From a phage: a DNA stretch of 64,000 nt. The DNA is taken from the sequence record PZ179880.1; one strand, given 5' to 3'. The notes under the pieces were generated by a model. That model ran no database searches. It saw only the letters and a list, made by a program, of their open reading frames with translations, and was not told where the DNA came from. A program made the position numbers and the translations under genes. This document shows, in pieces, positions 1-64,000 of the stretch (within the stretch, counting starts at the first letter, position 1; every line of letters starts with the position of its first letter).

Positions 1-240
1 GATCCATTCACAAACATCATATCAGCATTTACATCATGACACAATGCTTTTGCTACAGTTGTTTTACCTGTTCCTGGAGAAGGAGAATGAAGAATAATAT
101 GTGGAATCTTACCTTTACTTGTAATAGATTTAAAGGTTTCTTTATCAAAGGCGGGAAGAATACATTCATCGATAGTAGATGGACGATATTTCTGTTCAAG
201 AATGTGTTCTTTTTCATTTACGGTAATCATAATTTCCTCA
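1..240 (-). CDS. 44: Clamp loader subunit gp44, first 80 codons only (start codon at 238-240; rest of gene lies beyond the window start)
   Basis: Minus-strand translation from 240 reads MITVNEKEHILEQKYRPSTIDECILPAF...SPSPGTGKTT (Walker A); lies immediately downstream of gene 45 as in T4. Confidence 0.85.
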
Positions 241-262
241 TTCAAGTTTTAGTGTAAATTAT

Positions 263-280
263 AAAGGGCCGAAGCCCTTT
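263..280 (-). other. Intercistronic stem-loop (UUCG tetraloop on the transcript) between genes 45 and 44
   Basis: aaagggccgaagcccttt perfect hairpin directly after the gene 45 stop; same 20-nt sequence recurs at 4973-4990. Confidence 0.5.
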
Positions 281-281
281 A

Positions 282-968
282 TTAAAAATCGTGGGTAGAA
301 TCAGCTTCAAGAGCTACCACATAATTCGCGTGTTCACCTTCAAATTTAGCAGCACCTTGTTTACCTTTTGCCCAGAGCAGAAGTTTATAATTTCCTGGTT
401 GCATTTTCATATTTGCCATATTGATAATGAAATTAAATGTATTTTCACCATCATAATCACCAAGAGTCAAAGAATATTTAACACGGGTCAAAGCAGAATC
501 TTCTACTTTATTAAAACCGTTAATTACGATTTTACCTTCTTTTACTGTGATAGCAATTGTATCAATCTGCAGACCGCGAGATACACGCAACAGCTGTTGA
601 AGGTCTTCAGCTTTAATTTCAGTAACAACAGATGCTACCGGGAATGGAATTGGTTTATTAGGAGCAACTACTGTACTCGGATCGGCTGCTGGCCAAAAAA
701 TTGTTGAGCGGGCATCAGCAATTTTAATATTTCCATCTTCTGACTGGGAAATTTCTGCATCATCATTAACTAGAGACAGAATACCGAGAAAACCGTTCAA
801 ATCGTAAATCGCTACATCAAAATCAATAGTGTCAGAAATATTTGCTTCTGCATAAGTTGTACCATTAACTGCGCGAGTCATAATAAATTGACCAGATTTA
901 AGCATAATACCGGAGTTAATAGTAGCGAAATTTTTAAGCAGAGCAGTAGTATCTTTAGACAGTTTCAT
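282..968 (-). CDS. 45: DNA polymerase sliding clamp gp45 (228 aa)
   Basis: ORF begins MKLSKDTTALLKNFATINSGIMLKSGQFIMTRAV, the T4 gp45 sequence and length. Confidence 0.95.
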   Translation of the reverse strand: MKLSKDTTALLKNFATINSGIMLKSGQFIMTRAVNGTTYAEANISDTIDFDVAIYDLNGFLGILSLVNDDAEISQSEDGNIKIADARSTIFWPAADPSTVVAPNKPIPFPVASVVTEIKAEDLQQLLRVSRGLQIDTIAITVKEGKIVINGFNKVEDSALTRVKYSLTLGDYDGENTFNFIINMANMKMQPGNYKLLLWAKGKQGAAKFEGEHANYVVALEADSTHDF

Positions 969-996
969 GTAATTTCCTTCAATTCAAATGAGATTT

Positions 997-1022
997 AATT
1001 TTATAACTAATTTAATAAAGCA
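997..1022 (-). promoter_or_regulatory. Candidate MotA-dependent middle promoter upstream of gene 45
   Basis: Minus strand reads aTTGCTTtattaaattagtTATAAAAT: a MotA-box-like TGCTT about 12 nt upstream of a -10-like element. Confidence 0.3.
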
Positions 1023-1023
1023 A

Positions 1024-1413
1024 TTAACGATTAAAATCAGCAGCAATTGTTTCCGCAACAATTTGAGCAGCAACAATTAGACGTTCATCTGCATTGCCGC
1101 AATATTCATCTTCAAGGCGTTCACCACATGAAGTCATAATAAATTTAGCACCGGCGTTTAGAGATTCTGTAGTATGTTTGCGCATTAGTTCAATCCATTT
1201 ATTACTTACTTCACGATCGATAGCTTCATAATACGCATGACGAGCAGGTGCAGATTTAATTTTGCTCTGAATAACTTCCATTGCGTTATTAGAAAGAGAC
1301 AAAACCCATGCTCGACGAATTTTATTTTGGTTTTGTGGATTTGATTCAGAACGCACGTGTTTTGGCTGAATATCTTTTACATCAACAGTATAATTCACAG
1401 TAATTTTAGTCAT
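1024..1413 (-). CDS. rpbA: RNA polymerase-binding protein RpbA (129 aa)
   Basis: 129-aa ORF immediately upstream of gene 45, matching T4 rpbA position and length. Confidence 0.7.
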
Positions 1414-1422
1414 AATACACCT

Positions 1423-1611
1423 TTAGTCATAATAATCAGTAACAGTCCAAGCTTCATTTCTGTTGGACATTATTTTCGTATATTCTGATTTAAATGCATT
1501 CTTAAGCATAGATTCAGTAACTATATGCTCTTCATTAGAAAAATTATTTCTCAGAATATATCGTTTTATTTCAGGAATAGTTAATAGATGCTGTCCAGTT
1601 GAATATTCCAT
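1423..1611 (-). CDS. Hypothetical small protein (62 aa)
   Basis: ORF in the operon gap between gene 46 and rpbA; start coupled to neighbours. Confidence 0.5.
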   Translation of the reverse strand: MEYSTGQHLLTIPEIKRYILRNNFSNEEHIVTESMLKNAFKSEYTKIMSNRNEAWTVTDYYD

Positions 1612-1666
1612 GTTTTTCCTCCATAGAGATTATACTCTAATAAATTAAAGCATAATCTCTTATAAA

Positions 1667-3349
1667 TTAAACCATTACAGTAAATCGACCAACTTTCTTC
1701 ATTTGAAGATGCTGACCATATTCTTGCGGGTCATGGTCTTTATGCGAAATTATAAAAACATTAGTGTTTTTCATTGAATTTATAATATTAGCTACACCTT
1801 TAATACCTTCGGCATCAAATGACCCATCAAACACTTCATCAAGAATTAATGTACTAATACTAACACCAGATACGATAGAAGCAATATCACGCCAAGTAAA
1901 TAAAAGAGCAATATCAATTCGTGCCTTTTCACCTTCACTAAATGAAGCATAACTAAAATCTTCACGACCACGGGATTTAATTGTCTCATTAAATTCTTCA
2001 TCTAATGTAAACACATAATCCGCTTCCATTATTTTAAGATAATGGTTAATCTGCTTATTAAATAATGGAATGTACTTTTTAATAATAGCACCTTTAATAC
2101 CAGAATCTTTGAGCATATCAGTCAAAATTCCTCGGTGGTATTTTTCCATTACTAAATTAGTTTTTGTCTTAACAATTTTATCAAGTTCTTCTTGAAGCAA
2201 TGCTATTTCATCAGCATGGTCAATAAACTCGGATGATGCTTTTTCTATAGCTGCTTTAACTTTTTTAGCTTTATCTACCGTCGTGATTAAGGATTGCTTT
2301 TTATTGCGAATATCATTTGCCAACGACTGCTGGGTTTTAATATTATCTCGGTATTCATCAACAAGAACTTTTAAATTATCACGGTGTGTTGAAAGCTGTT
2401 CAAACGAATGCGTACATTCAGAAACTTTATCTTTAATTTTAGAAACAACTTTATCACCGGAACTTAATTGTGACAAACAGGTTGGACATAATCCACCTTC
2501 GTGATACATATTAATGACTTTATTATACGAGTCAATTTTTGATTTAATTAAAACTGCTTCTTGACCGATTTTATTAAATGCATCAGTCGGGTCTTCATCT
2601 AAAACAATATTAACTAATCTTTCATTAGCTTCTTCTATTTCCGATTTTAGCGTTCTAGCTTCTTTTGCCAAATCATCATACATATTTTGAAGACGAGTAA
2701 GGTTGTCACCCGTTAATTTTTTCTGGCGTTCAACGTTATCATTATATATTTTAATTTGTTGGATAATACTATCTTTTTTAACGTCAAGCACTTGGTTTTG
2801 TGAATTTAATTCACGTATTAGTGCTTTATTAAGCTTATCCATTTCAGCTAATGTTCCTACCTCAAGCAGGTCTTCCACAAGCTTTCTTCGCGCAGGGGTC
2901 GACAAACCCATGAAAGGGGTATACCCTGCTGTACCAAGGACAACAATCTGCTTGAAACTGGCATATGACATTCCGATAAGCTGTTCAAATTCTGCTTGGA
3001 AATCTTTACTGCTGGCAGATTCATTAAGACGTGTACCGTTAACGGTGATTTCGAAAACGTTTGGTTTTTGTCCTCTTTTGATATAGTACTTTTTCTCATC
3101 ATATTCCATCCACAGTTCAACTAAAAGTTCTTTCTTATTTGTGCTGTTTATTAATTGGCCTTTCTTTACATCACGAAATGGCTTGCCAAAAAGCCCAAAT
3201 GTGATGGCTTCTAACATAGTAGACTTACCACCGCCATTTCGTCCAGTAATAAGAGTTTTTTGAACCTTATCTAATTGAATGTCAATAGGATTTCCACCTA
3301 CTGACATTATATTTTGATATCTAACTCGGTTTAGTTTAAAATTCTTCAC
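1667..3349 (-). CDS. 46: Recombination endonuclease subunit gp46 (Rad50/SbcC-like ATPase, 560 aa)
   Basis: Walker A GRNGGGKST near N-terminus, long coiled-coil middle, CxxC zinc hook (GGLCPTCLS), C-terminal ABC signature region; T4 gp46 length. Confidence 0.95.
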   Translation of the reverse strand: MKNFKLNRVRYQNIMSVGGNPIDIQLDKVQKTLITGRNGGGKSTMLEAITFGLFGKPFRDVKKGQLINSTNKKELLVELWMEYDEKKYYIKRGQKPNVFEITVNGTRLNESASSKDFQAEFEQLIGMSYASFKQIVVLGTAGYTPFMGLSTPARRKLVEDLLEVGTLAEMDKLNKALIRELNSQNQVLDVKKDSIIQQIKIYNDNVERQKKLTGDNLTRLQNMYDDLAKEARTLKSEIEEANERLVNIVLDEDPTDAFNKIGQEAVLIKSKIDSYNKVINMYHEGGLCPTCLSQLSSGDKVVSKIKDKVSECTHSFEQLSTHRDNLKVLVDEYRDNIKTQQSLANDIRNKKQSLITTVDKAKKVKAAIEKASSEFIDHADEIALLQEELDKIVKTKTNLVMEKYHRGILTDMLKDSGIKGAIIKKYIPLFNKQINHYLKIMEADYVFTLDEEFNETIKSRGREDFSYASFSEGEKARIDIALLFTWRDIASIVSGVSISTLILDEVFDGSFDAEGIKGVANIINSMKNTNVFIISHKDHDPQEYGQHLQMKKVGRFTVMV

Positions 3350-3609
3350 AAAAGATTCCTTTTAATGTATCTTTTAGACCATTCTATCATATCATCATAA
3401 TCTAAAAAGTATTCATCAAATTCAGCCATGCAAACAACGCCTTGTGCTGTTTTTGATGTAATATAAATTATTCCAACATATCTAGAATCTTCTTCGGTAT
3501 AATCAATGTTTGCTATGAATTCATCATTAATGTCAAATGTCGAAAACTTCACAGTATGCATCCTTAATACAAGATACGGCCATATCTCGCAATGATTTAG
3601 GTGTGTCAT
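3346..3609 (-). CDS. Hypothetical protein (start uncertain; likely an internal Met)
   Basis: ORF between genes 47 and 46; 5' end overlaps the upstream ORF. Confidence 0.4.
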   Translation of the reverse strand: MTHLNHCEIWPYLVLRMHTVKFSTFDINDEFIANIDYTEEDSRYVGIIYITSKTAQGVVCMAEFDEYFLDYDDMIEWSKRYIKRNLL

Positions 3610-3796
3610 TATCTAAAATGTTGAAGTTAAAAGATACAGCCCAGTCAGTGCAGACCGTGACCTTTTTAATACAATTATCTTCAACCTCTAGCGGTTCAAA
3701 CCAATATTCAATAATTTCTTTATGCCCAATATCATCTTTTACTTCGCATTCAAAATGCTGACTCATCATAACATTTTTAAATTCATCAAAAGTCAT
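3533..3796 (-). CDS. Hypothetical protein (87 aa)
   Basis: ORF whose start overlaps the gene 47 stop (coupled arrangement). Confidence 0.5.
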   Translation of the reverse strand: MTFDEFKNVMMSQHFECEVKDDIGHKEIIEYWFEPLEVEDNCIKKVTVCTDWAVSFNFNILDNDTPKSLRDMAVSCIKDAYCEVFDI

Positions 3797-4812
3797 TGTG
3801 TTGCCTCTACATATAACTGATTTGCATATTGAATAAGTGCTTCACGGTCAGAATCAGTGATGTCTGGAATTGCATTAATGTATTCTTCCATCAACGTCTG
3901 AAGAGATTGAACTTCAACTTCTTCACTGTCATCTGACTCGACAGAGTTATCAATCTTTGACACAACTCGTAATGAATGCACAACTTTTTCTAGTTCAGAT
4001 TCGAACTTCGTTAGATTTTTGTCTACTTCAGTTACTATAACACGTACTGATAGATTTGTAAAATCTTTATAGTCAATTTTTCCTTTAAATGGATAATGAA
4101 TTCTACGATGCCAGGTAGTGTTGTTTGGAATAAATTCCATTCGTTCTGTTTCTGTATCAAACATCCAGAACCCACGAGGGTCATTCTCGTCACCTGCAGT
4201 TAGTGTCCATGGTGTCCCAATATATCTGACGTTAGCAGCCTCAGAGATAGTATGGAAGTGACCAGACCACACCTCTTTATAAGTCTTAAGGAAATCAGGT
4301 TCAAGACCGTGAGATTTCATTCCTTTATAAAAATAAAATCCATTCAGTTCCCAGTGACCGACGCAAAAAGAAGCAGATGAAGTTTTGATGTGCTCAAGAA
4401 TTTCACCAGTATTTTCTTCACACATCCAAGGAATTAAATCAATTAAACATCCGTCAAAATCTACTGTAGTAGGCTTATCATATACTTTAACATTAGGATA
4501 TTTAGCCAAAAGCTCAGTAGAGGCATTTGGAGTTAAAGTATTTTTAAAGTGCATATCATGGTTTCCTACAACAGTATGTAGGGTAATACCAGCATCATCA
4601 AGCATTTGAACTATTTCACGAGCGAACTCCATAGTTTTATGCGTGATTGCTTTTCGCACATCAAAAATATCGCCGTATTGAATCCATGTAGTAATTCCAT
4701 TTTTCTTAGAATATTCTATTGCTTGTTTAATTCCATCCAACTGAATGGATTGAACCCACTCATCATCGGCTTTAACGCCTAAATGCCAATCACCTAAATT
4801 TAAAATTTTCAT
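3793..4812 (-). CDS. 47: Recombination endonuclease subunit gp47 (Mre11/SbcD-like phosphoesterase, 339 aa)
   Basis: Calcineurin-like phosphoesterase motifs (LGDWHLG, GDIFD, GNHD, GHWE) and T4 gp47 length. Confidence 0.95.
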   Translation of the reverse strand: MKILNLGDWHLGVKADDEWVQSIQLDGIKQAIEYSKKNGITTWIQYGDIFDVRKAITHKTMEFAREIVQMLDDAGITLHTVVGNHDMHFKNTLTPNASTELLAKYPNVKVYDKPTTVDFDGCLIDLIPWMCEENTGEILEHIKTSSASFCVGHWELNGFYFYKGMKSHGLEPDFLKTYKEVWSGHFHTISEAANVRYIGTPWTLTAGDENDPRGFWMFDTETERMEFIPNNTTWHRRIHYPFKGKIDYKDFTNLSVRVIVTEVDKNLTKFESELEKVVHSLRVVSKIDNSVESDDSEEVEVQSLQTLMEEYINAIPDITDSDREALIQYANQLYVEATQ

Positions 4813-4974
4813 ATATCAAGAACCGTCATTGAAATGCAAAATAAAATTATTGAAATAAACCCATCTGGCGTGCTAAAGAAACCAATCCAGCATGCTCTAG
4901 TGAATAGATAAAATGCAAGAAAAAGTATCACATATCCAAGAAATATCATTATATCAAACTCCGTATAAAGCTAA

Positions 4975-4988
4975 AGGGCCGAAGCCCT
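4975..4988 (-). terminator. UUCG-tetraloop hairpin at the 3' end of a-gt
   Basis: agggccgaagccct perfect stem-loop at the a-gt stop codon. Confidence 0.45.
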
Positions 4989-6191
4989 TTATTTTGTAAT
5001 AATGTCAAACTGTTCTTTAAAGCAGAAGCTTGAATCTTGATGCTGATACAAAAATTCATATGCTTTTTCTCGCTCACGGTCATAAAGAGCTCGGTCAGAT
5101 GACAGTTCTTTAATACGTTCAAACGTTGATTCCATATCATTTTCATCAAACCAAATGATACCGCTATCATGCGAGGTCAAAGGAGTATTATCAACACGGA
5201 ATTTTAAATTTTCGCCAGTAGATTTCCAAAATACCGGAATTGTTCCACATGCACCAAGCTCGAGATGAGTATATTCTAAAGAACGTTGTAGATATTTTTT
5301 GTCCAACTTACTCAGCTGATAACCAAATCCGGATTTACTCATGCGTTCAAGCATTTCGCTATTTACATAACGGTCAAGAATTTGCGTTGGCAAATTAGGA
5401 GCAATTTTAATTTGGTCTACTTGATGAAGACGATAATACTCGTATGGAATTCCTTTTTCTTTAATAGGAATGAACGCTGGAGAACGTTCCAGACCTTCCA
5501 TAATAGTACTTAGTCCTGCAGGTTTAAGATGTTTTTCATGAAAATCAAACATCTGATAAAAACCTTTCCATGTAGTCGTACGACCAATCCAACGGTTGAT
5601 ATTCATGTTAATTTCAGAAACATCTTTCCAGTAGGTTGATCTAACCTTCGCAATATCCATAGGAGGCTGAAAGTTATATACTGTCGGCGCTTCTTCAATA
5701 TCATCAAACAAAGAAACTGTTTCAGGATACCATTCTTTCATCAGAACTTTATTAAAATCGCCATTATCAGAATGACTAAAAATAACATCAGCTCGACGAA
5801 CAGTTTCTTCTAATCCCAAATTTCGGCGCAAAGAAAGAGAAGAATGGTCATGTTGATAAACTACAACACGAACCGAAGGTTTAATGTTATCAATAATTTT
5901 TTTATAGTTATTAATAGTGTCTTCTTCAACTGAAGTAGCAGGAACTGAATTGATAATTAGAATATCACAATCATTTACCAGCTTAAGTGTTTTATCGTAT
6001 TCTTTTGCCAATAAAACCGGAATTGAAAATGATTTATAATCATGCGCACAATTACGAGTAAATGATTTATCTTTAGCATAAACCAAAGTTACTTCATGAC
6101 CATTTTTAATAAACCAATCACGCTGCTCAAGAGAAAATTTAGTTACACCGCAACCTTCAAGACCTCGAGCCATAAAAATACATACTTTCAT
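4989..6191 (-). CDS. agt: DNA alpha-glucosyltransferase (400 aa)
   Basis: 400-aa ORF, N-terminus MKVCIFMARGLEGCGVTKF, position after gene 47 as in T4. Confidence 0.85.
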   Translation of the reverse strand: MKVCIFMARGLEGCGVTKFSLEQRDWFIKNGHEVTLVYAKDKSFTRNCAHDYKSFSIPVLLAKEYDKTLKLVNDCDILIINSVPATSVEEDTINNYKKIIDNIKPSVRVVVYQHDHSSLSLRRNLGLEETVRRADVIFSHSDNGDFNKVLMKEWYPETVSLFDDIEEAPTVYNFQPPMDIAKVRSTYWKDVSEINMNINRWIGRTTTWKGFYQMFDFHEKHLKPAGLSTIMEGLERSPAFIPIKEKGIPYEYYRLHQVDQIKIAPNLPTQILDRYVNSEMLERMSKSGFGYQLSKLDKKYLQRSLEYTHLELGACGTIPVFWKSTGENLKFRVDNTPLTSHDSGIIWFDENDMESTFERIKELSSDRALYDREREKAYEFLYQHQDSSFCFKEQFDIITK

Positions 6192-6241
6192 TTAATATCC
6201 TCTTTGTTTTGGTTTATTTTACCAAAAATTTATAAAGCAAT

Positions 6242-6261
6242 ATAGGAGCCGAAGCTCCTAT
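6242..6261 (-). other. Stem-loop (GAAG/UUCG loop) upstream of a-gt
   Basis: ataggagccgaagctcctat inverted repeat. Confidence 0.4.
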
Positions 6262-6434
6262 CCACATAATACGCCATACAGAGGCTCGTTAGAACTTTTA
6301 AATTTTATGCGCTTATATTTTATAGTTCCTTCTGCTTTAGCTTTATCATGAGACTCTTTAAAGCGTCTCATCATTTCCTCTTTAGAGGAACGAATTTTAT
6401 TATAATCTATTTCAGAAGTCTGGGTGTTCATCTT

Positions 6435-6641
6435 TCATAGTTTCCACCATTTTTTGACTTGATAGGAATCAACCCACACTTTCATATTAGGGTCTGCTCT
6501 TACAATAGGAGGATTAACTTCTTTAATTGAACTATCATGGTATTCTTTTTCAGAAATTTTCACACAAAGATGACCATTTAAAGATTCAGTAAATCCTGCA
6601 TTAATTTTAAGACGCTTGAATTTTACGTGTGTAAGCATCAA
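6435..6641 (-). CDS. Hypothetical protein (68 aa)
   Basis: ORF in the 55/a-gt interval. Confidence 0.4.
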   Translation of the reverse strand: MMLTHVKFKRLKINAGFTESLNGHLCVKISEKEYHDSSIKEVNPPIVRADPNMKVWVDSYQVKKWWKL

Positions 6642-6924
6642 TCATATCCTCAATCTGCGATCTAGTAGTCTTCCAAAGAATACTGATGAGTTCATCGTTA
6701 TATGGCTGTTTCAGAATATCCCGACTTTTCTTGATAGCATATTCGTATTGAGCAAAATTATTGTTTTCAGCTGCGATCTGAGCGTGCTTATAAAGACGAT
6801 TCAGTTCGCGTTTGTTTTTAGACAATAACTTATTTGCTTTTCTTTCTGCTTCAAGACGGTTCTTTTCTTCAATAGAAGAAATAAGCTTTTCCACTTCATC
6901 ATTAATTTCGGGTTTATCAGTCAT
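6607..6924 (-). CDS. Hypothetical protein (105 aa), predicted helical
   Basis: ORF in the 55/a-gt interval. Confidence 0.5.
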   Translation of the reverse strand: MTDKPEINDEVEKLISSIEEKNRLEAERKANKLLSKNKRELNRLYKHAQIAAENNNFAQYEYAIKKSRDILKQPYNDELISILWKTTRSQIEDMIDAYTRKIQAS

Positions 6925-6925
6925 A

Positions 6926-7144
6926 TTATTTCTCTAATATAAAATAAAAATCATCATCTGTTAAATGATACCGATAGTTTAATTCTACACCATTAGATTT
7001 AAAAGCGGTATCATACGGATTTTCTGGATCAATATCAATGTCAAGAGCTAAAACTTCCCTGAGATACATTTTAAGTAAATAGGGAATAGCTTCAACTTCA
7101 GGTATTTCTTCTAAGAATCCGGAGAGGTTAATCGTTAGCCTCAT
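6926..7144 (-). CDS. Hypothetical acidic protein (72 aa)
   Basis: ORF immediately downstream of gene 55. Confidence 0.5.
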
Positions 7145-7685
7145 ATAAAAAATCCAAACTAGGAGAATCGTCTACAACACTTTTCTTTTCAGCCCCCGGT
7201 GTTCTATAGGTTGATTCTTCGTAATGCGTCATTTTATCGTAGATGTCTTGAATAAAAGTTTCATCTACTAACGCAACCATATCGTCGTCACGACTGTCAT
7301 AGACATTGTGAACGAAGTAACTGTATTTCTTTGCAACTTCCTTACGTTCTTTTTTAATACGTTGGACGAATGCATTAAAACAAGCTTGAGTTATATATGC
7401 ATGTGGGTTTTTATATTTCGTTTCATCAAAATTATGAAGCCCCTTAATAGAAGCTTCTATACCATCTGCAATCATTTCTTGTTTCCAGGATTGGGTGTAT
7501 CCTGAAAAGTTGAAACGTTTAGATAAGCCTTCTGCAATAAGCATAATGGCTAATCCGATGGTATCATTCTGACGAACTACTTTATTTGGGTCTTTATTAT
7601 TTGCTAATTCTGTTTTCCAATCAATAATAGCTTGTAAAAGCTCTTTATTGTTTACGTAATTATATTTAGGCTTAGTTTCTGACAT
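7128..7685 (-). CDS. 55: Late-transcription sigma factor gp55 (185 aa from [10 protein letters not shown])
   Basis: Sequence [32 protein letters not shown] matches T4 gp55; start set at the third codon of the track ORF. Confidence 0.9.
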
Positions 7686-7706
7686 TTTCACCTCTTAGCT
7701 CAATTC

Positions 7707-7752
7707 ATAGATCTATTATATCATAATATTTGAAGATCTATCTTAAAGCATA
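7707..7752 (-). promoter_or_regulatory. Promoter region upstream of gene 55: extended -10 TGATATAAT flanked by an 8-bp inverted repeat, with a MotA-box-like TGCTT further upstream
   Basis: Inverted-repeat arms atagatct (7707-7714) and agatctat (7734-7741) bracket the -10; taTGCTTta lies upstream on the minus strand. Confidence 0.3.
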
Positions 7753-7763
7753 GAGGATATCAG

Positions 7764-8033
7764 TTATCTAAGTAAACAGTATGCTTGGAACACTTTCTCC
7801 ATCATCTTTTTAAATTCATGAATATCTATGTAATGACTAGTTAAATCAGCATGATATAAAAAGTCTAAAAACTTTTCATGTGTGCTAACATATTCGCTTT
7901 CATTTAATTCAGAAACATGGCTTTCCCAATATCCAACACCAGTCTTATTTGGGAAAAATGAAATTTTCATGTATTGGTCAACATAGAAAATTCCATAATT
8001 TTCAATAGTAATAGAAATATTAATAAATTTCAT
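7764..8033 (-). CDS. Hypothetical protein (89 aa)
   Basis: ORF, coupled to the downstream ORF. Confidence 0.45.
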   Translation of the reverse strand: MKFINISITIENYGIFYVDQYMKISFFPNKTGVGYWESHVSELNESEYVSTHEKFLDFLYHADLTSHYIDIHEFKKMMEKVFQAYCLLR

Positions 8034-8245
8034 ACATTCATCAACTTAGCCGCTTCGAGAGCTGCATCTAATGAATCAAATTGATCGACATATTCAATTA
8101 ATTCGCCATAATTAGCATATAACCACCATTGGCTAAATTCATACTCAAGGATGAATCCGTTTCCTTCAATTTGAGTTAAACCAATGCCATTTGTATTTAC
8201 TTCATATCCGGCAAGACGTAAATCGTTAATAAGAGCTTCGTTCAT
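8030..8245 (-). CDS. Hypothetical protein (71 aa)
   Basis: ORF with stop/start coupling. Confidence 0.45.
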   Translation of the reverse strand: MNEALINDLRLAGYEVNTNGIGLTQIEGNGFILEYEFSQWWLYANYGELIEYVDQFDSLDAALEAAKLMNV

Positions 8246-8247
8246 AA

Positions 8248-8574
8248 TTATACCTTAGTAATTTTCAGGTCTGCAAATTTTTTCTTACGTTGATTTTTCA
8301 TGCGACGAATAGTTTTATCGGAAATTTCATGCTTTTGATAAGCTTTAGATTCTACACCAAAAGCTTTAACATCAAATTCTGACAAGATATATTGAACCAA
8401 CAATTCACGGACAGTATTGCGTCCAATCTTCTGATCATTCTGTTTCATCGTCTGATGAAGCTCTTTTTCCCATTTATCCAAAATTTGAGGAGTTACAATA
8501 TCGCCTTTTTCTAGCAAAGAAACTACTTTATCATATGCGTAAGAATTGATGGCGTTTTTAATTTGAATAGTCAT
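8248..8574 (-). CDS. Hypothetical protein (108 aa), basic C-terminus
   Basis: ORF preceded by a hairpin at 8614-8625. Confidence 0.5.
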   Translation of the reverse strand: MTIQIKNAINSYAYDKVVSLLEKGDIVTPQILDKWEKELHQTMKQNDQKIGRNTVRELLVQYILSEFDVKAFGVESKAYQKHEISDKTIRRMKNQRKKKFADLKITKV

Positions 8575-8613
8575 ACATTATCCTCAATTACGTTAAAATT
8601 TTATTATCCAAAA

Positions 8614-8625
8614 AGGGCCGAAGCC
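8614..8625 (-). terminator. UUCG-tetraloop hairpin
   Basis: gggccgaagccc immediately after the stop of ORF 8627-8827. Confidence 0.45.
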
Positions 8626-8626
8626 C

Positions 8627-8827
8627 TTAGCTAAACTTTTTGGCACCCTTCCAGCCTTCGTACATCATTGCGACTGACAATGACAAAGCTCCTTCACATG
8701 CTGCATACTTATTATTCCAGAACCAATTTAGAAAAACTTCATCCTCAATACCATTGTGTTTCATGTTCTGGAAAAATTTGGCGCGTTCTTCAGCAATTCG
8801 CTGCGATAATTTAGATTCAGGATTCAT
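8627..8827 (-). CDS. Hypothetical protein (66 aa)
   Basis: ORF. Confidence 0.45.
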   Translation of the reverse strand: MNPESKLSQRIAEERAKFFQNMKHNGIEDEVFLNWFWNNKYAACEGALSLSVAMMYEGWKGAKKFS

Positions 8828-8968
8828 TTAAATTTCCCAATTACCATTTTCATCAATAAATTTAATCCAGTCATTTACTGACCATTTAGTTGTATCGCCT
8901 TTTGGAGTAGCATTTAAAGTATATAGCCCCCTTGCTTAAAAAGCATTCGTTTGATATTCATATTTTCC

Positions 8969-9307
8969 TCAGCTGTAACGATAGCACTCGTTTGATTTAC
9001 GTTTAGCAACTCGTTGAGAAATATTATAATCAAAATCATCGTCAATGTAAACTGATTTTTTCAACTTTCTTACTTCACCACGTAATTGACGATTCAATTC
9101 ATTCTTAACCTCTGAATCAACACCTCGCATACGTCGCCATTTATCTGAGCGAAAAATGTTTTCAACCATATCTTTATGACTTACACCATCAGGAGCTTTA
9201 CGCTTTCCGAAATAGTCATAATCACGTACTTTTAAATCTTTACGACGATACGTTTTACCCATGGAGTTTAATTTCCTTAGCAACTGAACTAAATACAGCA
9301 CGGTCAC
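8969..9307 (-). CDS. Hypothetical basic protein (start probably an internal Met)
   Basis: Lys/Arg-rich ORF. Confidence 0.4.
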   Translation of the reverse strand: MTVLYLVQLLRKLNSMGKTYRRKDLKVRDYDYFGKRKAPDGVSHKDMVENIFRSDKWRRMRGVDSEVKNELNRQLRGEVRKLKKSVYIDDDFDYNISQRVAKRKSNECYRYS

Positions 9308-9437
9308 AAATCATCTGTTTATGTAACTTAAGTATAAGATAATAAACTTCAAAACCGTTTACGTAAGTAACACGAACAACATTACCATTAATAAAATAAT
9401 ATTGTCCCTTTTTAATTTCTTTATCAACCACAACCAT
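9255..9437 (-). CDS. Hypothetical protein (60 aa)
   Basis: ORF directly downstream of an early promoter. Confidence 0.45.
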   Translation of the reverse strand: MVVVDKEIKKGQYYFINGNVVRVTYVNGFEVYYLILKLHKQMICDRAVFSSVAKEIKLHG

Positions 9438-9467
9438 ATCAAATCCTCAAAGGCAATTCATATGTTA

Positions 9468-9496
9468 ATAATACCATAGTTTGAACTTCTTGTAAA
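9468..9496 (-). promoter_or_regulatory. sigma70-type early promoter (TTTACA, 17 nt, TATTAT)
   Basis: Minus strand TGTTTACAagaagttcaaactatggTATTAT. Confidence 0.45.
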
Positions 9497-9578
9497 CAAC
9501 TTTGTGAAAATTATTTTAGGGAATGATAAGAAGGGAACGATAGCTTAGAATGGTAATATACAGAATGTGAGAAAGAAA

Positions 9579-9593
9579 GGCCCAGAGGGCCCG
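9579..9593 (-). terminator. Rho-independent terminator after nrdH
   Basis: GGGCCCucuGGGCC hairpin followed by a U-rich tract on the minus-strand transcript. Confidence 0.5.
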
Positions 9594-9595
9594 TC

Positions 9596-9904
9596 TTAGT
9601 CTTCTATGATATCTCTATCATATCCAAGTGAAATGAGAGTTTCTTTGAAGTGTTTAATGTTCTTTTGTCTAGAATCATTAATGAAAATGACTGGATAACG
9701 AATGTTAAGAGATGTGAATCCAGCGCGTTTAGCAAGAGATACAATCAGTGGACGATCATACTCAATCTTACCGTTATTTGTAAGAACTTTATAGAAAGTA
9801 AAAGGAGCATTGAGCTCCTTTAGAAGTTTTGTAACTGATTGACATCCAGGACAACGACCTACTTCATCTGGAATTCCATAGACTTCAATCTTGTTCTGTT
9901 TCAC
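9596..9904 (-). CDS. nrdH: Glutaredoxin-like protein NrdH (102 aa)
   Basis: CPGC redox motif in a glutaredoxin-sized protein, adjacent to nrdG/nrdD. Confidence 0.8.
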   Translation of the reverse strand: MKQNKIEVYGIPDEVGRCPGCQSVTKLLKELNAPFTFYKVLTNNGKIEYDRPLIVSLAKRAGFTSLNIRYPVIFINDSRQKNIKHFKETLISLGYDRDIIED

Positions 9905-9906
9905 AA

Positions 9907-10143
9907 CTATTCCTTACTAAGAGCAGCATTCAGCGTGTTAGTAATTTTATCCAGACGCTCATTGAACTCGCTAGAAGATAGTCCTTTTTCTGGAGAAATT
10001 AAGCTAATCACGAAAAATATAGCAATAAAAGGAATAAGAAAAATAGCACCAACTGCCATAAACAAAAAGAACGTTACAGTTGTAAGAAAATCAGCTAAAC
10101 CTTTACGAAATTTATACATATTTACCCTTAATTGATTAACCAA
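9907..10143 (-). CDS. Hypothetical small membrane protein (78 aa)
   Basis: Central hydrophobic stretch TVTFFLFMAVGAIFLIPFIAIFFVISLI. Confidence 0.5.
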   Translation of the reverse strand: MVNQLRVNMYKFRKGLADFLTTVTFFLFMAVGAIFLIPFIAIFFVISLISPEKGLSSSEFNERLDKITNTLNAALSKE

Positions 10144-10233
10144 GCATTGATAAGTACTAAACTATACTGCGAATAAAATTCTGGACCAAAATGAAAAATC
10201 ATATCATTTATAGTATCAATAATATAATTCAGT

Positions 10234-10704
10234 TTAATCATGTTTCCACACCCCATCGGTATTTGACCAAAGTCGCTGATTATCTGAACCTCGCCACAGC
10301 TTTTTGGTCGGAAGATTTTTCTCATACTTCCCATCAATAATAACATCAACATATTTAAGCATTTCTAGTTGTTTAATATCTTCAAACTTGTACCCTGTCC
10401 ACAACCAAATGCTTTTATTTGGATAAAGATTTTTTACTGTTTGAACAATGCAATGAACAACATCTCGGTTATCAGGATAAAGAGGGTCTCCTCCAGTTAT
10501 AGTTAATCCTTCTATATAATCATTATTCAAACATTCAATTAATTGTTCTAGTGTTTCACCAGTGAATGGAACGCCATTTCTAGCATTCCATGTTGATTTA
10601 TTATAACACCCTTCACATTTATGCAAACACCCCGTAACGAAAAGAACGACCCTGCATCCAGGGCCATTCACAAAATCACAGGGATAAAATCTATCGTAAT
10701 TCAT
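10234..10704 (-). CDS. nrdG: Anaerobic ribonucleotide reductase activating protein NrdG (radical SAM, 156 aa)
   Basis: Cys cluster GCLHKCEGCYN; stop overlaps the nrdD start. Confidence 0.9.
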   Translation of the reverse strand: MNYDRFYPCDFVNGPGCRVVLFVTGCLHKCEGCYNKSTWNARNGVPFTGETLEQLIECLNNDYIEGLTITGGDPLYPDNRDVVHCIVQTVKNLYPNKSIWLWTGYKFEDIKQLEMLKYVDVIIDGKYEKNLPTKKLWRGSDNQRLWSNTDGVWKHD

Positions 10705-12518
10705 TGGTGTTTAACCCTATGCATGATTTCTTTATTTTTGCCAAGATTAAATCCGCGCTCGTTCGGATTTCCCAAATAACCGCAAGTTCTTCTTATTGTG
10801 TTCATCTTTTTAGGATCAGTTTCTCCACAAATAGAACAAACAAACCCGTTTTCAGTAGGAGTCATTTCATGGGTACTTCCACACGTAAAACATTTATCTA
10901 CTGGCATGTTAACACCAAAATAATCTAAATGTTGTGCAGCATAATCCCAGACAGCCTCAAGACCTTTTAGGTTATTTTTCATATCAGGAAGTTCAACATA
11001 AGAAATGTGACCACCTGTCGCAATGAAATGATATGGGGCTTCGCGAGAAATCTTTTCAAACGGAGTAATATTTTCTTCTACTGAAACATGGAAACTGTTA
11101 GTGTACCATCCTTTATCGGTAACATCTTTTACACTTCCATATTTTTTTGTATCAAGTTTACAGAAGCGATAACAAAGGTTTTCAGCAGGAGTCGAATACA
11201 AACTAAAAGCAAACCCAGTTCTTTCAGCCCACTGTTTAAGACGAGCATTCATTTTAGTTAAAATTTCTTGTCCAATATCACGACCGACAAGAATATTCAA
11301 TTCATGAATACCAATGTATCCTAAAGACACTGAACTTCTACCGTTTTTAAATAACTCAATTATGTCGTCATCAGGTTTAAGACGAACCCCGAATGCACCT
11401 TCTTGGTAAAGAATAGGAGCAACAGTCGCTTTAACTCCTTTTAAGGAACTAATTCTACACATCAAAGCTTCAAAACATAAATCCATTCGCTCATTGAACA
11501 ATTCAGTAAATTTCTGTTCATTGAACTGTGTTCCAATATAAGAATCCAACGCAATACGAGGAAGATTCAGTGTTACAACACCAAGATTATTACGTCCATC
11601 AAGAATTTCATTACCGGTTGAATCTTTCCACGCGCTCAAGAAACTGCGGCAACCCATTGGAGAAACAGGAATAGATGAGCCGGTGATAGCTTTATTGTTC
11701 TTAGCTGAAATAATATCAGGATACATCCTTTTGCTTGCACACTCTAGAGCAAGCTGCTTAATATCATAGTTCGGATCGTCTTTATAAAGATTAACACCTT
11801 CTTCAACGAACATAACAAGCTTAGGGAAAATAGGAGTTATCCCATCACGACCGAGACCTTTAATACGATTTTTCAGAATTGCTTTCTGAATCATTCGTTC
11901 AGTCCAGTCAGTTCCCGTACCAAATGTAATTGTTACAAAAGGAGTCTGTCCGTTTGAACTAAAGAGAGTATTTACTTCATATTCATAAGCTTGGAATGCA
12001 TCGTATACATCTTTTTCTGTTTTAGATTGAGCATAATTTAACGCATCAGCGATTTGCCATTTTTCTGCATCCTCAATATGTTTTGCATAGGTGCGTTTAA
12101 CATAAGGAGAAAGTACTTTATCTACATTAGCAAAAGTCGTTCCGCCATATTGATGGGAAGCAACTTGCGCAGTAATTTGTGCCATAATTGCAGTAGCAAC
12201 GCCAATTGATTTAGGAGTTTCAATCTGCGCATTACCAAGCTTAAATCCGTTCTCAAGCATTCCTTTTAAATCTACTAAACAGCAATTAGTAAATGGAAGA
12301 GCAGGGGAATAATCAATATCATGAAAATGAATAATTCCGCTTTCATGCGCTTTCATAATAAAAGACGGGACCATATTTTTGGCAATGTGTTTAGACACAA
12401 TACCAGCCATAAGGTCCCGTTGAGTTGGAAAAACACGAGAATCTTTATTAGCATTCTCGTTCAAAAGGTCTTTATTAGTTTTATGAATCAATCCTTCAAT
12501 TTCTTTTTCAATTGTCAT
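10701..12518 (-). CDS. nrdD: Anaerobic ribonucleoside-triphosphate reductase NrdD (605 aa, uninterrupted)
   Basis: C-terminal glycyl-radical motif RRTCGYLG, Zn-ribbon CFTCGSTHEM...CSICG; single continuous ORF. Confidence 0.95.
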   Translation of the reverse strand: MTIEKEIEGLIHKTNKDLLNENANKDSRVFPTQRDLMAGIVSKHIAKNMVPSFIMKAHESGIIHFHDIDYSPALPFTNCCLVDLKGMLENGFKLGNAQIETPKSIGVATAIMAQITAQVASHQYGGTTFANVDKVLSPYVKRTYAKHIEDAEKWQIADALNYAQSKTEKDVYDAFQAYEYEVNTLFSSNGQTPFVTITFGTGTDWTERMIQKAILKNRIKGLGRDGITPIFPKLVMFVEEGVNLYKDDPNYDIKQLALECASKRMYPDIISAKNNKAITGSSIPVSPMGCRSFLSAWKDSTGNEILDGRNNLGVVTLNLPRIALDSYIGTQFNEQKFTELFNERMDLCFEALMCRISSLKGVKATVAPILYQEGAFGVRLKPDDDIIELFKNGRSSVSLGYIGIHELNILVGRDIGQEILTKMNARLKQWAERTGFAFSLYSTPAENLCYRFCKLDTKKYGSVKDVTDKGWYTNSFHVSVEENITPFEKISREAPYHFIATGGHISYVELPDMKNNLKGLEAVWDYAAQHLDYFGVNMPVDKCFTCGSTHEMTPTENGFVCSICGETDPKKMNTIRRTCGYLGNPNERGFNLGKNKEIMHRVKHQ

Positions 12519-12988
12519 TTTAAACTCTTTCTAAGCTGCTTCTTAAATGAAGCTATTAATTGTGTTTTAGTGTCAGATTCATTATATTCAAATCCTCTTT
12601 GAAGCATCTCGGCCATCATTTCCTCTTTTCCTAAACGAGAAAATTCCTTTGATTTATCTCCAACAAAGTTAGGGTGAATATTATTTTGGGTGTAATCGGA
12701 TTTTAAATAAGTAAGTAAATTTTCTAACCATTCAAGATAATCAACACCTTGTCCCTTTAAGCCAGAACGATTAAATTTATGCTTCATTTGACCTTCTGCG
12801 GCATTGCATAGATTACAAAGCAATCCACGTACCTTTCCTGCTTTTGGTCCATTTAATTCATGGTCATGATCAAGATGATTAGCTTGAACATCAGGATTTA
12901 GTTCTCGTTGGCAAATTAAGCATTTACCGTTTTGCGCATCATAAAATTTCTGTTTTTCTTCTTTATATAATTTGCCAGTCAATAACAT
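12515..12988 (-). CDS. 49: Endonuclease VII (Holliday junction resolvase gp49, 157 aa)
   Basis: MLLTGKLYKEEKQKFYDAQNGKCLICQRELNPDVQANHLDHDHELNGPKAGKVRGLLCNLCNAAEG matches T4 endo VII. Confidence 0.95.
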   Translation of the reverse strand: MLLTGKLYKEEKQKFYDAQNGKCLICQRELNPDVQANHLDHDHELNGPKAGKVRGLLCNLCNAAEGQMKHKFNRSGLKGQGVDYLEWLENLLTYLKSDYTQNNIHPNFVGDKSKEFSRLGKEEMMAEMLQRGFEYNESDTKTQLIASFKKQLRKSLK

Positions 12989-13030
12989 AATAAAACCCTT
13001 ACCTTAAATAGATAAGGGTATTTATTATTT

Positions 13031-13207
13031 TTAAGTATTGTAAAACATTCGATGCAATCGTTTATACTGTCGAATCATCTTTTTAGTAGGACGAGAATAG
13101 GTTCCTACGCAAGTGGTCATATGAGGGTCCGTAGAATGTCCTTTAATAAAAAGTTTCCAAACCTTACCGCCATTTAACTTTTCAGTATAAACCAATTCGG
13201 TTTTCAT
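13031..13207 (-). CDS. Small ORF (58 aa) whose C-terminal 13 residues duplicate the C-terminus of the pin-like protein
   Basis: Translation MKTELVYTEKLNGGKVWKLFIKGHSTDPHMTTCVGTYSRPTKKMIRQYKRLHRMFYNT; below the ORF-track size cutoff. Confidence 0.35.
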   Translation of the reverse strand: MKTELVYTEKLNGGKVWKLFIKGHSTDPHMTTCVGTYSRPTKKMIRQYKRLHRMFYNT

Positions 13208-13243
13208 TAAAATGTCCTGTCAGAAAAAGAATTTTGAGTTTTT

Positions 13244-13729
13244 TCAAGTATTGTAAAACATTTGATGCAATCGCTTATATTGCCGAATCTTTTGGTCAGA
13301 AAAAGAAATTTGAGTTTCAAGCCATTCAATGTACTCTGCGGCAGCTTGCATCAGGTTACCTTCATAGCCATCGTTATTTTCTTGCGCAGCTAATTTAGCT
13401 AATGCGTATGAAATACGTTCACCTTGAAAAGCGGCTTTAGGCTTCTGAACATCTTGGCTAGTTCTCTCTACAACTTCTTCAATTTCGCCATTTTCAACGG
13501 ATTCAGTATTCCACAAACACCAGTATGTAATTGGCTTATCATAGATGTTAATAATCTTTCCGTCGGAAAGTTCAATTTCAATAATTCCAGTATCAGGTTC
13601 TATATCATCTTCGCATTCTTTTGCAAGTTCACGAACTTTAAAGACAATACCTGCACTAAGTTCAGGCCAGTAATTACACAGCCCTTTATCAGCACGATTA
13701 ATTCTAAACCACTTATCTACTGTAATCAT
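13244..13729 (-). CDS. pin: Pin-like protein (protease inhibitor homologue; 161 aa from MITVDKWF)
   Basis: Position between 49 and nrdC and a 161-aa length from the second in-frame Met, as I recall for T4 Pin; sequence identity not verifiable here. Confidence 0.5.
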   Translation of the reverse strand: MITVDKWFRINRADKGLCNYWPELSAGIVFKVRELAKECEDDIEPDTGIIEIELSDGKIINIYDKPITYWCLWNTESVENGEIEEVVERTSQDVQKPKAAFQGERISYALAKLAAQENNDGYEGNLMQAAAEYIEWLETQISFSDQKIRQYKRLHQMFYNT

Positions 13730-13851
13730 GTCCCATCTCCATATCAATTATGTCATTTATTGTAGGTTCATTATATACTGTTTCTTCATCAGTGTAAACC
13801 GGTTCTTCCGGCTCTGGCTCCACAGTTTCCCATCTAACCGCCCACCAAGGT

Positions 13852-14061
13852 TTAACCCCGAAGCTTATTAAGTTCTTCATAATCAATCCAGGATTCTAGT
13901 CCTGATGGCAAATCAGATTCAATTTCCCAAAGAAGTTCTTCAATTTTATGAAGACGATCTAATTCTTCAGCTGGAATAGTAACCATTGATGGAGTTCTTG
14001 CTACATTAATATCGTAAATCATATTTACCCCAGTTTGACCATACAATCGCCGTATTTCCAC
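13852..14061 (-). CDS. Hypothetical protein (69 aa)
   Basis: ORF between pin and nrdC. Confidence 0.45.
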   Translation of the reverse strand: MEIRRLYGQTGVNMIYDINVARTPSMVTIPAEELDRLHKIEELLWEIESDLPSGLESWIDYEELNKLRG

Positions 14062-14240
14062 TTAGAAATAGACTTTTCACCATTAGAATAATAAACTTCA
14101 AGTTTAGCACGATTATTTTTAATTTGAATAACCTTGGCTGTCATCAAAGTTCCATACCCATAATAAACTGCAACTTCATCACCTACATATACCGCGCTTC
14201 CGCGGTAATCATGAATATAGTCAGTTCCTTCGAGCATCAT
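14025..14240 (-). CDS. Hypothetical protein (71 aa)
   Basis: ORF between pin and nrdC. Confidence 0.45.
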   Translation of the reverse strand: MMLEGTDYIHDYRGSAVYVGDEVAVYYGYGTLMTAKVIQIKNNRAKLEVYYSNGEKSISKWKYGDCMVKLG

Positions 14241-14500
14241 TTAAAATATTCTCGCAGTTGGTCAAATCCACCAATATGACTTCCATCAGGAGCAAATACC
14301 TGGGGCATTGTCAAGCCGATTTGAGTATCACGACCTAGTTTAGTCAGAAGCTCAGCAATTTTCTCATCATCAAAAACACCTTTTTCCGGCATAATGTTGA
14401 TAAATTCAAACGGCTGTTTCTTCACGGTCAAAAGACGTTTTGCATTATCGCAATACACACATTTATGAATGTTGCTATCATAACCATATACTTTAAACAT
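14237..14500 (-). CDS. nrdC: Thioredoxin/glutaredoxin NrdC (87 aa)
   Basis: MFKVYGYDSNIHKCVYCDNAKRLL with CVYC active site; T4 thioredoxin sequence and length. Confidence 0.9.
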   Translation of the reverse strand: MFKVYGYDSNIHKCVYCDNAKRLLTVKKQPFEFINIMPEKGVFDDEKIAELLTKLGRDTQIGLTMPQVFAPDGSHIGGFDQLREYFK

Positions 14501-14501
14501 A

Positions 14502-14744
14502 TTATTCCTTAATTCCTAGTACTTGTTTAAAAGTCTCGTCGTAATCAAGACTTTGGCCCGTTTGTTCTTTATGTTTGTATATAATATCACTTACTTCTGA
14601 TAGCATATTTTTATATGAACGAGTTAAAGCAGATTTAAGCACGCTGTATCTATCAGGAAATTTACCATGTTCATTATAATAAGCTATTGCTAATTCACGG
14701 ACTGCCTTTTCAGCAGCCTCCATATATTCTTTACGCTTGGTCAT
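14502..14744 (-). CDS. Hypothetical protein (80 aa)
   Basis: ORF coupled to nrdC. Confidence 0.5.
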
Positions 14745-14746
14745 TT

Positions 14747-15136
14747 TTAATCCAAAATATTATTAGGCATTGGTTGAACACTCACAAGTTCTTTAAAGAA
14801 CTCAGTAGAGTCAGGCAATTTAACCATTTCCGGAGCATGCTTACTGAATTTATGTTTACATTGACGGCATTTATATTCAAGCTCTGGTTTACGCCAGTTA
14901 ATCAATTGAACTTGTTCAGTACCGCATTCAGGGCAATTAGGAACGTTTTTAGAAGCTCTTTCACGTCGTTCAACCATAGCCATAATAGCATCCCATGCTG
15001 GAGGTTTAAAATCTAAATCGTCGCAGCCGTGAATCTTTCCACGCATTTCCATATCATCTTCCTCACCAGCCATAATAATTTTAATTAAACTGGAATTACT
15101 TGAAGCTGCAATGTCTTCTAATAAACGCTTTTTCAT
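14747..15136 (-). CDS. Hypothetical protein with C-terminal zinc-ribbon (129 aa)
   Basis: CPECG...CRQCKHKF Cys4 pattern. Confidence 0.5.
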
Positions 15137-16059
15137 TTCAATACCTCAATAGCATTACGTAAACCATTTGCTTTGGCGGTTAAAGCCTTAAGAACTTTAG
15201 TATGCTCTTCAATCTGTTTTTCAACTTCAATCAAACGGGCACTGAGATATTCGCGTTCTTCTTTCATAGTATCATTTCCATGATTGGATTTTGGTGTAGG
15301 TTTAAATTCACTAGGGTCCTTTAATTTAATAACAAATTTAGTTTCAAACAGCGAAAGACCATAATTCGTATTATCATCAAAGGATTTGACTACATCCATA
15401 TCAGATAATAACACGCGTAAATTATAAGCCAAAGAACTAATAGTTTCATTGTGTTTATTAGCTTCGCGTGGTTTCATATACGGAAGATTTTTATATATCT
15501 CGTGCGGAGCACAAATGATAATTGACAATTCAAATTGCCCATTCTGGGACGATGGAGTGAATTTAGCCGTAACCCAGTCTTTTACATTCACATTAATAGT
15601 ACGGTTATCACCATGACAAAACAGTCTACGAGAATGCTTAAAAAGCATATTCACGTTATTATTGAATTCGTGTGAAAATTCACTAGCAAATTTTTCTTTA
15701 CTATCTTTAGAAAACCATTCTTCTAAATAAGTTCTTTTCACGTCGTTAATAATATTAAATGTAACAACACTAGCATTTGATACATTAGTCTCAATGTAGC
15801 TTGGATACATAAATTTTTTAACATTATTAACAGCTATCACAGAAGATAGTAATCGGGAACGTTTGAACCACTCGAGCAAAGAACCAAGAGAATGTGAATA
15901 CGCATTTTGTGTATCTTTACAAATATGGTTTTCCCATCCAATATAGTCTAAAAAATCACGAAGAATATTATTGATTACTGCTCTGTGTCCTATCTGATAA
16001 TTACGATGTTTAGTAATAAGACTGTCAAAATAATCAATATAATGTTTACGAGTTTTCAT
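15133..16059 (-). CDS. Paralogue-family protein A (308 aa) with C-terminal coiled coil
   Basis: N-terminal MKTRKHYIDYF and internal SRLLS/HGDNR motifs shared with the next ORF; heptad-like C-terminus. Confidence 0.55.
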   Translation of the reverse strand: MKTRKHYIDYFDSLITKHRNYQIGHRAVINNILRDFLDYIGWENHICKDTQNAYSHSLGSLLEWFKRSRLLSSVIAVNNVKKFMYPSYIETNVSNASVVTFNIINDVKRTYLEEWFSKDSKEKFASEFSHEFNNNVNMLFKHSRRLFCHGDNRTINVNVKDWVTAKFTPSSQNGQFELSIIICAPHEIYKNLPYMKPREANKHNETISSLAYNLRVLLSDMDVVKSFDDNTNYGLSLFETKFVIKLKDPSEFKPTPKSNHGNDTMKEEREYLSARLIEVEKQIEEHTKVLKALTAKANGLRNAIEVLK

Positions 16060-16111
16060 GTTCTTCTCACTTGGTTAATGATTTATACTCCGAGCCATCC
16101 TTGGCTTTAAA

Positions 16112-17113
16112 TTACTTAATTAACTGTAAAGCTTGTTCCAGACGATCAAGACGATTAACAGATTCTTCCCAAATCCTTTTAGCCTGCTCATATTCTTTCT
16201 GCGCTTTATTAGAAATTTCTAGAACTTCTTTATAAGCTTTTTCTAGTGCAATAACTTCTGGACGAATTTCTATCGGTTCAGGTGAATCATCAAGACATTC
16301 CATTAGTTCCTCAAGGGTAGTTTCTTCTTTAGGAGTATTCACAATTTCATCACATTTTTGTTGGTAAATTTCTTTATCAGTAGGTGAATAAGCACATTTC
16401 ACTTCACGAAGGCTAATTACGAGTTTATATCCTTCCCAACCGCATATATTCTTAAAAGGATATGTATGAATATTTTCTACTGTTTCCATACAAAGTAATG
16501 CGGTCACTAATTGACGAGTTATAGTGCTAGCAATTGAGAAAAATTTATTAATATTCTTTTGGTTAGTTTCTGGTGTAAAAAATCCATAATTCACAAAAAT
16601 AGATACTTTATTTTTATCAAGTTCATATTCTTTTATGATAATCATATCAGAAGCCAAAGGATGAATTTGACGATAATCGCCATAACATAATTTAGAAGCT
16701 GATTTTAGAATCTGTCCTTTGAAAAGTCTGAAATTACTAATCCAACGACGAGTAAAAATATTCTCAGGGTCTTCTTTATTATTAAGATGATAAGAATTAA
16801 CATCACCGAACCAATTATATCCTACTACATCTTTGGTTCGTTTAATTTCTTTCCCAAAATTACCAAGAATATCCCGATTAACCAAATATGAAAGAAGACG
16901 AGACTCTTTAAAGGTTTTCTTGATAACATCTTTATCTACACGGCTAGAAATTTTACGAATTTCATGAATAAATTTAGTAGAAGAAACAATACTTGCATCA
17001 ACACTATTGAGCCATTGATTGATAATAGAAAGAACGCTATTTTGGCCAAACATCGGTATAGCTTTATCATCAATAACGCTATTGAATGATTTGATATATT
17101 CGTTACGAGTCAA
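16112..17113 (-). CDS. Paralogue-family protein B (333 aa) with C-terminal coiled coil
   Basis: MTRNEYIKSF, ESRLLSYL and YGDYR motifs align with protein A. Confidence 0.55.
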   Translation of the reverse strand: MTRNEYIKSFNSVIDDKAIPMFGQNSVLSIINQWLNSVDASIVSSTKFIHEIRKISSRVDKDVIKKTFKESRLLSYLVNRDILGNFGKEIKRTKDVVGYNWFGDVNSYHLNNKEDPENIFTRRWISNFRLFKGQILKSASKLCYGDYRQIHPLASDMIIIKEYELDKNKVSIFVNYGFFTPETNQKNINKFFSIASTITRQLVTALLCMETVENIHTYPFKNICGWEGYKLVISLREVKCAYSPTDKEIYQQKCDEIVNTPKEETTLEELMECLDDSPEPIEIRPEVIALEKAYKEVLEISNKAQKEYEQAKRIWEESVNRLDRLEQALQLIK

Positions 17114-17129
17114 TAATCTCCTCAGTAGA

Positions 17130-17159
17130 AAGTAAGAACATTATACCACATCCTTGTGG
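17130..17159 (-). promoter_or_regulatory. sigma70-type early promoter (TTTACT, 17 nt, TATAAT)
   Basis: Minus strand AGTTTACTttgccacaaggatgtggTATAAT upstream of ORF 16112-17113. Confidence 0.45.
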
Positions 17160-17168
17160 CAAAGTAAA

Positions 17169-18197
17169 CTAGTTCAGTGCATTTAGTGCATTGTTCAGTT
17201 TAGAACGTTGCTTTGTCAGATTTTGAACCCTTGACTGAGCTTGTTCTAACGCCTTTTCAGCTTCTAGCATTTCATTGGTCGCTTTAACGAGTTCATCATC
17301 TACTGCCTTAAGAGACTTTTCAATCGCATCAGCGTGCCATTTTTCTACAGGTTTAAAATTTGAATTTTCAGTAGGAAGAAAACTCACTTTATTAAGTTTA
17401 CATGCATCTATGTTACTTGAACTGTACATCCAACATTTAGGATCGTTTGATAAGTAATTGGATAAATTTAAATTTAAGGTATCTTGCACTTCCTGCTTTT
17501 TCTCTTGAACAATTTCATCCTTTCTCAAAAATTCATATTTAAATGAAACGATCATATCAAGTTCATATGTTGTTGTATGTTCCCAATTTCGCTCAAAACG
17601 AGGTAAAATCTTAGATTGAACAGCAGCAACAACATCCATATACTTAAATGCTTCTGTCAGCTGTGATTTAAGACATTCACAAATTGAAAGAGAATTTTTA
17701 GTATTAGGCTTAAAGCTAATTCGTGCAGTTCTATTATTTTCTTTTAACGGTCTTACTTCCATCTGAAGAGTATAACCATCAAATTTCAGGTTCTTTAAGT
17801 TAATATCAGAGCCTTTTAATCGACTAGCAGTAGACAAAATTTGCTTTAATTGTTTACGGAATAGAGCAATAAATCTCCATTCAATACGATAATGATTTGG
17901 ATTGAAAAATCCAGATGATAAATCGACCTTACTTTGACCAACGCCTTGAACAATCAAAGGATTTTTATAATCAATAGTTTTACAGAAATCGGTGAGCTGT
18001 TCACGAGCAGTCATTTGTGTAATATACCCTGCTTTACTAAAATTACGCACCCATTCACTGCTATTCGTATACTTAAAGTGATGAATAACACGATTAACTT
18101 TATCAGGGTCTAAATTATTTTCACACAAAAATGTCATAACATCACGAGTATAGCTGGCATTACGAACCATATCTTCAATTTGAGAACGAGTTTTCAT
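17169..18197 (-). CDS. Paralogue-family protein C (342 aa) with C-terminal coiled coil
   Basis: MKTRSQIEDM N-terminus and coiled-coil tail like proteins A/B. Confidence 0.5.
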   Translation of the reverse strand: MKTRSQIEDMVRNASYTRDVMTFLCENNLDPDKVNRVIHHFKYTNSSEWVRNFSKAGYITQMTAREQLTDFCKTIDYKNPLIVQGVGQSKVDLSSGFFNPNHYRIEWRFIALFRKQLKQILSTASRLKGSDINLKNLKFDGYTLQMEVRPLKENNRTARISFKPNTKNSLSICECLKSQLTEAFKYMDVVAAVQSKILPRFERNWEHTTTYELDMIVSFKYEFLRKDEIVQEKKQEVQDTLNLNLSNYLSNDPKCWMYSSSNIDACKLNKVSFLPTENSNFKPVEKWHADAIEKSLKAVDDELVKATNEMLEAEKALEQAQSRVQNLTKQRSKLNNALNALN

Positions 18198-18205
18198 GGT
18201 GTTCC

Positions 18206-19108
18206 TTAAGATTTAAGTAAATCAACGATTTTAATTAATTTTTCACGCTCAGATTTAGCTTTACTACTCAATCCAGATAGTCTGAAAATTTCATCATCAT
18301 ATTGCTGAATAGAAATATTTAGCTCTTCAATCTGCTTATTAAAATAAGCAATTTGTTCAGAATGTTTTTCATTACTGCGAACTGGTACAGGTTTTGTAGG
18401 TAATTTAGTTGAACTGGATTCATCTGGGCGATAAATTAAAATGCAATTTGAACCAATCGGACATTTAGCACCAGACACATATTCTAATGTTCCGGCTTCT
18501 TTTAAAACTTCAAAAGCTAAACAGAGATGATGCCCCATATTAACATAATCTGTAGAGCGAGCTCTGATGTAATAATCATCTCCACGAGTACTAAATTTAA
18601 AGCATTTAAGGTCTTCTGTATTATTGGTCTTAAAAATCATTTGTTTATCTAGACCTTTAGCTAATCGAGCGCCTAATGCTAATAATCGTCGTTGATTTTC
18701 CCACAAATCCGCAATCATTTGGTCAAATGATAATTTCGGCATTAGTCGACCATAAAGGTCATATCCTTTATTATAATTGCGAAGGATTTCACTCGCATTA
18801 ATACGAGACAACGCTCCAATTTTATTAAGGGCTTTCATGATGCGATTAGATAAACCCATTCCAGATCCGTTTGTTCGTTGCAAATGTTTATCTAATCCAA
18901 ACCCAATATCAACTTTAAATTTATCTAAAATTTCAGCATGAACATCTCTGTCAATAACATTCAAATCCAAAGTTGGGTTAAATCTATGAAAAAATTTATC
19001 TGGCTCTCCACGACGAAGTACAGTCCATTCATTTAATTTTTTATTAACTAAAGATTTAATTACTGCATTGACATTATTAATTACTACTGACATATTTTCC
19101 TCACTCAA
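18206..19108 (-). CDS. Hypothetical protein D (300 aa) with C-terminal coiled coil; possible distant member of the same family
   Basis: Similar size and C-terminal heptad region; N-terminus diverged. Confidence 0.5.
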   Translation of the reverse strand: MSEENMSVVINNVNAVIKSLVNKKLNEWTVLRRGEPDKFFHRFNPTLDLNVIDRDVHAEILDKFKVDIGFGLDKHLQRTNGSGMGLSNRIMKALNKIGALSRINASEILRNYNKGYDLYGRLMPKLSFDQMIADLWENQRRLLALGARLAKGLDKQMIFKTNNTEDLKCFKFSTRGDDYYIRARSTDYVNMGHHLCLAFEVLKEAGTLEYVSGAKCPIGSNCILIYRPDESSSTKLPTKPVPVRSNEKHSEQIAYFNKQIEELNISIQQYDDEIFRLSGLSSKAKSEREKLIKIVDLLKS

Positions 19109-19509
19109 TTTTCAATTTTACTAAATATACAGAATAAGATGGAACAGACTATATAAGCACCACACACAGATTGAACTAATACCATTCCAAAGAACCAAAC
19201 AATATTATCAAACAATGTCTGTTTTACGTCGAAAGGACGTAAACTTACAGTAATATTATCACCTTTTTCTATTGAAGAATACATCTCTGGGGAAATATAT
19301 TCACTAAATCTATAACCGTCTTTGAGTTCATATACAGCAATAAACGATAAACTAGACCCCTTTCCTTGAGTTCCTGTAAAGGTATTAACTACAGTAACAT
19401 CATAATCTTTATAATGCATATAATCATTAATAGCATAATAACCATATGCAATTATTATACATAAACAACATATCAATAAATTCAATCTTTTAATTATCAA
19501 CTGTTTCAT
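19105..19509 (-). CDS. Hypothetical membrane protein (134 aa)
   Basis: N-terminal and C-terminal hydrophobic segments. Confidence 0.5.
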   Translation of the reverse strand: MKQLIIKRLNLLICCLCIIIAYGYYAINDYMHYKDYDVTVVNTFTGTQGKGSSLSFIAVYELKDGYRFSEYISPEMYSSIEKGDNITVSLRPFDVKQTLFDNIVWFFGMVLVQSVCGAYIVCSILFCIFSKIEN

Positions 19510-19564
19510 AATAATCTCAATTAAAAGGGCTTAGAACCATTATACCATCCTTGGTATAAAGCGG

Positions 19565-20092
19565 TTATGCGAGTACCGTCTTTAACCGTTCTTCAAACTT
19601 CCGAAGAGTATTTTGGCGTTCAGCTCTTTGCTTTTTGTAAGTTTCAATACGCTCTGAAATGAGAGTGTATCGTTCATTTACTGATTCTTTCATAAAATCA
19701 GGAATTTCACGAGAAGCTTTAATCTCATCAAATTTATCAATAACAGCTTGCTCTTCAGCAATTAAGTTATCATACATCAAAATATCTTTCTTGATGAACT
19801 CAATATCTTCTTGAGTTACACGAGATAATTTAGATGCTTTATCCTTTTTGTACTGTTCATTAGTATCACGAGACCAGTGTAATGTACGATTTTTATTCGT
19901 ATTCTTGTAAATTTCTACAATACCAATCTCATCGATAATAACGATCCAATTCCAACGGGATTTGTAAATTTGTCCTCCATCAACCGTGATTTCACCTCCG
20001 ATTGAGATGTCATTAAAGAACTTGCTTTGTGCTTCAGATTTAAATTTACCATCGTTATAATTTACTAAGTTGAAAATATCTTTAGCGTTCAT
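19565..20092 (-). CDS. Hypothetical protein (175 aa)
   Basis: ORF downstream of an early promoter with an RBS-pairing inverted repeat. Confidence 0.5.
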   Translation of the reverse strand: MNAKDIFNLVNYNDGKFKSEAQSKFFNDISIGGEITVDGGQIYKSRWNWIVIIDEIGIVEIYKNTNKNRTLHWSRDTNEQYKKDKASKLSRVTQEDIEFIKKDILMYDNLIAEEQAVIDKFDEIKASREIPDFMKESVNERYTLISERIETYKKQRAERQNTLRKFEERLKTVLA

Positions 20093-20120
20093 TTTCTGTT
20101 CCTCCGTAGTTGATAGGGTA

Positions 20121-20149
20121 ATAATACCACAGAGGAACAGTCTTGTAAA
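20121..20149 (-). promoter_or_regulatory. sigma70-type early promoter (TTTACA, 17 nt, TATTAT) inside an RBS-sequestering inverted repeat
   Basis: Minus strand GGTTTACAagactgttcctctgtggTATTAT; arms at 20132-20140 and 20096-20104. Confidence 0.45.
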
Positions 20150-20152
20150 CCA

Positions 20153-20467
20153 CTAAAAGAAACTTCTTTCACAATTTTTTCCACTGAACCATGCACTTAC
20201 CGCTTTCTTGGTCTCAGGAGCAGTGTTATCCATAAACCATTCAAAGGCAGCCTTTTTGTGATTCTGGAGGGCTTCTCGGGCTTTAATCTGCTCACGGTCT
20301 ATTAACACTAACATATGAGCCTTTCTTGTCACCATGGGCTTCTTATGATTTTTTGAATACTCCCAGTCATTTGTCCATCGCATTGTCGTTGCGAACTTAA
20401 ATACTGCTTCTTTAATTTTAGTTTCGTAAATTTCACGAGCCTTTGAGTATAACATCATTACCTCCAT
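20153..20467 (-). CDS. Hypothetical protein (104 aa)
   Basis: ORF. Confidence 0.45.
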   Translation of the reverse strand: MEVMMLYSKAREIYETKIKEAVFKFATTMRWTNDWEYSKNHKKPMVTRKAHMLVLIDREQIKAREALQNHKKAAFEWFMDNTAPETKKAVSAWFSGKNCERSFF

Positions 20468-20556
20468 TCACCAGTTTAATTCTAGTTATCTTTTTAATGG
20501 CAGTCCATATAATCTATTTCTGAACTGCCTTTTTGTCATAGAAGTCCTCTTATGAA

Positions 20557-21537
20557 TTATTTCAGAAGAGTAACCTCAGCAATTTCTTCCCAACCGTTTT
20601 TGTCGGTCATAATAAAGTCAGCAAGATAAAGAGCAGTACGCAGTGAAACATTGCGTAAACGATTAACATTAACTTTCATCCATGATAATGCTTTATAAGT
20701 TTCTTCATCAGAAAGACCGCGCTTTTGCATCATGTCAGTTGAAAGAATAACATCTTCAACCCTGACCATAATTTCTTCATTAGTGTGAACACCCAAATCC
20801 AAATAAACCGAGCGGGACACTAATGCTTGTAAATGTGGAGCAAGTTTAGTACCACGGTCTAATTCGCGGTCAATGTCAACGTTTGTGATAAAAACAATCG
20901 TTCCTTTAAATTCAAACTCACGCTCAATGCCTTTTTCTTCTAAGTAAGAAGATGCGGTGCTCCAGCAGACTTTACGGGTCTCTCCAGTGTCCAGAGCAGC
21001 TTTCAGAAGATTAAGAATGTCCATATCAGAGAAAACATCCACATCATCAATCAAAAGGACAGAATTCTCTTCACGATTATTCCAAAGCTGCTCATAAAGA
21101 CCAATACCAGAGATTTTACCATTAATGCTTTTATATTCAATGTATCCAATATCATTTGCTTTATTTAAAGCTTTATCTAAAGAATACGTTTTACCAATAC
21201 CTGCTGCGCCAGAGATAATTAATGAACGAATATTTCCATTAATAATACCATTCGTCATCATTCCCATAACATTAAATCTTTTATTAATGCGGGTTTTCAT
21301 ATCTTCATACGATTCTTTAATTTCTTCAACTTTTACACCATCATATGAAATATCTGATTTGTAAACCCAAACACCGCGACGTTTACCGTCAATTTCAACA
21401 AAAACTTTACCATCTCCTTGTGCATCTACCGGAGCATTATCTGGGAACCATTCGCCTAAGAGCTCAAAAGTTCCAGAGATTTCTTTACCGAAGTAGATAC
21501 CCTTATTGATAGTTACAGTTTTCATTTTATTCTCCAA
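20557..21537 (-). CDS. P-loop AAA-type ATPase (326 aa)
   Basis: Walker A GAAGIGKT and Walker B VLLIDDVD. Confidence 0.6.
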   Translation of the reverse strand: MENKMKTVTINKGIYFGKEISGTFELLGEWFPDNAPVDAQGDGKVFVEIDGKRRGVWVYKSDISYDGVKVEEIKESYEDMKTRINKRFNVMGMMTNGIINGNIRSLIISGAAGIGKTYSLDKALNKANDIGYIEYKSINGKISGIGLYEQLWNNREENSVLLIDDVDVFSDMDILNLLKAALDTGETRKVCWSTASSYLEEKGIEREFEFKGTIVFITNVDIDRELDRGTKLAPHLQALVSRSVYLDLGVHTNEEIMVRVEDVILSTDMMQKRGLSDEETYKALSWMKVNVNRLRNVSLRTALYLADFIMTDKNGWEEIAEVTLLK

Positions 21538-21561
21538 TTTTACATTTGTTTTGATAGGGTA

Positions 21562-21591
21562 ATAGTATCACACTACTACCCTGCTGTAAAC
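21562..21591 (-). promoter_or_regulatory. sigma70-type early promoter with inverted repeat around the -10
   Basis: Minus strand TGTTTACAgcagggtagtagtgtgaTACTAT; inverted-repeat arms 21556-21564 and 21575-21583. Confidence 0.4.
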
Positions 21592-21594
21592 AAT

Positions 21595-21858
21595 TTATTT
21601 TAATGTTTGCCAAATTTTTACTGCTTCGCGACGAGATACTTCTACGGCGCCAAGTTCTATAGCTTTTTGGCGTCGCCGAGCGTGTAAGTCATAATGTTTA
21701 ATGCGTTTATCTTGAAACCAAGAACGTTTCATTCCTATTGCTTCTGCCATTTCATGAAGCTCTTCAATATCTCCATCAGTGAACATATGACAATTTTTAG
21801 TTGGATGACCGCGAAGTTTCCATCCATGATTCATTAAAACATCTACGTAAACTGTCAT
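21595..21858 (-). CDS. Hypothetical protein (87 aa); by recollection resembles DUF4031-type proteins
   Basis: Motifs CHMFTD...EELHEMAEAIGMKRSWFQ...HYDL; family assignment from memory, unverified. Confidence 0.45.
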   Translation of the reverse strand: MTVYVDVLMNHGWKLRGHPTKNCHMFTDGDIEELHEMAEAIGMKRSWFQDKRIKHYDLHARRRQKAIELGAVEVSRREAVKIWQTLK

Positions 21859-22004
21859 TGATTCTGCTCCAAATATGTTTCTATAATTTTCTGAGCGAGA
21901 TAAACTGCATTATCTTCAGTTGCATCTTCTAAGAAACTTTCAAAACACTCTGAAATTTCTTCTGTGTCAATCAACTTTTTTACTTCAATTGGTGTAATTT
22001 TCAT
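21855..22004 (-). CDS. Hypothetical small protein (49 aa from MKITPIEV)
   Basis: The 5' part of the track ORF is occupied by the promoter at 22042-22070, so the start is placed at the next Met. Confidence 0.4.
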   Translation of the reverse strand: MKITPIEVKKLIDTEEISECFESFLEDATEDNAVYLAQKIIETYLEQNQ

Positions 22005-22041
22005 TTTGTTTTTCCGTTTAAGTGTTTGTTTTGATAGTTGT

Positions 22042-22070
22042 ATAGTACCATAAAGCTTTATGCTTGTAAA
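22042..22070 (-). promoter_or_regulatory. sigma70-type early promoter (TTTACA, 17 nt, TACTAT)
   Basis: Minus strand TGTTTACAagcataaagctttatggTACTAT; spacer contains the palindrome CATAAAGCTTTATG. Confidence 0.4.
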
Positions 22071-22100
22071 CAATTTTGTGAAAAATTTTTGAAATAAAAA

Positions 22101-22120
22101 AGGGAGCCCGAAGGCTCCCT
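22101..22120 (-). terminator. UUCG-tetraloop hairpin after the nucleotidyltransferase-like gene
   Basis: agggagcccgaaggctccct perfect stem-loop. Confidence 0.45.
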
Positions 22121-22121
22121 A

Positions 22122-23135
22122 TCATTTATAATAACTTCGGTGGTTTTCAAGATAAACCCTCTCAAGGAAGTCATCCCAAAAACCCATGTCTACTTTTTGC
22201 TGCATACCGTTCTTAGAAGCTTCAGTAGATGCTGCTTCTACTTGATCGACCACATCTTCCAAAAACTCTTGAACCGTTTTAAATGGATGTTTACCCAACT
22301 TCACGTCGAGAATAAATGGAGCATCTTGGAGTGGATAAACCAAGTCACCAGTTTTGTAAATTTCCAATAGTTGGAGTCCACCACGGCAAGCATGACTCAG
22401 AGCTTTCCAGTCAATACCTTCATTGGCTTCGGCCTTACGAGCACGTTCACCGTATTCAGCATCTAATTTGTTCAGTGACTGCTTAAGCTCAATAAGAGAA
22501 AGCGTTGTCTGATATTTACGACCCAACACTGTGTAGAACGTCTGTGGGCCTGTTTTCTCATGATTATGGAACACCCATTCACAGAATTCGTTTTCTGGAA
22601 GACGATGCTTAATATCTTCAACTTTAGTACGACGCTGCTTAATGGAACCGTCTTCTTGGTAATCAACCCATTGCTCAGGGATTTGATTAACTACTTTCAA
22701 TACATCACGTAATGCAGCCAAACGAGAACCCTTAACGCCGTATTTAGAAGCTTGCTTACGGACATATCCTAAATAGGATTTCATGTTAGTCGTATAAAAA
22801 CGAGAACGGTTGTCTTGAATAAACTTCCACACATCAGGCAAATCAGATTTAACCACTAGTTCAGGTGGAGTGTGAAGCATATCTAACGCTACAGTTTCAC
22901 CATCTGCTGCTAATTTAAAGAAATACTTAAGACTATACAATTCGTGGTCAATATCATCTTTAGTGTTTTTAGATGATGTGTTGTTAGTGTTTTTACTCAT
23001 GTGCTCTTTAACATTTCCGATAAGAATATCACGAGCAGGAGGAACAAAGATTTCTTTAAAATCTACATCAGATTCTGGGGTAGAAGTTCCATAAAGATGA
23101 CTACCAAAATAGCTTTTCATTACTGTTTTCATCAT
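22122..23135 (-). CDS. Nucleotidyltransferase-fold protein (337 aa)
   Basis: N-terminal GSHLYGTSTPESDVDFKEIF fits the pol-beta-type NTase signature (GS...DxD). Confidence 0.55.
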   Translation of the reverse strand: MMKTVMKSYFGSHLYGTSTPESDVDFKEIFVPPARDILIGNVKEHMSKNTNNTSSKNTKDDIDHELYSLKYFFKLAADGETVALDMLHTPPELVVKSDLPDVWKFIQDNRSRFYTTNMKSYLGYVRKQASKYGVKGSRLAALRDVLKVVNQIPEQWVDYQEDGSIKQRRTKVEDIKHRLPENEFCEWVFHNHEKTGPQTFYTVLGRKYQTTLSLIELKQSLNKLDAEYGERARKAEANEGIDWKALSHACRGGLQLLEIYKTGDLVYPLQDAPFILDVKLGKHPFKTVQEFLEDVVDQVEAASTEASKNGMQQKVDMGFWDDFLERVYLENHRSYYK

Positions 23136-23593
23136 TCAGCCTTATATTCAATAACAGGACATACTTTAGCTTTACGAGCTTTTAAAAATTCGACGATAAT
23201 CGATTTCTTGGGTTGAATAGGAGGTAAACCTTTATACGCCCTATCAATATTTTCTACGTGTAAAGCATAATCCTTTTTCCATTTATAATCTTTATATTTT
23301 TCACGCAAATGCGCAGGAATAACAAATGAACCGATAATAAGTAAAACAAGCAAAATGGCAAGTATAAATGCTGATGGAATAAGAGTCCATAAACTACCAA
23401 AAATAAGCCATTTCTGTATGATTTCTGCACAGATGATAGTTAGACCTACGAGTATAGTACATCCGAAAAAAGAAACGAAAAATGTAGGGATAACAATAGA
23501 CCAAAAGTATGCGCATAGTGTCTTAGGTCGTTTCCATTCGTCGTTAAACATTTTAAATAATTTATAGTGCCAAGAGCTTTCATTAATAATCAT
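23132..23593 (-). CDS. Hypothetical membrane protein (153 aa)
   Basis: Several hydrophobic helices (FFVSFFGCTILVGLTIICAEII, LILAILLVLLIIGSFVI). Confidence 0.5.
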   Translation of the reverse strand: MIINESSWHYKLFKMFNDEWKRPKTLCAYFWSIVIPTFFVSFFGCTILVGLTIICAEIIQKWLIFGSLWTLIPSAFILAILLVLLIIGSFVIPAHLREKYKDYKWKKDYALHVENIDRAYKGLPPIQPKKSIIVEFLKARKAKVCPVIEYKAE

Positions 23594-23595
23594 AA

Positions 23596-24117
23596 TTATC
23601 CTTTCATTGAAGGTGTAACAGTTGTTAAATACTTAATCATAGCTTCAGCTTCTGATTTTGATAATGAAATTTCTTCATTGTTTTGACGAATAGAAATAAA
23701 ATCCGGATGACGGTCACCACCAGCTTTTAAAACACACATATAAGTATCAGTTTCATCTTCAATATCTGAAATGATTGAAGCAGTTCCACACGAATGTGGT
23801 TTTTGATAAATCAATACAGCTTTTCTTCCACCATTTGACTGTTCATAAACTTTTAATACATCAAACAAATCACTTCTTTTATCAATAGCTAAAATGTTAT
23901 TTTCATCTTCAATGTTAAATCCTTCGGATACTTCATAAAGTGTCACCCATAAATCACCTATATCGATAGTAGCATTTTCCTTTCCATGACTTTCAAGAGC
24001 ATGACAAATTTTCTTAATTTCGTCATAACTCATTTTAATAATATCATCTCCTTGAATAAGGAAGATGTCATTTTTAAATTCAACACGAATTAAACCGCTT
24101 CCACTTGAAATAAACAT
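23596..24117 (-). CDS. Hypothetical protein (173 aa), paralogue of the next ORF
   Basis: C-terminal LSKSEAEAMIKYLTTVTPSM aligns with FTKDEAIALKTYLDSVIPTM of ORF 24124-24678. Confidence 0.5.
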   Translation of the reverse strand: MFISSGSGLIRVEFKNDIFLIQGDDIIKMSYDEIKKICHALESHGKENATIDIGDLWVTLYEVSEGFNIEDENNILAIDKRSDLFDVLKVYEQSNGGRKAVLIYQKPHSCGTASIISDIEDETDTYMCVLKAGGDRHPDFISIRQNNEEISLSKSEAEAMIKYLTTVTPSMKG

Positions 24118-24123
24118 ATTTCC

Positions 24124-24678
24124 TCACTTTGAAATCATAGTTGGAATGACAGAATCAAGATAAGTCTTTAACGCAATAGCTTCGTCTTTGGTAAATGTGA
24201 CAATATGTGATCGAAAATCGTCAATTTGGCGAATAGTTAAGACATCTCCCTCTTCATAACATTTTGATACATTTAAAAGAGTTTCATCATTCTGATTGCA
24301 AGCGTTAGTAATAATAGCATTGCAATTTTTGAGCCATTTTAAACTATGTTTTCTTTCATTAGAATAATAAAAATATTTAATCTTAGCTATAAAACTATCC
24401 CAATGGATAACTGATAAACACATTGACTCACTTTTAATATTAAATCCTGGGCATGAAGAATAAAAATGAATTTTGTGCTCATCATTGATGCTTACTATTT
24501 TATCAGTATAAGGATATTCAATTTGGGTTAAATGAATGATTTCACTAGGCGTAAAATATAGCATATCGTCTTCTTGCGTCAAACGATACATGTTATTTAC
24601 TTTTTCTATAGCCAATTCACCAAAAAGCGGACTAACTTCTAATACTAATCGTTTCATATTAATCCTTTTTATTGGCAT
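24124..24678 (-). CDS. Hypothetical protein (184 aa), paralogue of the previous ORF
   Basis: Shared C-terminal motif. Confidence 0.5.
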   Translation of the reverse strand: MPIKRINMKRLVLEVSPLFGELAIEKVNNMYRLTQEDDMLYFTPSEIIHLTQIEYPYTDKIVSINDEHKIHFYSSCPGFNIKSESMCLSVIHWDSFIAKIKYFYYSNERKHSLKWLKNCNAIITNACNQNDETLLNVSKCYEEGDVLTIRQIDDFRSHIVTFTKDEAIALKTYLDSVIPTMISK

Positions 24679-24937
24679 GAATTTGTTCTAAAATTTTAGA
24701 GTATTCCTTTGTATCAGATTTACGTACAATCGATACACTATAAGGCATACTATCGGTATCTTTTATAAAGCGTTCCAAATGACACTCTAACAAAATTTCT
24801 GGGTTATAAATCGTGTACATCAAATTACCTGTTGCTCCACGATATTGACAGATTTCTACTGATTGAGCATCATTCCACAATTTTGTTAAGACTAAATCGC
24901 CTACTTCTAATTTAGGAAAGCCCATGTTATTCACCAA
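24659..24937 (-). CDS. Hypothetical protein (92 aa)
   Basis: ORF. Confidence 0.45.
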   Translation of the reverse strand: MVNNMGFPKLEVGDLVLTKLWNDAQSVEICQYRGATGNLMYTIYNPEILLECHLERFIKDTDSMPYSVSIVRKSDTKEYSKILEQIHANKKD

Positions 24938-25112
24938 TTAAAGTTTCAATATAAGAATCAAGATTTACTTTAGCTTCTTCCATAAGAGTTTTGTATTTAA
25001 TCTTGTTAGCATGTCCGGAGAAAGCTGATTCATCAATAATTGTTGATGTATGAACAGCTTTACTATACGTCTCAATTAATTCTCTTAATTTAAAAGCCTG
25101 CTCACTTGTCAT
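24927..25112 (-). CDS. Small helical protein (61 aa), member of a short paralogue family
   Basis: N-terminus MTSEQAFKLRELIETY resembles four other small ORFs. Confidence 0.45.
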   Translation of the reverse strand: MTSEQAFKLRELIETYSKAVHTSTIIDESAFSGHANKIKYKTLMEEAKVNLDSYIETLIGE

Positions 25113-25281
25113 TACATACTCCTTTGAATAATATCAATAATGTTGTTCACCAGATTATAAGTAAACATTGGGTAATTATATTGAATCATCACATACACAA
25201 CAAACAAAACTTTCATTCTCTTCTCCTTGGCAGTTGACAAGATTACTATACCATAACCTTGCCAACTTGTAAACCATTAAA

Positions 25282-25452
25282 TGACGTTTTCAATAAAATT
25301 CTGAAGCTTTGTATGAGCATCAACCATGATTTTCAATTCTTCTTTAGCGAAAGCTGTACCTCTTTCACGAGAAGAACATTCATAGTCAGAAACTGCATTA
25401 GCATATTCTTCAATTAGCTTCATTAAAAACATCTGCTTTTCAGTTTTCATTA
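25282..25452 (-). CDS. Small helical protein (57 aa, below ORF-track cutoff), same family
   Basis: Translation MKTEKQMFLMKLIEEYANAV... Confidence 0.35.
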
Positions 25453-25634
25453 TTCCACCTAATCATTTCAAGATATTGAACTAACTTAGCTTTAGATTTA
25501 TCCAAATCCTTTTTAGCTGCTTCTATACCATCGTATGAATATCCTTCACAATGCTCAACTGCTAATTGATATGAATCTATTTCAATATCACGTGCTAATT
25601 TAATGATTTTTTCAAACTGTTCGCGTGTTAGCAT
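25440..25634 (-). CDS. Small helical protein (64 aa), same family
   Basis: N-terminus MLTREQFEKIIKLARDIE. Confidence 0.45.
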   Translation of the reverse strand: MLTREQFEKIIKLARDIEIDSYQLAVEHCEGYSYDGIEAAKKDLDKSKAKLVQYLEMIRWNNEN

Positions 25635-25636
25635 AC

Positions 25637-25819
25637 TTACACTCTCGTATTATGATCGATAATTTCATCAAGAAACATATCTAACGCTTCTACAGCATTA
25701 TCAACTTTAGCTTCAAATTCTTCAATACCTGATAAGGCAAAGTTAATGCGTTCCTCATCTGCTTTGCGAATTAAAGCTATCAATTCCTTAATTTTATCCG
25801 CTTGTTCAATGCTAGTCAT
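25637..25819 (-). CDS. Small helical protein (about 60 aa from [14 protein letters not shown]), same family
   Basis: Start placed at an internal Met that restores the family N-terminal motif. Confidence 0.4.
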   Translation of the reverse strand: MTSIEQADKIKELIALIRKADEERINFALSGIEEFEAKVDNAVEALDMFLDEIIDHNTRV

Positions 25820-26007
25820 TATTCCACCACATATGAAAGAGAGAATATTGCACACGCCATATGAGTTGCAACTTCATCACACATATCATAACGTTTCTTA
25901 AGAAGTTCTACAAGTTCTTCACTAGTGACTTCATCCATGTCGACGAAAAAATCACCATTAATGATGACATAGATATTTCCTTCTTGATTAAGTGCTTCAA
26001 TTTTCAT
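25819..26007 (-). CDS. Hypothetical protein (62 aa from MKIEALNQ)
   Basis: RBS GAGGAG precedes this Met; the upstream part of the track ORF is an early promoter (TTTACT...TACTAT). Confidence 0.45.
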
Positions 26008-26080
26008 GATGTTCTCCTCTTTATCCGATGGTTGTATAGTACCACAGCTCAAACGGAAAGTAAACCGGTAAAATGAAAAA

Positions 26081-26098
26081 AGTCTCCCGAAGGAGACT
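26081..26098 (-). terminator. UUCG-tetraloop hairpin
   Basis: agtctcccgaaggagact. Confidence 0.45.
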
Positions 26099-26102
26099 AA
26101 TG

Positions 26103-26489
26103 TTATTCGAGGGAAAGAAGATACTTACTCTGGTAAAACATTCCAGTAATATCATCTATCGTGCTTTGGATGGCTGGAGGCATTTCTTTATAAATGCTGT
26201 TAGATTGGTCTAGTATGCGATCAATCATTTTAATTGTGTCGGTAGGAAGTTTACTAGCATCTGGAATTGAAGGTGTGTATTTTCTACCAGAATACCCCAA
26301 ATATTGCTCACCAAATTTATCAATCAAATCTGGCAACTCGGAGAAAATAAAATCGTATGCTTTGTGTCTAGCATAACTTTTAGTTTCAAAATGTGCAGAA
26401 TGAAAATAAGCTTGTGCAGCCATTAATAAACCTAAGTATTCATCTGCCTTTGAAGGTTTTCCACTTTGTGAAAAGTCGCTGAATTTCAT
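26103..26489 (-). CDS. Hypothetical protein (128 aa)
   Basis: ORF immediately upstream of rI. Confidence 0.5.
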
Positions 26490-26779
26490 TCAGTCTCCAA
26501 TTTAATGTTCATAATTCTAGCGTATGATTGTGCCATCTCCGCGCCTCGCTCTATACATTCAAAATCGGAAGAGCACGGGTCATTTTTATAAGTCGTTCGC
26601 ATAAAACTATAGAACTGTTCAGATGATTCTACGCTTTTGTTTTCAAAAAGCATATAAACGTGTCTAATACCAGATTCCATAAATTTATCAAAATGAGGAT
26701 CGACATTCGCTTCAATTGGTGGAGATAAAGCAAACGCTAATCCTAGCATGGCAAATAGTGCCGTTGCTTTTAAGGCCAT
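26486..26779 (-). CDS. rI: Lysis-inhibition regulator RI (97 aa, signal-anchor protein)
   Basis: MALKATALFAMLGLAFALSPPIEANVDPHFDKFMESGIRHVYMLFENKS matches T4 RI; hydrophobic N-terminal anchor. Confidence 0.85.
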   Translation of the reverse strand: MALKATALFAMLGLAFALSPPIEANVDPHFDKFMESGIRHVYMLFENKSVESSEQFYSFMRTTYKNDPCSSDFECIERGAEMAQSYARIMNIKLETE

Positions 26780-26791
26780 AAAGGCCTCCTA

Positions 26792-27004
26792 TCATTTTTG
26801 TCCTGTATTTACTTTATGCCGATGCACGGCCTTAACTTTATCAAGGTATTTTTCAAAATTTCGCAATCTAGTATAGTCTGCCGGAGATTGGTTGAGTGAT
26901 ACTTCTCGACGCAAAGCTGAAATGATATTTCCAACTTCCCTACGAATTTCATCTAATTGAAGAACAGTAAGATTGCGAAGTTGCTTTTCAGTTAATTGTA
27001 GCAT
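26792..27004 (-). CDS. Hypothetical protein (70 aa)
   Basis: ORF between tk and rI. Confidence 0.45.
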
Positions 27005-27046
27005 ATATACCCCTTTAGTTAGATAAACCTATTTATAACTTTTGCA

Positions 27047-27628
27047 CTAACCGAGCTTTTTAGTTAATTCATTCCAATGTTTTCTACACAAAGAAACATA
27101 AATTTCATCACCAATACAGATTTGATTACCTTCTTTAACTGGTGTTCCATCTTCCATTAATCGAGCTGTCATAATCGCTTTTTTACCGCAATGACAAACT
27201 GCCTTTAGTTCAATAAGTTTATCTGCAATCGCCAAAAGTTCTTTAGAACCTTCAAATAATTTTCCGGCGAAATCAGTCCTTAGACCATAAGCCATAACAG
27301 GAACATTATATGTATCAACAATTCGACTTAATTGATGCACCTGTTCAGTTTTTAAAAACTGGGCTTCATCTACAAATACACAATGAATATCTTTTTGTGC
27401 TTCAGCCCATTTATAGAACTCAAAAATATCCATATCATCCGTAATAATATTCGCTTCCTGCTTAATTCCAATGCGAGAAACGACTTCACAGACAGAATCG
27501 CGAGTATCAATAGCAGGCTTAAGAACTAATACACCCATTCCGCGTTCTTTATAATTATGTGCAGCAGTCAAAAGAGAAGCAGATTTTCCAGCATTCATTG
27601 CTGCGTAAGTAAAAATTAAACTCGCCAT
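27047..27628 (-). CDS. tk: Thymidine kinase (193 aa)
   Basis: P-loop MNAGKSASLL, C-terminal zinc-binding CxxC...CxxH; T4 Tk length. Confidence 0.95.
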   Translation of the reverse strand: MASLIFTYAAMNAGKSASLLTAAHNYKERGMGVLVLKPAIDTRDSVCEVVSRIGIKQEANIITDDMDIFEFYKWAEAQKDIHCVFVDEAQFLKTEQVHQLSRIVDTYNVPVMAYGLRTDFAGKLFEGSKELLAIADKLIELKAVCHCGKKAIMTARLMEDGTPVKEGNQICIGDEIYVSLCRKHWNELTKKLG

Positions 27629-27637
27629 ATCACCTTC

Positions 27638-27823
27638 TTAAAGCATATTCACATAAGCTATTAATTCGTTTTCTTTCTTATCAAACCGATCAGCAAATTC
27701 TTCTTGCTGTTCGGGAGATAGCGGGCCGTATTCATCATAAAAGGTGTTTGCTTCTGTATGCTCATCTAGAAGTTCATGGATAAGCTCAAACAATTTATCT
27801 TTTTGTTCTTTACTCAGACTCAT
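27638..27823 (-). CDS. Small acidic helical protein (61 aa), same small-protein family
   Basis: N-terminus MSLSKEQKDKLFELIHELL. Confidence 0.45.
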   Translation of the reverse strand: MSLSKEQKDKLFELIHELLDEHTEANTFYDEYGPLSPEQQEEFADRFDKKENELIAYVNML

Positions 27824-27989
27824 ATATTAATTTCCAGGAGTTTTAAAATAATTCGCTTTTGCTTAAATATTTCCATAGTTAAATGACCAGTATCTTTTTG
27901 ACCGATTCCAATGGCAAAACCTTTATTGACAGCGAGTTCAATTAAATTATCAAGCTCACGTAACACTTCATACTGTAACTCAAAACTAT

Positions 27990-28202
27990 TCATTTCGGTT
28001 TACCTTCTTTAACGAAATCTGGATAAGGATAAAATCCCGAATAAAATCCTTCACCTTTATGATTGATGCATCCTTTATTAGAACAATAACACCAATAATC
28101 GAAATCACAAGCCATTTCATCGTTGCATAAAGCAAAAACAACTGGCCATTTACACTTTTCACAATGGGCATTTTTAAGAATACTAGTTTGGCTCATAACC
28201 AT
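27990..28202 (-). CDS. Cys-rich hypothetical protein (70 aa)
   Basis: HCEKCKW...CNDEMACDFDYWCYCSNKGCINH suggests metal binding. Confidence 0.45.
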   Translation of the reverse strand: MVMSQTSILKNAHCEKCKWPVVFALCNDEMACDFDYWCYCSNKGCINHKGEGFYSGFYPYPDFVKEGKPK

Positions 28203-28420
28203 GTAACCTTTAAGCAGTATTCTTCTACATGCTGTTTACGACCTTTCTTATCAATAAAGGTATATTCAACGAATGTTCCAATGTAGTCTTTATCTACATC
28301 ATGCGGACTATTAATTGGACATTTAGTACGGCAAATGCGTTCCCATTGACGAATAATTACTGCCTTATTCTTTGGGTCATATGGATGTGGATAATGTATA
28401 TTCATAATAACGGTTCCCAA
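28193..28420 (-). CDS. Hypothetical protein (75 aa)
   Basis: ORF. Confidence 0.45.
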   Translation of the reverse strand: MGTVIMNIHYPHPYDPKNKAVIIRQWERICRTKCPINSPHDVDKDYIGTFVEYTFIDKKGRKQHVEEYCLKVTWL

Positions 28421-28869
28421 TCAACAATCACAATTTCTAATTTAGAGGAATATGTATCTAAAATCCCCTCAATAATATCCCAGTTCCCTTTACCTATGCC
28501 TGCACCAATCCTAGGCATATAGATTGTAGGTTTAATCAGTTTATTTTCACCAAACTCATTTAATTCTAACATACAATTCATTAAAGCGGAATACTCAAAA
28601 TTTGGCCCTGGTTGAAATTGAGTATAAAGGTTGAAGCAATACGCTTTATGAGTCCTAAAGTATTTTTCATAGACTGAGTAAGAACCGAGTTTAGTTACAT
28701 CACCCCATTCAGTCTGTAATTTATCAGCTTCCAAAATTTTAGGGAAAGCTTTGGTTAATTGACCCGCTACGCCTGAACCCATAGTATGAAAACAATTGCA
28801 TCCATGCGCAATATTTTTACCTTCAGCGAAAAGGGCGACAATATCGCCCTTGATATATTTTACAATCAT
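28402..28869 (-). CDS. Macro-domain protein (ADP-ribose binding/processing fold, 155 aa)
   Basis: Macro-domain-like signature HGCNCFHTMGSGVAG and GAGIGKG glycine-rich loop. Confidence 0.55.
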   Translation of the reverse strand: MIVKYIKGDIVALFAEGKNIAHGCNCFHTMGSGVAGQLTKAFPKILEADKLQTEWGDVTKLGSYSVYEKYFRTHKAYCFNLYTQFQPGPNFEYSALMNCMLELNEFGENKLIKPTIYMPRIGAGIGKGNWDIIEGILDTYSSKLEIVIVDWEPLL

Positions 28870-29213
28870 CTAGTACTCAATCCTCGATTATAAGAATCTA
28901 CCAAACGGTCAACCATTGAATGACAAGCGGCTTTATCTTTCTCCTCCGCAACTGAACATTCTAAGGTATTCCACTTTTTAGCATATCGTTTTAATAATGT
29001 ATCGTTTTTGTATCTGCTTGATTTATCTCTTTCTCCGTCTTTATATGCATATATTAATTTCTGCGCAAATTCAGCTTGGCATGCTTTATTTTTCCCACAA
29101 TAATCTGCCGCAGTGCGATTTACATATTCTCTAATTTCAGTATATGATGTATCTGCTGACGCAGAAGCAGAAAATGAAATTAATCCTATACATAAAACCA
29201 AAATTTTAGTCAT
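28866..29213 (-). CDS. Small secreted/periplasmic protein (115 aa) with N-terminal signal peptide
   Basis: MTKILVLCIGLISFSASASA signal-like N-terminus; 4 Cys in mature part. Confidence 0.5.
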   Translation of the reverse strand: MTKILVLCIGLISFSASASADTSYTEIREYVNRTAADYCGKNKACQAEFAQKLIYAYKDGERDKSSRYKNDTLLKRYAKKWNTLECSVAEEKDKAACHSMVDRLVDSYNRGLSTR

Positions 29214-29751
29214 TTACTATTTCCAAAAGTTTATTATTTTTAAGGTAATTAGCCTTTTCTAGGACTTCAGAAGCATATTTAGAACCAGCTTTAACATTCC
29301 ATCCCGAATTATAAGAGGATATTGCTTTTCTTATATCGCCCTTATGTATATTTAACCAATAAGAAAGTTCAATGTACGCCCAGGAAGCTGAATTGGATCG
29401 TTTATTCAACATTCTTTTTATTTCAGCATCGGTCATATTATAACCAAGTTCCTTAACTCTTGCTCGCATAGTAGGCAAATAATTTTGGAACATTCCATAA
29501 GCGTGATGCTTTGGTTTAGATTTTAAATTAACTCCGCCAGAGCTTTCTTGCCATAAAATAGCAGCCATTATATGACCTAATCCGCTCTTGTGGATATTTT
29601 TGTGTGTTTTATATTTTCCATCCTTAGAAAATTGTTCCCCGAATTGATACGCGTAACGCATGTTATCGAGTTGGACATTACTGAAAGTATGCTCGGAGCT
29701 ATGTGCCATCATTGAAATGGCCAATAGACCAGCGAGTAGTGCTTTTCTCAT
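29206..29751 (-). CDS. Secreted lytic transglycosylase-like (SLT domain) protein (181 aa)
   Basis: Signal peptide MRKALLAGLLAISMMAHS; catalytic-region motifs WQESSGG and AYGMFQ. Confidence 0.55.
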   Translation of the reverse strand: MRKALLAGLLAISMMAHSSEHTFSNVQLDNMRYAYQFGEQFSKDGKYKTHKNIHKSGLGHIMAAILWQESSGGVNLKSKPKHHAYGMFQNYLPTMRARVKELGYNMTDAEIKRMLNKRSNSASWAYIELSYWLNIHKGDIRKAISSYNSGWNVKAGSKYASEVLEKANYLKNNKLLEIVND

Positions 29752-29758
29752 GCTTACC

Positions 29759-30220
29759 TCATTGAGTTTTAATTACTGCTTTAGAAGCCTTTCCTGGTAA
29801 ACGACGACTGTTGATAATTGCCATCCTACATTGAAGTGACGGGTCTTTGAACTTCGCGTTAGGTTTACAAACTGTAAATCCAAGCCAAAGATTTCCATCT
29901 GTGATTTCTAAACGTCCAGGACGATATTCAACCCCATCAATAAAATCCTCGTCAATGTCAGGACGCGGAGGCATACTCAGGAATTCATTAACTTCTAAAA
30001 CATGGTCTTTTATTTTATGGAATAATTCAAAAACATATGTCTCATCAATCTCCCGTTGAATTGCACGATCAAGAAGATGTTGAGAATATTTTAGATGAAA
30101 CGATGAGACTCCTGCTGCTTTTGATGCCTCACGAATCTCATTGTTAATTTGACGAAACTCCGACTCAAAGTGACGACGAAGCTTATTTCGACGGATAAAA
30201 ACTTCTGTATTGATAGTCAT
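29759..30220 (-). CDS. regB: Endoribonuclease RegB (153 aa)
   Basis: MTINTEVFIRRNKLRRHFESEFRQINNEIREASKAAGV matches T4 RegB. Confidence 0.9.
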   Translation of the reverse strand: MTINTEVFIRRNKLRRHFESEFRQINNEIREASKAAGVSSFHLKYSQHLLDRAIQREIDETYVFELFHKIKDHVLEVNEFLSMPPRPDIDEDFIDGVEYRPGRLEITDGNLWLGFTVCKPNAKFKDPSLQCRMAIINSRRLPGKASKAVIKTQ

Positions 30221-30226
30221 GTTATT

Positions 30227-30277
30227 CTCCTCTTAACTGATAGAAAAATTATACCACAGTCAAGAGGAAAAGTAAAC
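30227..30277 (-). promoter_or_regulatory. Early promoter (TTTACT, 17 nt, TATAAT with TGG extension) embedded in an inverted repeat that pairs with the regB RBS
   Basis: Minus strand TGTTTACTtttcctcttgactgTGGTATAAT; arms 30257-30267 and 30227-30239. Confidence 0.5.
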
Positions 30278-30279
30278 AG

Positions 30280-30600
30280 TTATTCTTTAAATCTAATCAA
30301 TTTATTCATAGACTTTGAAACTTCTGCACGAACCTCATGTAGATTTTTGAGCTGTTCAAGACGCTGTTCATAGTAAGCAATTTCATCTTCTTCGAGACAG
30401 TCCTGTGAATCTTCTTTAAGATAACGTGCATAGTCCTGGAAAGCGTTACGAACTACTTCCTGGAAGTCATCAAGACTTTGAATTTTCTTAGGAGCAACAG
30501 ATACACGACGAGGGGCAGTATAATACTCATAACCAAACCCTGCGCTTAATTGAGCCATTAGTATTTTTCCTCTGGCTGGAACACAGCACGACAAGCCCAC
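30280..30600 (-). CDS. Hypothetical protein (start probably internal Met MAQLSAGF)
   Basis: ORF. Confidence 0.45.
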
Positions 30601-30824
30601 ATACTGGCTTCTTTGAGTTTCGTTTTAGCAATAGTTAACTGATCGAGGCTTTCAGCATAATTCTTCGCGAATTCACAGTCTTCACAATTATCTAGTGCTT
30701 CCCAAAATTCATCGTATAAAGCGTCAAAGATAAGTCCTAATCGAACTTCAGCGTCTTTGATAGCATTCACTTTACCGATTTTCTTTTCAGTATGCGGTTT
30801 ATAACCTTTAATATCTTCAATCAT
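30558..30824 (-). CDS. Hypothetical protein (88 aa)
   Basis: ORF. Confidence 0.45.
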
Positions 30825-31038
30825 ATTCTACTTCCTCACCCGTTCCCAAATCATATTCAACTAAACGAATAGGTTCATGAATGCTATATCCTTGAACAGA
30901 AATTTCTGTCGTAGGATAAATTCCATTAATATCACCCATATTCCAAGCTTCATTAAATTGTTGTTCGCCTGAATTACTAAACCACTCTGCGAAAGCATTT
31001 AGTACATCTTCAGAACCTTCAATAATTATCTTTGCCAT
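30817..31038 (-). CDS. Hypothetical acidic protein (73 aa)
   Basis: ORF. Confidence 0.45.
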   Translation of the reverse strand: MAKIIIEGSEDVLNAFAEWFSNSGEQQFNEAWNMGDINGIYPTTEISVQGYSIHEPIRLVEYDLGTGEEVEYD

Positions 31039-31400
31039 TACAGACTCTCAGTAAAGGTACGAGCAATAACGTCGCGCTGCTGTTCCGGAGTCAGAGAGTT
31101 AAAGCGAACTGCATAACCGGATACACGGATGGTCAGCTGCGGATATTTTTCCGGATGCTTAACTGCATCTTCCAGAGTTTCACGACGCAGAACGTTTACG
31201 TTCAGGTGTTGACCACCTTCAATTTTAACTGTAGGCTGTGGTTCAATTTCAATTTCACGTGCATGCAAACCGCAGAAAATTTCTGGGTCTACAAAAGAGT
31301 CCTCTTTAAAGGTTTTAGAGACAATAATTCGCGCTTGAATACCATCTTCAAAATAAATAGTACCTTTATGTGTGCCTTCAAGAATTTGATATGCTTTCAT
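31038..31400 (-). CDS. Autonomous glycyl-radical cofactor (GrcA/YfiD-like, 120 aa)
   Basis: C-terminal [25 protein letters not shown] is the glycyl-radical fingerprint of pyruvate formate-lyase C-terminus/GrcA. Confidence 0.7.
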
Positions 31401-31406
31401 ATAACC

Positions 31407-31736
31407 TCAATTAGAAAATAAATTTATCCAAGATTGTTCTTTAATTAAAAATGGCTCAGAATCATATGCTATTAAACTTTGGGTGATTAGTCCTTTAAAA
31501 GGTCCATCAATAAATTCCATGGTAAAATATGGAATTTTATTCATTAATCTTGCATTAGGAGCCGTGCACAAAACTCTGCATCCTTTGAATACGCCTTTTT
31601 GTAATTTGTATTGCTTGGGATAAAATTCGCTCAAAATGTTATTTTTTGCCAAAATTTCAAAATGATTCACCAATTTATTTTTAATAGTTTTTGGCGAAAA
31701 ATAAAGATATTCGAAAAGCTGAGTGTCTGTCATCAT
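31407..31736 (-). CDS. Hypothetical protein (start uncertain)
   Basis: ORF; start set near the stop of the upstream ORF. Confidence 0.4.
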   Translation of the reverse strand: MMTDTQLFEYLYFSPKTIKNKLVNHFEILAKNNILSEFYPKQYKLQKGVFKGCRVLCTAPNARLMNKIPYFTMEFIDGPFKGLITQSLIAYDSEPFLIKEQSWINLFSN

Positions 31737-32320
31737 TGCATTCCGATTACGAAAAACTGTGGACGAGTAATACCACCAATGCAGCATTTACTATTGCAAC
31801 AGTGATGCACAGTTTCAATATGAATATCGTAAATTTTATCCATATCAGGAGATTTAACAGGCTCATCGATTATATACAAAATCCGCGAAAGCGATAAACC
31901 TCTGAACTTGCTTCCTTTATTACCGATAAAACTACGGACAGAATCGGTAAATAAGCGGAATCGAATATCATCGCTAGAATAACGAGAAAATTCTTTTTTA
32001 ATGTGGCCCGCAGAAATTTTAGCATAAGCTGAAGTATTAGAAAGAACAATAACTGTTCCGCCATCATACAGCCAATTAGCAGCGAAGTTAGTCACAGCAG
32101 TTGATTTACCGGATTGACGTCCACCATCTAGTCGAAGTGTGCAATACTGTTTGAGTAAGTCTTCAAATGGTGGGATATAATCGTTTTTACAAATTTCTTC
32201 TACTCTAGCATCAGAATGGTGTGTAAAAGCATTCATCAGGGATAGATAAGGACCAGTTAAAAATGTTCTCATTTTGTTATCTCTAAATTTGGGCCATTCC
32301 ATGGCGCATGAATTTTCCAT
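31733..32320 (-). CDS. P-loop NTPase-like hypothetical protein (195 aa)
   Basis: Walker A-like GGRQSGKST and Walker B-like ILYIIDE. Confidence 0.5.
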   Translation of the reverse strand: MENSCAMEWPKFRDNKMRTFLTGPYLSLMNAFTHHSDARVEEICKNDYIPPFEDLLKQYCTLRLDGGRQSGKSTAVTNFAANWLYDGGTVIVLSNTSAYAKISAGHIKKEFSRYSSDDIRFRLFTDSVRSFIGNKGSKFRGLSLSRILYIIDEPVKSPDMDKIYDIHIETVHHCCNSKCCIGGITRPQFFVIGMQ

Positions 32321-32425
32321 TTCTGTATTTACCCATTACCGCACTTGGGCTCGACCTTATTACAGGTTGGCGGGAATCCCTCATAGAATCATGAGGTCCA
32401 GCTTGTTCCCATATTTCTTATTTGC

Positions 32426-32899
32426 TTATTTGAATGATTTGACATACTGAACAGAACCTTTGCTATTCACAAAGGCGATTTTACCATTTTTGTTATACAT
32501 GGTGGCAGTACGCTGATAGCCATAAGTTTGCTTACCAGATTGATAACCAACTAATGCAAAATTATCTTCGCCCATTTTATTCTGCTTAGCGCGGATGCGT
32601 TCATGGCCGTGTGCCATAAGAACCTTAGCATCACCAGTTGCAATGGATCTACGAGTTTTTTCATCTTCAACTGTATTAACAAAATCGTCAAATGAATCAA
32701 ATTTAGCATGGGATTTATTATACAGTTTTCCATCTACTGCATAATTATATCCCTGTACATCCATCTCAACTTCTGTACCATCATCCAATACAGCAGTGAT
32801 TTTTTGACCTTTTTTAAATTTCAAAAGATCAGTAAAAGATTCAGCAATAATTTGAGAATTAATAGCTGCTTCAGTGATAAATTCTTGATATGTTTTCAT
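32426..32899 (-). CDS. Internal-protein-like capsid-targeted protein (157 aa)
   Basis: N-terminal MKTYQEFITEAA is the T4 capsid-targeting sequence shared by IPI/IPII/IPIII. Confidence 0.6.
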   Translation of the reverse strand: MKTYQEFITEAAINSQIIAESFTDLLKFKKGQKITAVLDDGTEVEMDVQGYNYAVDGKLYNKSHAKFDSFDDFVNTVEDEKTRRSIATGDAKVLMAHGHERIRAKQNKMGEDNFALVGYQSGKQTYGYQRTATMYNKNGKIAFVNSKGSVQYVKSFK

Positions 32900-32908
32900 A
32901 TGTTTCCT

Positions 32909-33325
32909 TTAAATGTAAATATTTTTGCCGTAATACTTGTACCAGTGTGGCTTCATTAAAATTTTTTCATCGAGTCGTTGTTGACTCAATTTAATAGCTG
33001 ATTTGCATGGATTATAATCATTTTTCCATTCTGCTGGAATATCGCTGATGTCAGGAACTTCAGTATCTTTTATACTAAACCCACGTTTTAAGCATTCCGT
33101 TATAATGTCTGATTGACGCTTTCGCAAAAATTCTAACTTATCGTAAAAGAACGTAACATGACCAGAACCTAAAATAAACTCGGAAGATATTTTAAAATCT
33201 TTAACCCGCTTACCATTTGCCACGTGTTTACGAACTATACCAAAAACACGTGGCAATTCACGATACTCAGCCATAAGATGTTGGTCGGTCAGTTCAGAAA
33301 CAAGTGTTAAATTGATACGAGTCAT
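32909..33325 (-). CDS. denV: Endonuclease V (pyrimidine-dimer DNA glycosylase DenV, 138 aa)
   Basis: [29 protein letters not shown]... matches T4 endo V closely but not identically; RBS GGAGG before MTRIN. Confidence 0.95.
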
Positions 33326-33328
33326 AAT

Positions 33329-33382
33329 TTCCTCCAAGTAGTTGATGAATGTATAGTATCAAAGTCCTTGGAGGAAGTAAAC
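33329..33382 (-). promoter_or_regulatory. Early promoter (TTTACT...TACTAT) embedded in an inverted repeat that pairs with the denV RBS
   Basis: Arms 33367-33376 and 33329-33338; -10 at 33353-33358, -35 at 33377-33382. Confidence 0.45.
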
Positions 33383-33383
33383 A

Positions 33384-34186
<803 letters not shown>

Positions 34187-34642
34187 TTAAAAGAGGCTGT
34201 TCATTATTCGGTAAAGTGAAGGGCCCATCACATATTGCCACTGGGTACGAGGAATAAGAGCAAAAGCATCCATCTCTGGAATCATAACGCCATCTTTATT
34301 TTCAAAATAAGACTCGCAATAGCAATTTCTAAACATCTCATGCTCTACTGGAATCGTATAATAAAATAACTGTAGGTCTTTATTACTAGAATATTTAAAT
34401 ACACCTAGGTCTTCTAGAAGGTCTGGATTATAATTGTTAAAACCAGTCTCTTCTAAACATTCTCTTCGTGCTGCATCTAATGCGCTTAAATCAGAATTTT
34501 CTACACGGCCCTTTGGAATATCCCAGCGATGTGCCATCATTCCAGGCTTACGAGAACCAGTAACCCGACCCATAAATAAATCTTTATCTTCTGTCATAAA
34601 GATAATACCAGCTGATAATGTTTTCATTTTAATTTCCTGCAA
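34187..34642 (-). CDS. nudE: Nudix hydrolase NudE (151 aa)
   Basis: Nudix box GRVENSDLSALDAARRECLEETG. Confidence 0.85.
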   Translation of the reverse strand: MQEIKMKTLSAGIIFMTEDKDLFMGRVTGSRKPGMMAHRWDIPKGRVENSDLSALDAARRECLEETGFNNYNPDLLEDLGVFKYSSNKDLQLFYYTIPVEHEMFRNCYCESYFENKDGVMIPEMDAFALIPRTQWQYVMGPSLYRIMNSLF

Positions 34643-34986
34643 TCAATCACAAACTCTTTCATTGATTCATTTTCAATATAAGACATGTAGCTATTATATT
34701 CTTTTAATTGTATTTTGTAATCCTTTTTTCTTTGCCAATTTATTTTAAAATTATCATAATGAAAATATAGAATGATACAAAAGAATGAAAATAATGAAAT
34801 AATTTTAGTATAGCGAAGTTCACTCCAAACTTCTATTATATTTACTGTGCCATCGATGTTTAAAATAAGACAGTCAATTAACAATCCAAAAAGACTACCC
34901 GCAAGAGCTGCAGCCAACGCCACAGCAAAAATTAAAAATGACCCAGGAAGCGAATATTTGACTTTATTTAGTTTTGGCTTTTGCAT
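34624..34986 (-). CDS. Hypothetical membrane protein (120 aa)
   Basis: Two hydrophobic helices. Confidence 0.5.
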   Translation of the reverse strand: MQKPKLNKVKYSLPGSFLIFAVALAAALAGSLFGLLIDCLILNIDGTVNIIEVWSELRYTKIISLFSFFCIILYFHYDNFKINWQRKKDYKIQLKEYNSYMSYIENESMKEFVIDCRKLK

Positions 34987-35381
34987 CGTGATTCCTTAAC
35001 AAATTTCATAATTTCATCAAATTCATACGCAGCAAGTTTAAGCTGATATTCCTTTTTAATCTTTTTACACTGTGCTTTCCAATCACGTACGCGTTTACGA
35101 TAATGCCTTCCTTGATACCAGTATCCTACCCAATTTACAGGTACTAATAAAAATGGAACTATTAATGGAAGAATTAGCATTAATACAAGTATTTCGCCAG
35201 AATCAATATCAGTCATAACATCTAAAACACCTCCAATAATCAATAGAATTACAAATGATATGAGTATAACAGGACCTATTAATACATCAGTAGAAATTAG
35301 CTGGCGCTTTAATTCATACTTCAAAGGTTTACTTGGAAGGTATAGTGATGGCTTTGACATATTCTCTACATTCCTTAACAA
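34968..35381 (-). CDS. Hypothetical membrane protein (137 aa)
   Basis: Two hydrophobic helices followed by a basic tail. Confidence 0.5.
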   Translation of the reverse strand: MLRNVENMSKPSLYLPSKPLKYELKRQLISTDVLIGPVILISFVILLIIGGVLDVMTDIDSGEILVLMLILPLIVPFLLVPVNWVGYWYQGRHYRKRVRDWKAQCKKIKKEYQLKLAAYEFDEIMKFVKESRCKSQN

Positions 35382-35937
35382 ATTTTTCTAGTAATAAATC
35401 GCTTTCAAAATTAGGATTTTCTACGAATTTATCAAAAAGATCATCAACAATAGTCAAGATATTCTTTTTACTAAGAATACGCTTATTTTCATATTTTGTT
35501 TCAGAGTCAACTATAAGAGTAAAGAAATATTTCTTGCCTTGAAATTTTACTGTAGTATCAATATAAAATAAATTTGACTTTTGTAAATTACGTCTAAAAC
35601 ACGCGTCACTTAAACTATAAATGCCAAGATAATCATAATCGTCGTTTAAATAACAAACTGTCCATTCAGGAGAAATGAAATCAGTAAATTCAACATCAAA
35701 ATCACATGTCAATGAATGAATTGATTCAATACTGTTAATAAGTATTCCAGGACGTATTAAAGACTTTTTACCTCTATAAAATCTTCCAGAAAGACTTTCG
35801 TCAGTTTCATACGAAGACCCCCAATAGTAATTACGTCCTTCTGCCATACGTTTAAGAACATTCAGTAATTGGTCTGGAACATCAACATGTCTTTGGAACT
35901 CTTCAAACATTGAATTGAAATCATTTTGCATTCTCAT
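35329..35937 (-). CDS. Hypothetical protein (202 aa)
   Basis: ORF. Confidence 0.5.
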   Translation of the reverse strand: MRMQNDFNSMFEEFQRHVDVPDQLLNVLKRMAEGRNYYWGSSYETDESLSGRFYRGKKSLIRPGILINSIESIHSLTCDFDVEFTDFISPEWTVCYLNDDYDYLGIYSLSDACFRRNLQKSNLFYIDTTVKFQGKKYFFTLIVDSETKYENKRILSKKNILTIVDDLFDKFVENPNFESDLLLEKFVKECREYVKAITIPSK

Positions 35938-35958
35938 TCCTATTTACTCCAAGTAATA

Positions 35959-35972
35959 GGGGCCGAAGCCCC
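35959..35972 (-). terminator. UUCG-tetraloop hairpin
   Basis: ggggccgaagcccc. Confidence 0.45.
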
Positions 35973-35978
35973 TTATCA

Positions 35979-36572
35979 TTATTTCAGAGAATTAATGTAT
36001 TCCTGAACATCGGCAGAGGTAGTTTCAACCCCAGAAATATTACCGTTAAAGGTTTCAACTCGAGCAAGGGTATCTTCAATATCAACCTTAGTCAGTGCTG
36101 CAATTTCAACTACATCATCAGCAGTACTAATTCCAAGGGCATTTGCTGCACGAGTTTCACGGATATATTCCAATTTAACCGCAAGTTCTTGACGAGCATC
36201 ATCTAACTCAACTACTTTCTTGGCGATTTCAATTCGCATTTCAGCATAACCGTCAGCCTTAGTAGTCAACTGCTCAGCTGTTCGACGATATAGTAAACCG
36301 AGTTTAGCATGCATTGTTACATCTTGGCCTTCGGAAAGAAGTTTACGAATTTCACGCTCTTTTGATTCGGCCTGTCGATTCTTTTCGATAACAAGTTCAC
36401 GAATACGTTTTTCTTCGTTAATAGATTTAACAGAAGCAGTTTTTAGATCTTTAATTTTATCAAGTAGTTTTGCTGCTGCAGCAGTATACTGTTCTTCAAC
36501 AGATAGATTTTTAGCCATAGCAGAACCAAGTTTAGTGCGAATAAACTCAACAATTTTCTTCAGTGTGTTCAT
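35979..36572 (-). CDS. Coiled-coil protein (197 aa); PspA-like character is a loose impression only
   Basis: Long heptad-rich helical sequence with charged residues. Confidence 0.45.
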
Positions 36573-36629
36573 AGTATTTCCTTAGGTTGATATAATTAGA
36601 TAATATCATGTTTCTAATAGATTGTAAAC

Positions 36630-36965
36630 TTATTCTTCGTCTAGTTCGTCGATAAAGACGTTGATGGCCTCGACAATGGCATCGTTAATAGCCAGTAAAA
36701 TAAAATCGTCGTCAGTACCTTTATAAGATTCTGAAGCATTGATATATGCTTGATTGGCGAGTTCCCAAGCCTTTTTAAAATAAGGAGCTTCATCATCAGG
36801 ACAAATATCCCGCACACCTTCAAAGATACGATTGGCATAATCTAACACCCATTGTACAGGCATGTTTTGAGAACGTTCATTAAACTCTTTAAAGTCCTTA
36901 GATTCAAAAAGCTCTTCAGGATAATCATTTCTATTACAAAAATCTTTGCTAAAGTTGCGTTTCAT
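36630..36965 (-). CDS. Hypothetical acidic protein (111 aa)
   Basis: ORF. Confidence 0.5.
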   Translation of the reverse strand: MKRNFSKDFCNRNDYPEELFESKDFKEFNERSQNMPVQWVLDYANRIFEGVRDICPDDEAPYFKKAWELANQAYINASESYKGTDDDFILLAINDAIVEAINVFIDELDEE

Positions 36966-37021
36966 AATATTTTCCTCATTTGTATAGGCTCATAATATCT
37001 CAATCATGAGCCCGTGTAAAC

Positions 37022-37285
37022 TTATTTCATATTATTGAAATATTCTTCTGCGATTTCATCATTATCGTGGTAAACTTTAGAAGACAGTTTAACATAACCT
37101 TCAGCAGTGAACATGTTAATCACAACTTTTACAGTATACCACTGACCGTCTTCATTACCCATTACTGCGTAAGTTTCAAACATCGGATGGTCAGGACCGA
37201 TAACTTTAATATCATTCACTGTACGACCGAAATCTTCTGAAACGCATTTCATAAAGAAGTTGAACAGTTCGCCGTAATTATCCAT
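37022..37285 (-). CDS. Hypothetical protein (87 aa from MDNYGELF)
   Basis: The 5' end of the track ORF is occupied by an early promoter (GTTTAC...TACTAT at about 37320-37350); start moved to the next Met. Confidence 0.45.
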   Translation of the reverse strand: MDNYGELFNFFMKCVSEDFGRTVNDIKVIGPDHPMFETYAVMGNEDGQWYTVKVVINMFTAEGYVKLSSKVYHDNDEIAEEYFNNMK

Positions 37286-37514
37286 TTTATTCTCCAAGTT
37301 GTTTTCTGTATCAGTAGTTGATAGTTGTATAGTACCATGGAAGAACAGAGATGTAAACAGTTTTGTGAAAAAATTTTTAGGGAATTCTAGGGCAGAGAGG
37401 GGCAATTAAAGGATAGGATAATATATTATAAAGGGTAGAAACTAAATGATGCTTAGAGAGGTCCAGAAAGGCCTAGATACCAAAAAGCCCTATCATTTAG
37501 ATAGGGATTTAAAA

Positions 37515-38078
37515 TTATTTACCTAGTTTAGTTATTATAGCTTCGGCAGCAGCTTTTAGTTTAGATGCGGTGTTAATACGATTTTTAATTTCAGTATACG
37601 CATCGCCAAGAACGTCAAGGCTATCAGAATAAACACTTACACTATTGCGTTCGCTATTTGAAATAGAACCTTTAGTTTTACGATCAAAATCGGTGTACAC
37701 GTCTTGAAGATCACGGGCTGCCTTCTTTGCATCATCCAATGCATCAAGAGCTTTATTCAAAGCATTAACATATTTTTTAGTGTCAAACATATTCTTAGAA
37801 ATTTTAACAGGTGCACGTTCAGGAGTAGCTAAGGCAGATTTAGGAACCTGAGCGCCTGATGCTAATTTCTTAGAAATTTTGAAAAATGCTTTATTGAATT
37901 TATTTTCTTGACTCATCGTAAAAGAACTATTATCAATGTTATACATTTCAATAGCTTTAGCTTTCCACTTAAGAAAATCGCCACGGTCTTTTGGGTCCAA
38001 TTGGAAGAATACTTTAGTAAGATCTGCTTCAGATGGTAATTTTGCTGCTTCGGTTAAAAATTCGGCATAGGTTTTCAT
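37515..38078 (-). CDS. Internal-protein-like capsid-targeted protein (187 aa)
   Basis: N-terminal MKTYAEFLTEAAKL capsid-targeting sequence. Confidence 0.6.
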   Translation of the reverse strand: MKTYAEFLTEAAKLPSEADLTKVFFQLDPKDRGDFLKWKAKAIEMYNIDNSSFTMSQENKFNKAFFKISKKLASGAQVPKSALATPERAPVKISKNMFDTKKYVNALNKALDALDDAKKAARDLQDVYTDFDRKTKGSISNSERNSVSVYSDSLDVLGDAYTEIKNRINTASKLKAAAEAIITKLGK

Positions 38079-38173
38079 TTAAAATCCTTGAAATAATTTA
38101 TCGGTTGGTTATTAATTATTTATTACTTTGTTATTATCCGTAACAGCATTCTCTATGTGATTCAAACTAAAAA

Positions 38174-38199
38174 GCCCCAACCTTTCGGTCGGGGCTAAG
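38174..38199 (-). terminator. Rho-independent terminator
   Basis: Minus strand AGCCCCGACCgaaaGGTTGGGGCTTTTT. Confidence 0.6.
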
Positions 38200-38500
38200 C
38201 CTTGCGGCAACCTTGTCGGGGTTCCACCTGCTAAGGCAAGTGTTTGTACGAAACGCCGGGATTCGAACCCGGTTATTAAGTAGTTGACGCTACTCAATAT
38301 TTTTAAAAGGCCATATCTCGACCATATCCGAACGTTCCGTCAAAAACGCTACTCGGCTTACGGCAAAGATATTTCCTCGAATCGATAATTCGGTGCGCCG
38401 TTTCTGCTGTGATAGTAAAGAGCCAGAACACAGTAAAACTGTGGGAGGAAACTATACTCCAGGGAACATCAGTCCGACGACTTACCGGTAGCGACCCGGT
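38200..38500 (-). ncRNA. Candidate small stable RNA(s): non-coding, structured region with a tRNA-like T-arm; cf. the T4 species 1/2 RNAs
   Basis: No ORF of 60 codons or more on either strand; local GC enrichment; CCGGGTTCGAATCCCGG T-arm-like hairpin; ends at a strong terminator. Confidence 0.35.
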
Positions 38501-38503
38501 TTC

Positions 38504-38854
38504 TTAATATTCTTTTAAAGAATCAATATATTCACGGCGTTTACGCCACAAATCAATTGCTTCATACGCGGATTCAGCATTTCGAATTAGCCGGCATTTA
38601 TGTAAAGACTTATGATTTTGATATTGTGTAGATAACGGAATTGTATCTAAAAGGTCTTTACGATCAAAATATTCGTAACCATCTAAACCAAATGAACGAT
38701 TTTTGAGAAATTGCCAATGACCATATTCGTTTTCGACATAAACATAATCTGCATGCTGATAAAGCAAATTAATTACACGTTCAGAAATAACAGTATCATT
38801 ATGATTAAAATAGAATGTTAAATCATGAACTACTAAATAAACATTACCTTTCAT
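38504..38854 (-). CDS. Hypothetical protein (116 aa)
   Basis: ORF between tRNA-Arg and the putative stable-RNA region. Confidence 0.5.
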   Translation of the reverse strand: MKGNVYLVVHDLTFYFNHNDTVISERVINLLYQHADYVYVENEYGHWQFLKNRSFGLDGYEYFDRKDLLDTIPLSTQYQNHKSLHKCRLIRNAESAYEAIDLWRKRREYIDSLKEY

Positions 38855-38872
38855 ATTTTCCTCACTTATAAT

Positions 38873-38948
38873 TGGTCGAGGCAGTAGGGATCGAACCTAC
38901 GACCTAGGACTTAGAAGGTCCTTGCTCTTCCTTCTGAGCTATGCCCCG
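38873..38948 (-). tRNA. tRNA-Arg (anticodon UCU), CCA encoded
   Basis: Manual cloverleaf: acceptor CGGGGCA/TGCCTCG, D-arm TAGCTCAG, anticodon loop CTTCTAA, T-loop GGTTCGATCC. Confidence 0.85.
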
Positions 38949-38951
38949 TAA

Positions 38952-39027
38952 TTGGGTGACCGATGGGAGTCGAACCCATGACTACGAGAATCACAATCTC
39001 GAGTTCTACCAACTGAACTACGGCCAC
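38952..39027 (-). tRNA. tRNA-His (anticodon GUG), discriminator C73, no encoded CCA
   Basis: Acceptor GTGGCCG/CGGTCAC, anticodon loop TTGTGAT, T-loop GGGTTCGACTCCC. Confidence 0.75.
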
Positions 39028-39120
39028 ATTAATACCTACTCCAACAATCAAGATGTCTTCACACGAAATTAAGAGAAGAGTGATCAGTTCAACCCCTATA
39101 ATCGCGTCAAGTAGGTATTA
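39028..39120 (-). ncRNA. Unassigned structured element inside the tRNA operon (not a tRNA)
   Basis: 11-bp perfectly complementary closing stem (TTAATACCTAC / GTAGGTATTAA) enclosing about 70 nt; no T-loop or D-loop. Confidence 0.3.
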
Positions 39121-39141
39121 ATGTGACAGTTGTCACAAATT

Positions 39142-39216
39142 TGGCGGACGTGATAGGATTCGAACCTATAACCAATCGCTTAACAGGCGATCGCTCTGCC
39201 ATTGAGCTACACATCC
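39142..39216 (-). tRNA. tRNA-Asn (anticodon GUU), CCA encoded
   Basis: Acceptor GGATGTG/CACGTCC, anticodon loop CTGTTAA, T-loop GGTTCGAATCC. Confidence 0.8.
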
Positions 39217-39220
39217 AAAT

Positions 39221-39307
39221 TGGTGGGGAGTGGTGGAGTCGAACCACCCGAGTCGCAATGACAATGGATTTACAGTCCACACCGCTACCTCTACGGGATA
39301 ACTCCCC
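39221..39307 (-). tRNA. tRNA-Tyr (anticodon GUA), class II with long variable arm, CCA encoded
   Basis: Acceptor GGGGAGT/ACTCCCC, anticodon loop CTGTAAA, variable arm about 15 nt, T-loop GGTTCGACTCC. Confidence 0.75.
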
Positions 39308-39317
39308 CAAATTAATT

Positions 39318-39392
39318 TGGTGGCCCTGGGTGGAATTGAACCACCATCTGGCGATTATGAGTCGCTTGCTTGAACCTTCCAGCTACAGGGCC
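39318..39392 (-). tRNA. tRNA with anticodon CAU; probably the Ile (AUA-reading, lysidine-type) species rather than Met
   Basis: Acceptor GGCCCTG/CAGGGCC with C4-G69 and C5-G68, anticodon stem-loop GCGACTCATAATCGC resembling bacterial tRNA-Ile2. Confidence 0.75.
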
Positions 39393-39393
39393 T

Positions 39394-39469
39394 TGGTGCT
39401 GATTGACGGAATCGAACCGCCGACCTTCTCATTACAAGTGAGTTGCTCTACCTACTGAGCTAAATCAGC
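39394..39469 (-). tRNA. tRNA-Thr (anticodon UGU)
   Basis: Acceptor GCTGATT/AATCAGC, D-arm TAGCTCAGTAGG, anticodon loop CTTGTAA. Confidence 0.85.
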
Positions 39470-39474
39470 AAAAC

Positions 39475-39564
39475 TGGCGGAGGCGATAGGATTTGAACCT
39501 ATGAGTCGCCGGAGCGACTGCCGGTTTTCAAGACCGGTGCATTAAACCACTCCGCCACGCCTCC
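39475..39564 (-). tRNA. tRNA-Ser (anticodon UGA), class II
   Basis: Acceptor GGAGGCG/CGCCTCC, anticodon arm CCGGTCTTGAAAACCGG, long variable arm. Confidence 0.85.
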
Positions 39565-39566
39565 AG

Positions 39567-39640
39567 TCTCCGTGGCAGGATTTGAACCTACGACATTCTG
39601 CTCCCAAAGCAGACGCTCTACCAAACTGAGCTACACGGAG
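39567..39640 (-). tRNA. tRNA-Pro (anticodon UGG), no encoded CCA
   Basis: Acceptor CTCCGTG/CACGGAG, anticodon loop TTTGGGA, T-loop GGTTCAAATCC. Confidence 0.85.
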
Positions 39641-39650
39641 TAAATTAAAT

Positions 39651-39724
<74 letters not shown>

Positions 39725-39728
39725 AAAT

Positions 39729-39816
39729 TTGGTGCGAGAAGTGGGACTCGAACCCACAAGGAAATCATTCCGCAGCATTTTAAGTGCTGTGCCTTTACCA
39801 ATTTGGCCATTCTCGC
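39729..39816 (-). tRNA. tRNA-Leu (anticodon UAA), class II
   Basis: Acceptor GCGAGAA/TTCTCGC, D-arm TGGCCAAATTGGTAAAGGC, anticodon loop CTTAAAA, long variable arm. Confidence 0.85.
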
Positions 39817-39817
39817 G

Positions 39818-39890
39818 CTGGGAATAAAGGACTCGAACCTTTGCATCCTGGAATCAAAATCCAGTGCCTTACCAACTTGGCTAATTCCCA
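39818..39890 (-). tRNA. tRNA-Gln (anticodon UUG), U1-A72 first pair, no encoded CCA; abuts tRNA-Leu
   Basis: Acceptor TGGGAAT/ATTCCCA, D-arm GCCAAGTTGGTAAGGC, anticodon loop TTTTGAT. Confidence 0.8.
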
Positions 39891-39987
39891 ATTATTAACA
39901 AAGGCTCTTAAGCAAGAACCCTTGATGATAGAGGGTATTAATCAGTGCGATATGAGTTAATAATAACAAATAATTCTTAAAGCATAT

Positions 39988-40275
39988 TTACCATTTATAA
40001 TAATACATATTTACGATGCATTCAAGACCCAAAGGATTCTTGAAAATATCATATTCAAGAGGACCTTTTTCTGTTTCAATAAAGAAATCAAAATTTACTG
40101 TATTAAATTTACGTTCTTCCTTCACTAATTTAACTTGAGAAGATGAACGGTCAATGTAAACCTTTTCAACTTCAAAACATGTTAAAATGCCATAATCATC
40201 AATCAAAGCTTTAGCCGCGTCTTGATCATATTTATATCCATTTTCAATGGATGATACTTTCGCATAAAGAATCAT
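39988..40275 (-). CDS. Hypothetical protein (95 aa)
   Basis: ORF upstream of the tRNA operon. Confidence 0.5.
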   Translation of the reverse strand: MILYAKVSSIENGYKYDQDAAKALIDDYGILTCFEVEKVYIDRSSSQVKLVKEERKFNTVNFDFFIETEKGPLEYDIFKNPLGLECIVNMYYYKW

Positions 40276-40277
40276 TA

Positions 40278-40676
40278 TCAGCCTTCATCAACAATAGTGT
40301 GAGTATTAGCATTTACGATTTGCCACCAATCAAAGCGATTAGAATCCATCGGTTTGTTTTCATTTTCTTTGATAATGTCACGGAGTTCATCTTCAGAGAA
40401 TGCTTTAGCAATTAAATCGGTATACCCACCACGGGGATAATAATTATCACCTGCAAACAAAAGGAAATTTACCTTCCCGGAAGCAACATATGCTTCCTTA
40501 GGATACTTGTTTCCTGCGTGGTCAACCACTTCAATATAACGGTAAGGAATATCGGTTCTTTCAACCCATTGCCATGCCGCCGCAGGGGAATCGAAAGCAT
40601 CTACACCTAAACGATTATCTTCATCTTTAGACGGATTATTTTCGTAATCCGCATATACATAATATTCAACGTTCAT
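40278..40676 (-). CDS. Hypothetical protein (132 aa)
   Basis: ORF. Confidence 0.5.
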   Translation of the reverse strand: MNVEYYVYADYENNPSKDEDNRLGVDAFDSPAAAWQWVERTDIPYRYIEVVDHAGNKYPKEAYVASGKVNFLLFAGDNYYPRGGYTDLIAKAFSEDELRDIIKENENKPMDSNRFDWWQIVNANTHTIVDEG

Positions 40677-40861
40677 TATTCACCTTTAGAAATTTTATCC
40701 ATAACAATAGCAATTAAACCAATTAAAAATGCTACTACAAGTGAAAAAACATTTTCTGCCGTAGTCAATAATCCGCATATAAATCCAACAAACATTGAAA
40801 AACTGAAAGCGGAAGCAGAAATTGCAATAGCAACATTTCGAATTAATTCACAACGTTTCAT
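40676..40861 (-). CDS. Small membrane protein (61 aa)
   Basis: Two hydrophobic helices. Confidence 0.5.
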   Translation of the reverse strand: MKRCELIRNVAIAISASAFSFSMFVGFICGLLTTAENVFSLVVAFLIGLIAIVMDKISKGE

Positions 40862-40878
40862 TTTATTCTCCTCAGTAG

Positions 40879-40918
40879 TAGATAGGGTAATAGTATCACT
40901 ACCCTATCTAAAAGTAAA
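40879..40918 (-). promoter_or_regulatory. Early promoter (TTTACT, 17 nt, TACTAT) with an 11-bp inverted repeat bracketing the -10
   Basis: Arms tagatagggta (40879-40889) and taccctatcta (40900-40910). Confidence 0.45.
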
Positions 40919-40919
40919 C

Positions 40920-41153
40920 TTATTTTTTACGAAAAATTGATTTATTTTCTGCTGCCCATTTTTCAATAACTGCAGCAGGACCAGTAACAACAATTTTATC
41001 ACCGTAATCTTCTGCGGCGAGTTGACCGAAATTATCTAATGCATCACGAAGAACTCCATGAGGCATTTCACCCATTTTATCTTTCTTGCCAGTGTAAATA
41101 AACTCAACTTTTACATCAGCAGTTTCAGCAATAAATTCTTGGTAAGTTTTCAT
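40920..41153 (-). CDS. Internal-protein-like capsid-targeted protein (77 aa; IPI position)
   Basis: N-terminal MKTYQEFIAE capsid-targeting sequence; located upstream of 57B as ipI is in T4. Confidence 0.6.
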   Translation of the reverse strand: MKTYQEFIAETADVKVEFIYTGKKDKMGEMPHGVLRDALDNFGQLAAEDYGDKIVVTGPAAVIEKWAAENKSIFRKK

Positions 41154-41173
41154 TTTATTTTCCTAATTAATTT

Positions 41174-41212
41174 TGATGAGGTAATAATATCACTACCTCA
41201 TCAGTATGTAAA
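41174..41212 (-). promoter_or_regulatory. Early promoter (TTTACA, 17 nt, TATTAT) with a 10-bp inverted repeat bracketing the -10
   Basis: Arms tgatgaggta (41174-41183) and tacctcatca (41194-41203); same architecture as 40879-40918 with different arm sequence. Confidence 0.45.
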
Positions 41213-41225
41213 CAACTTTGTGAAA

Positions 41226-41910
<685 letters not shown>

Positions 41911-41911
<1 letters not shown>

Positions 41912-42636
41912 TATAGTACCTTTAGTGTATTTTTAATTTTAGAAAAAAGTTCTTCAAGAGAACCATCGTTTGTAATTACTAAATCGCCATCACGAATTGG
42001 CAATCCAGCTTCTGTAATATGTGTATCATTGGATTTTTGACCAGGACGAACTACATGAATTACTGTAGCACCCATCGCCCTAGCCGCATCCATTTCATGA
42101 TCTTGACGGGTATCAGGAACGATATAATAATCATAACCTGAGTTAAATTTATCAAGATAATCTAAAGCAAATAATTTTACCCAATACATGCGGTCGAAGT
42201 TATTAACAATCAAATCCGTACCTAGGGCTTGCATCAGACGACGGACTGACCATTGATCTTCAATATTATTTATAACGTCAATAATCTTGTTACATGCTAC
42301 GGAATCAACTGATTCTTGTCCTTCGTCCTCAAAAACACACACACCCTTAATTGGGCTTTTACCGTTAAGATAGCAAAATGCTTGTTCCATAATCGTAATT
42401 ACTTCTGATTTAGTCAGATTTAAATTAGTCTCACGATCATAGTCAATTCCTTCAAACTCTTTGCGAGTTAAGCAAGGATAGTCAGTGTTTGTTGCAAATA
42501 CACCCCACGCATAAGCCAATGCATCCTTAATAGGACCAGCAAGTTGATATTTAACTGCAGAATAATTATTCATGATAAAATCTGCAGTAGTATCTTTTCC
42601 ACTACGCTTTACACCACTTAAAAAGATTAGTTTCAT
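41911..42636 (-). CDS. 1: Deoxynucleoside monophosphate kinase gp1 (241 aa)
   Basis: MKLIFLSGVKRSGKDTTADFIM P-loop; T4 gp1 sequence and length. Confidence 0.95.
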
Positions 42637-42685
42637 ATGTTTCTCCTCAAATTTAGTTAAGATTATAACACATGAAACTGAAGCA

Positions 42686-43216
42686 TTAAACTTCTGCTAT
42701 AATTTTGCCATCTTTTTCTACTTGAAAATACGTATAAGGAATCGTTGCTGTACATACTAAAGCTGGGTCTGAATCTTCAGTGTAGCTAAATTCTACTTCA
42801 GACAGGTCAGAAACCCAAGGCTTATAAAAATTTATTGACATCACGATTTCAGTTTTACTATTATCTAAAATGTAAAGCGTAATGTATTCAGGACCTGTTT
42901 TTTGGGCAGTATTTTCGCCTGTAAGATAGTTACTAGTTCCTAGCATCCATTCATACATTCCTATCCACGACTTAAGTTCTTCATCAACTATAAATCTCAC
43001 GATGAGTGGATCGTACTCAAATGTAACACCTGGACGTTGTGCTCGGCCCAGTCCAAACGGCCCAGTCACGGTATCAGTAACAGGTATCCTAATTCCTGGA
43101 ATAGGAACTGACTGAGCATTTAAAGTAAAAGCAGATGTAGTATTACTATGCGGTATTGATACTACAAAGTTAGTTGTATTTGCTTGGTTAAAAATTTGTT
43201 GTAGTGCTTGCGACAT
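42686..43216 (-). CDS. 3: Tail completion/sheath stabiliser gp3 (176 aa from MSQALQQIF)
   Basis: Gene order 1-3-2-4 and 176-aa length from the internal Met. Confidence 0.8.
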   Translation of the reverse strand: MSQALQQIFNQANTTNFVVSIPHSNTTSAFTLNAQSVPIPGIRIPVTDTVTGPFGLGRAQRPGVTFEYDPLIVRFIVDEELKSWIGMYEWMLGTSNYLTGENTAQKTGPEYITLYILDNSKTEIVMSINFYKPWVSDLSEVEFSYTEDSDPALVCTATIPYTYFQVEKDGKIIAEV

Positions 43217-43322
43217 ATATTCCTCATAATGCTTTATAAATGTTGGTGGTATAATGGGTCTAAGTCCCTTCCATTCAATTTCAATTAGAACAAACAATAG
43301 AAAAGAATGGAAGATAATAGAA

Positions 43323-43997
43323 TTAATTTATTAGACTTCTTAAACGAGCAGAAGTCATAAATGGAAATTTTTCTAAAGTTGGCTTTCGCCAATATCTTGG
43401 ATGACAAGTTGATTTAAAATCAAGAACAATTTTCTTTGCTTCATCAATAGTGCTAACTCCAAAGTTATCTAACATTATTTTCTTTTCTTTTTCCCACCGT
43501 TTATTAGCTAAAGCAGATTGAAGCTTTTTGTTTTTAAATGTATCATTTTTTCTAGAATGAGTTGTGCCTTGTGTCGGACTCCATCCTCTTCCTAAAATAA
43601 ATCCCTCAGGAATTATATCTCCATCATGCAATTTTATACATCTTTTACCATTATTATAATATTTTCGTCCAGTTTGTGTATTTGAAATATTATTTGCATG
43701 TTTTCTTTTTAACCAACCATAAACTTTATTATTTCTCCTAACATATTTAGTTGAAACCGTCATTTTTATGGCCGCATAAGATAATTTTAAAGAATTTGGG
43801 TGTATTTTTACTAATAGTTGATGTGCAACATAATGCTCTTCTGGAGTTAAATCAACCAAGTTAGAAGCATCATTACTACCGCCTAAACATTTCGGAATAA
43901 TATGATGTCTTTCTTTATATCCAGTAAGGGCTCTATTGCGAGCCCTATCAATTAGTGAATTATAAATTTTTTCATAATTCATCGTACATTGCTCCAA
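43323..43997 (-). CDS. HNH homing endonuclease (free-standing, about 220 aa)
   Basis: N-terminal HNH motif [31 protein letters not shown]; basic C-terminal DNA-binding region; inserted between genes 3 and 2. Confidence 0.75.
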
Positions 43998-44806
43998 ACT
44001 TTGTTTGCAGAGAAACGTTTTCCTTTGGAGTAGAAGCTTTGGAGTGGCATTAACACAACGTTCGCCCAGTCTTTCGGGGCGATTTCAACAAGGCTACCCA
44101 TGATATTACCAGGTATATATGCCTTAATCATTTGATCTGCACCCCTAAATCCTTTCACTTGACTCCAATCAATTTTTAATTTCGTTTTATTAGTAATAGT
44201 AGGTGTATTTGAATATTGCTTTAAAAGCTCTTCTAGAAACTGTTGACGAGCTTTAGGTGGAATATAGTGCAAGTTCAATCCATACATTAAATTATGTTTA
44301 CCTAAACCGAGGTAAATTATCAAAGGAAATTTATCCCAATAAGGAAGAGTTTCCTTGTGTTTAGCATCGTAAGCAAAAGCATATATTCGTCCCGGCTGCG
44401 GGCGAACAACTTTATGTCCTTTTACCTGCTTAATAGTTTCAGCAAACCACTTTCTGGTTTTATTATTAATTGCTGCACCTTCATTACGAATTTTATCACG
44501 CAACGTTTGCCTGAATGAATTTATCATAAGCAGTTGTCTTTCTTGCTTATTGAGTTTATTCATTGGTTTTGATTCAAGCTTTTGAATCTTTTCAGCTGTT
44601 TTAATTCCTGAAGCATATTTTGACATTGCCGAAGTAAACGTAGAATATTTAATTCCTTTTTCTTCAGCAAATTGCTTTCCTGTCATTCCTTTTGCTTTGG
44701 CCTTTTTGTATTCAAGACCTATCTGAATCCATTTCTTTTCGTTTAATGATTGCTTAACCTTTGGAACTTGGGGAGTGCTTTCATTAATTATTTGAAAAAT
44801 AGCCAT
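43979..44806 (-). CDS. 2: DNA end-protector protein gp2 (275 aa)
   Basis: Gene order and size; stop overlaps the gene 4 start. Confidence 0.85.
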
Positions 44807-45258
44807 TATGCCCCCTTAAAGCCAAGAGCTCGTAATCCATCTTCTGTTAAAATTCTAAATTTTATTCCACGCTTTTCAGCTAAAGATTGTGCTGCTTTCC
44901 ATTTGTCAGTATTAACGGAATATGTATAGATTTCATTCATAAATCTTTTCTTCGCTGCAGTTGTTAGATGTGCTGGTTTAACTGGTGGTTGTGTTTCTTT
45001 TTTAGGTTTTATTTCAATAAAAAATTCTTGTCCAGAAGAATCTTTCATCCAAATATCCATGAAGTATCTACGTTTTTTCCCTTCTGCATTACAAAAATAA
45101 GGAATTACTGCTGTTTCACTACCCCATGCAATAATTTCTGGATTTTTATCTAACCATTCAAAAAAGAATTTTTCCCAATTTGATCTATACGTAATTTTTT
45201 TAGGGTCACCTCTATATTTTGATATATTTTTAGGAACCCATTTTCCAGAATATGCCAT
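44806..45258 (-). CDS. 4: Head completion protein gp4 (150 aa)
   Basis: Gene order and size (150 aa). Confidence 0.85.
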
Positions 45259-45269
45259 TGGATTCTCCT

Positions 45270-45277
45270 TATAAATA
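45270..45277 (+). promoter_or_regulatory. Late promoter TATAAATA for gene 53
   Basis: Exact TATAAATA about 30 nt upstream of the gene 53 start. Confidence 0.55.
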
Positions 45278-45285
45278 GATAATAT

Positions 45286-45293
45286 ATTTATAA
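45286..45293 (-). promoter_or_regulatory. Late promoter TATAAATA (minus strand) for genes 4/2/3
   Basis: Reverse complement of tatttata gives TATAAATA about 28 nt upstream of the gene 4 start. Confidence 0.5.
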
Positions 45294-45305
45294 ACAGGAG
45301 GGCCC

Positions 45306-45896
45306 ATGCTCTTTACATTTTTTGATCCGATTGAATATGCGGCCAAAACGGTGAATAAAAACGCGCCGACTATTCCTATGACAGATATTTTTAGAAACTA
45401 TAAAGACTATTTCAAACGTGCTCTTGCGGGATATCGCTTACGTACTTATTATATTAAAGGTTCACCACGCCCGGAAGAATTAGCAAATGCTATATATGGA
45501 AATCCACAGTTGTATTGGGTTTTATTGATGTGTAATGATAATTATGATCCGTATTATGGATGGATTACTTCACAGGAAGCTGCTTATCAAGCATCTATAC
45601 AAAAATACAAAAATGTAGGTGGAGACCAAATAGTATATCATGTGAATGAGAATGGTGAAAAATTTTATAATTTAATATCATACGATGATAATCCATATGT
45701 TTGGTATGATAAAGGCGATAAAGCTAGAAAATATCCTCAATATGAAGGAGCACTTGCTGCTGTTGATACGTATGAAGCTGCTGTTCTTGAAAATGAAAAA
45801 CTTCGTCAAATAAAAATAATAGCAAAATCAGACATCAATTCATTTATGAACGACCTTATACGTATAATGGAGAAATCTTATGGAAATGATAAGTAA
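45306..45896 (+). CDS. 53: Baseplate wedge protein gp53 (196 aa)
   Basis: Gene order and size. Confidence 0.9.
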   Translation: MLFTFFDPIEYAAKTVNKNAPTIPMTDIFRNYKDYFKRALAGYRLRTYYIKGSPRPEELANAIYGNPQLYWVLLMCNDNYDPYYGWITSQEAAYQASIQKYKNVGGDQIVYHVNENGEKFYNLISYDDNPYVWYDKGDKARKYPQYEGALAAVDTYEAAVLENEKLRQIKIIAKSDINSFMNDLIRIMEKSYGNDK

Positions 45897-47607
45897 TAAC
45901 CTTAATTGGTTTGTTGGTGTTGTTGAAGATAGAATGGACCCATTAAAATTAGGTCGTGTTCGTGTTCGTGTGGTTGGTCTGCATCCGCCTCAAAGAGCAC
46001 AAGGTGATGTAATGGGTATTCCAACTGATAAATTACCATGGATGTCAGTTATTCAACCTATAACTTCGGCAGCAATGTCTGGAATTGGAGGCTCCGTTAC
46101 TGGTCCGGTAGAAGGAACTAGAGTTTATGGTCATTTTTTAGACAAATGGAAAACTAACGGAATTGTCCTTGGCACGTATGGTGGGATAGTTCGCGAAAAA
46201 CCTAATAGACTCGAAGGATTTTCTGACCCAACTGGACAGTATCCTAGACGTCTAGGAAATGATACTAACGTATTAAACCAAGGCGGAGAAGTAGGATATG
46301 ATTCGTCTTCTAACATTATCCAAGATAGCAATCTAGACACTGCGATAAATCCCGATGATAGACCACTATCAGAGATTCCAACTGATGATAATCCAAATAT
46401 GTCAATGGCTGAAATGCTTCGCCGTGATGAAGGATTAAGACTAAAAGTTTATTGGGATACCGAAGGATATCCGACAATTGGTATTGGTCATCTTATCATG
46501 AAGCAGCCAGTTCGTGATATGACCCAAATTAATAAAGTTTTATCAAAACAAGTTGGTCGTGAAATTACCGGAAATCCAGGTTCCATTACAATGGAAGAAG
46601 CGGTAACTTTATTTGAACGCGATTTGGCTGATATGCAACGTGACATTAAATCACATTCTAAAGTTGGCCCAGTTTGGCAAGCAGTTAATCGTTCTCGTCA
46701 AATGGCGTTAGAAAATATGGCATTCCAAATGGGCGTTGGTGGCGTAGCTAAATTTACCACAATGTTAACTGCTATGTTAGCCGGAGATTGGGAAAAAGCA
46801 TATAAAGCCGGTCGTGATTCATTGTGGTATCAACAAACAAAAGGCCGTGCATCCCGTGTTACCATGATTATTCTTACAGGGAATTTGGAATCATACGGTA
46901 TTGAAGTTAAAACACCAGCTAGGTCTTTGTCAGCAATGGCTGCTACTGTAGCAAAGTCTTCTGACCCGGCTGACCCTCCTATTCCGAATGATTCGAGAAT
47001 TTTATTCAAAGAACCTGTTTCTTCATATAAAGGTGAATATCCGTATGTTCACACAATGGAAACTGAAAGCGGTCATATTCAGGAATTTGATGATACTCCG
47101 GGGCAAGAACGATACAGATTAGTTCATCCAACTGGAACGTATGAGGAAGTATCACCATCAGGAAGAAGAACGAGAAAAACTGTTGATAATTTGTATGATA
47201 TAACAAATGCTGATGGTAATTTTTTGGTAGCCGGCGATAAAAAGACTAACGTCGGTGGATCAGAAATTTATTACAACATGGATAATCGTCTTCACCAAAT
47301 AGATGGAAGCAATACGATATTTGTGCGTGGAGATGAAACCAAGACGGTTGAAGGTAATGGAACTATCCTAGTCAAAGGTAATGTTACTATTGTAGTTGAA
47401 GGTAATGCTGACATTACAGTTAAAGGGGATGCTACCACTTTAGTTGAAGGAAATCAGACTAATACAGTAAATGGAAATCTTTCTTGGAAAGTTGCTGGAA
47501 CAGTTGATTGGGACGTTGGCGGTGATTGGACAGAAAAAATGGCATCTATGAGTTCTATTTCATCTGGTCAATACACAATTGATGGATCGAGGATTGACAT
47601 TGGCTAA
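45880..47607 (+). CDS. 5: Baseplate hub/cell-puncturing protein gp5 with lysozyme domain (575 aa)
   Basis: N-terminal OB region, internal T4-lysozyme-like segment (MLRRDEGLRLKVYWDTEGYPTIGIGHL), C-terminal VxGxxxxxV beta-helix repeats. Confidence 0.95.
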   Translation: MEMISNNLNWFVGVVEDRMDPLKLGRVRVRVVGLHPPQRAQGDVMGIPTDKLPWMSVIQPITSAAMSGIGGSVTGPVEGTRVYGHFLDKWKTNGIVLGTYGGIVREKPNRLEGFSDPTGQYPRRLGNDTNVLNQGGEVGYDSSSNIIQDSNLDTAINPDDRPLSEIPTDDNPNMSMAEMLRRDEGLRLKVYWDTEGYPTIGIGHLIMKQPVRDMTQINKVLSKQVGREITGNPGSITMEEAVTLFERDLADMQRDIKSHSKVGPVWQAVNRSRQMALENMAFQMGVGGVAKFTTMLTAMLAGDWEKAYKAGRDSLWYQQTKGRASRVTMIILTGNLESYGIEVKTPARSLSAMAATVAKSSDPADPPIPNDSRILFKEPVSSYKGEYPYVHTMETESGHIQEFDDTPGQERYRLVHPTGTYEEVSPSGRRTRKTVDNLYDITNADGNFLVAGDKKTNVGGSEIYYNMDNRLHQIDGSNTIFVRGDETKTVEGNGTILVKGNVTIVVEGNADITVKGDATTLVEGNQTNTVNGNLSWKVAGTVDWDVGGDWTEKMASMSSISSGQYTIDGSRIDIG

Positions 47608-48136
47608 TATACTTCCAATGAGCGCTGATTTAGGAGAATCCATGGAAGGTTCTTCTATCGACGTCACCTTTACCGCTCAATTAGAAACAGGTGAAACGTT
47701 AGTATCTATAAATATAACTAGTTACGAAGAAACTCCTGGGGTTTTAGTAGAAGAAAATCGCTTATACGGAACGTATGAATCTGTATTTGGATTTGGAAAT
47801 GACGCATTGAAATATCGTTTAGATGATGAATTTAAAACTGCTGCTTCATGGGAAGACCTTCCAACTGATTCTAATACTCAGTTATATCTATGGAAAGCTC
47901 CTCAAAACCTCCAGAAGACATTCACTTATGAAGTAACATTAATATATGACTACCAAGAACAAAGTGAATCTGGAGGTTCTGGCAGTAATTCTAGGTCATC
48001 TTCTGATACTACTGAACCAACGGATCCTCCTGCTCCAATAAGAAAAACTCTTGTTAAAAATTACACAAAAACTATAGTTGGAAATTGGAGCCGTTGGGCT
48101 AATAAATTGAGAAGCTACGTATATGAGAGGCAATAA
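47579..48136 (+). CDS. 5.1: gp5.1-like protein (start may be an internal Met)
   Basis: ORF between genes 5 and 5.4. Confidence 0.6.
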
Positions 48137-48429
48137 TGTCAGGATTAAGTTATGATAAGTGTGTTACTGCTGGCCATGAAGCGTGGCCTCCAACAGTTGT
48201 GAATGCTACACAAAGTAAAGTATTCACTGGAGGAATTGCTGTTCTCGTAGCAGGTGATCCAATTACAGAACACACAGAAATTAAAAAGCCATATGAAACA
48301 CATGGCGGAGTGACACAACCTAGAACTTCTAAGGTATATGTCACTGGAAAGAAAGCTGTTCAAATGGCTGATCCAATATCATGCGGTGATACTGTGGCTC
48401 AGGCATCATCTAAAGTATTCATTAAATAG
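48136..48429 (+). CDS. 5.4: PAAR-repeat spike tip protein gp5.4 (97 aa)
   Basis: 97-aa ORF directly after 5.1. Confidence 0.8.
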
Positions 48430-48437
48430 GATTTAAA

Positions 48438-50420
48438 ATGGCAAATACCCCTGTAAATTATCAATTAACAAGAACAGCAAATGCTATTCCCGAGATATTC
48501 GTCGGGGGTACATTTGCTGAAATAAAACAAAACCTCATTGAATGGCTTAATGGTCAAAATGAATTTTTGGATTATGATTTTGAAGGCTCAAGATTAAACG
48601 TTCTGTGCGACCTTTTGGCTTATAATACATTGTACATTCAACAGTTTGGTAATGCTGCCGTGTATGAAAGCTTTATGCGTACTGCTAACTTACGTAGTTC
48701 AGTAGTTCAAGCGGCACAAGATAATGGATATTTACCTACTTCAAAATCAGCTGCTCAAACTGAAATTATGCTAACTTGTACAGACGCATTGAATAGAAAT
48801 TACATTACTATTCCTCGTGGTACTCGCTTTTTAGCATATGCAAAGGATACTTCTGTTAATCCTTATAACTTTGTCTCTACTGAAGATGTTATTGCTATTC
48901 GTGATAAAAATAACCAATATTTTCCACGTTTAAAATTGGCCCAAGGACGTATAGTAAGAACTGAAATCATTTACGATAAATTAACACCTATTATCATTTA
49001 TGACAAAAATATAGATAGAAACCAAGTTAAACTATACGTTGATGGAGCAGAATGGATTAACTGGACAAGAAAGTCAATGGTTCATGCTGGTTCTACATCA
49101 ACAATTTACTACATGCGTGAAACTATTGATGGAAATACTGAATTTTATTTTGGTGAAGGTGAGATTTCTGTTAACGCGGCAGAAGGAGCATTGACCGCTA
49201 ATTATATTGGAGGTCTTAAACCTACCCAGAACTCTACGATTGTTATTGAGTACATCAGTACTAACGGTGCAGATGCGAATGGTGCAGTCGGATTTTCATA
49301 CGCAGATACATTAACAAATATAACTGTCATCAATATTAATGAAAACCCAAACGATGACCCAGATTTTGTTGGGGCAGATGGCGGCGGTGACCCAGAAGAT
49401 ATTGAACGTATTCGCGAATTGGGTACTATTAAACGTGAAACCCAACAACGCTGCGTAACTGCGACTGATTATGATACATTCGTTTCAGAAAGATTCGGTT
49501 CTATTATTCAAGCGGTTCAGACTTTCACTGATTCTACTAAACCTGGTTATGCATTTATTGCTGCTAAACCTAAATCAGGACTATATTTAACTACTGTACA
49601 ACGTGAAGATATTAAAAATTATCTAAAAGATTATAATTTAGCTCCTATTACACCATCAATTATTTCTCCTAATTATCTTTTTGTTAAGACTAATTTAAAA
49701 GTAACATATGCTTTAAATAAGCTGCAAGAATCAGAACAGTGGCTAGAAGGTCAAATAATTGATAAAATTGATCGTTATTATACCGAAGATGTAGAAATTT
49801 TTAACTCATCTTTCGCTAAATCTAAGATGTTGACATATGTAGATGATGCAGATCATTCTATCATTGGCTCATCCGCGACAATTCAAATTGTCCGTGAAGT
49901 ACAAAACTTCTATAAAACGCCTGAAGCGGGTATTAAATACAATAATCAAATAAAAGATCGTTCTATGGAATCTAATACGTTTTCATTTAATTCTGGACGA
50001 AAGGTTGTAAATCCTGATACTGGTTTAGAAGAAGATGTATTATATGACGTTCGTATAGTATCAACAGACCGAGATTCTAAAGGAATTGGCAAAGTTATTA
50101 TTGGTCCATTTGCTTCTGGCGATGTTACAGAAAATGAAAACATTCAGCCATATACAGGCAATGATTTTAATAAATTAGCAAGTTCCGATGGACGTGACAA
50201 ATACTATGTTATCGGTGAAATAAATTATCCAGCTGACATGATTTATTGGAATATCGCTAAAATTAATTTAACATCCGATAAATTTGAGGTTCAGACTATT
50301 GAGCTATATTCTGATCCAATAGACGATGTTATTTTCACGCGCGATGGTTCACTGATTGTATTTGAAAATGATTTACGTCCACAATACTTAACTATCGATT
50401 TGGAGCCTATATCACAATGA
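48438..50420 (+). CDS. 6: Baseplate wedge protein gp6 (660 aa)
   Basis: Gene order and exact T4 length. Confidence 0.95.
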   Translation: MANTPVNYQLTRTANAIPEIFVGGTFAEIKQNLIEWLNGQNEFLDYDFEGSRLNVLCDLLAYNTLYIQQFGNAAVYESFMRTANLRSSVVQAAQDNGYLPTSKSAAQTEIMLTCTDALNRNYITIPRGTRFLAYAKDTSVNPYNFVSTEDVIAIRDKNNQYFPRLKLAQGRIVRTEIIYDKLTPIIIYDKNIDRNQVKLYVDGAEWINWTRKSMVHAGSTSTIYYMRETIDGNTEFYFGEGEISVNAAEGALTANYIGGLKPTQNSTIVIEYISTNGADANGAVGFSYADTLTNITVININENPNDDPDFVGADGGGDPEDIERIRELGTIKRETQQRCVTATDYDTFVSERFGSIIQAVQTFTDSTKPGYAFIAAKPKSGLYLTTVQREDIKNYLKDYNLAPITPSIISPNYLFVKTNLKVTYALNKLQESEQWLEGQIIDKIDRYYTEDVEIFNSSFAKSKMLTYVDDADHSIIGSSATIQIVREVQNFYKTPEAGIKYNNQIKDRSMESNTFSFNSGRKVVNPDTGLEEDVLYDVRIVSTDRDSKGIGKVIIGPFASGDVTENENIQPYTGNDFNKLASSDGRDKYYVIGEINYPADMIYWNIAKINLTSDKFEVQTIELYSDPIDDVIFTRDGSLIVFENDLRPQYLTIDLEPISQ

Positions 50421-53400
50421 CAGTAAAAGCACCTTCAGTCACTAGTCTCAGAATTTCCAAGTTATCCGCAAATCAGGTGCAAGTACGCTGGGATGACGTT
50501 GGTGCTAATTTCTACTATTTTGTAGAAATCGCTGAGACAAAAACAGACTCGGGGGAAAATCTCCCGAGTAATCAATACAGATGGGTTAACTTAGGATATA
50601 CTGCAAATAACAGCTTCTTTTTTGATGATGCCGACCCATTGACATCATACATTATTAGAGTAGCCACAGCTGCGCAAGATTTTGAGCAGTCTGATTGGAT
50701 TTATACCGAAGAGTTTGAAACTTTTGCTACAAACGCTTATACATTTCAAAACATGATTGAAATGCAATTAGCTAATAAATTCATTCAAGAAAAATTTGCT
50801 CTTAATAATTCTGACTATGTTAATTTTAATAATGATACTATAATGGCTGCATTGATGAATGAATCATTCCAATTCAGCCCATCATATGCTGATGTTTCAT
50901 CAATAAGTAATTTTATTATTGGTGAAAATGAGTATCATGAAATACAAGGTTCTATTCAGCAAGTATGTAAGGATATTAACCGAGTTTATTTGATGGAATC
51001 AGAAGGGATTCTATATCTTTTTGAGCGTTATCAACCTGTAGTTAAAGTATCTAATGATAAAGGACAAACCTGGAAAGCTGTAAAGCTCTTCAATGATCGT
51101 GTAGGATATCCTTTATCTAAGACTGTATATTACCAATCTGCAAACACAACATACGTTCTAGGATACGACAAGATTTTCTACGGCCGCAAATCTACTGATG
51201 TTAGATGGTCAGCTGATGATGTTAGATTTAGTTCGCAGGATATAACATTTGCTAAACTTGGAGATCAACTTCATTTGGGATTTGATGTTGAAATATTTGG
51301 TACTTATGCTACATTACCAGCGAATGTATACCGCATTGCAGAAGCTATTACTTGCACCGATGATTACATTTACGTTGTCGCCAGAGACAAAGTTAGATAC
51401 ATAAAAACGAGTAATGCACCTATAGATTCTGATCCATTATCTCCAACATATTCGGAAAGACTTTTTGAACCTGATACAATGACTATAACCGGAAATCCTA
51501 AAGCAGTATGCTATAAAATGGATTCTATCGGTGATAAAGTTTTTGCTCTTATTATTGGTGAAGTTGAAACATTAAATGCTAATCCTAGAACATCAAAAAT
51601 AATTGACTCTGCTGATAAAGGAATATATATTTTAAATCATGACACGAAAACATGGAAAAGAGTTTTTGGCAACACTGAAGAAGAAAGAAGACGTATTCAA
51701 CCTGGATATGCGAATATGTCAACTGACGGTAAATTAGTTTCTCTATCTTCGAGTAATTTTAAATTTTTAAGTGATAACATTGTTAATGACCCTGAAACTG
51801 CAGCGAAATATCAGTTAATCGGTGCTGTTAAATATGAATTTCCTCGTGAATGGCTAGCTGATAAGCATTATCATATGATGGCATTTATAGCAGATGAAAA
51901 ATCTGATTGGGAAACTTTTACGCCTCAGCCGATGAAATACTATGCAGAACCATTCTTTAACTGGTCTAAAAAATCTAACACACGCTGTTGGATAAACAAC
52001 TCTGACAGAGCTGTAGTAGTTTATGCTGATTTAAAATATACCAAAGTTATTGAAAATTTTCCAGAAACATCGCCAGATAGATTAGTTCATGAATACTGGG
52101 ATGACGGCGATTGCACTATAGTAATGCCAAATGTTAAATTCACGGGATTTAAAAAATATGCGTCTGGGATGCTTTTTTATAAATCTTCTGGTGAAATAAT
52201 TTCTTACTATGATTTTAACTATCGAGTGAGAGATACGGTTGAAATAATTTGGAAGCCAACTGGAATATTTTTAAAAGCATTTTTACAAAACCAAGAGCGT
52301 GAAACTCCTTGGTCACCGGAAGAAGAGCATGGATTAGCTGATCCTGATTTAAGACCATTGATTGGCACAATGATGCCTGATTCTTATTTGCTACAGGATT
52401 CTAATTTTGAGGCATTCTGCGAAGCATATATTCAGTATCTTTCTGATGGATATGGAACTCAGTATAATAATTTACGAAATTTAATTCGTAACCAATATCC
52501 GCGAGAAGAGCATGCATGGGAATATTTGTGGTCAGAGATATATAAAAGAAACATTTATTTAAATGCTGATAAACGTGATGCTGTTGCAAGATTTTTTGAA
52601 TCACGTAGCTATGATTTTTATTCTACTAAAGGAATTGAAGCATCATACAAATTTCTTTTTAAAGTTCTTTATAATGAAGAAGTTGAAATTGAAATTGAAT
52701 CTGGGGCTGGTACTGAATATGATATAATCGTTCAATCTGATTCTTTGACTGAAGATTTAGTAGGACAAACGATTTATACTGCTACAGGAAGATGTAATGT
52801 TACTTATATAGAAAGAAGCTATTCCAATGGCAAATTGCAATGGACCGTAACTATTCATAATCTTTTGGGAAGATTAATTGCCGGTCAAGAAGTTAAAGCA
52901 GAAAGACTCCCTAGTTTCGAAGGCGAAATTATTCGCGGGGTTAAAGGAAAGGATTTGCTTCAAAATAATATAGACTATATTAATAGAAGTAGATCATATT
53001 ATGTAATGAAAATTAAATCAAATTTACCTTCTTCCCGCTGGAAATCTGACGTTATTCGTTTTGTTCATCCAGTAGGATTTGGATTTATAGCAATTACTCT
53101 TTTAACAATGTTTATTAATGTCGGTTTAACTCTTAAACATACAGAGACTATAATTAATAAATACAAAAACTACAAATGGGATTCTGGATTGCCTACTGAA
53201 TATGCTGATAGAGTAGCTAAATTAACTCCAACCGGTGAAATTGAGCATGACTCAGTTACAGGCGAAGCAATTTATGAACCTGGCCCAATGGCTGGTGTAA
53301 AATATCCTCTTCCTGATGACTATAATGCTGAAAATAATAATTCAATATTTCAAGGTCAATTGCCGTCTGAACGACGTAAATTAATGAGTCCTCTATTTGA

Positions 53401-53515
53401 TGCATCTGGAACAACATTTGCACAATTTAGGGATTTAGTTAATAAACGTCTAAAAGATAATATAGGAAATCCAAGAGACCCTGAAAATCCAACACAGGTT
53501 AAAATAGATGAATGA
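50417..53515 (+). CDS. 7: Baseplate wedge protein gp7 (1032 aa)
   Basis: Gene order and exact T4 length. Confidence 0.95.
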   Translation: MTVKAPSVTSLRISKLSANQVQVRWDDVGANFYYFVEIAETKTDSGENLPSNQYRWVNLGYTANNSFFFDDADPLTSYIIRVATAAQDFEQSDWIYTEEFETFATNAYTFQNMIEMQLANKFIQEKFALNNSDYVNFNNDTIMAALMNESFQFSPSYADVSSISNFIIGENEYHEIQGSIQQVCKDINRVYLMESEGILYLFERYQPVVKVSNDKGQTWKAVKLFNDRVGYPLSKTVYYQSANTTYVLGYDKIFYGRKSTDVRWSADDVRFSSQDITFAKLGDQLHLGFDVEIFGTYATLPANVYRIAEAITCTDDYIYVVARDKVRYIKTSNAPIDSDPLSPTYSERLFEPDTMTITGNPKAVCYKMDSIGDKVFALIIGEVETLNANPRTSKIIDSADKGIYILNHDTKTWKRVFGNTEEERRRIQPGYANMSTDGKLVSLSSSNFKFLSDNIVNDPETAAKYQLIGAVKYEFPREWLADKHYHMMAFIADEKSDWETFTPQPMKYYAEPFFNWSKKSNTRCWINNSDRAVVVYADLKYTKVIENFPETSPDRLVHEYWDDGDCTIVMPNVKFTGFKKYASGMLFYKSSGEIISYYDFNYRVRDTVEIIWKPTGIFLKAFLQNQERETPWSPEEEHGLADPDLRPLIGTMMPDSYLLQDSNFEAFCEAYIQYLSDGYGTQYNNLRNLIRNQYPREEHAWEYLWSEIYKRNIYLNADKRDAVARFFESRSYDFYSTKGIEASYKFLFKVLYNEEVEIEIESGAGTEYDIIVQSDSLTEDLVGQTIYTATGRCNVTYIERSYSNGKLQWTVTIHNLLGRLIAGQEVKAERLPSFEGEIIRGVKGKDLLQNNIDYINRSRSYYVMKIKSNLPSSRWKSDVIRFVHPVGFGFIAITLLTMFINVGLTLKHTETIINKYKNYKWDSGLPTEYADRVAKLTPTGEIEHDSVTGEAIYEPGPMAGVKYPLPDDYNAENNNSIFQGQLPSERRKLMSPLFDASGTTFAQFRDLVNKRLKDNIGNPRDPENPTQVKIDE

Positions 53516-54512
53516 TTCAAGTGTTATCTATCGTGCGATAGTTACTTCAAAATTTAGAACAGAAAAAATGTTGAATTTTTATAATTCAATTGGAAGTGGT
53601 CCGGATAAAAACACTATCTTTATTACATTTGGAAGATCAGAACCGTGGTCATCAAACGAAAACGAGGTGGGATTTGCCCCACCTTATCCCACCGATTCTG
53701 TGTTAGGTGTAACTGACATGTGGACTCATATGATGGGAACCGTGAAGGTTCTTCCATCTATGCTTGATGCAGTTATTCCTCGTCGAGATTGGGGAGATAC
53801 TAGATATCCGGATCCATACACATTTAGAATTAACGATATTGTAGTGTGTAACTCAGCTCCTTACAACGCTACCGAATCAGGCGCAGGCTGGTTAGTATAT
53901 CGTTGTTTAGATGTTCCTGATACCGGAATGTGCTCAATTGAGTCTTTAACTAATAAGGATGAATGCCTTAAGCTAGGTGGAAAATGGACTCCTTCTGTTA
54001 GGTCAATGACTCCTCCTGAAGGTCGAGGAGACGCGGAAGGAACAATCGAACCTGGAGACGGGTATGTATGGGAATATCTTTTTGAGATTCCGCCTGATGT
54101 ATCTATAAACAGATGCACGAATGAATATATCGTGGTTCCTTGGCCTGAGGAATTAAAAGAAGATCCGACTAGATGGGGGTATGAAGATAACCTCACTTGG
54201 CAGCAAGATGATTTTGGATTAATTTACCGGGTTAAGGCAAATACTATTCGTTTTAAAGCATACTTAGATTCAGTTTATTTTCCTGAAGCTGCATTGCCAG
54301 GAAATAAAGGATTTAGACAAATATCGATAATCACGAATCCTCTTGAAGCTAAAGTTCATCCAAATGACCCAAACGTTAAAGCTGAAAAGGATTACTATGA
54401 TCCGGAAGATTTAATGAGGCATTCGGGCGAAATGATTTATATGGAAAATAGGCCACCTATTATTATGGCAATGGACCAAACAGAAGAAATCAATATTCTG
54501 TTTACATTTTAA
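53508..54512 (+). CDS. 8: Baseplate wedge protein gp8 (334 aa)
   Basis: Gene order and exact T4 length. Confidence 0.95.
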   Translation: MNDSSVIYRAIVTSKFRTEKMLNFYNSIGSGPDKNTIFITFGRSEPWSSNENEVGFAPPYPTDSVLGVTDMWTHMMGTVKVLPSMLDAVIPRRDWGDTRYPDPYTFRINDIVVCNSAPYNATESGAGWLVYRCLDVPDTGMCSIESLTNKDECLKLGGKWTPSVRSMTPPEGRGDAEGTIEPGDGYVWEYLFEIPPDVSINRCTNEYIVVPWPEELKEDPTRWGYEDNLTWQQDDFGLIYRVKANTIRFKAYLDSVYFPEAALPGNKGFRQISIITNPLEAKVHPNDPNVKAEKDYYDPEDLMRHSGEMIYMENRPPIIMAMDQTEEINILFTF

Positions 54513-54516
54513 ATTA

Positions 54517-54540
54517 AGGGAGCCCATGGGCTCCCTTTTT
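54517..54540 (+). terminator. Rho-independent terminator after gene 8
   Basis: agggagcccatgggctccct hairpin followed by ttttt. Confidence 0.6.
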
Positions 54541-54543
54541 CTT

Positions 54544-54551
54544 TATAAATA
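54544..54551 (+). promoter_or_regulatory. Late promoter TATAAATA for gene 9
   Basis: Exact TATAAATA about 25 nt upstream of the gene 9 start. Confidence 0.55.
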
Positions 54552-54575
54552 CTATAAACTCATAAGGAAACCGCT

Positions 54576-55442
54576 ATGTTCATTCAAGAACCAAAGAAAT
54601 TGATTGATACCGGCGAAATTGGTAACGCTTCTACTGGTGATATCTTATTCGACGGTGGTAATAAAATTAATAGTGATTTTAATGCAATTTATAACGCGTT
54701 TGGCGATCAGCGTAAAATGGCAGTAGCAAATGGCACTGGTGCTGACGGCCAAATTATCCATGCTACTGGATATTATCAAAAGCATTCTATCATAGAGTAC
54801 GCAACTCCGGTGAAAGTTGGTACTAGACATGATATTGATACCTCTACTGTAGGTGTTAAAGTTATCATTGAAAGAGGCGAACTTGGCGACTGTGTTGAAT
54901 TTATTAACTCAAATGGATCAATATCAGTTACTAATCCTTTAACGATTCAAGCTATTGATTCAATTAAAGGTGTTTCGGGTAATTTGGTAGTAACTAGCCC
55001 ATATAGTAAAGTTACTTTACGTTGTATTTCATCTGATAATTCTACGTCAGTTTGGAATTATTCTATTGAAAGTATGTTTGGCCAAAAAGAATCACCGGCC
55101 GAAGGTACATGGAATATTTCTACATCTGGGTCAGTTGACATTCCATTGTTTCATCGTACTGAATATAACATGGCTAAATTGTTAGTTACATGCCAATCAG
55201 TAGATGGAAGAAAAATTAAAACGGCAGAAATAAATATTCTTGTAGATACTGTTAATTCAGCGGTCATTTCTTCTGAATATGCTGTCATGCGAGTTGGGAA
55301 TGAAACCGAAGAAGACGAAATCGCTAATATTGCATTTAGTATTAAAGAAAATTATGTAACGGCGACTATAAGTTCTTCAACTGTCGGTATGAGAGCAGCA
55401 GTTAAAGTTATCGCTACGCAGAAAATCGGGGTGGCTCAATAA
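54576..55442 (+). CDS. 9: Baseplate protein gp9 (long tail fibre socket, 288 aa)
   Basis: Gene order and exact T4 length. Confidence 0.95.
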   Translation: MFIQEPKKLIDTGEIGNASTGDILFDGGNKINSDFNAIYNAFGDQRKMAVANGTGADGQIIHATGYYQKHSIIEYATPVKVGTRHDIDTSTVGVKVIIERGELGDCVEFINSNGSISVTNPLTIQAIDSIKGVSGNLVVTSPYSKVTLRCISSDNSTSVWNYSIESMFGQKESPAEGTWNISTSGSVDIPLFHRTEYNMAKLLVTCQSVDGRKIKTAEINILVDTVNSAVISSEYAVMRVGNETEEDEIANIAFSIKENYVTATISSSTVGMRAAVKVIATQKIGVAQ

Positions 55443-57247
55443 TGAAACAAAATATTAATATCGGTAATGTTGTTGATGATGGTACCGGTGACTACCTGCG
55501 TAAAGGTGGTATAAAAATAAATGAAAACTTTGATGAACTTTATTATGAACTTGGTGATGGAGATGTTCCATATTCAGCCGGTGCCTGGAAAACTTATAAT
55601 GCTTCATCTGGACAAACACTAACGGCAGAATGGGGAAAATCATATGCCATTAATACTTCGTCTGGAAGAGTAACTCTACAACTTCCTAAAGGAACTGTTA
55701 ATGATTACAACAAGGTAATTAGAGCTAGAGACGTATTCGCTACATGGAACATCAATCCAGTTACTTTAGTAGCTGCTTCCGGAGATACAATTAAAGGGTC
55801 GTCATCATCGGTTGAAATTAATGTTCAATTTAGTGATTTAGAGTTAGTTTATTGCGCTCCAGGACGTTGGGAATATGTCAAAAACAAACAAATTGACAAA
55901 ATTGTTAGTTCAGATATTAGTAATGTAGCTCGCAAAGAATTTTTAGTTGAAGTTCAAGGACAAACTGACTTTTTAGATGTTTTCAATGGAACTAGTTATA
56001 ATGTTAATAACATAAGAGTGAAGCATCGTGGTAACGAATTATATTACGGTGATGTATTTAGTGAAAATAGCGACTTTGGCTCTCCAGGGGAAAATGAAGG
56101 CGAATTAGTTCCTCTTGATGGATTTAATATTCGATTAAGACAGCCATGTAATATTGGTGACACCGTTCAAATTGAAACATTTATGGATGGTGTATCACAA
56201 TGGAGAAGTTCATATACAAGACGCCAAATAAAAGTACTAGATTCAAAACTAACATCAAAGACTTCATTAGAAGGAAGTATTTACGTTACTGATTTATCAA
56301 CGATGAAATCAATTCCATTTTCCGCTTTTGGATTAATTCCTGGTGAACCTATTAATCCTAATTCTCTTGAGGTTCGTTTTAATGGAATTTTACAGCAGCA
56401 GGCTGGAACAGCTGGATATCCTCTGTTTTTGTGTGAAGGCGCTAATTCAGATACGCAAGAAGGATGTATATCTCTTGGCGGCGAATGGAAAGAATCAAAC
56501 ACGGATTATTCTATAGAATATGAAGACGGAAAACCTATCAGTCTTTTATTTGATAGAAAATTTGAATCCGGCGACATTATCGTTATAACATGGTTCAATA
56601 ACGATTTAGGAACTCTTTTAGAAAAAGATGACATTATTGAATTAACAGATGACCGTTATGTTAGCAAAGGATCATCTACTGAAGTTACTGGTGATGTGGC
56701 CTTAACAGATTTTGATAAAATCGGCTGGCCAAATGTTGAAAAAGTTGATTCTTATACTAGAACGTATAATTCAATATCATCTATTTTCGATAGCATTTAT
56801 CCTGTAGGTTCAATTTATGAAAATGCTATAAATCCAAATAATCCGGTGACTTATATGGGATTTGGTTCATGGAAATTATTTGGCAAAGGACAAGTTTTAG
56901 TAGGATGGAATGATGATGTTACGGATCCAAACTTTGCTTTAAACAATAATGATTTAGATTCTAGCGGAAATCCTTCACATACTGCTGGTGGAACAGTTGG
57001 AACAACATCAGTAACGCTTGAAAACGCAAATCTTCCTGCAACTAAAACCGACGAAAGAGTTTTAATTGAAGACGAAAATGGATCGGTTATTATTGGAGGT
57101 TGCCAATATGACCCAGATGAAACTGGTCCTATATATACAAAATATCGTGAAGACTATGCAACAACAAACTCTTCACATACTCCTCCTGCTAATATTAGTA
57201 ATATTCAACCGTCTATTACTGTATACCGTTGGATAAGGATTGCATAA
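55442..57247 (+). CDS. 10: Baseplate wedge protein gp10 (601 aa)
   Basis: Gene order and size. Confidence 0.95.
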
Positions 57248-57906
57248 TGAGTTTACTTAATAATAAAGCGGGAGTTATTTCCCGCTTAGCAGATTTTCTT
57301 GGTTTTAGAACTAAGAAAAATGATATTTCGGTTATGAATAATCAGCCAGTAGGCGCTGTAACAATTTCACAAATAGCAAAAGGTTTTTATGACCCAAATG
57401 TAGAATCTGCTATCAATGATGTTAGAAATATGGCAGAGCAACAAGTTGGAGCTGTATTAGTTAATATAAGCGGCGTATCTCCCACTGGTGTGCAGCAAAC
57501 AGACTATTGGTCATTTGAAGGAACTGTTACTGATACTTCAGCCAAACCAGGTGACCCAGTTATTGTTAACATGTTTGGTATTCCAGTTAAAGCTACTAAC
57601 GGAATGACTTCAATTGAATTTACCAGTGCCGTTAGAATAGCTCTACAGGAAATGGTTGCAAAATTTATTGCAATTGATTCATTTGAAGACCATCCTACAA
57701 TAGGAAATAAAATACAAGTTAAGTATTTAGATAACCAAGAACATATCTTAGAACAATACTCTGATAAAGGAATTACTTTCAAACAAGAAATAATTTCTCC
57801 TTCTAAACCTGGATACGGAACTTGGCAATTATTAGGTGCGCAAACTGTTACGCTAGATAGTCACACACAACCTACGGTATTTTATTATTTTGAGAGAATA
57901 GCATGA
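57247..57906 (+). CDS. 11: Baseplate wedge protein gp11 (219 aa from MSLLNNKAG)
   Basis: Start set at the Met giving the T4 gp11 length; track ORF extends 6 codons upstream. Confidence 0.9.
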
Positions 57907-59453
57907 GTAACAATACATATCAGCACGTATCAAATGAATCAAAATATGTTAAATTCGATCCTGCAGGATCGAATTTTCCTGACACTGTCACAACAGTACA
58001 GTCTGCATTATCAAAAATAAGTAATATCGGCGTAAATGGTATTCCTGATGCAACTATGGAAGTTAAAGGAATAGCAATGATTGCGTCAGAGCAAGAGGTT
58101 TTAGATGGAACTAATAATTCTAAAATCGTTACGCCAGCTACATTAGCAACAAGATTATTATATCCAAATGCTACTGAAACTAAATATGGTTTAACGCGTT
58201 ATTCAACAAATGAAGAAACATTAGAAGGCTCAGATAATAATTCATCAATAACGCCGCAAAAACTGAAATACCACACTGACGATGTGTTCCAAAATAGATA
58301 TTCGTCTGAGTCATCAAACGGGGTTATTAAAATATCATCTACACCTGCAGCTTTAGCTGGAGTTGATGATACTACGGCAATGACTCCATTAAAAACACAA
58401 AAACTTGCAATAAAATTAATTTCACAAATAGCCCCTTCCGAAGATACTGCATCAGAATCTGTGAGAGGTGTAGTTCAATTATCTACTGTTGCGCAAACTC
58501 GTCAAGGAACTCTCCGCGAAGGATATGCAATTTCTCCGTATACCTTTATGAATTCTGTTGCAACACAAGAATATAAGGGTGTTATACGTTTAGGAACACA
58601 ATCGGAAATTAACAGTAATTTGGGAGATGTTGCAGTAACAGGTGAAACACTAAATGGTCGAGGAGCTACTGGTTCTATGCGTGGAGTAGTTAAATTAACG
58701 ACGCAAGCCGGTATTGCCCCTGAAGGTGATAGTTCTGGAGCATTAGCATGGAACGCAGATGTAATTAATACTCGTGGTGGACAAACTATTAACGGTTCTT
58801 TAAATTTAGACCATCTTACAGCAAACGGAATTTGGTCGCGCGGCGGAATGTGGAAAAATGGCGATCAACCTGTTGCCACTGAAAGATATGCGTCCGAAAG
58901 GATTCCAGTTGGAACTATTATGATGTTTGCAGGTGATTCAGCACCTCCAGGTTGGATTATGTGCCACGGCGGAACCGTGTCAGGAGATCAATATCCTGAT
59001 TATAGAAACGTAGTTGGAGGAAGATTTGGTGGGGATTGGAATAATCCAGGGATTCCTGATATGCGAGGTCTTTTCGTCAGAGGAGCTGGCACGGGCGGTC
59101 ATATTTTAAATCAACGTGGACAAGATGGCTATGGAAAGGATAGACTGGGCGTAGGATGTGACGGAATGCATGTTGGTGGTGTTCAGGCACAACAAATGTC
59201 ATACCATAAACATGCTGGTGGTTGGGGAGAATACCAAAGACATGAAGCTCCATTTGGCGCGTCAGTTTATCAAGGATATCTTGGAACTAGAAAATATTCC
59301 GACTGGGATAATGCTTCATACTTCACTAATGATGGATTTGAATTGGGTGGACCGAGAGATGCCCTTGGTACACTTAATCGTGAAGGATTAATTGGTTATG
59401 AAACTAGACCATGGAATATATCATTAAACTATATTATTAAAGTTCATTACTAA
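57903..59453 (+). CDS. 12: Short tail fibre protein gp12 (516 aa)
   Basis: Gene order; about 11 aa shorter than the T4 gp12 length I recall. Confidence 0.9.
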
Positions 59454-59462
59454 GGATTACAA

Positions 59463-60920
59463 ATGATTGAATTAAAAGAGTTACCTTTTGTTGATAGCGT
59501 TCCTGACGAAGGTCAGGAACGTATTTCATGGATTAAAAATGGTGAAGAAATATTAGGAGCTAGTACTAAGTATGGAAATGATGGATCAATGAATAGACCA
59601 ATTGTTTCCGTGTTTAAAAACGTCGAAGTTCTTGATGAAAATGTGGGAATTCTTAAAACTGCCATTGAAACATCACAGAAAGATATTAAAACAATTCAAG
59701 GAGTTTTAGATGTATCAGGAGATATAGAAGCACTATCGCAGATCAGTGTTAATAAAAATGACATATCGAATTTAAAGACACTTACTAGTGAACACACTGA
59801 AATATTAACTGGAACTAATAATACAGTTGACAAAATTATCGCTGATATAGGTCCATTTAATGATGAAGAAAACTCTGTTTATAGAACAATTAGAAATGAT
59901 TTACTGTGGATTAAACAGGAATTAGGACAATATTCTGGCCAAGACATTAACGGTCTTCCTGTTGTTGGTAATGCTAGCACAGGAATGAAACACAGAATAA
60001 TAACAAATAGTACATTATTATCTTCACAAGGCATTCGTTTAAGCGAATTAGAAAATAAATTTACTGAATCTGACGTAGGATCATTGACTGTTGAAGTTGG
60101 TAAATTACGTGATGAACTTGGTAATAAACCGGTAGATTTTGGACCAAATATTTATAATAGATTAAACACTATAGATGATAAACAAACTTTAATAAATTCT
60201 GATATAGCAGAAATTAAATCTTCTATTGGATACCCAGAAAATGTTTCTATAATAACAGAAATTAATAATAACAAAAGTAGCATTGAAGCTATTAATAATG
60301 AATTAAATCAGAGTGAAGGTGTTAAACAACGCTTAACGGCTATTGAAACTTCTATCGGTTCAGATGATATTCCTTCTAGTATTAAAGGAAAAATTAAAAA
60401 TCACACAACTTCTATTGAGTCTTTAAACGGAATTGTTGGTGAAAACACTTCGTCTGGTTTAAGAGCGAATGTTTCGTGGTTAAATCAAATTGTTGGAACT
60501 GACTCCAGCGGAGGACAACCGTCTCCTTCTGGATCTCTATTAAATAAAGTTTCAGTGCTTGAAGGAGAAGTTTCAGTTTTAAACAATAATGTTCAAAATA
60601 TACAAGTTGAAATAGGAAATAATAGAACAGGAATTAAAGGTCAAGTTATTGAACTTACTTCACTTATAAATGGAAATAATCCTGACGGATCAACTGTTGA
60701 AGAACGAGGATTAACTAATTCTGTAAAAACGAATGAAACCAACATTGCGGCAGTCACACATGAAGTAAATACAGCTAAAGACAATATATCCTCTTTACAG
60801 AGCAGCGTTCAAGCTCTACAAGAAGCAGGTTATATTCCTGAAGCTCCAAAAGATGGCCAAGCTTACGTTCGTAAAGACGGCGAATGGGTATTACTTTCTA
60901 CCTTTTTATCACCAGCATAA
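59463..60920 (+). CDS. wac: Fibritin (whisker protein Wac, 485 aa)
   Basis: Long coiled-coil segments; gene order after gene 12. Confidence 0.9.
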
Positions 60921-60923
60921 CAT

Positions 60924-60939
60924 GGGGCCGCAAGGCCCC
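60924..60939 (+). terminator. GCAA-tetraloop hairpin after wac
   Basis: ggggccgcaaggcccc followed by a U-rich stretch. Confidence 0.45.
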
Positions 60940-60952
60940 AAAGGATTTTTAA

Positions 60953-62654
<1,702 letters not shown>

Positions 62655-62695
62655 TAAATATTATAAACTAATTAAAGCCCAGATTAGGAGAAATC

Positions 62696-64000
<1,305 letters not shown>

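What the first reader, a model, noticed from the sequence alone, without database searches (positions are those of the whole stretch)
38161..38500. Candidate small stable RNA with a tRNA-like T-arm downstream of the tRNA operon
About 300 nt with no ORF on either strand and locally higher GC. On the minus strand it carries a canonical T-arm-like hairpin (CCGGG-TTCGAAT-CCCGG) without a complete cloverleaf, and ends in a strong intrinsic terminator (GCCCCGACC-GAAA-GGTTGGGGC-UUUUU). T4 is known to make two small stable RNAs (species 1 and 2) of unknown function near its tRNA genes; this may be the counterpart, in a different arrangement.
Basis: partly seen in the sequence, partly recalled or inferred. 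Interest (0 to 1): 0.55.

Follow-up and report, generated by a model that had tools for sequence, protein, structure and literature searches.

The report
T4 species 1 and 2 RNAs
This stretch holds this phage's copies of two small stable RNAs (rnaD and rnaC) known from phage T4 since the 1970s, so it is a rediscovery; their function is still unknown, and one of them folds like a tRNA with two extra arms that clasp each other.

Summary
On the minus strand, 38507-38169 is the homolog of the T4 segment annotated rnaD (species 2 RNA) and rnaC (species 1 RNA), followed by a conserved 3' trailer and the intrinsic terminator of the tRNA operon. T4 matches at 91% identity and 810 phage records match in all.

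It is two RNAs, not one:
- rnaD: 38507-38392.
- rnaC: 38385-38247. It is 139 nt and differs from T4 rnaC at one base.

The T-arm hairpin (38272-38256) belongs to rnaC. With 23 distinct homologs from eight Tevenvirinae genera, covariation supports a tRNA-shaped four-way junction:
- a 7-bp acceptor-like stem stacked on a canonical T arm;
- two non-tRNA arms whose loops (UUGACG and CGUCAA) are complementary in every homolog, with one compensatory change.

rnaD has a conserved base and a hypervariable arm.

The two RNAs are independent modules. Karam-, Moon- and Gelderlandviruses carry rnaC alone, inside their tRNA arrays. Dhakavirus IME08 carries rnaD alone.

No Rfam family, tRNA finder or tmRNA finder recognises either RNA. 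The papers I could search still call the function unknown.

Verdict: already known, low interest. The structural detail gives testable hypotheses.

The parts
38392..38507 (-). rnaD homolog (T4 species 2 RNA), 116 nt. Its 5' end overlaps the TAA stop codon (38506-38504) of the upstream ORF.
   Evidence: Alignment to the T4 rnaD annotation. 747 phage records match.
38484..38500 (-). rnaD 5' hairpin: 5-bp stem ACCGG/CCGGU with the invariant 7-nt loop GUCGCUA.
   Evidence: RNAalifold on 19 variants. The closing pair covaries: A-U in 10, G-C in 6, G-U in 3.
38393..38481 (-). rnaD basal helix (38481-38475 pairs with 38400-38393) enclosing the hypervariable long arm. The window carries arm type A, as in T2.
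   Evidence: The basal helix is invariant, so it gives no covariation evidence. At least three unrelated arm sequences each fold as a long hairpin.
38386..38391 (-). 6-nt spacer GAAUUA between rnaD and rnaC.
38247..38385 (-). rnaC homolog (T4 species 1 RNA), 139 nt, with a tRNA-shaped four-way junction.
   Evidence: Differs from T4 rnaC at one base. The covariance model built from the alignment that includes this window sequence matches nowhere else in the window above noise (next best 11.7 bits). The structure is supported by covariation.
38378..38384 (-). rnaC acceptor-like stem, 5' strand CGAUUCG. It pairs with 38255-38249 (CGUUUCG), with two U-U mismatches.
   Evidence: helix 1. Pair 4/139 is A-U in 12 sequences and G-C in 11. 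In the Tegunavirus homologs the two U-U positions are U-A and C-G.
38308..38377 (-). rnaC arm I, a long interrupted hairpin in the position of the D arm.
   Evidence: helices 2-4: 12 of 23 pairs show changes on both sides. The Gelderlandvirus-type homologs replace the sequence but keep the length and the apical loop.
38338..38343 (-). Apical loop motif UUGACG of arm I, proposed to kiss the CGUCAA loop of arm II (38289-38284).
   Evidence: helix 5: 100% complementary in 23 of 23 sequences. One compensatory change (C-G to U-A) occurs in fHe-Yen9-01 and L030.
38274..38299 (-). rnaC arm II: 10-bp stem with the 6-nt loop CGUCAA.
   Evidence: helix 6: 8 of 10 pairs show changes on both sides.
38256..38272 (-). 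rnaC T arm, CCGGG-UUCGAAU-CCCGG.
   Evidence: helix 7: 2 of 5 pairs covary (CCGGG/CCCGG, CCUGG/CCAGG, CUUGG/CCAAG).
38197..38246 (-). Conserved 3' trailer with small hairpins (CACUUGC/GCAGGUG and AACC/GGUU).
   Evidence: (fold): nearly invariant in 11 distinct variants, including IME08, which lacks rnaC.
38169..38196 (-). Intrinsic terminator of the tRNA/small-RNA operon.
   Evidence: 10-bp stem, 7 G-C pairs, GAAA loop, U run. PMC2330249 states that the T4 operon transcript ends after the species I gene.
38504..38854 (-). Context: 116-aa ORF of unknown function between tRNA-Arg and rnaD. T4 has nothing at this position.
   Evidence: phrog_3355, E = 8e-53.
38873..39890 (-). Context: array of 11 tRNA genes upstream on the same strand.

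Best explanation
The region encodes the T-even phage small stable RNAs species 2 (rnaD, 38507-38392) and species 1 (rnaC, 38385-38247).

Transcription and processing (inferred from homology and from the T4 literature): both RNAs are made as the 3' end of the tRNA-operon transcript, which stops at the terminator at 38196-38169. Host tRNA-processing enzymes then cut them out of the polycistronic precursor.

rnaC structure (shown by covariation): rnaC is tRNA-shaped. A 7-bp acceptor-like helix stacks on a canonical T arm. That is the minihelix RNase P and 3' trimming enzymes recognise, and it explains why the RNA is excised and is stable. The D and anticodon arms are replaced by two non-decoding arms whose loops are complementary to each other.

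rnaD structure: rnaD is a separate module with a conserved hairpin and basal helix and a fast-changing long arm.

Function (inferred only): rnaC most likely acts as a non-decoding tRNA mimic that occupies a tRNA-binding host or phage factor. I give this reading about 0.3. rnaD most likely acts in a host-specific interaction.
For: Identity:
- 91% identity to the T4 segment annotated rnaC and rnaD. Other records (RB27, Kha5h, GiZh, RB59, RB9) annotate the same features on their homologs.
- The covariance model has a single match in the window apart from an 11.7-bit noise match.

Operon and terminator:
- Same strand as the 11 tRNAs, with the terminator in place.
- PMC2330249 describes a ~1.75-kb T4 primary transcript that is the precursor of eight tRNAs and the species I and II RNAs and ends after species I.
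- A Northern blot validated the late timing of the small RNAs in T4; a riboprobe is described only for RNAC (PMC9697503).

rnaC structure:
- 94.6% of cells are paired, against 87.6% in shuffles and 36-47% when partners are slid.
- 24 pairs show changes on both sides, against 8.6 in shuffles and 4-6 when slid.
- The loop-loop helix is complementary in 23 of 23 sequences, with one compensatory change. It is kept where the rest of arm I is replaced.

Treated like a tRNA gene: in PG7, KM16, Melville and Pet-CM3-4, rnaC sits between tRNA-Trp and tRNA-Gly with tRNA-like spacing.

Selection: rnaC is at least 95% identical in 684 of 751 records. rnaD is below 90% identical in 541 of 747.

Host-specific role for rnaD: one convergent SNP in rnaD arose in all three lines of T4-like phage BW1 evolved on E. 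coli ECOR34 (PMC12685909).
Against: - No experiment on this phage shows the transcripts or their ends.
- The processing steps are carried over from T4 and from my memory of older papers that are not in the searchable library.
- The function is unknown in every paper I could read (PMC3014915, PMC9697503, PMC12685909).
- The decoy idea has no direct support. The annotated mature rnaC ends in ...GUA with no CCA, and it has no anticodon-like loop, so it cannot mimic a substrate of anticodon nucleases or of enzymes that act on the CCA end.
- Diversity is modest. The covariance model reports an effective sequence number of 1.06, so the covariation rests on about four lineages.
- The loop-loop contact rests on a single compensatory event.
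- rnaD folds no better than shuffled sequence (z = -0.2 to -1.3).
Confidence: 0.9

Rival explanations
1. The two RNAs are inert by-products. They would be relics of tRNA genes that persist only because their minihelix or hairpins make the operon's 3' end process correctly, or protect it from 3' exonucleases, with no activity in trans.
For: In this window and in T4 they lie at the 3' end of the operon, just before the terminator. The trailer is as conserved as rnaC. No function has been found in 50 years (PMC3014915).
Against: In Karam-, Moon- and Gelderlandviruses rnaC is internal to the tRNA array, so it cannot be a 3' protector there. Loop sequences and a tertiary contact far from the processing sites are conserved. 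Near-identity across 684 records exceeds what a processing signal needs. A convergent adaptive SNP arose in rnaD (PMC12685909).
Confidence: 0.25
2. The region is protein-coding. The 61-aa (38112-38297) and 42-aa (38303-38431) minus-strand ORFs, or the ORFs that some GenBank records annotate over it, would be real small proteins.
For: Mechanical ORFs exist. Many records list a 'hypothetical protein' under the match.
Against: The ORFs use TTG or GTG starts, and the 61-aa ORF runs through the terminator hairpin. Substitutions among homologs are compensatory in RNA stems rather than codon-patterned. Homologs carry length differences of one to two bases, not multiples of three (138-141 nt). In T4 the locus is annotated as two stable RNAs, and a Northern blot there (riboprobe described for RNAC) supports it (PMC9697503).
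Confidence: 0.02
3. rnaC is a real but unusual decoding tRNA, with an intron or an oversized variable arm, or a tmRNA-like molecule.
For: The acceptor-like stem and the T arm are canonical in geometry. ARAGORN and the GenBank record of PG7 call the 3' 95 nt of its homolog 'tRNA-Met'. Rfam tRNA-Sec gives a weak 17-bit match at 38248-38340.
Against: ARAGORN finds no tRNA or tmRNA here or in T4. No Rfam tRNA, tmRNA or YrlA match covers it in five genera. The acceptor pairing implied by the PG7 call is not kept in KM16 (A-C mismatch), whereas the pairing of the two termini covaries. There is no 7-nt anticodon loop, no encoded CCA and no G3-U70.
Confidence: 0.03
4. rnaC and/or rnaD are base-pairing regulatory small RNAs that act on host or phage mRNAs through their conserved single-stranded motifs (rnaD GUUCCCUG, hairpin loop GUCGCUA, UCACAG).
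For: Invariant unpaired motifs lie inside an otherwise variable rnaD. Both RNAs are reported as late (PMC9697503).
Against: No target was predicted or tested here. The conserved rnaC loops are complementary to each other, not free. The 2010 review notes that no trans-acting T4 small RNA has been characterised (PMC3014915).
Confidence: 0.15

Closest known systems
Phage T4 rnaC (species 1 RNA) and rnaD (species 2 RNA), NC_000866.4 70908-71046 and 71053-71171
   Same: Homologous sequence: rnaC differs at one of 139 bases, and rnaD has identical ends. Same order, same 6-nt spacer length, same trailer and terminator, and the same position at the 3' end of the tRNA operon.
   Different: The central arm of rnaD is a different sequence, of the T2 type. 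A 116-aa ORF separates tRNA-Arg from rnaD. The base after rnaD's ...CACC is G here and A in T4, so a 3' CCA is not fully encoded here.
tRNA (Rfam RF00005)
   Same: A 7-bp acceptor-like helix continuous with a 5-bp T stem and a UUCGAAU loop. A four-way junction. Located in tRNA arrays with tRNA-like spacing, and presumably cut by RNase P.
   Different: No D arm, no anticodon arm or anticodon, and no CCA. Two U-U mismatches in the acceptor stem. 139 nt long. Two extra arms joined by complementary loops. Not detected by ARAGORN or Rfam.
Other tRNA mimics that are not tRNAs: the tmRNA tRNA-like domain and bacterial Y-RNA-like YrlA (Rfam RF02553)
   Same: They reuse an acceptor/T-arm module as a handle for tRNA-processing or tRNA-binding proteins within a larger non-decoding RNA.
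   Different: rnaC has no tag reading frame and no G3-U70 alanine identity. It has no Ro-binding terminal stem. No Rfam match covers rnaC.

Membership tests
T4 rnaC (species 1 RNA) | Sequence homology to the T4 rnaC gene over its full length | tested here: met
   One difference from T4 in 139 nt. The blastn query of rnaC plus flanks is 99.3% identical to T4 isolate OL964745.1 and to RB9, whose record annotates rnaC there.
T4 rnaC (species 1 RNA) | Located on the tRNA-operon strand, downstream of rnaD and upstream of the operon terminator | tested here: met
T4 rnaC (species 1 RNA) | A stable ~140-nt transcript accumulates in infected cells | not testable with these tools
   Shown for T4 by Northern blot (PMC9697503), not for this phage.
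T4 rnaD (species 2 RNA) | Sequence homology to the T4 rnaD gene | tested here: met
   79% identity overall, with the 5' ~40 nt and 3' ~25 nt identical and the central arm replaced. 99-100% identical to T2 and many Tequatroviruses.
T4 rnaD (species 2 RNA) | Lies directly 5' of rnaC, separated by a 6-nt spacer | tested here: met
tRNA | Complete cloverleaf with D arm and a 7-nt anticodon loop, detected by tRNA finders | tested here: not met
   ARAGORN finds none. No Rfam tRNA match at the gathering score or at E up to 10; only tRNA-Sec at 17 bits against a cut-off of 47.
tRNA | Acceptor stem of 7 bp continuous with a 5-bp T stem and a T loop | tested here: met
   Covariation in both helices.
tmRNA | tRNA-like domain plus a tag-peptide reading frame, detected by ARAGORN or Rfam | tested here: not met
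YrlA / bacterial Y RNA | Match to Rfam RF02553 | tested here: not met
   No match over rnaC or rnaD in the window or in four diverse loci. The only YrlA matches lie on true tRNAs, at 22-29 bits against a cut-off of 69.
Intrinsic (rho-independent) terminator | G+C-rich hairpin directly followed by a U run | tested here: met
   10-bp stem, 7 G-C pairs, GAAA loop, five U.

The most novel reading that the evidence does not exclude
rnaC would be a compact tRNA-shaped decoy: an acceptor/T minihelix plus two arms that clasp each other. It would titrate or block a host tRNA-directed factor, for example an immune effector or a processing enzyme. rnaD's fast-evolving arm would be a host-specificity determinant. 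The pair would then be RNA-based counter-defence modules that T-even phages shuffle independently.
Probability: 0.12. Interest if true: 0.7.

Novelty: already known. Interest (0 to 1): 0.25.

Why it matters
As a finding it is a rediscovery. [quoted passage not shown]

It still matters for two practical reasons:
- No Rfam family exists for either RNA. Most of the roughly 800 phage records that carry them leave them unannotated, annotate spurious proteins over them, or in one case (PG7) annotate a false tRNA-Met. A covariance model would correct hundreds of annotations.
- Their function has been open for 50 years. The published convergent SNP in rnaD adds a fourth.

Tried and rejected
- Rfam at gathering thresholds on the whole window, and at E up to 10 on 38000-38900. 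Only noise-level matches.
- Rfam at E up to 1 on four loci from other genera. Nothing covers rnaC or rnaD.
- ARAGORN for tRNA and tmRNA. Nothing in the window or in T4. The PG7 'tRNA-Met' call is a partial, lineage-specific artefact whose acceptor pairing is not conserved.
- A scan of 185,579 bacterial and archaeal species genomes with an rnaC-specific pattern. Zero matches, so no cellular homolog was found.
- The metagenome scan and the IMG/VR scans added few new variants. Diversity stays limited to Tevenvirinae.
- Literature searches for a function or for tRNA-like anti-defence RNAs in T4 found no functional study. The Miller et al. 2003 T4 genome review was not held under the id I tried (PMC150520), and the 1970s-80s papers could not be read here.
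- A sarcin-ricin (AGUA/GAA) reading of arm I, considered by eye. Rejected because the Gelderlandvirus-type arm lacks it.
- A promoter reading of the conserved TTGACG in arm I. Rejected because no -10 element follows and because the change to TTGATG is compensated in the partner loop.
- Possible pairing of rnaD's GAAACG with rnaC's CGUUUC in the dimeric precursor. There is no variation to test it.

Full report
**What is there**

Read on the minus strand, window 38520-38160 runs from the stop codon of a 116-aa ORF to a strong terminator.
- The hairpin CCGGG-TTCGAAT-CCCGG lies at 38272-38256.
- The terminator AGCCCCGACC-GAAA-GGTTGGGGCT-TTTTT lies at 38196-38169.
- G+C is 0.47 in 38150-38449, against 0.30-0.36 in the flanks.
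- ARAGORN finds 11 tRNA genes at 38873-39890 on the same strand and nothing in the finding's interval. Rfam agrees.
- Only short mechanical ORFs of up to 61 aa, with TTG or GTG starts, overlap the region.

The small corrections are that the feature begins at 38507 and that transcripts should end in the U run, near 38169-38172.

**Identity**

blastn of 38100-38560 against 50,697 phage records finds 810 records. Phage T4 (NC_000866.4 70827-71168) matches at 91% identity. That T4 segment is annotated rnaD ('small, stable RNA; species 2 RNA') and rnaC ('species 1 RNA'), and it lies directly after tRNA-Arg.

The pairwise alignment and exact-string mapping give these coordinates in the window:
- rnaD: 38507-38392.
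- 6-nt spacer: 38391-38386.
- rnaC: 38385-38247.
- 50-nt trailer: 38246-38197.
- Terminator: 38196-38169.

rnaC differs from T4 at one base. rnaD keeps its first ~40 and last ~25 nt, but its centre is a different sequence, 99-100% identical to that of T2 and many other Tequatroviruses. Other GenBank records (RB27, Kha5h, GiZh, RB59, RB9) annotate rnaC and/or rnaD on their homologs.

The 'different arrangement' is limited to a 116-aa ORF of unknown function (phrog_3355) between tRNA-Arg and rnaD, and a tRNA array with extra tRNAs and no segB. Many relatives share this layout. It agrees with the T2L map described in PMC2330249.

**Structure of rnaC**

I collected homologs from GenBank phages, IMG/VR and metagenomes. 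They yield 23 distinct rnaC sequences from Tequatro-, Mosig-, Gapriver-, Karam-, Moon-, Kanagawa-, Teguna- and Gelderlandvirus.

RNAalifold and a pair count on a structure I specified, pseudoknot included, support a four-way junction:
- An acceptor-like stem (nt 2-8 with 131-137). Position 4/139 is A-U in 12 sequences and G-C in 11. The two central U-U mismatches become U-A and C-G in the Tegunavirus homologs.
- A long interrupted arm I.
- A 10-bp arm II, in which 8 of 10 pairs change on both sides.
- A canonical T arm, in which 2 of 5 pairs covary.

Overall figures:
- 94.6% of cells pair, against 87.6% in shuffles and 36-47% when the partners are slid by 1-3 columns.
- 24 pairs change on both sides, against 8.6 in shuffles and 4-6 when slid.

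The apical loop of arm I (UUGACG, 38343-38338) is complementary to the loop of arm II (CGUCAA, 38289-38284) in all 23 sequences. In fHe-Yen9-01 and L030 it reads UUGAUG with CAUCAA, a compensatory change. In the Gelderlandvirus-type homologs (Melville, L011) the rest of arm I is a different sequence, yet the loop is kept.

I read this as a loop-loop (kissing) contact. It rests on one compensatory event plus invariance, so it is likely rather than proven. I could not establish whether the older literature already describes it.

rnaC alone folds with z = -4.56.

**Structure of rnaD**

Nineteen variants share:
- a 5' hairpin at 38500-38484, whose closing pair covaries (A-U 10, G-C 6, G-U 3);
- an invariant basal helix;
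- invariant unpaired motifs (GUUCCCUG, UCACAG).

Between these lie at least three unrelated arm sequences: the window/T2/UPEC01 type, the T4 type and the IME08/SP18/VR25 type. Each folds as a long hairpin. Thermodynamic support is weak (z = -0.2 to -1.3).

**Distribution and modularity**

- rnaC is at least 95% identical in 684 of 751 records.
- rnaD is below 90% identical in 541 of 747 records.
- In PG7, KM16, Melville and Pet-CM3-4, rnaC sits alone between tRNA-Trp and tRNA-Gly, spaced like a tRNA gene.
- In Dhakavirus IME08, rnaD runs straight into the trailer and terminator with rnaC precisely absent.
- A covariance model built from the alignment finds one rnaC in the window (164 bits; this sequence was part of the training alignment; the next best match scores 11.7 bits). 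It finds none in the IME08, VR26 or UPEC01 loci.
- An rnaC-specific pattern has no match in 185,579 bacterial and archaeal species genomes.
- The trailer is nearly invariant in 11 distinct variants.

**How it most likely works**

Shown: homology, operon position, terminator, the rnaC fold, and module independence.

Taken from the literature:
- The T4 operon is transcribed as one ~1.75-kb precursor that ends after species I (PMC2330249).
- Both RNAs are classed as late RNAs. A Northern blot validated this; a riboprobe is described only for RNAC (PMC9697503).
- Their roles are unknown (PMC3014915, PMC9697503).

Inferred:
- The acceptor/T minihelix of rnaC provides the RNase P site that creates its 5' end. 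The spacer would then be trimmed back to give the rnaD 3' end.
- Exonucleases trim rnaC to within two nucleotides of the helix.
- This is why a non-tRNA survives in a tRNA array.

For function I commit to a non-decoding tRNA mimic that occupies a tRNA-binding factor, at a probability of about 0.3. The main rival is an inert processing or stability module, at about 0.25.

For rnaD, two things point to a host-specific interaction: its hypervariable arm, and the report that a single SNP in rnaD arose convergently in all three lines of T4-like phage BW1 evolved on E. coli ECOR34 (PMC12685909).

Against the decoy idea:
- The annotated mature rnaC has no CCA.
- It has no anticodon-like loop.
- Nothing direct supports the idea.

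**Comparison with known families**

It is a member of the T4 rnaC and rnaD families: sequence and synteny tests are met, and expression could not be tested here. It is not a tRNA, a tmRNA or a YrlA RNA. Those tests were run and not met, although rnaC shares the acceptor/T module with all three. The PG7 'tRNA-Met' of 95 nt is the 3' two-thirds of its rnaC homolog. Its implied acceptor pairing breaks in KM16.

**Verdict**

Already known, low interest as a discovery (0.25). Three points remain useful:
- Neither RNA has an Rfam family.
- Both are widely unannotated or misannotated.
- The fold, the loop-loop contact and the modularity make the old question of their function more approachable.

**Caveats**

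- Effective sequence diversity is small (effective number 1.06).
- Cell counts are inflated by shared ancestry.
- The processing details rest on T4 and partly on my recollection of papers I could not read here.

Noticed in passing
window 39028-39141 (minus strand), between tRNA-Asn and tRNA-His: An unannotated structured element of about 105 nt lies directly 5' of tRNA-His. Its MFE is -35.7 kcal/mol with z = -4.17. It is closed by a ~19-bp helix whose 3' strand runs into the first bases of tRNA-His. It is conserved in 356 phage records, including Klebsiella and Enterobacter T4-like phages, upstream of tRNA-His wherever that gene is annotated. Three pairs of the closing helix covary among 6 variants. 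It could be an RNase III site, a leader that sets the unusual tRNA-His 5' end, or another small RNA.
   Followed up: partly
window 38197-38246 (minus strand): The 50-nt trailer between rnaC and the terminator is nearly invariant across 11 distinct variants. It is retained in IME08, which lacks rnaC. That is more conserved than a passive spacer should be. It may hold a processing site.
   Followed up: partly
L003 1554-1648 (Enterobacter phage PG7, KJ101592.1 75846-75940): The GenBank record and ARAGORN call a 95-nt 'tRNA-Met' here. It is the 3' two-thirds of the rnaC homolog, so it is a misannotation. Many other records annotate a 'hypothetical protein' over rnaC or rnaD, or annotate nothing.
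   Followed up: yes
window 39221-39307 (minus strand): tRNA-Tyr scores only 30.3 bits against the Rfam tRNA model, whose cut-off is 29. The other ten tRNAs score 58-74 bits. The Pet-CM3-4 record labels a tRNA with the same GTA anticodon 'tRNA-Pseudo-GTA'; I did not test whether it is homologous.
   Followed up: no
window 38396-38401 and 38250-38255 (minus strand): rnaD's 3' GAAACG is perfectly complementary to rnaC's 3' acceptor strand CGUUUC. In the dimeric precursor it could compete with rnaC's own mismatched 5' strand. No sequence variation was available to test this.
   Followed up: no
window 40229-40236 (minus strand): TATAAATA, which I recall as the T4 late-promoter consensus, lies about 340 nt upstream of the first tRNA gene. 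This fits the published late timing of rnaC and rnaD. The count of this motif in the window is no higher than chance.
   Followed up: no
window 38484-38500 compared with 38256-38272: The rnaD 5' hairpin (ACCGG-GUCGCUA-CCGGU) resembles the rnaC T arm (CCGGG-UUCGAAU-CCCGG) in size and partly in sequence. rnaD may descend from a tRNA-like element too.
   Followed up: no

What the first reader, a model, noticed from the sequence alone, without database searches (positions are those of the whole stretch)
39028..39141. Non-tRNA structured element embedded in the tRNA operon
Between tRNA-His and tRNA-Asn lies a 93-nt segment that cannot be folded as a tRNA (no T-loop or D-loop) yet is closed by an 11-bp perfectly complementary stem (TTAATACCTAC / GTAGGTATTAA). 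It is followed by a separate perfect palindrome, gtgaca-g-ttgtcac, at 39123-39136. Every other spacer in this operon is 1-10 nt, so a long, strongly structured insert co-transcribed with tRNAs is anomalous. It could be a small stable RNA, an RNase P/RNase E processing module, or the remnant of a mobile element.
Basis: seen in the sequence. Interest (0 to 1): 0.65.

Follow-up and report, generated by a model that had tools for sequence, protein, structure and literature searches.

The report
Conserved non-tRNA RNA in phage tRNA operon
The 114-base gap between two tRNA genes of this T4-like phage holds a conserved folded RNA that no database or genome record annotates; it is probably cut out of the tRNA precursor like T4's unexplained small RNAs C and D, and its function is unknown.

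Summary
The window is a Tequatrovirus. Its tRNA operon lies on the minus strand, and ten spacers are 0-10 nt while Asn-His is 114 nt. That spacer holds a roughly 95-nt element, here called E (39028-39122, minus strand).

E is a three-way junction:
- P1, a 14-bp closing helix.
- P2, a long hairpin with an exchangeable tip.
- P3, a 4-bp hairpin with a conserved 7-nt loop, YCWUGAU.

Homologues occur in 356 phage records: seven Straboviridae-type genera plus a few Vequintavirinae. Every locus examined places E inside a tRNA cluster, in tRNA sense, 0-9 nt upstream of a tRNA (His, Met or Gln, or a remnant of His).

P1 and P3 covary strongly: 94% of cells are paired against 36-50% in slid controls, and 13 pairs show double changes. 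G·U pairs outnumber A·C 79 to 11, so selection acts on the tRNA-sense RNA.

E is not a tRNA, matches no Rfam family, and is not rnaC or rnaD, which lie elsewhere in the window. T4 and RB68 lack the E-plus-tRNA-His cassette.

The best reading is a new family of small RNA embedded in phage tRNA operons and released by tRNA-processing nucleases. Expression, termini and function were not tested. A cis role in tRNA-His maturation is the main rival.

The parts
39028..39122 (-). Element E: core of the conserved three-way-junction RNA (P1-P2-P3)
   Evidence: Covariance model R1 scores 114.6 bits on the minus strand at 39026-39124 and 21.3 bits on the plus strand. The fold has z = -4.6. Covariation was measured.
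39109..39122 (-). P1 5' strand (AUUAAUACCUACUU)
   Evidence: Pairs with 39028-39041. Of its 14 pairs, 8-9 show compensatory double changes across genera, and about 98% of cells are paired.
39028..39041 (-). P1 3' strand (GAGUAGGUAUUAAU). Its last base, U at 39028, is position -1 of tRNA-His.
   Evidence: The exact abutment to tRNA-His +1 is conserved in 14 relatives.
39061..39107 (-). P2: long hairpin with base ACGCG/CGUGU and a variable tip (type A here)
   Evidence: The tip is replaced by an unrelated hairpin (type B) in STP4-a and PKO111, and by other hairpins in Cronus, Marfavirus and CHI14. The basal helix is conserved in sequence but shows no compensatory change.
39043..39057 (-). P3: 4-bp hairpin (GACA/UGUU) with the 7-nt loop UCUUGAU at 39047-39053
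   Evidence: Two of the four pairs covary through four pair types (AU, GC, UA, CG). The closing G.U is present in 14 of 16 sequences, and the loop YCWUGAU is conserved in all 16.
39042..39042 (-). Junction base J3/1 (G). The other junction bases are G at 39108 (J1/2) and GAA at 39058-39060 (J2/3).
   Evidence: These bases are nearly invariant in alignments A1 and A3.
39123..39136 (-). Palindrome GUGACA..UGUCAC, the optional 5' hairpin H0
   Evidence: Folds as a 6-bp hairpin. The complete hairpin occurs only in Tequatrovirus and STP4-a. Karamvirus and Cronus keep only the 3' half, UGUCAC, and Jiaodavirus, CHI14, W70 and Marfavirus have neither.
39017..39040 (-). 3' arm of the extended inverted repeat: P1 3' strand plus tRNA-His nucleotides 1-11. 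Its partner is 39110-39133.
   Evidence: The arms are 24 nt and 88% complementary, the longest inverted repeat in the window. The MFE of the precursor uses it.
38954..39027 (-). tRNA-His (GUG), the downstream partner of E. RNase P cleavage at its 5' end would create E's 3' end.
   Evidence: E and tRNA-His are gained or lost together, and both are absent in RB68 and T4.
39142..39216 (-). tRNA-Asn (GUU), the upstream neighbour. Its 3' processing would create E's 5' end.

Best explanation
E is a gene-like module for a small structured RNA that travels inside phage tRNA operons. It has no promoter or terminator of its own, so it is transcribed as part of the polycistronic tRNA precursor. RNase P cutting at the 5' end of the downstream tRNA would define its 3' end. 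The endo- and exonucleolytic trimming that matures the upstream tRNA's 3' end would define its 5' end. The 14-bp helix P1 joins both termini and should protect the released 95-115-nt RNA from exonucleases, so it would accumulate as T4 RNAs C and D do. Its working surface is probably the invariant P3 loop (YCWUGAU, which resembles a His/Gln-type anticodon loop) together with the small conserved junction, read by an unknown protein or RNA partner. The P2 tip is an exchangeable module. What is shown: conservation, RNA-level structural selection, strand, and genomic context. What is inferred: co-transcription, excision, stability and trans action.
For: There are 356 phage records with a homologue. 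In the rows listed the element itself is unannotated; any feature under the match is a neighbouring tRNA or a hypothetical protein. In every locus examined, E lies in a tRNA cluster, in tRNA sense, but with different neighbours: Asn-E-His, Gln-E-His, Gln-X-E-His, E plus a remnant of His, Gly-E-Gln, and E-Met. Its conservation therefore does not depend on one particular tRNA. Covariation on a MAFFT alignment gives 94.8% paired cells against 36-50% when partners are slid, 13 pairs with double changes, and 0 of 500 shuffles as good. The picture is the same for 16 sequences aligned to the model. G.U outnumbers A.C 79 to 11 within the helices, and the model scores 114.6 bits on the sense strand against 21.3 on the antisense strand. 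No sigma-70, MotA-type or late promoter and no terminator lies inside E, whereas candidate promoters lie upstream of the operon. Precedent exists: T4 RNAC and RNAD are small stable RNAs transcribed from the tRNA region, with unknown roles (PMC3014915, PMC9697503; annotated in T4).
Against: There is no RNA-level evidence: no Northern blot, small-RNA sequencing or end mapping, and nothing in the searched literature. In six genera E sits exactly against tRNA-His or its remnant, with zero spacer, and its flank is complementary to the tRNA's 5' half. That pattern fits a cis role equally well. The P2 basal helix has no compensatory support, and single-sequence MFEs disagree about the interior of the fold. 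No partner or target has been identified.
Confidence: 0.55

Rival explanations
1. E is a cis-acting leader that controls folding or 5' maturation of the downstream tRNA, chiefly tRNA-His. P1 ends at nucleotide -1 and stacks on the acceptor stem. The flank (UGUCAC and bases upstream) can extend P1 into tRNA-His nucleotides 1-11, sequestering the 5' half. The alternative hairpin H0 would release it. E would thereby gate or time RNase P cleavage.
For: The E-tRNA-His junction has zero spacer in 14 relatives from five genera, always with U at -1 paired to the first base of P1. A sixth genus, STP4-a, keeps only a GTGG remnant of the tRNA at the same junction. The extended helix is the longest inverted repeat in the window. 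It is preferred over the cloverleaf by 2.5-7 kcal/mol in the window, Karamvirus and Cronus. The bases opposite tRNA nucleotides 7-12 differ between lineages yet mostly still pair (read). E and tRNA-His are gained or lost together in Tequatrovirus. These tRNA-His genes encode no G-1, so their 5' maturation is unusual in any case.
Against: E also occurs 9 nt upstream of tRNA-Met (Marfavirus) and tRNA-Gln (W70), and persists in STP4-a where tRNA-His is deleted. Jiaodavirus and CHI14 lack the extension, and their MFE keeps the cloverleaf or nearly so. A mere folding spacer would not need an invariant P3 loop and junction. Thermodynamic models ignore tRNA tertiary stabilisation.
Confidence: 0.25
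2. E is a new small self-cleaving or ligand-binding RNA (a ribozyme or riboswitch-like three-way junction) that processes or regulates the tRNA precursor.
For: The architecture is a compact three-way junction with nearly invariant junction bases (G / GAA / G) and an invariant loop. Phages are known to place HDV-like 'theta' ribozymes next to tRNAs (PMC10879173).
Against: No Rfam ribozyme or riboswitch model matches, even at E<=10 (E<=0.01 for relatives). The HDV-type topology and catalytic C are absent: the base before the closing 3' strand is G or A. The hammerhead core is absent: CUGANGA is missing and position 17 would be G. The putative P2-P3 loop-loop pairing is not conserved (sequence inspection).
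Confidence: 0.07
3. E is a decayed tRNA gene (a pseudo-tRNA) or other relic with no function of its own.
For: P3 resembles an anticodon arm. Its loop UCUUGAU differs from the phage tRNA-Gln loop UUUUGAU at one position and shares five of seven bases with the tRNA-His loop (read). It lies among tRNAs.
Against: There is no D-arm, no T-arm and no cloverleaf. The closing helix is 14 bp. Compensatory evolution and conservation across seven genera, plus transfer into Vequintavirinae, indicate ongoing selection.
Confidence: 0.05
4. E is a DNA-level element (a MITE-like inverted-repeat element, a protein operator or a homing-endonuclease target), or it encodes the 22-aa antisense ORF at 39053-39121(+).
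For: E has terminal inverted repeats and behaves as a cassette that is present or absent. A small plus-strand ORF exists and some records annotate a hypothetical protein there.
Against: The 79:11 excess of G.U over A.C and the 93-bit strand difference show selection on one RNA strand, not on duplex DNA. There is a single copy per genome. By inspection of the sequences, the antisense ORF shrinks to 6 codons in Marfavirus and changes sequence in Cronus and STP4-a, and it has no Shine-Dalgarno sequence.
Confidence: 0.03

Closest known systems
Bacteriophage T4 species 1 and species 2 RNAs (rnaC, rnaD)
   Same: They are small (119-139 nt), non-tRNA RNAs encoded in the T-even tRNA region on the tRNA strand. 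They are made from the tRNA transcripts and are stable, and their function is unknown (PMC3014915, PMC9697503; T4 annotation). They also show an exchangeable internal hairpin: the window's rnaD differs from RB68 rnaD in this way.
   Different: They are not homologous to E. Model R1 finds nothing in the rnaC/rnaD regions of T4 or RB68. The window has its own rnaD and rnaC at about 38388-38507 and 38244-38382. rnaC ends in a tRNA-like T-arm, whereas E has none. E sits between tRNAs and against tRNA-His rather than after tRNA-Arg, and T4 lacks it.
tRNA-associated HDV-like 'theta' ribozymes of gut phages (PMC10879173)
   Same: They are small structured non-tRNA RNAs placed directly beside phage tRNA genes and implicated in tRNA end formation.
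   Different: Theta ribozymes lie with their cleavage site within 5 nt of a tRNA 3' end. They have the HDV double pseudoknot and a catalytic C, their hosts are Bacteroidota and Bacillota, and the associated tRNAs mostly lack CCA. E abuts the 5' end of a tRNA, is a plain three-way junction without that C, its hosts are Enterobacteriaceae, and the neighbouring tRNA-Asn encodes CCA.
Spacer-derived small RNAs of bacterial tRNA operons, such as E. coli 3'ETS-leuZ (from my own knowledge, not tested here)
   Same: They are functional RNAs released as by-products of tRNA precursor processing.
   Different: Those are short, largely unstructured base-pairing sponges that depend on Hfq. E is a closed, highly structured three-way junction with no terminator-like 3' end.
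Anticodon-arm mimics such as the thrS mRNA operator (from my own knowledge)
   Same: A hairpin with a 7-nt loop copies part of a tRNA anticodon loop. The P3 loop shares U32, U35, G36, A37 and U38 with the phage tRNA-His and tRNA-Gln loops.
   Different: The resemblance is only five or six of seven loop bases. Position 33 is C rather than the universal U, the stem is 4 bp rather than 5, and no binding partner is known. This is a lead, not a test.

Membership tests
tRNA (Rfam RF00005 / ARAGORN) | Cloverleaf with D-arm, anticodon arm, T-arm (GTTCRANYC) and a 7-bp acceptor stem | tested here: not met
   ARAGORN tRNAs and none in 39028-39141. The Rfam tRNA and tRNA-Sec models give no hit there even at E<=10. 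The closing helix is 14 bp and only two hairpins are present.
T4 rnaC / rnaD (species 1 and 2 RNAs) | Location in a T-even tRNA region on the tRNA-sense strand, without its own promoter or terminator | tested here: met
T4 rnaC / rnaD (species 1 and 2 RNAs) | Sequence and structure homology to rnaC or rnaD | tested here: not met
   R1 scores at most 16 bits anywhere in the T4 and RB68 tRNA/rnaC/rnaD loci. The true rnaC and rnaD homologues lie at 38244-38507.
T4 rnaC / rnaD (species 1 and 2 RNAs) | Accumulates as a discrete stable small RNA in infected cells | not testable with these tools
   This needs a Northern blot or small-RNA sequencing. No such data were found in the searched literature.
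HDV-like / theta ribozymes | Nested double pseudoknot (P1, P1.1, P2, P3, P4) with a catalytic C at the start of J4/2, and a cleavage site at a tRNA 3' end | tested here: not met
   No HDV-family Rfam hit. The base preceding the closing 3' strand is G, or A in CHI14. E's helix starts 20 nt after tRNA-Asn in this window. Family criteria are taken from PMC10879173.
Hammerhead ribozyme | Three-way junction with core strands CUGANGA, GAA and a cleavable H17 (not G) | tested here: not met
   GAA is present, but the P1-P2 strand is a single G and the P3-P1 strand is G. The CUU preceding it is base-paired and covaries. No Rfam hammerhead hit.
Any curated RNA family (Rfam 15, 4227 models) | Score at or near a family's gathering threshold | tested here: not met
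   Nothing overlaps 39028-39141 at gathering threshold or at E<=10. Nothing overlaps the homologues in seven other loci at E<=0.01.
Intrinsic terminator / attenuator | GC-rich hairpin followed by a U-run | tested here: not met
   No terminator-like site in 39028-39141. P1 is followed directly by tRNA-His.
MITE-like or other DNA inverted-repeat element | Terminal inverted repeats conserved as DNA (strand-symmetric), multiple copies, target-site duplication | tested here: not met
   One copy per genome. The mismatches in the arms are G.U on one strand only, 79 against 11 A.C. No homologue in 5,426 E. coli genomes. The pattern scan of 185,579 bacterial and archaeal species genomes gave only two matches, in Vibrio and an alphaproteobacterial MAG, neither detected by R1 at E<=1e-6.

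The most novel reading that the evidence does not exclude
E is a natural structured leader that acts as a switch on tRNA maturation. Through mutually exclusive pairings (the H0 hairpin, or the 24-bp extended helix that swallows the 5' half of tRNA-His), it would gate RNase P processing of a phage tRNA-His that, unusually for a bacterial system, encodes no G-1. The gating might respond to a protein or ligand read by the conserved junction and P3 loop. An equally unexcluded reading is that the released RNA is an anticodon-arm (NUG) decoy for a host enzyme or tRNA-targeting defence nuclease that recognises His/Gln-type anticodon loops.
Probability: 0.12. Interest if true: 0.8.

Novelty: new member of a known kind. 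Interest (0 to 1): 0.55.

Why it matters
T-even phages have been known for about fifty years to make small stable non-tRNA RNAs from their tRNA operons (RNAC, RNAD), and their function is still unknown. E is a third, unrelated RNA of this kind. It has far clearer comparative support: strong covariation, seven genera and transfer into an unrelated phage subfamily. It also has a small, sharply defined conserved surface, one 7-nt loop plus a five-base junction, which makes it genetically tractable. It is missing from Rfam, and the element itself is unannotated in the GenBank records examined, some of which carry a spurious 'hypothetical protein' call there instead. Because it is tied to a tRNA-His that lacks the encoded G-1 identity element, studying it could also show how phage tRNAs are matured and used, at a time when phage tRNAs are being recognised as counter-defence tools (for example PMC11464382). 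At minimum, the result supplies a new RNA family model for phage annotation.

Tried and rejected
**Known RNA classes**
- tRNA or pseudo-tRNA: rejected by ARAGORN and by Rfam at gathering threshold and at E<=10.
- Homology to rnaC/rnaD: rejected.
- Theta/HDV-like and hammerhead ribozymes: checked against their defining cores and rejected.

**Signals and coding**
- An internal promoter (sigma-70, MotA box or late TATAAATA) or a terminator inside E: none found.
- Coding potential: every ORF overlapping the region runs through tRNAs, or is a non-conserved 22-aa antisense frame.

**Alternative pairings**
- A pseudoknot between the upstream UCACAU and the conserved GUGUGA: possible in four lineages but absent in Jiaodavirus, W70, Marfavirus and Cronus, so dropped.
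- A kissing interaction between the P2 tip and the P3 loop (AUCA:UGAU or UCAUGA:UCAUGA): fits tip types A and B but not Cronus, Marfavirus or CHI14, so dropped.
- RegB (GGAG) targeting: GGAG is absent in W70 and CHI14 and lies inside a helix, so not pursued.

**Wider searches**
- The scan of species-representative bacterial and archaeal genomes gave two matches that R1 did not detect at E<=1e-6.
- No match in E. coli genomes.
- The neighbouring 'X' module of Karamvirus and STP4-a is conserved in sequence but folds no better than shuffles (z = -0.2).
- Six full-text literature searches found no description of this element. A seventh, on tRNA-His G-1, found nothing about phage tRNA-His.

Full report
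**What the window is**

The region is 99.6% identical over 1,051 bp to many Tequatrovirus (T4-like) coliphages, including Yersinia phage fPS-65, YUEEL01 and HP3. ARAGORN and Rfam find eleven tRNA genes on the minus strand at 38873-39890, in transcription order Gln, Leu, Gly, Pro, Ser, Thr, Met/Ile2, Tyr, Asn, His, Arg. Ten spacers are 0-10 nt. The Asn-His spacer (39028-39141) is 114 nt. Homologues of T4's small RNAs rnaD and rnaC lie further downstream at about 38388-38507 and 38244-38382, so the insert is not one of them.

**Checking the observation**

There are 13 perfect pairs (39028-39040 with 39110-39122), and a 14th is U.G on the minus-strand RNA.
- The minus-strand RNA folds at -35.3 kcal/mol, z = -4.6 against dinucleotide shuffles.
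- The fold is a small 5' hairpin (the palindrome at 39123-39136) followed by a closed three-way junction.
- Among all inverted repeats in the 64-kb window with arms within 150 nt, this one is the longest.
- No tRNA model and no other Rfam family matches the spacer at gathering threshold or at E<=10.

**Relatives**

The 114-nt spacer finds 356 phage records. About 196 are Tequatrovirus records at 95% identity or more. The rest are at 60-90% identity and come from Klebsiella, Enterobacter, Salmonella, Cronobacter, Erwinia and Serratia phages. In the rows listed the element itself carries no annotation; a few show a neighbouring tRNA or a hypothetical protein under the match.

I fetched representative loci and located their tRNAs. 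The contexts are:

| Lineage | Context |
|---|---|
| Tequatrovirus | Asn-E-His |
| Jiaodavirus, some Karamvirus, Winklervirus (CHI14) | Gln-E-His |
| Other Karamvirus | Gln-X-E-His |
| Roskildevirus (Cronus) | Gln, about 230 nt, then E-His |
| Gelderlandvirus STP4-a | E followed by only the first four bases (GTGG) of a deleted tRNA-His |
| Marfavirus | E, 9 nt, then tRNA-Met at the head of the cluster |
| Vequintavirinae W70 and A7_1 (a different subfamily) | Gly-E, 9 nt, then Gln |

T4 and RB68 have neither E nor tRNA-His. In RB68, Asn is followed by Arg after 4 nt.

The constants are that E sits inside a tRNA cluster, on the tRNA strand, just upstream of a tRNA. The neighbours vary. A covariance model built from 13 sequences finds exactly one copy per genome.

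**Structure and selection**

RNAalifold on a MAFFT alignment recovers three helices:
- P1, 14 bp, joining the two ends.
- P2, a long hairpin.
- P3, 4 bp with a 7-nt loop.
- The junction strands are G, GAA and G.

Pair counts on that alignment are as follows:
- 94.8% of cells are paired, against 36-50% when partners are slid by 1-3 columns.
- 13 of 28 pairs have compensatory double changes.
- 0 of 500 column shuffles reach the observed covariation.

Sixteen sequences aligned to the model give the same picture. P1 has 8-9 covarying pairs. One P1 position runs through U-A, U.G and C-G within Tequatrovirus alone, and the window carries the C-G state, which is why its stem looks perfect. In P3, two of the four pairs cycle through AU, GC, UA and CG. 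The closing G.U is present in 14 of 16 sequences, and the loop YCWUGAU is present in all 16.

The basal helix of P2 is conserved in sequence but has no compensatory support. Single-sequence MFEs disagree about the interior, so that part of the model is weaker.

The tip of P2 is modular. Type A (this window, Karamvirus, some Jiaodavirus, W70) and an unrelated type B (STP4-a and other Jiaodavirus) sit on identical P1/P3 frames within one genus. Cronus, Marfavirus and CHI14 carry further variants.

**Which strand, and RNA or DNA?**

Within the helices there are 79 G.U pairs against 11 A.C. The model scores 114.6 bits on the minus strand and 21.3 bits on the plus strand. Selection therefore acts on an RNA of tRNA polarity, not on duplex DNA. 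This, together with the single copy per genome, rules out a MITE-like or operator reading.

ORFs overlapping E either run through tRNAs or form a 22-codon antisense frame. That frame is not conserved; in Marfavirus it is 6 codons (inspection of sequences).

**How it most likely works**

No promoter-like or terminator-like site lies inside E. A MotA-box-like site and a late TATAAATA lie upstream of the operon. E is therefore most simply part of the tRNA precursor.

From established knowledge of bacterial tRNA processing:
- RNase P cleavage at the downstream tRNA would create E's 3' end. In this window that is exactly 39028.
- Trimming of the upstream tRNA's 3' trailer would create its 5' end.
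- A 14-bp terminal helix would block 3' exonucleases.

This is the way T4 RNAC and RNAD arise, and their roles remain unknown (PMC3014915; PMC9697503). The invariant P3 loop and junction imply a specific partner.

One lead, not a test: the window's P3 loop UCUUGAU differs from the phage tRNA-Gln anticodon loop UUUUGAU only at position 33. It also shares U32, U35, G36, A37 and U38 with the tRNA-His loop UUGUGAU. E sits between tRNA-Gln and tRNA-His in most genera.

I put about 0.9 on 'conserved functional structured RNA of tRNA polarity' and about 0.55 on 'excised, stable and acting through P3 and the junction'.

**The main rival: a cis role at tRNA-His**

- In 14 relatives from five genera, P1 ends at nucleotide -1 of tRNA-His with no spacer. 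STP4-a, a sixth genus, keeps the same junction with only a remnant of the tRNA.
- The sequence just 5' of P1 (UGUCAC and bases upstream) can extend P1 into tRNA-His nucleotides 1-11. This gives the 24-nt, 88% inverted repeat.
- The predicted MFE of the precursor prefers this extended helix to the cloverleaf by 2.5 kcal/mol in the window, 4.6 in Karamvirus and 7.2 in Cronus. It is not preferred in Jiaodavirus and is barely preferred in CHI14.
- These tRNA-His genes have U, not G, at -1 although C73 is present. The G-1 identity element that bacteria normally encode (PMC10100707) is therefore missing.
- Against a purely cis role: E also occurs upstream of Met and Gln with a 9-nt spacer, it survives deletion of tRNA-His in STP4-a, and a spacer would not need an invariant loop.
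- I give this rival about 0.25. The two readings are not mutually exclusive.

**Comparison with known systems**

- Closest in kind are T4 rnaC and rnaD. They share location, strand and likely biogenesis, but there is no homology.
- Theta (HDV-like) ribozymes are also tRNA-adjacent phage RNAs. However, they sit at tRNA 3' ends, have a double pseudoknot and a catalytic C, and occur in phages of Bacteroidota and Bacillota (PMC10879173). E meets none of these criteria.
- The hammerhead core is absent.
- No Rfam family matches E or its homologues.
- No homologue was found in 5,426 E. coli genomes.
- A pattern scan of species-representative bacterial and archaeal genomes gave only two matches, neither detected by the model at E<=1e-6.
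- The metagenome scan returned only known variants among the candidates inspected.
- The family therefore appears confined to large virulent phages of Enterobacteriaceae.

**Verdict**

The element is real, conserved and unannotated in the records examined. It is a new RNA family of a known kind, the small non-tRNA RNAs embedded in T-even tRNA operons. Function, expression and termini remain to be shown. Interest is moderate, at 0.55. The comparative evidence is unusually clean and the element is experimentally tractable, but the category is not new and no mechanism has been demonstrated.

Noticed in passing
window 38954-39028 (minus); also L001, L004, L007, L009, L011, L013, L015, L016, L017, L032: The phage tRNA-His genes encode U, not G, at position -1 although C73 is present. 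The G-1:C73 identity element that bacteria normally encode is therefore missing in all 14 relatives checked. How this tRNA is matured and charged in E. coli is unclear.
   Followed up: partly
window 38953-38956: The 3' end of tRNA-His reads CAC|CCA in this window, whereas every relative reads CAC|CCCA. One C of the run is missing. This is either a real variant that leaves a 3-nt CCA overhang directly after the helix, or a homopolymer sequencing error.
   Followed up: partly
L007:1089-1200 and L006:1023-1135: A second conserved non-tRNA spacer module ('X', about 110 nt) lies between tRNA-Gln and E in some Karamvirus phages and in STP4-a. It has no Rfam hit and folds no better than shuffles (z = -0.2).
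   Followed up: partly
window 38388-38507 (minus) compared with L008:1554-1673: The rnaD homologue keeps both ends of RB68 rnaD, but its central 45 nt or so are replaced by unrelated sequence. This is the same kind of internal hairpin swap seen in E's P2 tip. rnaC (38244-38382) folds strongly (z = -4.5) and ends in a tRNA-like T-arm.
   Followed up: partly
L005 (Escherichia phage W70, Vequintavirinae) 1486-1583: E occurs in a few rV5-like phages (W70, A7_1) at about 87% identity to the Tequatrovirus copy, between tRNA-Gly and tRNA-Gln. This implies horizontal transfer of the module between unrelated phage groups.
   Followed up: partly
window 39986 and 40236 (minus strand): A MotA-box-like middle-promoter match and an exact late-promoter TATAAATA lie upstream of the tRNA operon. 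Another MotA-like match at 38768 lies inside the ORF between tRNA-Arg and rnaD.
   Followed up: no
window 39221-39307 (minus): tRNA-Tyr scores only 30.3 bits against the Rfam tRNA model (gathering score 29). Some GenBank records of near-identical phages annotate it as pseudo, tRNA-Val or tRNA-OTHER.
   Followed up: no
window 38500-38855 (minus): A 117-aa ORF of unknown function sits between tRNA-Arg and rnaD where T4 has none. In T4, rnaD follows tRNA-Arg by 1 nt. The ORF is present in RB68 as well, so it is not linked to E.
   Followed up: no

Follow-up and report, generated by a model that had tools for sequence, protein, structure and literature searches.

A probable mob-type HNH homing endonuclease gene behind gene 2 of T4-like phages and a candidate target site at the end of gene 2

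The closest described counterparts of the gene analysed here have been found in other T4-like phages. RB32ORF146c (ABI94970.1) and its orthologues in RB33, HY03, vB_EcoM_112, fPS-2, CAM-21, SF2-1, and further phages represent the same gene at the same position as the homing endonuclease gene (HEG) in the window, by which we mean the whole 64,000-nt stretch of phage DNA that was analysed (PZ179880.1). Over the stretch from gene 3 to gene 2, the window and the RB32ORF146c group share 97-99% nucleotide identity, with values of 97.7-98.9% for RB32, HY03, SF2-1, and others, and are distinguished by a few point differences. Records of this group name the gene either 'putative site-specific intron-like DNA endonuclease; similar to mobB; not conserved from T4 position', as in RB32, or 'homing endonuclease'. 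The class to which the window HEG belongs is well known, nothing sets the HEG apart within it, and it is already known from annotation. RB32 contains two mob-like HNH genes (Petrov et al. 2010, PMC2993671). In the literature searched, no functional study of RB32ORF146c or its orthologues was found.

The T4 enzymes MobB and MobE are free-standing like the window HEG and also combine a homologous N-terminal HNH domain with a distinct C-terminal region, but the C-terminal halves are unrelated to that of the window protein. The sites differ as well, because mobB is found at alpha-gt/alpha-gt.2 and mobE at nrdB/nrdA, whereas the window HEG occupies the 2/3 junction. In addition, mobB has its own promoter (Edgell et al. 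2010, PMC2988022), whereas none was detected for the window HEG. Few of the T4 mob endonucleases have been characterised; only MobE is counted as active among them, and nicking has been reported for MobA and MobE (Edgell et al. 2010, PMC2988022). The closest paralogues with respect to the N-terminus, from the other Tequatroviruses UFV-AREG1 (P0025), UFV09, and G4498, are 69-77% identical over the first ~95-110 residues. They have I-HmuI NUMOD-like, NUMOD1, or NUMOD3 C-termini and are located at other loci (near 32 kb), whereas the window HEG does not contain these modules. The genes for SegF, SegG, and MobE, which are known for intronless homing, resemble the window HEG in being free-standing beside the presumed target gene. 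The likeness extends to a carrier allele that differs in a short patch by the insertion, the concept including co-conversion of the flanks (Edgell et al. 2010, PMC2988022). However, cleavage and immunity are experimental findings for SegF, SegG, and MobE, whereas for the window HEG we infer both from polymorphism.

The gene, its start codon, and its protein

Judged from its sequence, the window HEG is probably an intact mob-type HNH homing endonuclease gene at the gene 2 site, and it would be expected to encode an active endonuclease and to home. It belongs to a block of Tequatrovirus late genes, in which genes 53 and 5 come next on the opposite strand:

42686..43216, minus strand: gene 3, tail completion/sheath stabiliser, the downstream neighbour (PHROG 45; Pfam PF06841, Phage_T4_gp19)
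43217..43322, minus strand: 106-nt spacer before gene 3, the right insertion boundary (unchanged in comparison with W143, T4, T2, T6, and others)
43323..43982, minus strand: HEG, orthologue of RB32ORF146c, 219 aa plus stop (ORF; PHROG 655, E 9e-59; nucleotide identity)
43979..43982, minus strand: ATGA, in which the TGA stop of gene 2 overlaps the ATG start of the HEG (read directly from the sequence)
43979..44806, minus strand: gene 2, encoding the DNA end protector gp2, host and presumed target gene (PHROG 429, E 4e-79; alignments)
44806..45258, minus strand: gp4, head closure/completion, upstream of gene 2 (PHROG 218)

The initial annotation had described an ORF of about 220 aa with an N-terminal HNH motif and a basic C-terminal region, placed between genes 3 and 2, which it gave as adjacent in T4. 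The ORF listing and the charge of the C-terminal half agree with this description, and in T4 (NC_000866) the two genes are indeed neighbours with a spacer of 106 nt. The gp3 of the window has 176 aa starting with MSQALQQ, the same as in T4. The 19-nt overlap with the gene 2 stop given in the same annotation has to be corrected, however, because it applies only to a start at the TTG at 43997, which would give a protein of 224 aa. From the ATG at 43982 the protein has 219 aa and the overlap shrinks to 4 nt. This ATG (MNYEKIY...) is the likely start, since annotated relatives, the homologue alignment, and the overlap with the gene 2 stop in other lineages all agree on it. Every annotated relative (RB32, SF2-1, HY03, fPS-2, CAM-21) has a CDS of 660 nt from the ATG, and all aligned homologues except one, for which a longer N-terminus has been called, have M-N/D-Y at this position. 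The HEG abuts or overlaps the gene 2 stop in the other carrier lineages examined (n=8; for example P479, Konradin, L154, L155, and L157, as in the window), with the exception of L158, which has a short gap. A GGAG motif is present at 43992-43995, 9 nt 5' of the ATG at 43982.

The protein can be divided into two parts:

43698..43982, minus strand: N-terminal HNH (His-Me finger) nuclease domain, residues 1-95 (invariant residues; profile; homology)
43821-43913, minus strand: HNH motif, residues 24-54 counted from the ATG (ORF translation)
43326..43697, minus strand: C-terminal basic half, residues 96-219 (25 K+R versus 11 D+E)

PHROGs assigns the protein to phrog_655, 'homing endonuclease'. Alignments of 29-34 homologues show no variation at residues H26, H27, N41, H50, and H54, and the catalytic His/Asn/His set, whose possible absence had been raised at the outset, is conserved. 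In the family profile, the HH..N..H pattern is in register with the HNH motifs of McrA (6ghc), a group II intron maturase (6me0), and Cas8-HNH. The Pfam HNH models cover the core motif only and stay below their gathering thresholds (HNH_5 with 17.8 bits at a cut-off of 27.5, and HNH with 16.5 bits at a cut-off of 21.4). Similarly, a PDB sequence search with the single protein returned nothing at E<=1, and with the family profile it returned the short HNH core alone. Residues 1-114 are about 45% identical to T4 mobB (E 1e-22) and RB6 mobE (E 1e-20) in tblastn searches of phage genomes, which places the N-terminal domain in the mob family. By tblastn, the protein matches five places in the T4 genome, and other mob paralogues were not found elsewhere in the window. 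The sole NCBIfam match, to IscB, is sub-threshold and was dismissed as meaningless. The AlphaFold (AF2) model has a pLDDT of 90.6 and contains the motif as a strand (24-27), a second strand (42-45), and a helix (47-60), followed by a β-hairpin, a low-confidence linker (residues ~131-150), and a helical C-terminal domain; apart from the linker, these parts are modelled with confidence.

The C-terminal half is presumed to be the DNA-binding and specificity domain. Residues 95-219 have no match in Pfam even at E<=10, including NUMOD1, NUMOD3, and I-HmuI NUMOD-like modules, which are matched by the paralogues P0025 and P0065, and the C-terminal half of the AF2 model has no convincing structural match in the PDB. 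This half is common only to those homologues that are also placed after gene 2. Such a modular build is customary among homing endonucleases, and the window protein has a presumed specificity domain of its own.

The insertion and the recoded end of gene 2

A megablast search with the gene 3-gene 2 stretch identified the HEG in 37 of 514 Tequatrovirus-type records (~7%; the 514 include some GenBank/RefSeq duplicates), and the other records match both flanks only. The population analysis was based on GenBank records because IMG/VR scans added few Tequatroviruses. The HEG is absent from T4, T2, T6, RB18, ime09, HY01, fPS-65, and W143; together with the first four of these, ~465 other records lack it, and it is therefore not universally present at this position. 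The flanks are 95-99% identical across all records.

Alignment of the 3/2 region with T4 and its relatives reveals a clean insertion, a precise 659-nt difference between carriers and HEG-less genomes with the 106-nt spacer unchanged. The HEG-less junction reads ...AAAGTCTGG TCAAATATCTAA TTCTATT..., and the carrier junction reads ...AAAGTTTGG AGCAATGTACGATGA, followed by the HEG and ...TAA TTCTATT.... The gp2 protein ends with KVWSNVR* in the window and the other carriers versus KVWSNI* in HEG-less phages. Without the HEG, the order and spacing would be precisely those of T4. Both neighbouring genes, 2 and 3, are intact, and the element is neither an intron nor an intein. The GC content of the HEG is 29.7% versus 32-37% in its neighbours. 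The initial interpretation as a free-standing HNH homing endonuclease insertion is thus well founded, given the homology to MobB, the invariant HNH residues, the precise polymorphism of 659 nt, and the decayed copies described below. An origin of the 3' end of the HEG from the old end of gene 2 was also considered and could be ruled out, because the C-terminal ...LIN/LIK* is conserved in the orthologues from other genera.

The carriers do not only differ by the insertion. Comparing nine carriers with 12 non-carriers across 2.6 kb uncovered a dense group of substitutions close to the end of gene 2:

44027..44042, minus strand: HEG-linked substitution cluster in gene 2, nine changes in 16 nt, LQQFVS to LQSFYS

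The codons CTT CAG CAG TTC GTT TCA are replaced by CTC CAA AGC TTC TAC TCC in carriers, and a further linked change, C-to-T, is located at 43997. The patch corresponds to T4 coordinates 76106-76121. All or nearly all of the nine HEG+ genomes have the carrier-type base at these positions, whereas only one of the 12 HEG- genomes has it at eight of the nine cluster sites and none has it at the ninth. In the last ~100 nt of gene 2, the HEG+ and HEG- genomes diverge by 15-20%, versus 1-5% elsewhere, and outside these ~100 nt the divergence between the groups equals that within the groups. The same codons are affected in Serratia phage SP1, which carries the HEG and has QSFQS in place of QQFVS, with seven of 12 nucleotides changed in comparison with the HEG-less L011 and L015. 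None of nine carrier lineages has retained QQFVS; among the seven HEG-less lineages in which the motif can be recognised, four have. The assignment of a target site to these codons is indirect, and the pattern has exceptions: in P479, L060, L154, and L155 the HEG is present with only a V-to-F or V-to-M replacement, and QQFMS is also seen in HEG-less phages.

The patch is a candidate for an immunised target site, or it could have been co-converted from the donor. Because of the dense recoding of gene 2 in carriers and because the same codons are changed in the Serratia carrier, the target is predicted to be located at the 3' end of HEG-less gene 2. More specifically, we tentatively propose a target in the PLQQFVS codons together with immunity of the carriers, a proposal that is less certain than the identity of the gene and has a chance of about even or slightly less. 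A short-query search suggests ~450 T4-type records, ~38 records with the HEG, and ~15 records with the cluster but without the HEG. The latter are of the F26 type, comprising phage vB_Eco_F26 (L145, 1703-1790) and ~14 others, which combine the QSFYS recoding with a T4-type end of gene 2. The F26-type alleles could be resistant, could be products of HEG loss, or could represent the ancestral haplotype. Given that ~15 HEG-less records have the cluster, it may have existed as a haplotype beforehand or may have stayed behind after HEG loss.

A different function of the cluster would be translational control, if it were an element sequestering the HEG's ribosome-binding site and not a matter of target-site immunity. 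In the window, the patch contains a direct repeat, ACTCCAAAG-cttct-ACTCCAAAG (44023-44045, minus strand). Each ACTCCAAAG holds CUCCAAA, which is complementary to the UUUGGAG of the Shine-Dalgarno region of the HEG, and the minimum-energy fold pairs the two (z = -2.3). Similar complementarity is found in SP1 (CUUCCAG/CUGGAAG, p = 0.02) and, by inspection of the predicted fold, in Konradin. For mobE, a ribosome-binding-site hairpin has been described in work cited by Edgell et al. (2010, PMC2988022). However, the comparison of the duplex with shuffled sequences gives p = 0.17 for the window and is not significant in six of the seven other lineages, the GGAG stays predicted as paired even with the T4 sequence put back in place of the cluster, and the HEG-less phages of the F26 type have the cluster without a Shine-Dalgarno partner. 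Control of translation is therefore an unlikely explanation of the cluster, or an unlikely additional role of it, and the recoding of a target site in gene 2 is the reading that we follow below.

Relatives in other genera, diversity, and decay

Full-length homologues with 46-63% identity are located directly after gene 2 in eight of the eight examined from other lineages. Homologues placed in this way are found in Gaprivervirus P479, Acinetobacter phage Konradin, Serratia phage SP1, and four metagenomic contigs. In one contig the HEG follows gene 2 even though the next gene is gp4-like and not gene 3. Judged by this placement, it is gene 2 and not gene 3 with which the HEG family is associated, and the window HEG probably belongs to a clade occupying this one site across Straboviridae. 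The insertion in SP1 is equally precise when compared with the HEG-less L011 and L015. In addition, P479 (L005, 1033-1680) and Konradin (L006, 1018-1668) have a second, seg-like gene between gene 4 and gene 2, which matches GIY-YIG and NUMOD3, so that gene 2 is bracketed by two different endonuclease genes in these phages.

The pairwise identity of the HEG proteins tracks that of gp2 with r = 0.93 (eight lineages). The association of the HEG with gene 2 is therefore old and essentially vertical between genera, and the co-divergence of HEG and gp2 gives no sign of a recent transfer between genera. It is conceivable, but on balance somewhat doubtful, that the family represents a distinct mob clade dedicated to gene 2, with an uncharacterised type of C-terminal DNA-binding domain, which has co-diverged with its host gene across Tevenvirinae and Twarogvirinae and would recognise or cleave the PLQQFVS site. 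Carriers of different genera would then have recoded the same two codons of this site independently (Q to S, V to Y/Q) and so avoided cutting themselves, and the F26-type alleles would be resistant.

Within Tequatrovirus, the HEG sequences of the nine carriers have a nucleotide diversity of 0.0072, two to four times lower than the 0.016-0.028 of genes 4, 2, 3, and 1 in these genomes, and polymorphisms in the downstream spacer segregate in carriers and non-carriers alike. Thus, the HEG is younger than its backgrounds and is present on more than one of them. These data bear on the alternative that the HEG has been an ancestral resident after gene 2, predating the Straboviridae genera, and that its patchy distribution reflects repeated deletion and not ongoing homing. 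The strong correlation of HEG and gp2 identities would be expected under such a history, deleted and frameshifted copies exist, and the F26-type alleles with the linked cluster could be products of loss. However, the diversity of an old, vertically inherited gene that is being lost should not fall below that of its flanks, and the low diversity of the HEG in Tequatrovirus therefore counts against it, as do the several different flanking haplotypes that carry the HEG and the uniform, scar-free HEG-less junctions in ~450 records. Taken together, ancestral residence with repeated deletion is improbable, and ongoing homing within Tequatrovirus remains the preferred reading.

Decayed copies fit the homing cycle. 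Shigella phage CT01 (L002, OK018184) has retained a remnant of 174 nt, or 57 aa, at 2138-2311, in which an in-frame internal deletion of 486 nt has removed the HNH motif and the carrier-type flanks have been kept. FL23 and FL44 contain frameshifted copies. In Salmonella phage Manna (L151, PP987310), the last codons of the HEG, corresponding to the region 43323-43340 of the window, have been swapped for a T4-type end of gene 2 (…AGTCAAATATCTAA), with loss of the stop codon; in the record, one ORF of 1296 nt (701-1996) is annotated, reaching from the HEG through gene 3. Either recombination at a short microhomology or a sequencing error may account for this end.

Such clearly defective copies in several relatives raise the question of whether the window copy might itself be decaying, its ORF being intact by chance and its nuclease activity gone, as in T4 I-TevIII. 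According to Edgell et al. (2010, PMC2988022), moreover, activity has been demonstrated for only a minority of the T4 mob genes. However, the window protein has its full length and contains every invariant catalytic residue; its identity is 100% with the EC.W14-2 protein and 99% with the sequence representing a cluster of 137 members. Moreover, the family is conserved over its whole length including the C-terminal half down to 46% identity, which implies purifying selection on the HEG. An inactive copy in the window is accordingly very unlikely, and we treat it as a putatively active gene in the following.

Expression, proposed homing, and its consequences

Only one consensus element was identified that would be able to drive the genes 4-2-HEG-3:

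45285..45292, minus strand: T4 late-promoter consensus TATAAATA upstream of gene 4

Neither a consensus late nor a MotA-type middle promoter is present on the minus strand inside gene 2 or the HEG. A promoter or terminator belonging to the HEG itself was not found, and the counts of sigma-70-like and terminator-like sequences are at the level of shuffled sequences. Because the sole consensus promoter is the late one before gene 4, late expression of the HEG and coupling to gene 2 are to be expected.

From the comparisons described so far we infer nuclease activity, the position of the target, immunity, the timing of expression, and homing with biased inheritance, and these would be connected in the following way. 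The HEG would be transcribed late within the 4-2-HEG-3 message, and its translation would be coupled to that of gene 2 via the ATGA overlap. In a mixed infection, the basic C-terminal domain might then bind DNA and the HNH domain might nick or cut the gene 2 allele in the genome of a co-infecting, HEG-less Tequatrovirus at a target including the PLQQFVS codons (T4 76106-76121), ~45-60 nt from the insertion point. Recombinational repair off the carrier genome would copy the 659-nt HEG together with the adjoining recoded patch. The carrier itself would be spared because its patch differs at nine positions within 16 nt.

It is very improbable that the HEG persists chiefly for attacking co-infecting relatives (marker exclusion or interference) or for a function connected to gp2 and DNA ends, and is not purely selfish, because 93% of the Tequatrovirus records do without it and the sequence offers nothing to tell such a role apart from ordinary homing, although the expected translational coupling to the gene of a virion DNA-end protein, the long-term occupation of the same site across genera, and a cleavage step identical to that of homing would agree with it.

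If homing proceeds as proposed, the gene 2/gene 3 junction is a probable hotspot of one-directional gene conversion in co-infections of T4-like phages. This bears on the stability of phage cocktails and on the reading of mosaicism in Tequatrovirus and is thus of some, if modest, practical use. The comparative data provide a predicted target (T4 76106-76121) and three natural classes of alleles for a mob enzyme that is so far uncharacterised. If the reading as a clade dedicated to gene 2 were true, target site and natural immune variants would be predictable from sequence alone. New in this analysis are the exact boundaries of the insertion, its frequency of ~7%, its constant position next to gene 2 in different genera, and the prediction of target and immune alleles.

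Two further observations concern the surroundings of the HEG in the window. Eleven tRNA genes (Arg, His, Asn, Tyr, Met/CAU, Thr, Ser, Pro, Gly, Leu, and Gln) are clustered at 38873-39890 on the minus strand, and T4 has eight tRNA genes. The window tRNA genes are so tightly spaced that no segB-like ORF fits between them. The gp4 encoded upstream of gene 2 matches the Pfam family Tn7_TnsA-like_N, which has an endonuclease fold, with an E-value of 3e-21, and this match agrees with the label 'head completion nuclease' in some records.
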